32,000 nt of DNA from Mycobacterium leprae TN (GTDB lineage: Bacteria > Actinomycetota > Actinomycetes > Mycobacteriales > Mycobacteriaceae), in the NCBI RefSeq assembly GCF_000195855.1, contig NC_002677.1:600001-632000 (forward strand), written 5' to 3'. Positions 1 to 32,000 of the stretch are shown here, one piece after another. The position numbers and the translations under genes are program-made. The notes beneath the pieces were generated by a model. The model saw nothing but the letters and a program-made list of their open reading frames with translations. It was not told the DNA's origin and searched no databases. Every line of letters starts with the position of its first letter. Within the stretch, counting starts at the first letter, position 1.

Positions 1-1023
1 GAGGGCACCGCTGGGGTGGTGCGTGCGGTGATTGAACACGGTCTGGACCGTGGAGCGTTGCCGGTGAAGCTGTGCTACGCGGGCCCGTTTTTCCGATACG
101 AGCGTCCCCAGGCCGGCCGATGTCGCCAACTGCAGCAGGTCGGCGTTGAAGCAATCGGTGTCGACGACCCGGCCCTAGACGCCGAGGTGATCACCATCGC
201 CGACGCTGGCTTCCGCTCCCTGGGTCTGGACGGGTTCCAGTTGGAAATCACTTCGCTGGGCGATGGTACTTGTCGCCCGCAATATCGAAAACTGTTGCAG
301 GAGTTTCTCTTGCAGCTCGACCTTGACGAAGATACCCGCCGACGCGCCGAGCTTAATCCGCTGCGGGTGCTTGATGACAAACGACCCCAGGTGCAAGCGA
401 TGACAGCCGCAGCTCCGGTGTTGCTAGACCATTTGTCCGATGGCGCCAAGCAGCACTTCGATACGGTGCTGGCTCACCTGGACGCTCTGCGGGTGCCATA
501 TGTCATCAACCCGCGGATGGTGCGAGGGCTGGATTACTACACAAAAACAACCTTCGAGTTCGTCCACCCCGGCTTAGGTGCGCAATCCGGCATCGGCGGC
601 GGTGGACGTTATGATGGTCTAATGCGTCAGCTCGGCGGGCAGGACTTGTCGGGCATCGGATTCGGACTCGGGGTGGACCGGACCTTGCTGGCCCTACATG
701 CCGAAGGCAAGACCGTGGGGGAAACCACACGCTGCGACGTATTCGGTGTGTCGCTGGGTGAAGCTGCTAAACTCAAGGTGGCGATGTTGGCCGGGCAACT
801 GCGTGCTGCCGGCGTCCGCGTCGACCTGATCTACGGGGATCGCGGGATCAGGGGAGCGATGCGTGCGGCGGGCCGTTCCGGTGCTCGCATCGCGTTGATA
901 GTAGATGATTGCGCCATTAAGGCCGACGGTGTCGGTGTGAGGGATCTAGCCACCGGTGAACAGATTTCGGTAGCTGTAGATTCTGTTGTCGCCGAAGTAA
1001 TTTCGAGAATAGCTCCGAGTTAG
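1..1023 (+). CDS. hisS: Histidyl-tRNA synthetase, C-terminal ~340 codons (5' end lies outside the window)
   Basis: Frame 1 is open from base 1 to TAG at 1021-1023. It carries class II HisRS motifs [26 protein letters not shown] and [11 protein letters not shown], followed by an anticodon-binding-type C-terminus. Confidence 0.95.
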
Positions 1024-1037
1024 CTCGGCTGACTTCG

Positions 1038-1063
1038 TCAGACGAAATTTGTCGTTCGTCTGA
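1038..1063 (+). terminator. Stem-loop 15 nt after the hisS stop (9-bp perfect stem tcagacgaa / ttcgtctga, 8-nt loop); no U-tract
   Basis: The inverted repeat was read directly from the sequence. Its position right after the stop codon suggests a terminator or stabiliser, but function is not shown. Confidence 0.3.
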
Positions 1064-1151
1064 ACCAGGGGTCGGCGTTATTGACCATACGGTTATTGAC
1101 GTGATCGCAGAAGCCGGCTCGCGGGGATGCTGAGGTGTTGGGAGCGAAGAC

Positions 1152-1606
1152 ATGGCGTTTGTTATTGTGCTCCCTGAACTGGTGGCAGCCACAGCGACGG
1201 ATCTGTAGGGAATCGGCACTTCGCTGAGCGAAGTCGACGCCGCGGCTGCCGCGCAAACAACTGGAGTACTGGCGGCCGGTGATGACGAAATTCGGCGGCC
1301 ACTACGACGTTGTTTCCGGGTACGGTCTGGCCTACCGGGCGCTCAGTGATCAGGTGGAGCAATTTCATTAACAGGTTCGTGCAGGCGCTCAATGTCACTG
1401 CGACGCGTTATGTCAGTGCTAGGTCGGTAAATGCCTCGCTATTGCAGACTTTGGAGCAGGAGCTGTTGGGTTTGGTCAATGCGTCCACCGAGACGTTGCT
1501 GGGACATCCGCTGATTGGCAATGGCGGTATGAAAGGCAACGGTGGTCAATTGGCGGGCACTTCGGGGATGATGGGTGCGGTGCAGCCCTTCCGCGTGTGG
1601 ACTTGA
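1152..1606 (+). pseudogene. PE-family gene relic (in-frame TAG plus frameshifts)
   Basis: From ATG 1152 the translation reads MAFVIVLPELVAATATDL*GIGTSLSEVDAAAAAQTTGVLAAGDDE. After a frameshift it reads QFHxQFVQALN..., then LLQTLEQELLGLVNASTETLLGHPLIGNGG. This matches the PE N-terminal consensus (MSFV..PE..AAA..L..IGS...AAAA.PTT.V.AAAADEVS...FH.QFVQAL...LIGNG). Confidence 0.75.
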
Positions 1607-1609
1607 CGA

Positions 1610-2355
1610 ATATTGGGATTGATGTTCGCATATAAACATGTGTTGGGCTGGTCAAACTTCGTAGTCAACGGGACGTTTGTCGACGACGGGGTGCTGCTGG
1701 CGGCTGCAGCGGGTCGGTTTCGTCCATAAGCGTGCGCGTTCCGCATTTCGAGAGCCGCTACGTATTGATGCCCGGCATCATCAACACGCTCGTCGGGGTC
1801 CGGCACGCTGCTGTCAATCTTTCGCCCTACGGAACCCTGCTGGGTAGGGACCTGTCGCTCATCGCCGACGAGGTGCAACAGGTGTCGGCGTCGCTGGCGG
1901 TAGCTGATGCAGAGTTACACTGAGATGTCGAACTGGGCACATCGGATACCGCAGGAGCTTCTGGGGCTGATCAGCGCAATCCGTTACGCCGGTCTGGACT
2001 GGCATGTGATGGTTGTTGGTTTGGCCGTATCTCACCGACTCCATCGAGCACCTTGACCGGTTGCTTGGACGGGAACGTGGCTGCCGGTGTGAAGGTTTTC
2101 GTCCTACATTTGCGTGGTTCGACCCGCGGCTGATTCATATCCTGGTTGGCCTGTGCGCATTCTGAATTCGTCGGCCCGTACCAGGAATTCTACCAGTGTA
2201 GAGCCTATCTGCCGCTGAGCTACCGTGAGATGTTTCGGCAACGTGCTGCGCTGCTGATTACGAGGTATCAGCTGATGGGTGATCACCGCCGGTGGCCATT
2301 GACGACCATATCGGCGGCGGTTCCGGGTCACACAGCACCACCGGCACGCCAGTAG
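1610..2355 (+). pseudogene. Relic of an Rv2578c-family radical SAM protein (C-terminal two thirds only)
   Basis: Peptides are scattered over the frames: ESRYVLMPGIINTLV...LSPYGTLLGRDLSLIADE...SLAVADAELH, then IRYAGLDWHVMV, VKVFVLHLRGSTRG, and HSEFVGPYQEFYQCRAYLPLSYREMFRQRAALLITRYQL. They match my recollection of this family and of its position next to the phosphoesterase gene. The CxxxCxxC N-terminal part is missing. Confidence 0.55.
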
Positions 2356-3914
2356 CGAACTGGTCTATTGCGGTGATGGCGTTGAACAGCCCGCTCACCG
2401 CGTAATACGTTGCCTTGATTGACATCATATTGTGGACTGGTTGACCCGGATTGACGTAGAAAGCCGTAAGGATTGTTGCGGTCGTGAAACACCGACCGCG
2501 CCGCATCTGTATAAAATGTATATCGGCACCTTACGTCCGATAGCGGGATCAAATGTACCGACGTCGGTAAGCCACGCGGCACTAAGGGCACTAAGGTTGG
2601 AGGGAACAGCAGCGCGTTGCTGGGCAGCGGGGTACCGCCGCCGATAACCATGTGCACTGTGCCCTGGGTGGCGTCGATGAGGTCGACGGGAATTGGTGTT
2701 TCGGGTGTCTGCACCCAATATTACGCGCAATGGGTGTGAGCGTTCGGTAATGGTGTTCGTGGCTGCGCATCACGAGATCGACCTGGTGCTCGTCGAACAA
2801 CCTCAACCATTCCTCGCGAAATCCCGATGTCGACGCCATTGTTGCGGTCAGTGGTGGAGATTGTCGCCTGATGAATACAAACGACCACCCAGTCAAAATC
2901 TGGGTCGTTTCGTGCGTCGGCTAATTTGTCTGCAAGTTAGCGCTTTTGCTTTCCTACCTAGTATTTATGCACGTACGAATTGCGGCCATCTTGTAAGGCC
3001 ACGTCCTCGTTGTTCCGGCTGATTACCCGCACAGAGTTAGCGGTGAATGAGTAGCATAGAGCTGAGGACTAGATCCCAAATTGTTCACCGCAAAGTAGAT
3101 CTCATAGGAACCGTAACTAATTGGCCCATTGCCTAATTCGCTCTCGTGATTGCCGAAGGCCGGCATCAACGACAGTTAATGCGTCGAATCGGGTGGTGTT
3201 GTCAAGCCGGCCCAACCAAGTGCGGGTCCGGTCTTAGGCGAGTTCAGCCTAGCATAGGTCACCGTGCACGAGGTTGAACAGCAGGGCGATGCGTTTGATC
3301 GCGATCGTGGTATCGTCGGCTGTGGGCGAGCCAATGTTGTTGATTAATGCTATGTATTATTGGTCAACTGGCTTAACTCCGGAGTAGATCGACCACTGAA
3401 ACTGTATTAATAGCAGCCATTTTTCGTCATTCTGGTGCGGTGTGCACGGTCCTTAGCCCGGGCTCCATACCTATGATGGACCGCGGCGTAGATGTAGTCG
3501 GTGTCCGCGGTCAGGTTCGTCAAGTGGGTGTGGTTGGTGCGGACCTGGGTGTGGACTGTGCGTCTCGGTATGTTCGGGTTTATGTTGGCACGGTTTTACC
3601 GAGCCCAGATGTCGGCGTGTCGAACATGACTCGCGGTCTGCGGATGGCGTCGGTGGTGTGCCATGACACGATAACCTCGGTTGCGGCGTTTTTGCCAAAT
3701 TGCAGATGCAGACCACCCACCGGCGGTGCGCTATGTCGGTCCGACCGGGGTATGTATCCGTGACCGCGTGGGTGAGATCACAACAGTGCAGCTCTGCCCG
3801 CACCAATGATCGCCGCTACCGTACTCGCCGTTAACCTGCGGCGGCTGACGGCGGTTCTGATGTTCGGGTGGTCGGGTCAGGACCATCGTCCCGTTGCGGA
3901 TCTCGCTTATTCAT
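2300..3914 (-). pseudogene. Purple-acid-phosphatase-like metallophosphoesterase relic (Rv2577-like), many frameshifts and stops
   Basis: Minus-strand motifs occur in the expected order. From ATG at 3914: MNKRDPQRDD..; VHLQFGKNAATEVIVSWHT; AFGNHESELGNGP (3100-3180); VRVISRNNEDVALQDG; DWVVVCIHQATIST; VDLVMRSHEHHY; GTVHMVIGGG; and YVNPGQPVHNMMSIKATYYAVSG. Total length is about 1.6 kb, as expected for a ~530-aa protein. The 3' boundary is approximate. Confidence 0.8.
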
Positions 3915-4012
3915 GCTTCATACCCCGAGCTGGGCGACCGCTGATGTATCTGGCCGGTGAACGTCTGCCGGGACTGCTACGCGGGTAACTGAATCCGGTA
4001 AGTGTTTTTGTC

Positions 4013-4390
4013 ATGATGAACCTGCGAAAAATGATCAGCGCGGTCGCGATCACAACGTTTGGGGTGGTGCCGGAAGTCGCAACGACTACACCGACGGCAC
4101 CCGCAGACCCAGCTGGTCTATACTAACAAAATAATCACCAGTGATCTGATCGTCAATATCCACTACATGAACACCGATCCGCCCAGTTAAGCGGTCTTTA
4201 ACGCTGACTCAGCGAAATATCTGAACACTGTGTCCACCCCAGATCTCCGGTGTTCAGCCACTGGGCTATATCGCAATGTGGCAATCCGAACTAGTGGACG
4301 ATTGTTACCGTTCAGCGGGTGGGCTGCGGATCAATGTTCAATTGTATCGTGAGATCGCGGTGGACGGTCAGGTGGTGGTATCATAAAACG
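4013..4390 (+). pseudogene. Relic of a small exported or membrane protein (signal-peptide-like N-terminus, premature stop at 4124)
   Basis: ATG 4013 gives MMNLRKMISAVAITTFGVVPEVATTTPTAPADPAGLY, then TAA. Downstream frames are broken. The position matches a small gene between the phosphoesterase and the Zn-peptidase in M. tuberculosis (from memory). Confidence 0.3.
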
Positions 4391-5192
4391 GTGGCAGCCG
4401 CGTCTGGTTCTTGACGGGACCTTTCTACTCGGCACGTAGCCAATAGCCGCTAGATGCGATCGTGAGCCTGGTAGGTGGTGATCTTGCCCTTTTTCCTATT
4501 ATGGCCTATAGTAATCCGGACAGCAGCGGCATCGATATGAGCACTGAATTACTGGTCAGCATGTTCGAGTCCATCGACAATATCAGCATGCTCAAAGAAT
4601 CCATTCGGTGAATTGTACCGGATGCTGCGCATCATCGAACTCAATGTCGGACGGCTGCCCTTCTACAGCGGTAGTAACCTGCTCGTGTTCGACGCGCTGA
4701 AGGTTGGTGCATCCGGTTGGCGCACCGCACGGCCGCACCCACTTTGCGTCCGCCGCCGTACATCGACCTGTAAAACGCAGTGCGCGTCAGCGGTCTGGAG
4801 AAAGCATAGATTCTTTACGACGACCTCAAGGAGCCTCTGCAGTTCATAATCACAGTCGGGTTGGTCACCACCGTGAAAGCCGGTCTCAATTTGCTGGGAT
4901 TGTTCGCTGGAGATCCGCGTGTGTCGTTGCTGCCGCTCGATTGAACAAGGACATGCCGAGTTGCGTAAGCTGTTCACTGTCGCCTGAGTCGGCGTTCAAC
5001 CCAGCACGGTAGGCTGTGATCGGGACGATTACTAGAGGACGTCAGAGCGAATGCCATGCGCGACGACACGGACCAATATGTCGTGAATGATGTTTTGATT
5101 GTGGGTTCGGAGTAATTGAGCTGCATTACACACTTCGTGTGTGCTCCTTTCCTCCTACCGTGATCGGTTGGCCAGTGTATAATATGTCGTGG

Positions 5193-6015
5193 CTATCCCA
5201 AATTCGTGGCGTCGAAGGTGTTACACTTCTTCGGGCCACCGCTCTGATGCCCCATGGTGAGCCACTTTTGCTGTTGCGTGGAGGAATCGTGTGTCCACGA
5301 TTCTGGGTTGGTATTTCTGGTTGTGGCTTTCTGGATATGATCGTCGCTCACTGAGGACGCAGCCAAGAGGGCATCTTGGATGTCCTTGTCGTTCAACGGC
5401 TCCAGATAAGGCACACCAGTGCTGTTCTGCTTGATCGTTGACGCCTAGTGTGGCTAACACACCGCCTGCAACTCGGTGTGCGCACCGTTGCCGTGGGCGC
5501 CCTGCTGGGCGAGGCGGAGCGCCCCCTGCCGGTTTGCAGATGATGGTCGTATTCGTGAGCGACCATTTATTCTCCGCCAAGTGGGTTGCCGCTGGAACTG
5601 AATTTGTCTATCAGTACTTCGAGGAAGTCGGTGTCAAAGTACGTCGCCTGGTCCACCGGACAGTAGAATGGTCTCACTGCGCGAGTGGTCAGTCTGTGGC
5701 TGCTGTTTATCTGGCTGTTGAACAACCTGTTTGTGCGGACGGGTGTAGCTGCGCAGCAGTTGTTTCCATACAGTGTCCACGGAGTTACTGGTGACTACTT
5801 ACCCAGCACTGCACGTATTTGTTGGCATCGACCTCGGGTTTTTCCCTGTTCAAGTCGAAACTGGGCGCTAAGTTATCGGTAGTGTCGATTCGCCGCTGGC
5901 TCAGAATGCCGCCCGGATCCATGCCCAGGAATATCGCCACCACCACGACCAACCGCTCGCCGCCAGAGGTCGACGTGGTGTTAGTGTTTATCTGCGTACT
6001 CTCGTTGAAGAGCAA
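5193..6015 (-). pseudogene. YpfJ-type neutral zinc metallopeptidase / glycine-rich membrane protein relic
   Basis: The minus strand from TTG 6015 reads LLFNESTQINTNTTSTSGGERLVVVVAIFLGMDPGGIL. It continues with REKPEVDANKYVQC, RPFYCPVDQATYFDTDFLEVL, a stop directly before MVAHEYDHHLQ (the HExxH motif), then GGVLATL, and LEPLNDKDIQDALLAASSVSDDHIQ...NPESWTHDSSTQQQKW...CNTF, spread over three frames. Confidence 0.8.
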
Positions 6016-6104
6016 CGTACTCTTCGTTGCGCTTTGACCCTTGCATTTCTGACCCAGCCTGCAGTCCAGCTTTGCACACCGCAGCCCCTGGCATGCTAGC
6101 ATTG

Positions 6105-6743
6105 CTACCCGGGTCCGCCGCTGACCGCAGCCAGCAGCGGCACCACGACATCGCTGATCGGGGTCGCCAGACTGTGGGCGCGTGCCTTGCGGATGATCGC
6201 CCCGTTGCGGATATCCCATTCCAACCGCCGATGGCTTTCCCGGTCGGCCAGGATCAGTGTGCCCCAGGCCGCGATGCGGAAATTGGGGTTTTCTGCTACC
6301 CCGGCAACCGGAATCACGCAGTAGCTCAGAGAGCGTCTTAGCCTCGGGTTTGGTGGTCAATATACAGAGTAGCTTTTCGGCGGAATACCAGAAACTCCCC
6401 AGAACCACGGCTGACGACGGGCAGAGCGGCTGCAACCTGGTAGACCTGTGCAACACCGTTTTGCGGCACGGTGACAATAGTGTTCTCGTAACACAACCCA
6501 GTCAGCCGCCCGTGAGCATCATTGTTTTGGATAGATTTGATTGCCAGCACCACAACGTCGACCGGGCCAGGTTACCTTCGCCAGAATCGGTGCGCACCTT
6601 ATCTGGTACCACGATACGATTGTCGCCGCCGGGACGAATTTAGATGCTGTCGCGCGGAGTGTTACCACATACCAGGACTGAATGCCTGGCCGCATGCAAT
6701 ATGTGCCGACTGTCGTTCCGACAGCGCCGGGTCCGACCAATGA
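6105..6743 (-). pseudogene. Ketopantoate reductase (ApbA/PanE) family relic
   Basis: The minus strand shows an N-terminal Rossmann motif, LVGPGAVGTTVGTY (ORF 6519..6740). The ApbA_C-like segment LILADRESHRRLEWDIRNGAIIRKARAHSLATPISDVVVPLL lies in a different frame (ORF 6105..6317), and the middle is out of frame. Confidence 0.6.
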
Positions 6744-6809
6744 AATCTTGGTTGTGGGGTTGGTAGCGATACGGCTGAAAGTTGCACCACCCTCTAGACT
6801 GGGCAGTCG

Positions 6810-6824
6810 TTAGTTGTCAACTAA
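6810..6824. repeat. 15-bp palindrome ttagttg-t-caactaa, 9 nt upstream of the likely aspS start
   Basis: Read directly from the sequence: 7-bp arms, 1-nt centre, AT-rich. Any operator or RNA role is speculative. Confidence 0.9.
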
Positions 6825-6832
6825 AACGGGGA

Positions 6833-8608
6833 GTGTTTGTGCTGCGTAGCCACGGCGCTGGTGTGTTACGGAAAAGCGATGCCGGGCAGCAGGTAACATT
6901 AGCTGGCTGGGTGTCTCGCCGTCGAGACCACGGCGGCGTCATCTTCATTGATCTGCGCGACTCCTCGGGCATCACACAGGCGGTGTTTCGCGAGCCTGAC
7001 GTGTTGGCCCAGGCGCATCGGCTGCGCGCTGAGTTCTGCATCGCGGTTTCCGGCGTAGTCGAGATTCGCCCCGAGGGTAACGCCAATGCCGAGATTCCCA
7101 CCGGCGATATCGAGGTCAACGCCACTTCGCTGACCGTGCTCGGTGAGAGTGCGCCGCTACCATTCCAACTCGATGAGCCTGCGGGTGAGGAATTGCGGTT
7201 GAAGTACCGTTACCTCGACCTGCGCCGCGACGGTCCTGGATCGGCAATTCGGTTGCGTTCCAAGGTGAATGCCACTGCTCGTGCAGTGCTGGCGCGCCAC
7301 GATTTCGTTGAGATCGAAACCCCGACGATCACCCGCTCAACCCCGGAGGGGGCGCGCGACTTTTTAGTTCCGGCCCGGTTGCGGCCGGGCACGTTCTATG
7401 CTCTGCCGCAGAGCCCGCAATTGTTCAAACAGTTGCTGATGGTGGCCGGGATGGAGCGTTATTACCAGATTGCCCACTGCTACCGCGACGAGGATTTCCG
7501 TGCCGACCGCCAGCCCGAATTCACTCAGCTCGACATGGAGATGAGCTTCGTCGATGCCGAGGATGTCATCGCGATCTCCGAGGAAATCCTAACCGAGCTC
7601 TGGATGCTGATAGGCTACCACATTCCGGCGCCGATCCCGCGGATCAGCTATGCGGATGCTATGCGACGGTTCGGCTCTGACAAGCCCGACTTGCGGTTCG
7701 GGCTGGAGCTTGTTGAATGCACAGAGTTCTTCTGCGACACAACGTTCCGTGTCTTCCAGGCACCGTATGTCGGTGCGGTAGTGATGCCCGGCGGTGCTGC
7801 ACAGCCGCGGCGCACACTGGACGAGTGGCAGGACTGGGCCAAACAGCGCGGGCATCGCGGCCTGGCCTACGTGCTGGTGACCGATGACGGTACGCTCGGC
7901 GGACCGGTGGCCAAGAACTTCAGCGATGCCGAACGCTCTCGCCTGGCCTCCCACGTAGGCGCCGAACCCGGGGACTGCATCTTCTTTTCAGCGGGCCCGG
8001 CGAAGTCGTCGCGGGCACTGCTGGGGGCCGCCCGCGGTGAGATCGCCAACCGGCTGGGTTTGATCGACCCCGAGGCCTGGGCGTTCGTCTGGGTAGTCGA
8101 CCCGCCGCTTTTCGAACGCGCCGACGAGGCCACCAAGGTCGGCGAAATGGCAGTGGGCTCTGGTGCGTGGACTGCGGTGCATCATGCCTTCACATCGCCG
8201 AAACCGGAATTCGAGGACAGCATAGAGTCCGATCCCGGCAGCGTGTTGGCCGATGCCTACGACATCGTTTGTAACGGCCACGAGATTGGTAGCGGCTCGG
8301 TTCGTATTAACCGCCGTGATATCCAGGAACGGGTGTTTGCGGTTATGGGATTGGAAAAGGCTGAGGCGGAGGAGAAATTCGGGTTCCTTTTGGAGGCTTT
8401 TACGTTTGGTGCGCCTCCGCACGGCGGTATCGCCTTTGGCTGGGATCGGACCAATGCCTTGCTGGCCGGGATGGAGTCGATACGTGAGGTGATTGCGTTC
8501 CCCAAGACCGGCGGTGGTGTCGACCCGCTCACTGATGCGCCGGCTTCGATAACCGCTCAGCAGCGCAAGGAATCCGGAATAGACACCAAGCCCAAAGAGG
8601 TTGAGTAG
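6833..8608 (+). CDS. aspS: Aspartyl-tRNA synthetase
   Basis: The ORF is intact. It has an OB-fold N-terminus ([23 protein letters not shown]) and class II motifs [44 protein letters not shown] and [11 protein letters not shown] chose GTG 6833 ([10 protein letters not shown]...) by similarity to mycobacterial AspS. The ORF-track start at TTG 6782 and GTG 6839 are alternatives. Confidence 0.97.
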
Positions 8609-8610
8609 GC

Positions 8611-9041
8611 ATGACAGAATAGTTTCCGGACGCTGAAACGGTAAAGGAGTTCAACAAAACCATCGTCGACGAGTTCCAGGACAACGGCGGCAAGGTCGGT
8701 GGGCAATTCGCCAATTCAAACTTGCGGCTGCTAACAACGACCAGCGCTAAATCTGGCCAACGCCGGGCTTCGCCACTGACCTATTTTTCCGCAGCGACGG
8801 CAAGCTGATCACCATCGTGTCCTTTGTCGGTGCCTCGGTTAGTCCGGCTTGGGTGCACAACCTGGAGGCCAACCCTACGGGAACACGTCGAGATCGGGGT
8901 TCGAAGCGTTCGACGTGATGGCGCGTGAATTGTCTTCTACTGAGCGCGAACAGATCTTCCCTAAAGTTCCCTCCCTTCTCCGCAACGGGACAAGTCAAAA
9001 CCAGCCGGGTGATCCCGCTGTTAGAGCTGCACCTGATCTAG
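8611..9041 (+). pseudogene. Deazaflavin (F420)-dependent nitroreductase family (DDN-like) relic
   Basis: The sequence reads MTE* followed by VKEFNKTIVDEFQDNGGKVGGQFANSNLRLLTTTSAKSGQRRASPLTYF. After frameshifts it reads SPAWVHNLEANP, then FEAFDVMARELSSTEREQIFPKV, then RVIPLLELH. In-frame stops are at codon 4 and later. Confidence 0.8.
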
Positions 9042-9046
9042 TAGCA

Positions 9047-9500
9047 GGTAATAGACCGAGTCCCCGTGTTTGTCAAAAACTCATGTTCTCAAGGCAATTA
9101 GGAGTTTTCACTGAGTAGGACTCCAACTCTGCGCGTCCCTTAGCGTCCAGCATCGCCAGTTGCGGCCGTTTGACGTTGGAAGCCACACCCACCACCCAGC
9201 ATGTGTTCACCGGAACCGATCTCAGCGGCGCCGTGCACTACCAGACCGCCGCTCTCAATCACTAGTTGGGAAGCCAGCTTTCGCAACTCTGGGTTGTACT
9301 TCAGTATGTTTTCCGATGTACGGGGATCCTTCTCTAGACACCAACAGTACCACTGGTTCGCTGTCCACTATCAGGAGTCAACCCGAATGTTGCATGATCT
9401 TTGGTCTTGCGTGGGGTCGCTGCGTGAAGATCGTATTTCGCGATTTGTCCCCGACAGACCACACCTGGCATGTCGGGCCACGTATACTGAATTTCTGAAT
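9047..9500 (-). pseudogene. MaoC-like (R)-hydratase/dehydratase relic
   Basis: Minus-strand fragments are VGDKSRNTIFTQ, SPYIGKHTEVQPRVAKAGFPTSD (compare the hot-dog motif GD.NP.H.D.E.A..AGF...I), then GSGEHMLGGGCGFQRQTAATGDA, then a C-terminal beta-strand-like segment. There are several stops and frameshifts. The family call rests on short motifs only. Confidence 0.4.
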
Positions 9501-9681
9501 ACTATACTCCCACTGTTTGTAATGGAATGATAGGTATACTCATTTGGCGATGGTGTCTATCTCGAATAGATCTAATTTGTAGTAATTTATGTGTAATTCA
9601 CCTCTTAATATTGTGCTATAATTATAGCTTATAAGCCCGGTAAACGTGTGTGGGTTCATTAATTACTAAAGTAGAATTAAT

Positions 9682-9975
9682 ATGTCTTTGTGAGTGTAGA
9701 GGTTGGGGTGTTACAAGTAAGTTTCTATGTAAAGTGTGAAAATTTTTGATTGTGAGGTTGTTGCCGATAACAAGGTGGCTCTAGCAACAACCGCCATGAA
9801 TCCTTCTGCTATCAATTCGGAATCACAAAGGGTGACACCGTATCTGGTTCAGTTATGCGCAGCAGGATCGAAAGACTATCCTTAGGCGGTGGTATGCGGT
9901 CCTAGAAGCCGATAACGCCAAGATTTTGAGCTAAAAGAATTGTATATAGTCTTTACGAGCCGGAAGGAATAACTA
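9682..9975 (+). pseudogene. PE-family relic, heavily decayed and AT-shifted
   Basis: From ATG 9682 the sequence reads MSL*V*.. then VVADNKVALATTAM...YLVQLCAAGSKDYP*AVV. This is compatible with PE consensus MSFV...AAADEVSAAIAAL...YQALSAQAAAFH.QFV with internal deletions. It lies directly upstream of a clear PPE relic, the classical PE-PPE pairing. Confidence 0.45.
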
Positions 9976-9983
9976 ACAAAAAG

Positions 9984-10560
9984 ATGTATTCTGAACCGTT
10001 ACTACCAAAGGTAAACTTGGGCAACATGTATACCGGCTTGGATTCTTACTCGCTGATACTCGCTGCCCAGGTGTGGAAGGCGGTGGGTTAGGAGTTGAGG
10101 GCCATTAGATTGTTGTCAATCGAATTCTACTCCATATCGCTTTGGACCACTGGTTGGGTCGCCGCGGCGACACAGAAAACTGATGCGGTCAAGCTATTTC
10201 TGAGGTGGCTGAATGACCTCGGTGAGGCAGTTCTCTGAGATTGAGGAACAAACCTAATAGCTATAGTGCCAGATTTTCGCGATGCACATACCGAGATGGT
10301 GTATTCGGGGTGGATCGCGATTCACCGCGCCTGGAGAGCGAATATGGTCAATAACAGCGGGTTCGTACTATAGTATAGAAATAGAGATCGCGGCACGTGG
10401 CCGGGAGTATGCAAGGTGCTGGGTTGAAGACGGTTAGGCGATGAATAAGATATAGGCGTAGGTTGTCGTTATACTGTTGTCAAGGTTGCCTTCGTTGAAG
10501 TAGCCGCCGTCGATCACCAACAACACCGGGTTGATCCAGCTGATGCCACTTCCCGCAGAA
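9984..10560 (+). pseudogene. PPE-family N-terminal domain relic
   Basis: ATG 9984 is preceded by ggaagga. The translation reads MYSEPLLPKVNLGNMYTGLDSYSLILAAQVWKAVG*ELRAI...SISLWTTGWVAAATQKTDAVKLFLRWLNDLGEAV..*..PDFRDAHTEMVYSGWIAIHRAWRANMVNNSGF. After a frameshift it reads IAAREYARCWVEDG.AM. This is collinear with the PPE consensus (LPPEVNS.RMY.GPGS..ML.AA.AW..LA.EL ... W.G.A...M..AA.PY..WL ... AYE.A...TV.P..IA.NR..L..L..TN.FG ... EA.Y.EMWAQDA.AM). The 3' limit is uncertain. Confidence 0.8.
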
Positions 10561-10699
10561 CCGCTTAGTTCGGTTATTCGTTGTGGGGTGGTGTTGGGCC
10601 GATACGATTTGCAGAGTTGTGTGCGTCTAGTCCATGGAAAGATTTTGTTGTAGTTAGGTGAGGTAGTCGTTGAGCTTGCAATGCTGGTCGGGGTCGTTT

Positions 10700-12430
10700 A
10701 GGTGTTTAGGTGATGTTTTGTTGTGTTGGAGGCACAAACTTTACATCGATGCCGGTGTGACTGGGGGGTGTGCCGCGCCCGTGGGGGTCGACCGTATGTC
10801 TGTGGCCGTATTGAAGTATCTGCTGGTGGTCAGAGGTTGACGTTACTCCAAGGGCGGTCACCTCGCTTGTGTTGGGCGTGGGCTGCATGAGGAACAACTC
10901 GTCATCGGTAGATAACGGCGCTGGCATGGCCTAGGAGCCCGTCGAGCGAAAATGCTGGCGACGGTGGTGTGCTCGGGCAGCAAGAAGCGTTGCAGGGCCA
11001 GTGGGAGGCGAGGGCTAGGGGAGTGGCATTAGTAGGCAGCGGTTGCTAGCCAGAACAGCAGATAGGTGCCGGTGTCATCATATTGGGGTGAACTCTAGTT
11101 CGTCAACAATGATCACCTCAGCGCGTAGCAGGATCTCGAGTTCTTGACTCAGGCGAGTGTTGTCGATTGCGGTTACGCTGCCCAGGAACGCTTGCGCACC
11201 CTCGTCGAGGGAGCAGCACTGGCTGTTTCCACTGTGGGGTTTCGGGCGCGGACCGCGGCTGGGTATAGTTCGGGGCGCATCGTAGTGCTTGTCGAGAATT
11301 GACATCTTCCCCGAGTGCGACGAGTTCGTGTTCGGCCACGGTCGCCTTGGTGGCCGGCTTCACCACATAGTAGCGCCTCGTGGTCGATGACGATGGCCAC
11401 GTTTGCCCCGATCAATCGGGGTTGGTACCGGAGTAGCGGGCCGAGCTGTACTGGATGTGGGAGAGTAGGTCGACCTTACGGGTGATCGACGCCGCGCCGA
11501 CCTCGAATCACAACGACGGCAGCGCCGCCAGCAGCTTGCGCTCGGTCGCAAGGCGCTCATTATTTATAGGAATTTATTAGGTGACGATCTACCGAGTGTA
11601 TCGCGGCGTTGACCTCCGTTCACCACGCCGCAGCGGCAGCGTTGCCCTCAGAGATGCTCACCGGTTGTATGGTGACCTTGGCCTAGGTCAAAGAAGCTGC
11701 ATCAATAAGTCGGACTGCGGAGTAACCGCACAGGTGCTACACAATGTCCCGCGATGTCGGATAGTTGGCCTGGCACCAATCCGGGCGAAACCCGTAATAG
11801 GTGGCAAATCAGACATATTGGGTTGTGGAGACGACTATGCTGGCGACTACCCGGCCCTTCAAACAGCTTATCCGATCGGCCAGTACGTGCGTCGGGACCC
11901 TGCCGATCGCGGCGAGCACCTCGGCGGTCATCGCCAGCATGGTGGTAGCATTTTGGTCGGAGAAAAACGCACGATTCTCCACCACGAGAACGCCAGCACC
12001 GCGTAGAACATAAACAACCCTGGTGCAGGTTCGGCCCAGTCGATTAGCAGATACTCACTAGCTGTCCGCGCAGCCTGACTGCGATCCGCACTATTGTCCT
12101 TACACCACAAAGTTTTCTGCTAGGAGACTAGGCGGCGGAAATTGCACGCCAAACCTTTATAGCCGGTAGCCTGGGTGATCGGCAACGGCCACTTGGTTGC
12201 GATCCAGCACGCCGATTTCGCTACCCGATCAGCGACCAAATCGCGCACGTGGTCGAGATGGCGTGGTAGCCGGTGCATGCCGAGGCTGCCCGCCGGCTTA
12301 GGCGCGTTCCACCACACGCTTGACGGTCTTGTGCTTGGTTCGGCACAACTCTGCGGTCTCACGATCGGTTCCGGCTTCCTGACAGGTAGAATGATGTTCA
12401 TTTGCTCCCTCACAGACTCAGACAAAACTG
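10700..12430 (-). mobile_element. IS21-family element relic (istA-istB), frameshifted and internally deleted
   Basis: The minus strand shows these segments in order. IstA HTH region: QEAGTDRETAELCRTKHKTVKRVVERA...LLP..GY.G..RNFRR. Catalytic core: EYLLIDWAEPAPGLFMFYAVLAFSW, and LADRISCLKGRVVASIVVSTTQYV*FATYYGFRPDWCQANYP. IstA C-terminus: VVKPATKATVAEHELVALGEDVN...PRPKPHSGNSQCCSLDEGAQAFLGSVTAIDNTRLSQELEILL. IstB Walker-B onward: VIIVDELEFTPI..DDTGTYLLFWLATAAY...FLLPEHTTVAS. The ends are approximate and no terminal repeats were identified. Confidence 0.7.
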
Positions 12431-12454
12431 AAGTGAGCGAACAACGCGACCTGC

Positions 12455-13730
12455 CACGAAGCTCTCGATCGCAGTTGTCAGGTGGAGGGACTGGTCTAGA
12501 TATTTTAGCCGAGTTCTTTGAGCTGGCGCACCAACCGAGCCTTCTGATCATCGGTATCATTGTACTGTGTAGTAGTCGATGCCCAAGTCGGTGTAGGCAA
12601 CTTGGGCGTGGATGATCGCCAGAATGGTGTGTTCGATCGCGGTAGCAGCTTTTATTTCAGCTTGCCTTGCCGAATTGGCGGTGCAGACTCCGGAATCGCG
12701 TGCTCAGACGCGTACGGGTTATGAGAGACCGCCCACGTCCCCGCAATGGCAACGCTGCAGAACTGCAGCGTTGCCATTGCGGGGACGTCGTCTTCCTCCT
12801 TTTGCCGATGGACTCGTTGTTACCCGGACATAATCCGATCCACGAAGCTAAATGATCGGCGGTTGGGAACCACGACATATTTACCTCGATTTCGGCGATG
12901 ACCGTCTGGGTTGCCAGCTTACCAATTCCAGGAGTCGTTATCAGAGGATCCCGTTGACGAGCGAACGGGGGGTGACTGTCGAATCTATGCGCACTTTCAA
13001 CCGGTTGATCATCAAGTTGAAACCATCAATGTGGGCCAGTTGCAGTCTGGCCAGCGGAGTATTCTGATCCGCCATCAGAAAATCCAAAGTCTTTGTTAGA
13101 TAAGGGATTTTCTTTAGTATCAGCCAGCAGAACAAATCGGCCAGCACCGCGGGATCGCGCTCCCCTCGATATCAACGTAGTGATCCTTGTCCTGCCCGAC
13201 ATGCTGAGGTAATAGGAGGCTACAGAATCCGGTTCAAGGCCGTCTTCTTAGAATACTTTGTGCAGCCTCAGGGTTTCCTGAGTATGCTCCTCGGTTAACT
13301 TCCGGTGGTATCGGGTAAATTCCCGGTACCGCCGCGATCTCCGCCGACGTGATGAAACTCCCGCGCAGCAGACCCACCTCGTGCAACTGTGCCAGCCAGA
13401 CCGCATCAGTGGCGTCGGTCTTGCGAAATGGAACATTCTTGACGTGGTTAGCTTTGCACAGCAGGATTTCAAATCCATTGACTTCAGCCAAGGCATGAAA
13501 CACAGGCCTTCAGTACACTTCCGTTTCCTCCATTCTACGTGTGTAACTTGTCCGGCGTGAAGTCATTCCGTTATCTATATAAACTCCCCGTAGAACATCA
13601 CGACCTTACTCACTTTCTGCGCACGTGGTTCGTCGCGCCGCTACGATCGTCCGGTACGTGGACTGCTACCGCCACTTGTCGCGTATTTACATTGATTCCG
13701 GCAACCTTCGAGAACACGATCTCCATCATC
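12455..13730 (-). mobile_element. IS110-family transposase relic
   Basis: The minus strand from ATG 13730 reads MMEIVFSKVAGINVNTRQVAVAVHV. It continues with GFEILLCKANHVKNVPFRKTDATDAVWLAQLHEVGLLRGSFI, LADLFCWLILKKIPYLTKTLDFLMADQNTPLARLQLAHIDGFNLMINRL, FPTADHLASWIGLCPGNNESIGKRRK, and AIVAIEHTILAIIHAQVAYTDLGIDYY. There are multiple frameshifts and stops. Confidence 0.8.
12735..12788. repeat. Perfect 54-bp palindrome (26-nt arms, 2-nt spacer) inside the IS110 relic
   Basis: acgtccccgcaatggcaacgctgcag (12735-12760), aa, ctgcagcgttgccattgcggggacgt (12763-12788). The arms are exact reverse complements, checked base by base. Confidence 0.95.
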
Positions 13731-14590
13731 AACGCTTCCTTCGCTCACCACTAAGGTGTGTCACTCGCGGAGCGTACGAAACATTCGAAACCCAGGCATG
13801 TGCTCACAGCAGCAATCCGGAGTACCTCCCGTCGTGCACTTCCAGCGTCACTCTAAAATCAATACAAACTTTTAAAATGCCAATATGAGCCGACAGCAGC
13901 GGGTGACGTACCACCAAGTTTCAACCACCCGCGAGTGCTCAGCCAGGGGTATAATCATTCCTCACCTGGTCGGTTCGGGTGACTGTTGGCGCAAATCACT
14001 GTCACCGTCCCGGCTGCGAGCTTCCTGATCGACATGACAAGCAAGGAAACGAGACTTCATTACCTAGCCACCAGTGGGAACATCCATCTGGTCGTTCATG
14101 GGGACTTTCACATGGCTACGGCCACAGTTCATTTGTGCAACAAGATACGCCTTCACGAAGATCCTTGATGACTCTATGCTGCAATGTATTTCGTAGGCAA
14201 ATTGATGTAATTTTTCCTATCCTTCTGTAGGAAATTCTAGCACAGCAGAAGCGACAAGAATAGCGGCAATCGTTACCAAACGAAAGGAGAAAATAGGTTG
14301 TTTAAATTTGAATTTGGCGGATTTCAGTGTGCTAACATTGGAGGTGAACGCCGCGCTTATATTGACTTGCCGGTAACGTAGTGCAGGTTCGGGGAAAATT
14401 ATTCATTGATAGCGGTCAATGAGGCTGTATACTGGGAGTACTGTGCAAATCATACCTGGGTGATGAAACAATCTGTGCCAAAGAGGTGTCGTTGGTGACT
14501 TCGTTTATGGAGCCGCTGCAGGTCGTTAACCAGGTTAAGTCGGTGCAGAAGGCGTCGTGCTTAGTGCAATAGCAGCTAGTCAAGTGGTGG

Positions 14591-14652
14591 CGCTCATTCC
14601 TTAAGAAGCGCTCATTCCTTAAGAAGCTAGTCGAAGACTAGCTTCTTAAGGA
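14591..14652. repeat. 18-bp exact tandem duplication (cgctcattccttaagaag x2, 14591-14626) overlapping a 17-bp perfect hairpin (14616-14632 / 14636-14652, loop gaa)
   Basis: Read directly from the sequence. The motif tccttaagaag therefore occurs twice in direct and once in inverted orientation within 62 bp. Confidence 0.95.
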
Positions 14653-14999
14653 GCCTGTGCAGCCAGGTTTCAGTGATCAACTCTCCGAGATCGGGGATGT
14701 CGATCTAGGAGAGTTTGACCAACATCTCTGGATAGCCGTCGAAATGAGGGTGGTGAAATATACTCCTGGGTCGTCGGCGATTTAAAGCGAACTTGACACC
14801 CGTATCAGAAGACCCGGATATCGATAATGTTGCCGCTCGGTGGGTCGGTTCAGTGTGCTGCCAGAGCGTCACGGTCAGATTGCGCAGGGGTCGTTCCCAC
14901 GCATCGGTTTCTTACTGACTCGCCAAATGTGCGGTGGACTGCTTGGTGGTGCGTGGCAACCGCCCCACGATGCTTTGCGACGTCGTTCCACGTGGCCAC
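14627..14999 (-). pseudogene. YjbR/MmcQ-like small protein relic
   Basis: The minus strand from GTG 14999 reads (M)ATWNDVAKH...VRNRCVGTTPAQSDRDALAAH*. After frameshifts it reads VKFALNRRRPRSIFHHPHFDGYPEMLVKLS*IDIPDLGELITETWLHRLLKKLVFD*. This matches my recollection of the family pattern (TW.DV...F.V..K.F...PHFDGYP.VLV.L..ID...L.EL...AW..RAPK.L). Confidence 0.5.
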
Positions 15000-15090
15000 G
15001 TGTCGACTATGGTGAAGCTTGGTGTCGGTTGTTGGCTGAGCCCACGCGAGGGACAAGCGTGATGTAATCGGCCTTGTTGGACCACCGGGC

Positions 15091-17497
15091 TTGTCTCGTG
15101 GAGTAGGTCGGTATCGAAGATTCGGGAGGTTGTTTTTGTCAGGAAGTAGCGCGTTGCCCTCTGACGACTTGTGTGATTCGCCGCCAGCCGCGCGTCTGGT
15201 CGGTGGCCTCGCGATCCTGACCAGTTGTTGGCCGATTATCGCGCCATGTGGGCGCAGCAGTTGTTGTTTGACGTGCGTGATGGCCGGTCTGGTTGCACCG
15301 TCCTGGTGCCAGTGTGCCCACACTCTGGCACCAGGAGGCACTGCCGTTAATGCTTACTCTGGAAGACTGGGCCACATTGGAATCCAGTGTCGTGCAACCT
15401 AGCCGGTTGCTCGATGCGGTGCTCACTGACCTGTATGGGCCGCGTCGCTGCGTCACCAGCGGAGTGTTTCCGGCTGTGCTGCTGTTCGGCCACCCTGGCT
15501 ACGTCCGGGCGGTCAATGCGATCGAAGTACCGGGCCGTAATCAGTTTTTTTATACATGGCTGTGCCATCAGCCGGAACCGGTCCGGGAGCTTTACTGTCA
15601 ATCTGGATTGGCCGCAGGTACTGGCGGGAGCCGGGTATGCGCTGGCCGACCGTCGGGTCGTCGCGCACGCTGTTCCTGACCTGTACGAACGGGTCGGGTT
15701 GCCCCCGGCATCACCGTTCGCGCAGACGTTGCTGCCGGCGCTGATCGATGCCACACCCGAGGCCTTCGAAGATCCGGTGGTTGTGGTGCCCACCCCCGGC
15801 ATCCGCTTCGAAATAGAATTCTACCAGGTCTATCTAGTATTTGTGTTGGGTTTCCCGCTGGTGGGAAGTGCTGACTTAGTGGTCCGCGATGGCAAGCTGT
15901 GGATGCGGTCGTTGAGCACCCTGAAACCGGGTCGACATGGTGTTGCACCGGGTCAATGCCGACTACGCCGATCAGCTGGATTTGCTGTCCGATTTCAGGC
16001 CGAGCGTGGTGGGTTTGGTCGAAGTGTTGTAACGCGGGGCGCGTGACTGTGGTCAACGCTCTGGGCAGCGGTATCCTGGAAAGCGCAGGGATCATGCGGT
16101 TATTGTCCGAGTTGTCGCTGTAGCTGCTTGGCGGAGCCCCGCTGCTGCTGGTGGCCGTCCGTGTCGAGGACGCGCCCTGGCAGTGGGTTGGTCAGGAGCT
16201 GTCACATTTTTCCTCTGCGTCCACTGACCACATACCTAGGAGGGTTGAATGTCGCCGGTGTTGGGGTGCGGTTGTTCATCGTCTCACAATGCGGTGGTTA
16301 CGCACCGATGATCGGTGGCCTGGGGTACACCCTTGCCCCGGGTAACGTCTCATGCAATCTTAATACCGTTGCGGCTAAGGATATCCGGTTCAGGACGCCG
16401 ACCCGGGACCGCTCCGGGGTCACCATTCCGTCGGTTGACTTGGCGGCGGTAAAGGCTGGCGGCACTCGCGGCATCAGCTCGCCAAGGTTGCTGTTCGACA
16501 TGTTTTGGGTTGGGCATTGCGCCGAGCTCGCTGAGGTCATGGCTCGATTACTGGTTTTCACCCGCGAGCGGTACCATGAATTCCATCACCGCGAGGACAC
16601 TGACGGTAGCGAATCCGTGCTCGCTGCACTCGGGCAGGTCATCGGCATCGATATTGCTGACGCGCAAGCGACACTTTGGTGACTGACCTATGTCTCGGAG
16701 CGTTCAAGATCGCTGACGCAGTCGGTCGCATGGCTTGGACTGGTTGAGTGGGTGGTGCGGGATCAAATGTCGAAGGACATATGGATGGTGCTCGGCAGTG
16801 TCGAGTGGTCACTGACGCAGCTGTCTGCATCGGTCCCGGTGACGTCTGGGCAGTCCCTCGAACCGGGCAAACTGGCCAATCCAGCGAGTCATCCGAGCTC
16901 GCTGACGACATCAAATTCGCCCCGGTGCACGCCACGACGTTGGCGTTGTCCCAGGTGGCGGCCGAATCGGTGGTGCGTGATGTCGACTTGACCATGACCA
17001 ATATCGGCAAACGGATCGAACGCAGGGAGTGGCTGACCTCGCTGTTGGAGGCCATCTCATCGAAGGACCGCAGCCGTGCTGCCGAGCAAACGATCATTGA
17101 GTCCACGCAGATGGCCTGCGAATCGTCGGTGATCTACCTGCGGCACAACCTTCGTGCTGTGAATGTTGCTACGGTTGCCGAGCTGGTACTTTTCGAGGTC
17201 GAGAACCCGAGGTTGCTGGTCTACCCGCTGGAGCGGCTGCGGACCGACTTGTGGCAGTTACCTGGAGCTTCGGGCTCGTCGCGGGCTGAACGGTTGGCCG
17301 ACGACATAAGTATCCGGTTGCGCCGGCTCGATCCGGCAGATTTCGATGTGGTCACTGCCAACGGGGAGCGCGCCAAGTTGGCGGGGTTGTTGACCGGGAT
17401 ACACAATGGGCTGCTTGACCCGACCGACGTTACCACCGCCACCCAGCTCTCGCTGCCCGGCGAAATGCAGCCAATGTGGGTACCAGACCAGCGTTGG
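15091..17497 (+). pseudogene. Fused circularly-permuted ATP-grasp + alpha-E domain protein relic (Rv2567-like), multiple frameshifts, stops and an internal deletion
   Basis: ATP-grasp fragments: WHQEALPLMLTLEDWATLESSVVQPSRLLDAVLTDLYGPRRCVTSGVFPAVLLFGHPGYVRA (15293 frame); AGAGYALADRRVVAHAVPDLYERVGLPPASPFAQTLLPALIDATPEAFEDPVVVVPTPG...GFPLVGSADLVVRDGKLWMRSLSTLK (15387 frame); VTVVNALGSGILESAGIMR (15899 frame); PWQWVGQELSHFSSAS (16151 frame). GGYAPMIGGLGYTLAPG...AAKDI and the alpha-E start SPRLLFDMFWVGHCAELAEVMARLLVFTRERYH lie in one uninterrupted frame (16128..16682), which indicates a fusion protein. The alpha-E tail runs in the 16748 frame up to about 17497. Confidence 0.8.
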
Positions 17498-17500
17498 GTG

Positions 17501-18442
17501 ATGCTATCATGTCACATGAAGTGGACGCAGCTGACGTCGCGGCGGTACCGAGTTAGTCACCGTACTGAATACCGCTATTCCGACGTTGTCACCAGTTCCT
17601 ATGGCCGTGGGTTCCTCACGCCATGCGATTCCTTGCGCCAGCGCTGTGTCGACCATCGGTTGCATATCGTGCCTGTTCCCGCTGACAGCTCGATAAGCCG
17701 CGACAGCTACGGCAACATCAGCTCCTACTTCCACGTCACCGAGCCGCACTGCACCCTGACTGTCACCAGTGAATCCATCGTCGACGTGTACCCGACTCCA
17801 CCCGAGCTGTTCACCAGTGGGCCGGCGTCGGCACCGTGGGAGGCGGCCCGGCCGACCGGGAGGCGGGGAGTGCTGGCCACTGAATTCACCCTGGATCTGA
17901 ATCCGCCGGAGATCACTGACGAAGTGCGGCAGTACGCTGCGCCAAGTTTCGAGCCGCAGCGTCCACTGATCGAGGTTCTGCGCGACCTCACCACACGGAT
18001 CTACGCCGATTTCACTTATCGGTCGGGCTCTACGACGATTTCCACCGGAGTTAACGAGGTTCTGTTGGCCCGAGAAGGGGTATGTCAAGATTTCGCCCGG
18101 TTGGCGATTGCCTGCTTGCGTGCCAACGGTCTGGCGGCTAGCTATGTATCCGGGTACTTGGCCACCGATCCTCCACCGGGGAAGGATCGTATGGTTGGTA
18201 TCGATGTGACCCATGCCTGGGCCTCGGTCTGGACGCCGCAACAGTCTGGCCAATGCGAGTGGTTGGGACTGGATCCCACCAATGACCAGCTGGTCGACGA
18301 GCGATACATTGTCGTCGGCCAGGGCCGCGACTACGTGAACGTGCCACCGCTGCGCGGCATCATCTACACTAACTCTGAGAACAGTGTGATCGACGTTGCC
18401 GTTGACGTAGCGCCCTGCGAAGGCGACGCACTGTATGCTTGA
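17501..18442 (+). CDS. Transglutaminase-like cysteine protease family protein (Bact_transglu_N + transglutaminase core), apparently intact
   Basis: This is the 3' part of ORF 16748..18442. The N-terminal domain reads RYRVSHRTEYRYSDVVTSSYGRGFLTP. The core reads REGVCQDFARLAIACLRANGLAASYVSGYL...GIDVTHAWASVW...WLGLDPTND. Triad codons are Cys 18083-18085, His 18212-18214 and Asp 18272-18274. The start is uncertain (GTG 17498, ATG 17501 or ATG 17516); 17501 gives 313 aa. Confidence 0.8.
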   Translation: MLSCHMKWTQLTSRRYRVSHRTEYRYSDVVTSSYGRGFLTPCDSLRQRCVDHRLHIVPVPADSSISRDSYGNISSYFHVTEPHCTLTVTSESIVDVYPTPPELFTSGPASAPWEAARPTGRRGVLATEFTLDLNPPEITDEVRQYAAPSFEPQRPLIEVLRDLTTRIYADFTYRSGSTTISTGVNEVLLAREGVCQDFARLAIACLRANGLAASYVSGYLATDPPPGKDRMVGIDVTHAWASVWTPQQSGQCEWLGLDPTNDQLVDERYIVVGQGRDYVNVPPLRGIIYTNSENSVIDVAVDVAPCEGDALYA

Positions 18443-19477
18443 CTTCCGATGTTCTAACTGCGGTCAGCGCCTGACGTTCGAGAACTTCGTGTGTTTGTCC
18501 TACGGCAGCGCGCTGGGGTTTTCGCTGAAGGATATGGCGCTGCTGGTGATTGGTGACGCCGAGCACGTCGGTGCCATTGTTGCCGGAGATTATCAACCGT
18601 GTGCCAAATCTTCATCTGGACCAATGCAATTGGTTGGTCCCCGTTGATCAACCTGGCGGGCTGTGCACGTCATGCGTGTTGGACTCAACAACGGCAGCAC
18701 GATGCGTACACACACCATTGACCTGGCTGAGTTCGTCCGAGTCTAGGAGGCTAAGCGGCGGCTGATCGCGGAATTCAACGAACTAAAGCTGCCGATTGTC
18801 GAGCGTGACCAGAATCCCGACTTTGGACTGGCGTTCATCTGTTGTCCAGCGAGCACTAGAAGGTAGTCACCGAGCATGACGGCGGCATAATCGCCCTAGA
18901 GTTAACCGAGGGTGATGATGTTCACCGCAAGCAGTTGCGGGTTGAAATGAACGAGTCATACCCGCACCCTGCTCGGGCACTTCCGCCACGGGATCGGGAG
19001 TGACTACATTTATTAATTAAACCAGTTGATCACCAATTCGGGTGCATACTTGGACTATTGCCGCGGATTGTTCGGTGATCTCGACGCCAACTACCCCGAG
19101 TTGTTAGCTTGTGGCGCCCTGCCCGCTGACTGGTAGGAATGCTTTGTGTCATCGTATGATGCCATGCACGCTGCTCAGGATTATGCTGAGATGTTTGTTC
19201 ACAATACTGTACATACGCGATGTCCTGGACATCTTTAGTGTGGTGCGGTTTGACGTCGGCGTCAGTAACCTTTGAGCGAAGTGTGTTCGGCTTCAGTGCT
19301 TTTCCCACCATCATCGACATGTGGCTGCCGTTGTCCTGGTTGCTGAACATGGTCAACCGTTCGATGGGCCATGACGACCTATACTCGTTCGTGTTGATGT
19401 CCGCCGTTTTGGACAAGATGCAGTTCACTCACGCCGTCGTCGACGATGTGACTGCCAACCTAAACAGCAGCACATGA
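18435..19477 (+). pseudogene. Zinc-ribbon / putative zinc metallopeptidase relic (Rv2568c-like)
   Basis: ATG 18435 overlaps the upstream stop (ATGCTTGA). The zinc ribbon reads MLDFRCSNCGQRLTFENFVCLSYGSALGF. After frameshifts and stops come CANLHLDQCNWLVP...GLCTSC, KRRLIAEFNELKLPIV, LLGHFRHGIGSDY, LFGDLDANYPELL...LPADW*ECFVSSYDAMHAAQDYAEMFVH. An in-frame stop at 19475-19477 closes the last frame. Confidence 0.75.
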
Positions 19478-19743
19478 GGTACGTGGCCGTGGTTAGGCGA
19501 ATTGGGACCCGGCGGCAGTGGACCGTCACTGGGGGTGAGGGAGAAGCTCCGTAACCAGACGGTGGTGGATAGTCGTAAAGGTTCTGGTTGCCGCTCTGCT
19601 AGTTGGCCGGGTTAGCTAGATAGTTCGGGGTTGGCTTATTACTTTGATTCGTTTGCTAGTTTGTTGTGGGGACCCGTTGGGTACCCGAATCATCGGGGTT
19701 TACCGTGACTGACTTGTCTGTCCTTCGTGGTATTTCTAATGTT

Positions 19744-21087
19744 GTGTCCGACAGTCTGTTTGATTTGCCTGGCGCGCCGCAGCCGACCGACTACGGCCTG
19801 GGTGGCTCGACCGGGGTCCCGCTGGCGGTGCGGATGCGTCCGGCATCGCTGGACGAGCTGGTTGGACAGGGTCACTTGTTGGCGCCGGGATCGCCGCTGC
19901 GCCGCCTTGTCGAGGGCTCGGGTGTGGTGTCGGCTATTCTCCATGGCCCGCCGGGATGCGGTAAGACGACCCTGGCAGCGCTGATCTCGCAGGCGACCGG
20001 GCACCGGTTCGAGGCACTGTCGGCGTTGTCGGCGGGTGTCAAAGACGTTCGAGCTGTTTTGAAGATTGCACGTAGTGCGTTGCTCTCGGGGAAGCGGACT
20101 GTGCTGTTTATCGACGAAGTGCACCGATTCTCCAAGACTCAGCAGGACGCCCTGCTTTCCGCGGTGGAGAACCGGGTGGTGTTGCTGGTCGCGGCGACCA
20201 CCGAGAACCCGTCGTTTTCAGTGGTGGCGCCGCTACTGTCTCGATCGCTGATCCTTCAGTTGCGGCCGCTGAACGCTGACGACATCCGTGCCGTGGTGCA
20301 GCGGGCCGTCGATGATCCCCGCGGCCTGGGAGGACAGATCGCTGTGGCACCCGAGGCCGTCGACTTGTTAGTTCGGTTGGCCGCCGGCGACGCCCGACGG
20401 GTTTTGACCGCATTGGAGGTGGCCGCCGAAGCCGTCCAAACCGGTGACGAGCTGACGGTCGCGACCATTGAACAATCCTTGGACAACGCTGCAGTGCGCT
20501 ACGACCGGGACGGTGATCAGCATTATGATATCGTCAGCGCCTTCATCAAATCGGTGCGTGGCTCTGACGTGGATGCTGCGCTGCACTATCTGGCGCGCAT
20601 GTTGATTGCCGGGGAGGATCCACGATTCATCGCGCGCCGGCTGCTGATCCTGGCTAGCGAAGATATCGGCCTGGCCGACTCGACCGCGCTTCCGCTTGCG
20701 GTCGCTGCCGCGCAGACTGTGCAGCTAATAGGCATGCCCGAAGCCCAGCTGGCGCTGGCACATGCCACCATTCATTTGGCTACTGCACCGAAATCGAACG
20801 CCGTCATGACCGCGCTGGGTTCCGCAATAGATGATATCAAAGCTGGTAAGGCCGGTTTGGTACCGGCTCACCTGCGCGACGGACATTACTCCGGTGCGGC
20901 GGCGCTGGGCAACGCCAAAGGCTACAAGTATTCCCATGATGACCCCGACGGTGTTGTTGCCCAACAGTATCCGCCGTATGAGCTGGTGGAAGTGGACTAC
21001 TATCGGCCTACCGGTCGTGGCGGTGAACGTGAGCTCGTCGGTCGACTAGACCGGCTGCGAGCGATAATCCGCGGCCGGCGAGGCTAG
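19744..21087 (+). CDS. rarA: Replication-associated recombination protein A (AAA+ ATPase, MgsA/RarA family)
   Basis: The ORF is intact. It has Walker [13 protein letters not shown], Walker B and sensor [18 protein letters not shown]...ATTENPSF, and the MgsA C-terminal domain [35 protein letters not shown] preferred GTG 19744 ([12 protein letters not shown]...). GTG 19666 (the ORF-track start) and GTG 19696 are alternatives. Confidence 0.93.
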
Positions 21088-21094
21088 CCGTTCG

Positions 21095-21830
21095 AGTAGT
21101 GTGCGGCTGGCTGCACGCTTGGCATCAGACCAGCTTGAGCACCCTCAAGTGCGCGATCGCCGGATCGAATTCGGCCACGTTGAGTACCTCGGCTTCCACA
21201 AATCCAGACCTGTTTGCTGCGCAACTTTAACTTGGTTGACCGGTCGCGGTTGCTGATCGCCATTGCGTTGATGCTGTCGAACGTCGAGCAGGACACCGTA
21301 CGCCGGAATACGGGATAGTCGACCATCAGGCTGGTGCTGCAGAACCCGTTGAGTTTTTCCAGTTCTGGAAGCACTCATGTCCGGTACGATCCATCGATCG
21401 GCTGCGCTGGTCGGATACCGTTTTGAGCCAGATAGCCCGTGTGCATGCGCCCTTGCACGAGCGGTGGTTACGCTGCCAGCAGAGCGATTCCCATTCTTCG
21501 ACCTGTGTGCTGCCGTTGAACATCTGCACAGCCTGATCGCGAATGCGCGCCAGCCGCCCATCGCCTGCACGTTCTCCCGAGTGAGCTGGTGGTGATGCAT
21601 CTGCCGGACTGTTCGGTCGACAAAAAGCGACACTCTGATACACCCGTCGATCTCCTGCAGGGCAGGTCATGACTACATCGCGAATGGAATGTGTGCAATT
21701 CCTATGTTGACCGACAGGGGTTGCGCCTGGATGGTGGTAGAGCGTGCGTACACGATCGACTCCAATCCTATCTCTGAGGCAGAGTCCCGGTAACGCTACC
21801 GGTTCATCAAGCTGCTTTCTTCCGACCACT
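21095..21830 (-). pseudogene. Possible class I SAM-dependent methyltransferase-like relic (identity uncertain)
   Basis: Three overlapping minus-strand ORF fragments (21084..21374, 21145..21633, 21326..21829) show that no single frame is open. The only family hints are short and weak: [12 protein letters not shown] (compare V.D.GCG.G), [14 protein letters not shown] (compare L.PGG.L.V), and a C-terminal [10 protein letters not shown]. Confidence 0.3.
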
Positions 21831-21930
21831 TAGGCGTGGCAATGCTGCTTGCGGGGCTTTCTCCCGGGTTGTGTATCGGATTGGCAGGTCGACAAGCCAC
21901 GCCCGTAGGCTGGGCTGCGTGCATACCGAT

Positions 21931-22120
21931 GTGCTGGATGTGAACACTGCGTGTCGTCGCATCGTGGATCTTACCGACGCGGTACGCGAATTCGGCCCGA
22001 CTCACAGCGATGACCGGTAGTCTTTGCAGTCGAAAGTGTCGTTAGACGGCCTTCTAATTGTCTGGCGAATAGGTTTTGGAATCGACCCCAAGCACGTTGC
22101 GATGTTGTCCCGGCAGAGCC
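21931..22120 (+). pseudogene. YjbQ/UPF0047-like N-terminal stub, truncated
   Basis: From GTG 21931 the sequence reads (M)LDVNTACRRIVDLTDAVREFGPTHSDDR* and then DGLLIVW. This resembles the start of YjbQ-family proteins (L.V.T..R....DIT..V..F......GLL.V). Only about 200 bp remain before alaS, so the C-terminal two thirds are missing. Confidence 0.4.
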
Positions 22121-22158
22121 GCCGGAATTAAGGGAACTAGGGAAGAAGAATACTTAGA

Positions 22159-24885
22159 GTGCAAACACACGAGATCAGGAAGCGGTTCCTTGATCATTTT
22201 GTGAAGGCGGGCCACACCGAGGTGCCTAGCGCGTCAGTAATCCTCGATGACCCCAACCTGTTGTTCGTCAACGCTGGCATGGTCCAGTTCGTGCCGTTCT
22301 TTCTGGGGCAGTGTACGCCGCCGTACGCGACGGCCACCAGCATCCAGAAATGCATCCGCACTCCTGACATCGACGATGTGGGTATCACCACCCGGCACAA
22401 CACCTTTTTCCAGATGGCGGGCAATTTCTCGTTCGGGGACTACTTCAAGCGCGGGGCTATCGAACTGGCCTGGGCGTTGCTGACTAACAGCTTTGCCGAC
22501 GGGGGCTACGGGCTGGACCCAGAGAGACTCTGGGCCACGGTGTATCTCGATGACGACGAGGCTGCAGGCCTATGGCAGGAGATCGCCGGACTGCCACCTG
22601 AGCGAATCCAGCGTCGTGGTATGGCCGACAACTACTGGTCGATGGGCATCCCTGGGCCATGCGGGCCGTCGTCGGAGATTTACTACGACCGCGGGCCCGA
22701 GTTCGGCCCCGAAGGCGGTCCCATCGTCAATGAGGACCGCTACCTCGAGGTCTGGAACCTCGTGTTCATGCAAAACGAACGCGGTGAGGGGACTACCAAG
22801 GAGGACTACGAGATCCGCGGACCGCTGCCACGCAAGAACATCGACACTGGCATGGGTGTTGAGCGGATTGCGTTGGTTCTGCAGGGCGTGCACAACGTCT
22901 ACGAGATCGATCTGCTGCGGCCGGTGATTGACCTAGTGGCGACCCGCGCACCGCGCCCGTATGACCCCGAAAATGAAGACACCAATCACGCCGACAACGT
23001 CCGCTACCGCATTATCGCAGACCACAGCCGCACCGCCGCCATCCTTATCGGCGACGGTGTAAGTCCCGTCAACGACGGTCGTGGTTATGTGTTGCGTCGT
23101 TTGCTACGCCGGATAATCCGTTCGGCCAAGCTGTTGGGCATCGATAGCCCGATCGTGGGCGACCTGATGGCTACCGTGTGCAATGCGATGGGGCGAGCTT
23201 ATCCAGGGCTGGTCACCGACTTTGACCGGATCAACCGCATTGCCGTCGCTGAAGAGACGGCATTCAACCGCACCCTGACTTCTGGCTCGAAGCTGTTTGA
23301 CGACGTCGTCGGCGCCACCGTAGCGTCGGGCTCCACCGTGGTCGCCGGTTTGGACGCCTTTACCCTGCATGATACCTACGGTTTCCCAATCGAGCTCACC
23401 TTGGAGATGGCGGCCGAAGCCGGTCTGACCGTGGATGAGAAGGGATTTCACGAGTTGATGCTGCAACAGCGTCAGCGCGCCAAGGTCGATGCCGCCGCCC
23501 GCAAGCAGGCACACGTCGACCTGACTGCGTACCGTGAGCTGGTCGACGCCGGTCCGACTGAGTTTACTGGCTTCGACGAATTGACTACCGAGGCAAGAAT
23601 TCTCGGCATCTTTGTCGAAGGCAAGCGGGTCCCGGTAGTCGCGCACGCCGTTCGAGGCCAAGCTGGCATCACCAATCGGGTAGAGCTGGTGTTGGATCGC
23701 ACTCCGCTTTATGCTGAGTCGGGAGGCCAGATTGCTGACGCCGGCACCATCAGCGGAATTGGTGCCGGAGCCAGCTCCCGGGCGGCGGTCACCGACGTGC
23801 AAAAGATCGCTAAAACTCTTCATGTCCACCGGGTTAACTTAGAATCCGGGGAATTCGTCGAGGGTGATACCGTTGTTGCGGTAGTCGACCCGGGTTGGCG
23901 CAGGGGCGCCGCGCAAGGGCATTCGGGTACCCACATCGTGCACGCCGCGCTGCGCCAAGTGCTGGGGCCCAACGCCGTTCAGGCTGGCTCGCTGAACCGG
24001 CCGGGCTACTTGCGTTTTGACTTCAACTGGCAGGGTTCGTTGACTGGTGAGCAGCGTACCCAAATCGAAGAAGTCACCAACGAAGCTGTGCAAGCCGACT
24101 TCGAGGTACACACCTTCACCGAAAAGCTCGACACAGCTAAAGCGATGGGCGCCATAGCCCTGTTTGGTGAGGCCTATCCCGACGAGGTGCGGGTGGTGGA
24201 GATGGGCGGACCGTTCTCGCTGGAGTTGTGCGGCGGCACGCATGTGCACAACACGGCGCAGATTGGCCCGGTCACGATCCTGGGTGAATCGTCGATCGGC
24301 TCCGGGGTGCGCCGGGTGGAAGCATACGTCGGACTGGATTCGTTTCGCCACCTGGCCAAAGAGCGTGCGCTGATGGCAGGGCTGGCATCATCACTGCAGG
24401 TGCCTTCCGAGGAGGTACACGCTCGGGTAGCCACGCTGGTGGAGCGGCTGAAGGCCGCCGAGAAGGAACTCGAGCGCGCTCGGCAGGCAAACGTCCAGGC
24501 GGCGGCGACCAAAGCCGCGGCGGGTGCTGAGTGGATCGGTAATGTGCGGGTTGTGGTGCAACGGATGTCCGGCCCGATAGCACCAGACGACTTACGCTTC
24601 CTGGTCGGCGATATCCGCGGCAAACTGGGCAGTGATCCGGCGGTGGTCGCGCTGATCGCGGTGACTTCGGATGGGCCGACCGCAACTGTGCCGTACGCGG
24701 TCGCTGCCAATCCCGCCGCCCAGGATCTGGGAATTCGCGCCAACGATCTGGTGGAACAGCTCGCTATGGTCGTAGACGGGCGCGGCGGCGGTAAGGCCGA
24801 CCTGGCGCAAGGTTCAGGAAAGGACCCGACTGGCATCGACGCTGCGCTTGACACGGTACGTGCACAGATAGCGCAGGTCGGTTGA
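22159..24885 (+). CDS. alaS: Alanyl-tRNA synthetase
   Basis: Intact 908-aa ORF from GTG 22159 ([27 protein letters not shown]). Motifs are [27 protein letters not shown], the editing-domain [12 protein letters not shown] and CGGTHV, and a C-terminal DHHA1-like region [10 protein letters not shown]. Confidence 0.98.
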
Positions 24886-25440
24886 GTGTTTTCGTCACAG
24901 CACCGCCTGCTCTACCAGCCAAGTGGCCCTGATCTGTCAAAAAACTTAGACCCTGAGCGGGGACGGCGGCTCGGCATCGATGTGGGTAGTGTGCGCATAG
25001 GTGTGGCTTTCAGCGACCCGGACGGCATCCTGGCTACCCCGGTGGAGACGGTGCGCCGCTACCGTTCCGCTAAGCACTTGCGCCGACTAGCTGAGCTCGT
25101 CGTCGAATTGCAGGTTGTCGAGGTGGTCGTCGGCTTGCCATGGACACTGACCGACCGGACCGGCTCGTCGGCAAAGGACGCCATCGACACCGCCGAGGCA
25201 CTAGCACGGCGGGTTGCTCCGGTACCGGTTCGACTCGTTGATGAGCGGCTGACCACTGTCAGCGCGCAGCGTTTGCTGCGTGCTGCAGGTGTACGCGCTA
25301 AAGACCAGCGGGCGGTGATCGACCAGGCGGCGGCGGTGGTGATTCTGCAAAATTGGCTCGATCAATGCCGCGCTGCTACTCCGGCGAGGGCGGATGAGCC
25401 TACGACTGGATCGGTAGCTGGAGAAGTTATCGATGGGTGA
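24886..25440 (+). CDS. ruvX: YqgF/RuvX-type putative pre-16S rRNA nuclease (Holliday junction resolvase-like)
   Basis: GTG 24886 directly abuts the alaS TGA. The RNase H-fold signature [30 protein letters not shown] and [17 protein letters not shown]...VDERLTT are present. Confidence 0.9.
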
Positions 25441-26698
25441 TTCCTATTTAGCACGCCACCGTCTCGCACCCGAGGCGGCCGGGTTGGGCCGCCACCAGAT
25501 GAGCAGCGGGGACCGGGATGGGCGCCGTCTGGCCAAGAGCGGATATCGTTGTCGACGCTTCGCCGACAAAATAGTATTTGGCCTGCTAGTCGTGGTCGTC
25601 GTCTTGGCCACCTTTGTCGGCTTGCGGCTGTGGCACACGCTGTTCGGGTCTGCTGACGGTTACACGGATTACGCGGGAGCCGGCAAGCACGACATCATGA
25701 TTCAGATTCATGCCGGTGATTCGACCACCGTGATCGGTGAGACGCTGCGCAACCAGGGGGTGGTCGCCTCGGTCCGGGCATTCGTCGATGCCTCGCATGG
25801 CAACGCCGCGATTTCGTCGATCCAGCCGGGTTTCTACCGGATGCGCACCGAAATCCCGGCCGCTGCTGCGGCAGCGCGGCTTGCTGATCCGGAGAACCGG
25901 GTGGGGAAGCTGGTTATCCCGGAAGGTCGTCAACTTGATGATGCCACCGACATGACAACTGGCAAGGTGAATCCTGGAATATTTTCGCTGATCTCCCGTG
26001 CCACCTGTGTGGATCTCGACGGCAACCGGCATTGTGTTTCACTGAACGACCTCCGCGCGGCGACGAGAAGAACCTCGTTAGCCAAGCTGTCGGTGCCGGC
26101 TTGGGCGACTGAATCGGTGATTGAGTTGGGCAACGACCATCGCCGGATCGAGGGACTCATTGCGCCGGGGACCTTCAATGTCGACCCATCGGCCTCAGCC
26201 GATAGCATCATGGCCAATTTGATCAGCACCAGTGCCGTGGGGTACACGGATTCCGGTTTGGTGGACACCGCGCGCTCCCTTGGCTTGTCACCCTACGCCA
26301 TCCTTGTGGTGGCATCGCTGGTGCAGCAGGAGGCCAGCCCGCAGGACTTCCCGAAGGTGGCGCGCGTCATATACAACCGCCTGTATGAACATCGCACGTT
26401 GGAGTTTGACTCGACCGTGAACTATCCGTTGGACCGCCGCGAGGTGGCTACCAGTGACGCCGATCGTGGCCTGTGGACGCCGTGGAACACCTACGTCTCG
26501 CCAGGATTGCCGGCCACTGCGATCTGTTCTCCCGGCATCGATGCGTTGTACGCTGCCGAGCATCCCGAGCCCGGTGACTGGCTGTACTTCGTCACCGTTG
26601 ATACCCAGGGGACAACTCTGTTCACCAGGGATTATCAGCAGCATTTAACCAATATCGAACTCGCGAAGCACAACGGTGTCCTTGACAGCGTGCGCTAA
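25433..26698 (+). CDS. mltG: Endolytic murein transglycosylase (YceG/MltG family)
   Basis: ATG 25433 overlaps the ruvX stop (ATGGGTGA). It has an N-terminal TM helix [18 protein letters not shown] and YceG motifs [37 protein letters not shown] and [17 protein letters not shown]. Confidence 0.9.
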
Positions 26699-27512
26699 CA
26701 AGGGGCCGCGAAAAGCTGGAATTATTGGTTCTCCAATCGCGCATTCCCGTTCCCCGCACTTGCACCTGGCCGCTTACCGTGCACTGCGTCTCCACGACTG
26801 GACGTATGAGCGGATCGAATGCGATGCTGAAGAGCTCCCGACTGTCGTTAGCGGGTTCGGGCCGCAGTGGGTCGGCGTTTCAGTGACCATGCCGGGCAAA
26901 TTCGCCGCGCTGCGGTTCGCCGATGAGCACACTGCACGTGCCAGCCTGGTTGGGTCGGCTAACACGCTGCTGCGGACCCAGCGCGGCTGGCGGGCCGACA
27001 ACACCGACATTGATGGTGTGGCGGGGGCGCTGGCGGCGATCGGGCCTTTGGCAGGGCGTGCGCTAGTGTGCGGGTCGGGCGGCACTGCTCCGGCGGCTGT
27101 GATGGGGTTGGCTGAACTGGGCGTCACCGATATCACCGTTTTGGCACGCAATCCCGACAAGGCGTCCCGGTTGGTCGATCTCGGGGTTCAGGTCGGTGTG
27201 GCGACCCGATTGTGCGGTCTGGACAGCGGTGGCTTGGCAGATGAGGTGAAGGCTGCCGAAGTGCTGGTTAGTACGGTACCGGCAGATGTGGCTGCGCGGT
27301 ATGTCGATGTCTTCGCGACGGTCCCGGTGCTGCTAGATGCAATCTACGACCCGTGGCCTACGCCACTGGTCGCAGCGGTGTCCGCGGCGGGCGGCCGAGT
27401 GATCAGCGGCTTGCAAATGCTGTTGCATCAAGCGTTTGCGCAGGTGGAGCAATTCACCGGGATGCCTGCACCGCGAGAGGCGATGGCTTGTGCTCTGGCG
27501 GGTTTGCATTAG
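26676..27512 (+). CDS. aroE: Shikimate 5-dehydrogenase
   Basis: Motifs are GIIGSPIAHSRSPHLH, GVSVTMPGK, NTDIDG, and GSGGTAPAA (NADP-binding loop). The start is either GTG 26676 or TTG 26682; both overlap the 3' end of mltG by about 20 nt. Confidence 0.9.
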   Translation: MSLTACANKGPRKAGIIGSPIAHSRSPHLHLAAYRALRLHDWTYERIECDAEELPTVVSGFGPQWVGVSVTMPGKFAALRFADEHTARASLVGSANTLLRTQRGWRADNTDIDGVAGALAAIGPLAGRALVCGSGGTAPAAVMGLAELGVTDITVLARNPDKASRLVDLGVQVGVATRLCGLDSGGLADEVKAAEVLVSTVPADVAARYVDVFATVPVLLDAIYDPWPTPLVAAVSAAGGRVISGLQMLLHQAFAQVEQFTGMPAPREAMACALAGLH

Positions 27513-27740
27513 CGTGCCGCGTATGCAGGATAGGGGCCGTTTGTGTGATGCTGATCTGGTTGGCCGGTACTGAGTTTATGACATCAATGTCCCTGGCCAC
27601 CATGAGCCTGGCTCTTGTGTAGCCTTCCATCGAAATCCACGGCAGCATGGAAAAGTGCGAGAGCCCCCTACATGTTGGCGTCGATTTCGATGTTTGCGCG
27701 CATTTTGAGTGAACCCGAAATGGCATGGCAGGATAGTTAA

Positions 27741-28964
27741 GTGTTGCGCTGGATCACCGCCGGGGAGTCGCATGGCCGGGCTCTGGTGGCCGTTGTCGAA
27801 GGCATGGTCGCCGGTGTCGAAGTTACCTCCACCGCCATCGCTGATCAGTTGGCGCGCCGCCGACTTGGCTATGGCCGCGGTGCCCGGATGGCCTTCGAGC
27901 GCGACGGGGTGACGGTGTTGTCTGGGGTACGCCACGGCGTTACTTTGGGTGGCCCCATAGCCATCGAGATCGACAACACCGAGTGGCCGAAGTGGGAATC
28001 CGTGATGGCCGCCGATCCGGTCGACGCCGCGGAATTGGAAGACTCCGCTCGCAACGCCCCGCTCACCAGGCCGCGCCCGGGTCATGCGGACTATGCGGGT
28101 ATGCTCAAGTACGGTTTCGACGACGCTCGTCCAGTGTTGGAGCGGGCTAGTGCTCGAGAAACCGCCGCCCGTGTCGCGGCGGGGACGATCGCGAGGCAGT
28201 TTCTGCGCCAAGCTCTGGGGGTCGAAGTGCTTTCGCACGTCATTTCCATCGGTGCGTCGGCCCGCTACGATGGGCCACCGCCGGGGTCCGAAGACCTAAC
28301 CGTAATCGATGCTAGTCTGGTGCGCGCTTTTGACGAACAAGTTGAAAAATCTATGATCGCTGAGATTGAAGCGGCCAAGAAAGACGGCGATACCCTCGGC
28401 GGGGTAGTAGAGGCCGTGGTGCTGGGCCTGCCAGTCGGGCTGGGGTCCTTTACCAGCGGTGACGACCGGCTCGACAGCCAGCTAGCCGCAGCCGTAATGG
28501 GGATACAGGCGATTAAAGGCGTAGAGATCGGTGACGGCTTCGCGACTGCGCGTCGCCGCGGCAGCTGCGCTCACGACGAAATGTATTCTGGTCCTGGCGG
28601 TGTCGTCCGCTTAACCAACCGGTCAGGTGGACTCGAAGGCGGCATGACCAATGGCCAGCCGCTGCGGGTGCGCGCGGCGATGAAGCCGATCTCCACTGTG
28701 CCGCGGGCGCTAGCCACCGTCGATCTGGCAACCGGTGAAGAGGCCATCGCAATCCACCAGCGCTCGGATGTGTGCGCGGTGCCGGCCGCCGGAGTCGTTG
28801 TCGAGACCATGGTTGCGTTGGTGCTGGCCCGCGCAGCGCTGCGGAAGTTCGGCGGTGACTCACTGGGTGAAACTCGTCGTAATCTTGCAGCGTACCAGCG
28901 CGCGGTCGCTGACCGGGAAGCGCCAGTTGCTCAGTACTGCGGCGAGTCGGGGATAGGCGGGTAG
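27741..28964 (+). CDS. aroC: Chorismate synthase
   Basis: From GTG 27741 the sequence reads [21 protein letters not shown]. Signature segments [23 protein letters not shown] and [15 protein letters not shown] are present. The 407-aa ORF is intact. Confidence 0.97.
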
Positions 28965-28971
28965 GGGCGCG

Positions 28972-30652
<1,681 letters not shown>

Positions 30653-30653
<1 letters not shown>

Positions 30654-31090
30654 TGACGATGGTTAACATCATCAACGGTCCGAACCTGGGCCGGCTGGGT
30701 CGGCGTGAACCCGATGTCTATGGCAGCACCACCCACGAACAGCTGTCGGCTCTGATTGAGCGTGCGGCTGTCGAATTTGGGATCAAAGCTGTTGTGCGGC
30801 AAAGTGATAGTGAGTCACAGCTACTGGATTGGATCCATCTGGCCGCTGATGCTGGAGAACCGGTTATCCTCAACGCCGGCGGCTTGACGCACACGTCAGT
30901 GGCGCTGCGCGACGCGTGCGCTGAATTAAGCGCACCGTTTATTGAGGTGCACATCTCTAATGTGCATGCCCGCGAGGAGTTTCGGCGTCATTCCTATCTC
31001 AGCCCGCTAGCGACAGGAGTGATTACCGGGCTGGGAGTCCAAGGCTACCTGCTTGCCTTGCGCTATCTGGCTGAGATAGCTGGGAACTAA
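30653..31090 (+). CDS. aroQ: Type II 3-dehydroquinate dehydratase
   Basis: The start overlaps the aroB stop by 1 nt (TGATG). Motifs are [33 protein letters not shown] and [17 protein letters not shown]. Confidence 0.97.
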
Positions 31091-31095
31091 TCTTT

Positions 31096-31139
31096 TTTCG
31101 GGATATCACGCGTCTCCTTATTTCGGGATATCATGCGTC
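31096..31139. repeat. Direct repeat tttcgggatatca(c/t)gcgtc x2 (19 nt, 18/19 identical, 25-bp period) in the convergent aroQ / membrane-protein intergenic region
   Basis: Copies at 31096-31114 and 31121-31139 were read directly. Each contains the palindromic core gatatc. Confidence 0.9.
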
Positions 31140-31178
31140 GCGGTGGCGTAGGTGCGGATCATCTCGATGGGAGTGTCG

Positions 31179-31787
31179 TCACGCTCGCTGGTGGTAGATT
31201 ATCTCGGTGGGTGCCTCGCTTTCGGCTGTGGCAACTGCCGCGGTCTGTTCCTTAGTTTGCGCCGCGGAGAGCTCTCCGGTCGGTGTGTCGTCGTCGGTGC
31301 AGACAGCTGCGAAGACATTACTGTCAGCTCGGTTTTGTCCGGATCTACTATGCTCGGGTACTGGCGGGCTCCTGCGGTCAACACGCCAACGACCACATGC
31401 CACACCGATGATCCCAGTTAGAAAAACAATCAGAGCGGTGAACGCAGAGAACGTGGTTAACTCACTTACCAGCCCTCCAGTATAGATACCATTATACAAC
31501 AGCGAAATGACCCAGGCCACCGCGTCGCTGAGGACTCCCACTAGGATGCCGGTTAGCAGCCAGGTCATCGCCAGATCCCGGCGTCGGTCCGGATCCGGGT
31601 TCGCGATGGCGTCGGCACGGCCGTCGCGCGCCGCCCACACAACCACCGCGATGATGAACACGGCCAGCAGTACCACGCTGATTAACACTGACTGCGCTTG
31701 CCACACGTTGATCATCGTCCCCTGCATCAGGCGGACAACGATCATCAGGGCGGCAAACACCAAACCGCGCAGCATCCAGTTATTCAT
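31179..31787 (-). CDS. Conserved integral membrane protein (about 4 TM segments) with a hydrophilic C-terminal tail
   Basis: Intact 202-aa ORF. Its hydrophobic segments are LVFAALMIVVRL, VLISVVLLAVFIIAVVVWA, MTWLLTGILVGVLSDAVAWVISLL and FSAFTALIVFLTGIIGVA. A divergent membrane gene sits at this position next to pepQ in M. tuberculosis (from memory). Confidence 0.7.
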   Translation of the reverse strand: MNNWMLRGLVFAALMIVVRLMQGTMINVWQAQSVLISVVLLAVFIIAVVVWAARDGRADAIANPDPDRRRDLAMTWLLTGILVGVLSDAVAWVISLLYNGIYTGGLVSELTTFSAFTALIVFLTGIIGVACGRWRVDRRSPPVPEHSRSGQNRADSNVFAAVCTDDDTPTGELSAAQTKEQTAAVATAESEAPTEIIYHQRA

Positions 31788-31820
31788 GAGTCCTCAGCGT
31801 AGCGAGTAGCGTCAACAGCT

Positions 31821-32000
31821 ATGACACATTCCCAGCGTCGAGACAATCTCAAGTCACAAATCGCGACCACCGGGCTGGACGCGATGCTGGTGACGTGCCT
31901 GATCAATGTGCGCTACCTGTCAGGTTTCACTGGATCGAACGGTGCTTTGCTGGTGTTCGCCGACGAACGCGGCGCTGTGCTCGCCACCGACGGCCGTTAC
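31821..32000 (+). CDS. pepQ: Xaa-Pro dipeptidase / aminopeptidase P family, N-terminal 60 codons (continues beyond the window)
   Basis: From ATG 31821 the sequence reads MTHSQRRDNLKSQIATTGLDAMLVTCLINVRYLSGFTGSNGALLVFADERGAVLATDGRY, a typical creatinase/prolidase N-terminal domain. The frame is open to the window end. Confidence 0.85.
   Translation, partial: MTHSQRRDNLKSQIATTGLDAMLVTCLINVRYLSGFTGSNGALLVFADERGAVLATDGRY

Follow-up and report, generated by a model that had tools for sequence, protein, structure and literature searches.

Constraint on the transglutaminase-like gene ML0508 of Mycobacterium leprae after loss of its cassette partners

The transglutaminase-like gene ML0508 is the one member of a three-gene cassette in Mycobacterium leprae that retains an open coding body, and it has accumulated substitutions in the manner of an intact gene while both of its partners have decayed. 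The constraint on ML0508 after the death of the partners argues that it is useful without them in cis. We consider it probable that ML0508 is a functional gene, or was one until very recently, and that it encodes a transglutaminase-fold Cys-His-Asp hydrolase, the orthologue of Rv2569c of M. tuberculosis. Its retention is real but specific to the M. leprae lineage, and the gene is not generally needed by leprosy-type bacilli.

Cassette layout and state of the partner genes

The window, that is the whole 32,000-nucleotide stretch of DNA analyzed, is from M. leprae: the product of the open reading frame at 17501-18442 (+ strand, 313 aa) is identical to CAC30016.1/JK2ML_0508, and rarA at 19666-21087 matches CAC30018.1. 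ML0508 lies between a fused circularly permuted ATP-grasp and Alpha-E relic, presumably ML0507, and a zinc-ribbon Peptidase_Mx relic, ML0509. The three genes are co-oriented as originally predicted, and intact co-oriented orthologues are present in M. haemophilum and a second relative (ATP-grasp plus Alpha-E, 900 and 906 aa; transglutaminase, 311 and 314 aa; peptidase, 350 aa). Pfam searches recovered every domain proposed for the cassette, with matches to CP_ATPgrasp_1/2, Alpha-E, Bact_transglu_N, Transglut_core, Zn_ribbon_DZR_6 and Peptidase_Mx. The cassette is bordered by a divergent YjbR-like relic (ML0506, 14636-15007, - strand) that was located by tblastn with the intact L081 protein (45% identity); the correspondence of ML0506 to Rv2570 and of ML0509 to Rv2568c has been published (PMC6211624, supplement 5). 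A divergent YjbR-like gene upstream and the peptidase gene directly downstream, within the aspS-rarA interval, were found at 80 mycobacterial loci as well as in the window. The ligase gene was convergent, not upstream, at about 60 of the 80 loci, and the transglutaminase-peptidase pair was intact where the adjacent ATP-grasp/Alpha-E gene had collapsed (L004) or was absent from the locus (L006).

The ATP-grasp/Alpha-E relic (15154-17509, + strand) was delimited by Pfam searches of its fragments and by alignment to the intact gene. Pieces of CP_ATPgrasp_1/2 occur in several frames at 15293-16123 and, compared with the intact 900-aa M. haemophilum gene, the relic has seven frameshifting indels, three stops and deletions of approximately 184 bp and 138 bp. 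The disruption by frameshifts and stops was therefore correctly predicted, and the loss of 'about 50 codons' corresponds to the 138-bp (46-codon) deletion; the larger deletion had been missed. The peptidase relic (18435-19496, + strand) was likewise recognized from Pfam matches to its fragments, with Zn_ribbon_DZR_6 in two frames at 18435-18765 and the C-terminus of Peptidase_Mx at 19220-19477. It carries at least 10 indels relative to the intact 350-aa orthologue, in agreement with the frameshifting proposed for it, and the predicted overlap of its ATG with the ML0508 stop (ATGCTTGA) is real. M. leprae does not possess a complete CP-ATP-grasp/Alpha-E/transglutaminase/peptidase module, as the ligase-type gene and the peptidase gene are both broken. 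Four lesions of the ATP-grasp/Alpha-E relic have the same boundaries in M. lepromatosis, and the peptidase relic has a 1-bp deletion, a 9-bp deletion and a +1 insertion in common with that species. These common lesions indicate that both partners died before the two species split. Unlike its partners, ML0508 carries no lesion in common with M. lepromatosis.

Domains, catalytic triad and remodelled 5' end of ML0508

ML0508 is an annotated gene of a known family. Bact_transglu_N was matched at residues 16-95 (77.2 bits, over the Pfam cut-off) and Transglut_core (PF01841) at residues 149-259 (55.7 bits against a cut-off of 23), and both domains and the triad are intact. Its orthologues are 302-326 aa long with 78-92% identity; the intact orthologues P0002 and P0003 are both 92% identical to it. 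The Cys, His and Asp proposed as catalytic residues are Cys195 (codon 18083-18085, motif EGVCQDFA), the predicted nucleophile, His238 (18212-18214, motif THAW) and Asp258 (18272-18274, motif LDPTN), all on the + strand. Each of these positions is invariant across 50 orthologues and falls on a catalytic motif (G-C, HAW or DPT) of the solved transglutaminase-like proteins 3ISR and 6G49, which upholds the proposed triad. Columns that are otherwise 98-100% conserved have been hit by three replacements specific to M. leprae (A236V, which is two residues from His238, A279V and D280N) and by five on the stem leading to M. leprae and M. lepromatosis (R42C, A124V, I232V, F252C and R274Q). In an AlphaFold2 model built from a shallow alignment, in which all sequences were at least 78% identical, the mean pLDDT was 51 and values in the core fell below 50.

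The statement that the ML0508 ORF has no lesion holds from codon 14 to the stop codon, a region without indel or stop, but not for the 5' end (17498-17540, + strand). Alignment of DNA from four species and of the translations revealed an 8-bp deletion private to M. leprae (junction at approximately 17539/17540), loss of the old start codon at 17506-17508 (ATG to ATC) and four substitutions inside 25 nt. The annotated ATG at 17501 is the Met codon of the former Alpha-E terminus '...RRVMP*', and codons 1-13 are read in the former Alpha-E frame. The ancestral ATGA coupling to the upstream gene is destroyed. Candidate starts are GTG 17498, ATG 17501 and ATG 17516; the two ATGs are in frame and flank the old start, one lying 5 nt ahead of it and the other 10 nt beyond it. 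A search for a Shine-Dalgarno sequence or a promoter yielded no convincing candidate. Among the orthologues, the stretch from residue 2 to about residue 12 is hypervariable both in sequence and in length. Thus the sole lesion of ML0508 falls in a hypervariable tail and is bypassed by in-frame ATGs, while the conserved coding body is free of lesions. The gene would have survived the 5' deletion because initiation at ATG 17501 or ATG 17516 exchanges the hypervariable tail only.

Selection on ML0508 and the alternatives to a functional gene

To compare ML0508 with its neighbours, pN/pS was estimated on individual branches. ML0508 gave 0.15 on the leprae-lepromatosis stem (16 synonymous and 7 non-synonymous changes) and 0.17-0.18 on the M. 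leprae branch (16-19 synonymous, 9-10 non-synonymous), far below 1 and similar to intact neighbouring genes (0.11-0.29) and to the intact M. haemophilum/L081 transglutaminase pair (0.15). In contrast, values for the dead partners ranged from 0.50 to 0.58 on the stem and from 0.41 to 0.77 on the M. leprae branch, with the ATP-grasp/Alpha-E relic at 0.58 and 0.64-0.77, respectively. ML0508 does not show the relaxed selection of a pseudogene (0.17-0.18 versus 0.41-0.77 or more in the relics), and it differed from the neighbouring pseudogenes (Fisher test, P = 0.006) but not from intact genes (P = 0.49). Its 900-nt body contains no indels where about 3-5 would be expected (3.4 in one estimate, P = 0.03). 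With the partners dead before the split and the transglutaminase gene constrained since, a partner-independent role is favoured over the reading that ML0508 is merely the last gene to decay, as one of the two readings offered in the original prediction had it. Special retention, which that prediction had tied to an undisrupted ORF in M. lepromatosis, did not stand on that count. The M. lepromatosis orthologue is a pseudogene with four private frameshifts, identical in five assemblies, and a pN/pS of 0.56-0.59; the M. uberis orthologue is also a pseudogene, with 10 indels. The role of the gene is therefore dispensable for closely related obligate pathogens.

Ancestrally, the transglutaminase gene was coupled translationally to the upstream ATP-grasp/Alpha-E ligase-type gene and to the downstream zinc-ribbon metallopeptidase gene, a set that comparative genomics predicted to act in peptide ligation/modification. 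Both partners were inactivated before M. leprae and M. lepromatosis diverged, while ordinary purifying selection continued to act on the transglutaminase gene along the stem and throughout all, or almost all, of the M. leprae branch. Its most likely activity would be Cys195-dependent hydrolysis of peptide or isopeptide/amide bonds in a stand-alone role, and the 8-bp deletion removed the original start region later.

Some gene has to be the last to decay, and an ORF of 0.94 kb is a short target, so ML0508 might be a chance survivor that has evolved neutrally ever since it lost its partners and has so far escaped a hit. The substitution pattern makes this highly improbable: the pN/pS of ML0508 was 0.15 (stem) and 0.17-0.18 (M. 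leprae branch), whereas the partners showed 0.4-0.8 on these branches, binomial tests rejected both strict neutrality (P = 6e-6) and the empirical neutral ratio (P = 3e-4), and the chance of an indel-free body was about 0.03. What neutral drift looks like in this gene can be seen in the M. lepromatosis copy. A death recent enough to have left no further lesions is a more serious rival, although we judge it unlikely; here the 8-bp deletion and the loss of the start would have silenced translation and ML0508 would be a young pseudogene. The lesion at the 5' end is genuine and confined to M. leprae, the ancestral coupling is gone, no promoter or SD-like signal was detected, three replacements on the M. 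leprae branch hit otherwise invariant positions, and loss of the gene has precedents in M. lepromatosis and M. uberis. The maximum-likelihood estimate of the neutral fraction of the M. leprae branch is 0, with a joint 95% bound of 0.15-0.29, so that a neutral share of at most about 15-29% of the branch is still allowed, and the in-frame ATGs flanking the old start change the hypervariable tail only. Transcription of pseudogenes is known in M. leprae, so that abundant RNA is no proof that ML0508 functions. In published RNA-seq its transcript was abundant in mouse-footpad bacilli (54,087, in the range of aceA, ahpC and dnaK; PMC7365477, S5), which also weighs against a gene that has recently died.

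Two further readings accept a living gene but place it in another context. ML0508 could belong to a ligase-dependent pathway whose ligase is encoded elsewhere, for example in a paralogous system of the Rv2411c-Rv2409c type, and so be independent of its cis partners only. ML0605, ML0606 and ML0607 are annotated and transcribed 'conserved hypothetical' CDSs that we take to be possible Rv2411c-Rv2409c counterparts, and in most mycobacteria the ligase gene forms a separate, convergent transcription unit, so that the transglutaminase gene is not strictly cis-dependent. Paralogous systems, however, have a transglutaminase-like gene of their own, the dedicated metallopeptidase partner of ML0508 is dead as well, and none of the present results ties ML0508 to another ligase; we regard this arrangement as rather improbable. 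The true product could also be larger, since a frame of 564 codons at 16748-18442 (+ strand) joins the Alpha-E C-terminal remnant to the transglutaminase-like gene and contains the Alpha-E, Bact_transglu_N and Transglut_core matches. Two changes created this frame: the 8-bp deletion, and conversion of the former Alpha-E stop codon at 17507-17509 from TGA to TCA. The 564-aa ORF was called on 258 M. leprae contigs and is identical in all, apparent variants differing at contig ends only; gene callers and the first cosmid annotation (MLCB1259.25, 553 aa) give products of 534-564 aa. The Alpha-E part (codons 716-900) nevertheless evolves like the other relics, with a pN/pS of 0.62 (10 synonymous, 17 non-synonymous) against 0.17-0.18 for the transglutaminase part, and it represents the C-terminal third of the domain, severed from the rest by a shared 1-bp deletion. 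A fusion product is accordingly very doubtful.

Comparison with known systems

As to experiment, the original prediction that no function had been established no longer holds for Rv2569c of M. tuberculosis: protease activity and a knockout phenotype have been reported for this orthologue, although the published protease/virulence role is debatable (PLoS Pathog 2024, PMC11081392). The cassette description thus stood, whereas the claims of an ML0508 without lesions and of a family without experimental function did not. ML0508 has the features of the Rv2569c orthogroup, with Bact_transglu_N followed by Transglut_core in about 310 aa and a conserved position. Both genes lie between a YjbR-like gene (Rv2570/ML0506) and a Peptidase_Mx gene (Rv2568c/ML0509), their products are of about equal length, and the C-termini are DALHA* (from the published reverse primer, five residues only) and DALYA*. 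Unlike ML0508, which stands alone and has a remodelled N-terminus, Rv2569c has an intact peptidase partner, Rv2567 ligase and Rv2566. Rv2569c was called a serine protease insensitive to E-64 and NEM; the sections consulted contain no active-site mutants in support of this assignment (PMC11081392). The serine-protease label fits poorly with a Cys-His-Asp fold, and the biochemistry is uncertain.

The core Cys/His/Asp motifs of ML0508 recur in 3ISR, a putative cysteine protease from Cytophaga, and 6G49, the Pseudomonas TgpA domain (phmmer E = 5e-8 and 2e-7, respectively), but the similarity (33-36 bits) is local only and does not extend to the N-terminal domains, which differ. No hydrophobic N-terminus is visible in the ML0508 sequence, in contrast to the membrane/periplasmic TgpA.

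Retention of ML0508 in M. leprae and its loss from M. lepromatosis and M. uberis resemble ordinary reductive evolution, in which most pseudogenes are common to both leprosy bacilli and a minority are private. ML0508 departs from ordinary lineage-specific retention in that both operon partners of the survivor were dead before the split, which makes it an unusually clean natural experiment on partner-independence. We know of no established substrate for the CP-ATP-grasp/Alpha-E/transglutaminase system in any organism. Operons of this type, with or without Anbu, were predicted by Iyer et al. (2009), as summarized in PMC5666114, to form a peptide synthesis or modification system. The M. leprae cassette resembles them in its domain set, which combines CP_ATPgrasp and Alpha-E with a peptidase and with a transglutaminase-like protein that carries Bact_transglu_N. 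It differs in the fusion of ATP-grasp to Alpha-E, in having a zinc-ribbon Peptidase_Mx instead of Anbu as its peptidase, and in that the transglutaminase-like member is the sole survivor.

Remains of the cassette and the 5' end of ML0508

The product of the transglutaminase-like gene ML0508 (17501-18442, 313 aa) was identical to M. leprae CAC30016.1 (JK2ML_0508), and the 473-aa ORF downstream (19666-21087) corresponded to M. leprae RarA (CAC30018.1). Published tables pair the relics flanking ML0508 with M. tuberculosis genes, ML0506 with Rv2570 and ML0509 with Rv2568c (PMC6211624). Pfam searches placed CP_ATPgrasp_1/2 matches on three different ORF fragments (15293-16123), Alpha-E, Bact_transglu_N and Transglut_core in one open frame (16748-18442), Zn_ribbon_DZR_6 over two frames (18435-18765) and the final 49 residues of Peptidase_Mx at 19220-19477. 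NCBIfam lacked models for all three cassette proteins, neither Rfam nor tRNA scans of the window gave a match, and an AlphaFold2 prediction from a 50-sequence alignment of the transglutaminase-like protein was set aside at a pLDDT of 51.

Intact, co-oriented orthologous cassettes were identified between aspS and rarA in M. haemophilum (L083-L085) and a close relative (L081/L082), encoding a CP-ATP-grasp+Alpha-E protein of 900/906 aa, a transglutaminase-like protein of 311/314 aa and a zinc-ribbon Peptidase_Mx protein of 350 aa. Alignment to these orthologues delimited an ATP-grasp/Alpha-E relic at 15154-17509 and a peptidase relic at 18435-19496. The former contained three in-frame stops and seven frameshifting indels, in line with the original prediction of a broken gene; the loss of about 50 codons proposed there proved to be a 138-bp deletion (46 codons), and a further deletion of ~184 bp near the 5' end is added here. 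The peptidase gene was likewise found to be frameshifted, with at least 10 indels in its relic. Both the ATGCTTGA overlap of the peptidase start with the ML0508 stop and the three catalytic codons of ML0508 lie exactly where they had been placed. The prediction was thus essentially right as a whole, but its description of the transglutaminase ORF as free of lesions was wrong at the 5' end.

A four-species DNA alignment revealed an 8-bp deletion 35 nt into ML0508, private with respect to M. haemophilum, L081 and M. lepromatosis, together with loss of the ancestral start codon (ATG to ATC at 17506-08); the stop of the upstream gene, which overlapped this start, was altered from ATGA to ATCA. Because 8 is 2 mod 3, the deletion placed the body of ML0508 in the old Alpha-E frame and generated a single ORF of 564 codons (16748-18442). 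The annotated start, ATG 17501, is a Met codon of the ancestral Alpha-E C-terminus ('...QRRVMP' before the stop), and a second ATG at 17516, out of frame in the ancestor, was brought into frame by the deletion. Only the first 13 residues of ML0508 are new; the Bact_transglu_N match begins at residue 16, and across 49 orthologues both the sequence and the length of the replaced tail are hypervariable. A promoter/terminator scan identified nothing near the ML0508 start, and its sites were no more numerous than in shuffled sequence. Four substitutions within 25 nt surround the old start codon beside the deletion (17505-17525), a cluster that may represent adaptive re-tuning of initiation or local relaxation. 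One of these four substitutions creates an out-of-frame ATG (17509-11) opening a 16-codon dead-end ORF.

Selection on ML0508 and the order of losses

Substitutions were polarised by parsimony using M. haemophilum and L081 as outgroups, plus two extra outgroups (L001 and L002) for the stem leading to the M. leprae/M. lepromatosis ancestor. Synonymous (S) and non-synonymous (N) changes were counted by the method of Nei and Gojobori; the ratios (omega) come from counting methods, not codon-model likelihoods, and, given the strong C>T/G>A bias, their neutral baseline is ~0.7, not 1. On the M. leprae branch, the omega of ML0508 was 0.17 (19 S, 10 N), or 0.18 with indel-flanking codons masked. Intact neighbours gave values of 0.11 (aspS), 0.15 (rarA), 0.11 (alaS), 0.12 (yceG), 0.16-0.22 (ruvX) and 0.26-0.29 (aroE), and relics gave 0.64-0.77 (ATP-grasp/Alpha-E), 0.41-0.44 (peptidase) and >1 (a 207-aa relic). 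The dN/dS comparison proposed in the original prediction set ML0508 apart from the pooled relics (Fisher, P = 0.006), while it did not differ from the pooled intact genes (P = 0.49). On the stem, omega was 0.15 for ML0508 (16 S, 7 N), 0.11 and 0.17 for intact neighbours, and 0.58 and 0.50 for the cassette partners/other relics. Comparison of the two intact relatives with each other gave values of 0.13-0.15 for each of the three cassette genes, which indicates that ML0508 evolved at a fully functional rate.

Eight replacements in ML0508 fell in columns that are 98-100% conserved among the other 49 orthologues: R42C, A124V, I232V, F252C and R274Q on the stem, and A236V (two residues before His238), A279V and D280N on the M. 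leprae branch. Most of these changes were conservative and of the GC->AT type, and omega stayed within the functional range despite them; weak drift in a small population could explain them, as could adjustment to the absence of the partners.

The corresponding loci of M. lepromatosis and M. uberis were located as neighbours of their RarA proteins. In M. lepromatosis the transglutaminase gene was split over three frames by four private frameshifts (-2, +1, +1, +2), and omega on this branch (0.56-0.59) differed from that of intact neighbours (P = 5e-5) and not from that of relics (P = 0.16). Two complete genomes and three independent read-set assemblies were 100% identical over 2.7 kb, and assembly error was therefore rejected as the source of these frameshifts. 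The original prediction had tied special retention to an undisrupted ORF in M. lepromatosis, and there the gene is disrupted. All three cassette genes of M. uberis carried many private indels, 10 of them in the transglutaminase gene. Loss of this gene in both species means that its role is dispensable. The three M. uberis pseudogenes (L092 4322-8968) decayed independently of the leprosy bacilli.

M. leprae and M. lepromatosis share several lesions with identical boundaries, namely deletions of ~184 bp, 138 bp, 1 bp and 12 bp in the ATP-grasp/Alpha-E relic, and a 1-bp deletion, a 9-bp deletion and a +1 insertion in the peptidase relic. Both partners had thus been inactivated by the time of the last ancestor that the two leprosy bacilli shared. 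No lesion of the transglutaminase gene is common to the two species, and this gene was intact in that ancestor. The shared lesions were absent from M. uberis, with one possible exception in the peptidase gene. This +1 insertion, at peptidase nt 790, is common to M. leprae, M. lepromatosis and M. uberis; either it is recurrent or the peptidase gene died first in a deeper ancestor.

In relic DNA, the M. leprae branch had gained fewer substitutions than the M. lepromatosis branch (0.059 versus 0.088 per site for the ATP-grasp/Alpha-E relic; window 15154-17509 and 18435-19496 compared with L088), with equal synonymous divergence of intact genes on the two branches. Residual misalignment near the more numerous indels of M. 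lepromatosis may contribute to this difference. C>T and G>A changes took a larger share of the substitution spectrum in M. leprae.

Locus architecture and the probable role of ML0508

About 60 of 80 mycobacterial loci shared the arrangement YjbR(-), transglutaminase(+), peptidase(+), followed by a convergent pair encoding a 1106-aa Bact_transglu_N+Transglut_core+DUF2126 'amidoligase' protein and an 895-aa ATP-grasp+Alpha-E protein, the M. tuberculosis order Rv2570/Rv2569c/Rv2568c/Rv2567/Rv2566. The M. haemophilum/M. leprae clade and two MAGs have the ATP-grasp+Alpha-E gene directly upstream of the transglutaminase gene and lack the DUF2126 gene. The constant core of the locus is the transglutaminase-peptidase pair. 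In MAG locus L004 (3770-4093) an in-frame collapse has left only 108 codons of the upstream ligase gene (residues 1-68 + 861-900), and in MAG locus L006 (9451-12695) the ATP-grasp/Alpha-E gene is absent from the 20-kb locus; the pair is intact in each. Among the loci compared, these two appear to be independent cases of the pair without a cis ligase. Nowhere in the genus, therefore, is the transglutaminase closely tied to a ligase gene in cis. The ATP-grasp/Alpha-E versions of the convergent and the upstream arrangement were only 67% identical, versus ~85% for the transglutaminase (L005 11963-17934 (-), L083 7302-12001, window 15154-19496), which points to paralogy or replacement and not to a mere move of the gene.

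The original prediction offered two readings of ML0508, the last gene to decay or one with a role independent of its partners, and the evidence favours the second and not the first. We consider it probable that ML0508 has a role independent of its cis partners and that selection has preserved it along the stem and within M. leprae. A young pseudogene, with decay beginning late on the M. leprae branch, is unlikely: a joint likelihood of substitutions and indels gave a neutral fraction of 0 for this branch, and the 95% bound of 0.15-0.29 marks the share that such decay could occupy. We regard dependence on a ligase encoded elsewhere as distinctly doubtful. Survival by chance would leave the ORF open with no function, and is highly improbable, with private indels at ~3.8-5.5 per kb in the neighbouring relics of the M. 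leprae branch and none in the 0.9-kb transglutaminase body (P ~0.03). Equally improbable is a product fusing the Alpha-E remnant to the transglutaminase. The 564-aa ORF was unchanged on 258 M. leprae contigs, the few deviating records differing at contig ends only, but the Alpha-E remnant within it evolved like a relic (pN/pS 0.62), and the fusion was rejected as a functional product on this basis. The protein variants P0001, P0128 and P0129 differed only in their last 5-7 residues at contig ends and were treated as assembly artefacts.

Because pseudogenes of M. leprae are also transcribed, a transcript of ML0508 is supportive only. Its RNA-seq abundance was 54,087 in bacilli fresh from nude-mouse footpads, comparable to aceA (54,101), ahpC (52,109), dnaK (50,834) and groES (57,330), and 74,515 after 48 h in axenic medium (PMC7365477 S5, protein-coding sheet). 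Full-text literature matches to 'ML0508' were reagent catalogue numbers only, and likewise for ML0605-ML0607.

Gene sets of the ATP-grasp/Alpha-E/transglutaminase type are widespread in bacteria, and we know of no substrate established for them since the 2009 prediction. The association is credited to Iyer et al. 2009 (summarised in PMC5666114), and a 2026 preprint still lists Rv2567 and Rv2411c as 'uncharacterised ATP-grasp' candidates. Orthology of ML0508 and Rv2569c rests on position, the published flanking-gene mappings and the C-terminus encoded by a cloning primer. An Rv2569c knockout was reported to be defective in epithelial transmigration and mouse lung colonisation, and the protein was classed as a serine protease inhibited by PMSF and AEBSF and not by E-64 or NEM (PMC11081392). 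In the available part of that report the label comes from inhibitor evidence alone, with no catalytic-residue mutant found there, and it fits uneasily with the invariant Cys-His-Asp triad of the family.

M. leprae amounts to a natural knockout of two cassette components out of three, and the third has been under selection over a synonymous divergence of ~0.17, which speaks for a useful activity that belongs to the transglutaminase-like enzyme itself. Such an activity agrees with the loose, variable ligase coupling in other mycobacteria and the reported Rv2569c phenotype. Annotations already cover ML0508, the family it belongs to and the neighbouring pseudogenes, so no novel type of system is described here; the interest lies in a natural experiment on a widespread, uncharacterised enzyme set, and ML0508 sets M. 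leprae apart from M. lepromatosis as a defined difference in gene content. Tentatively, ML0508 might act as a stand-alone hydrolase without ligase or metallopeptidase, for example as a cell-envelope or host-directed protease as claimed for Rv2569c, kept by M. leprae and lost by M. lepromatosis and M. uberis. If true, it would count among the few differences at enzyme level that separate the two leprosy agents, and would offer a natural way into the function of the widespread 'peptide-modification' gene set.

Surroundings of the cassette

Upstream, the ~6.5 kb at 8611-15100 contained no ORF >146 aa, and GC fell to 0.46. Relics of an F420H2-dependent quinone reductase (8611-9041) and YjbR (14636-15007, (-)) were identified there; PE/PPE genes fill the counterpart in M. 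haemophilum and L081 and were undetectable in the window by tblastn. Downstream of rarA, 21125-22009 held relics of the 207-aa gene (-) and yjbQ, both decayed in M. leprae and M. lepromatosis with some indels in common, such as a 13-bp deletion in the 207-aa gene. The annotated rarA start is GTG 19666 (473 aa), and orthologues and an alternative RefSeq model begin 22 codons later (451 aa; interval 19666-19731).
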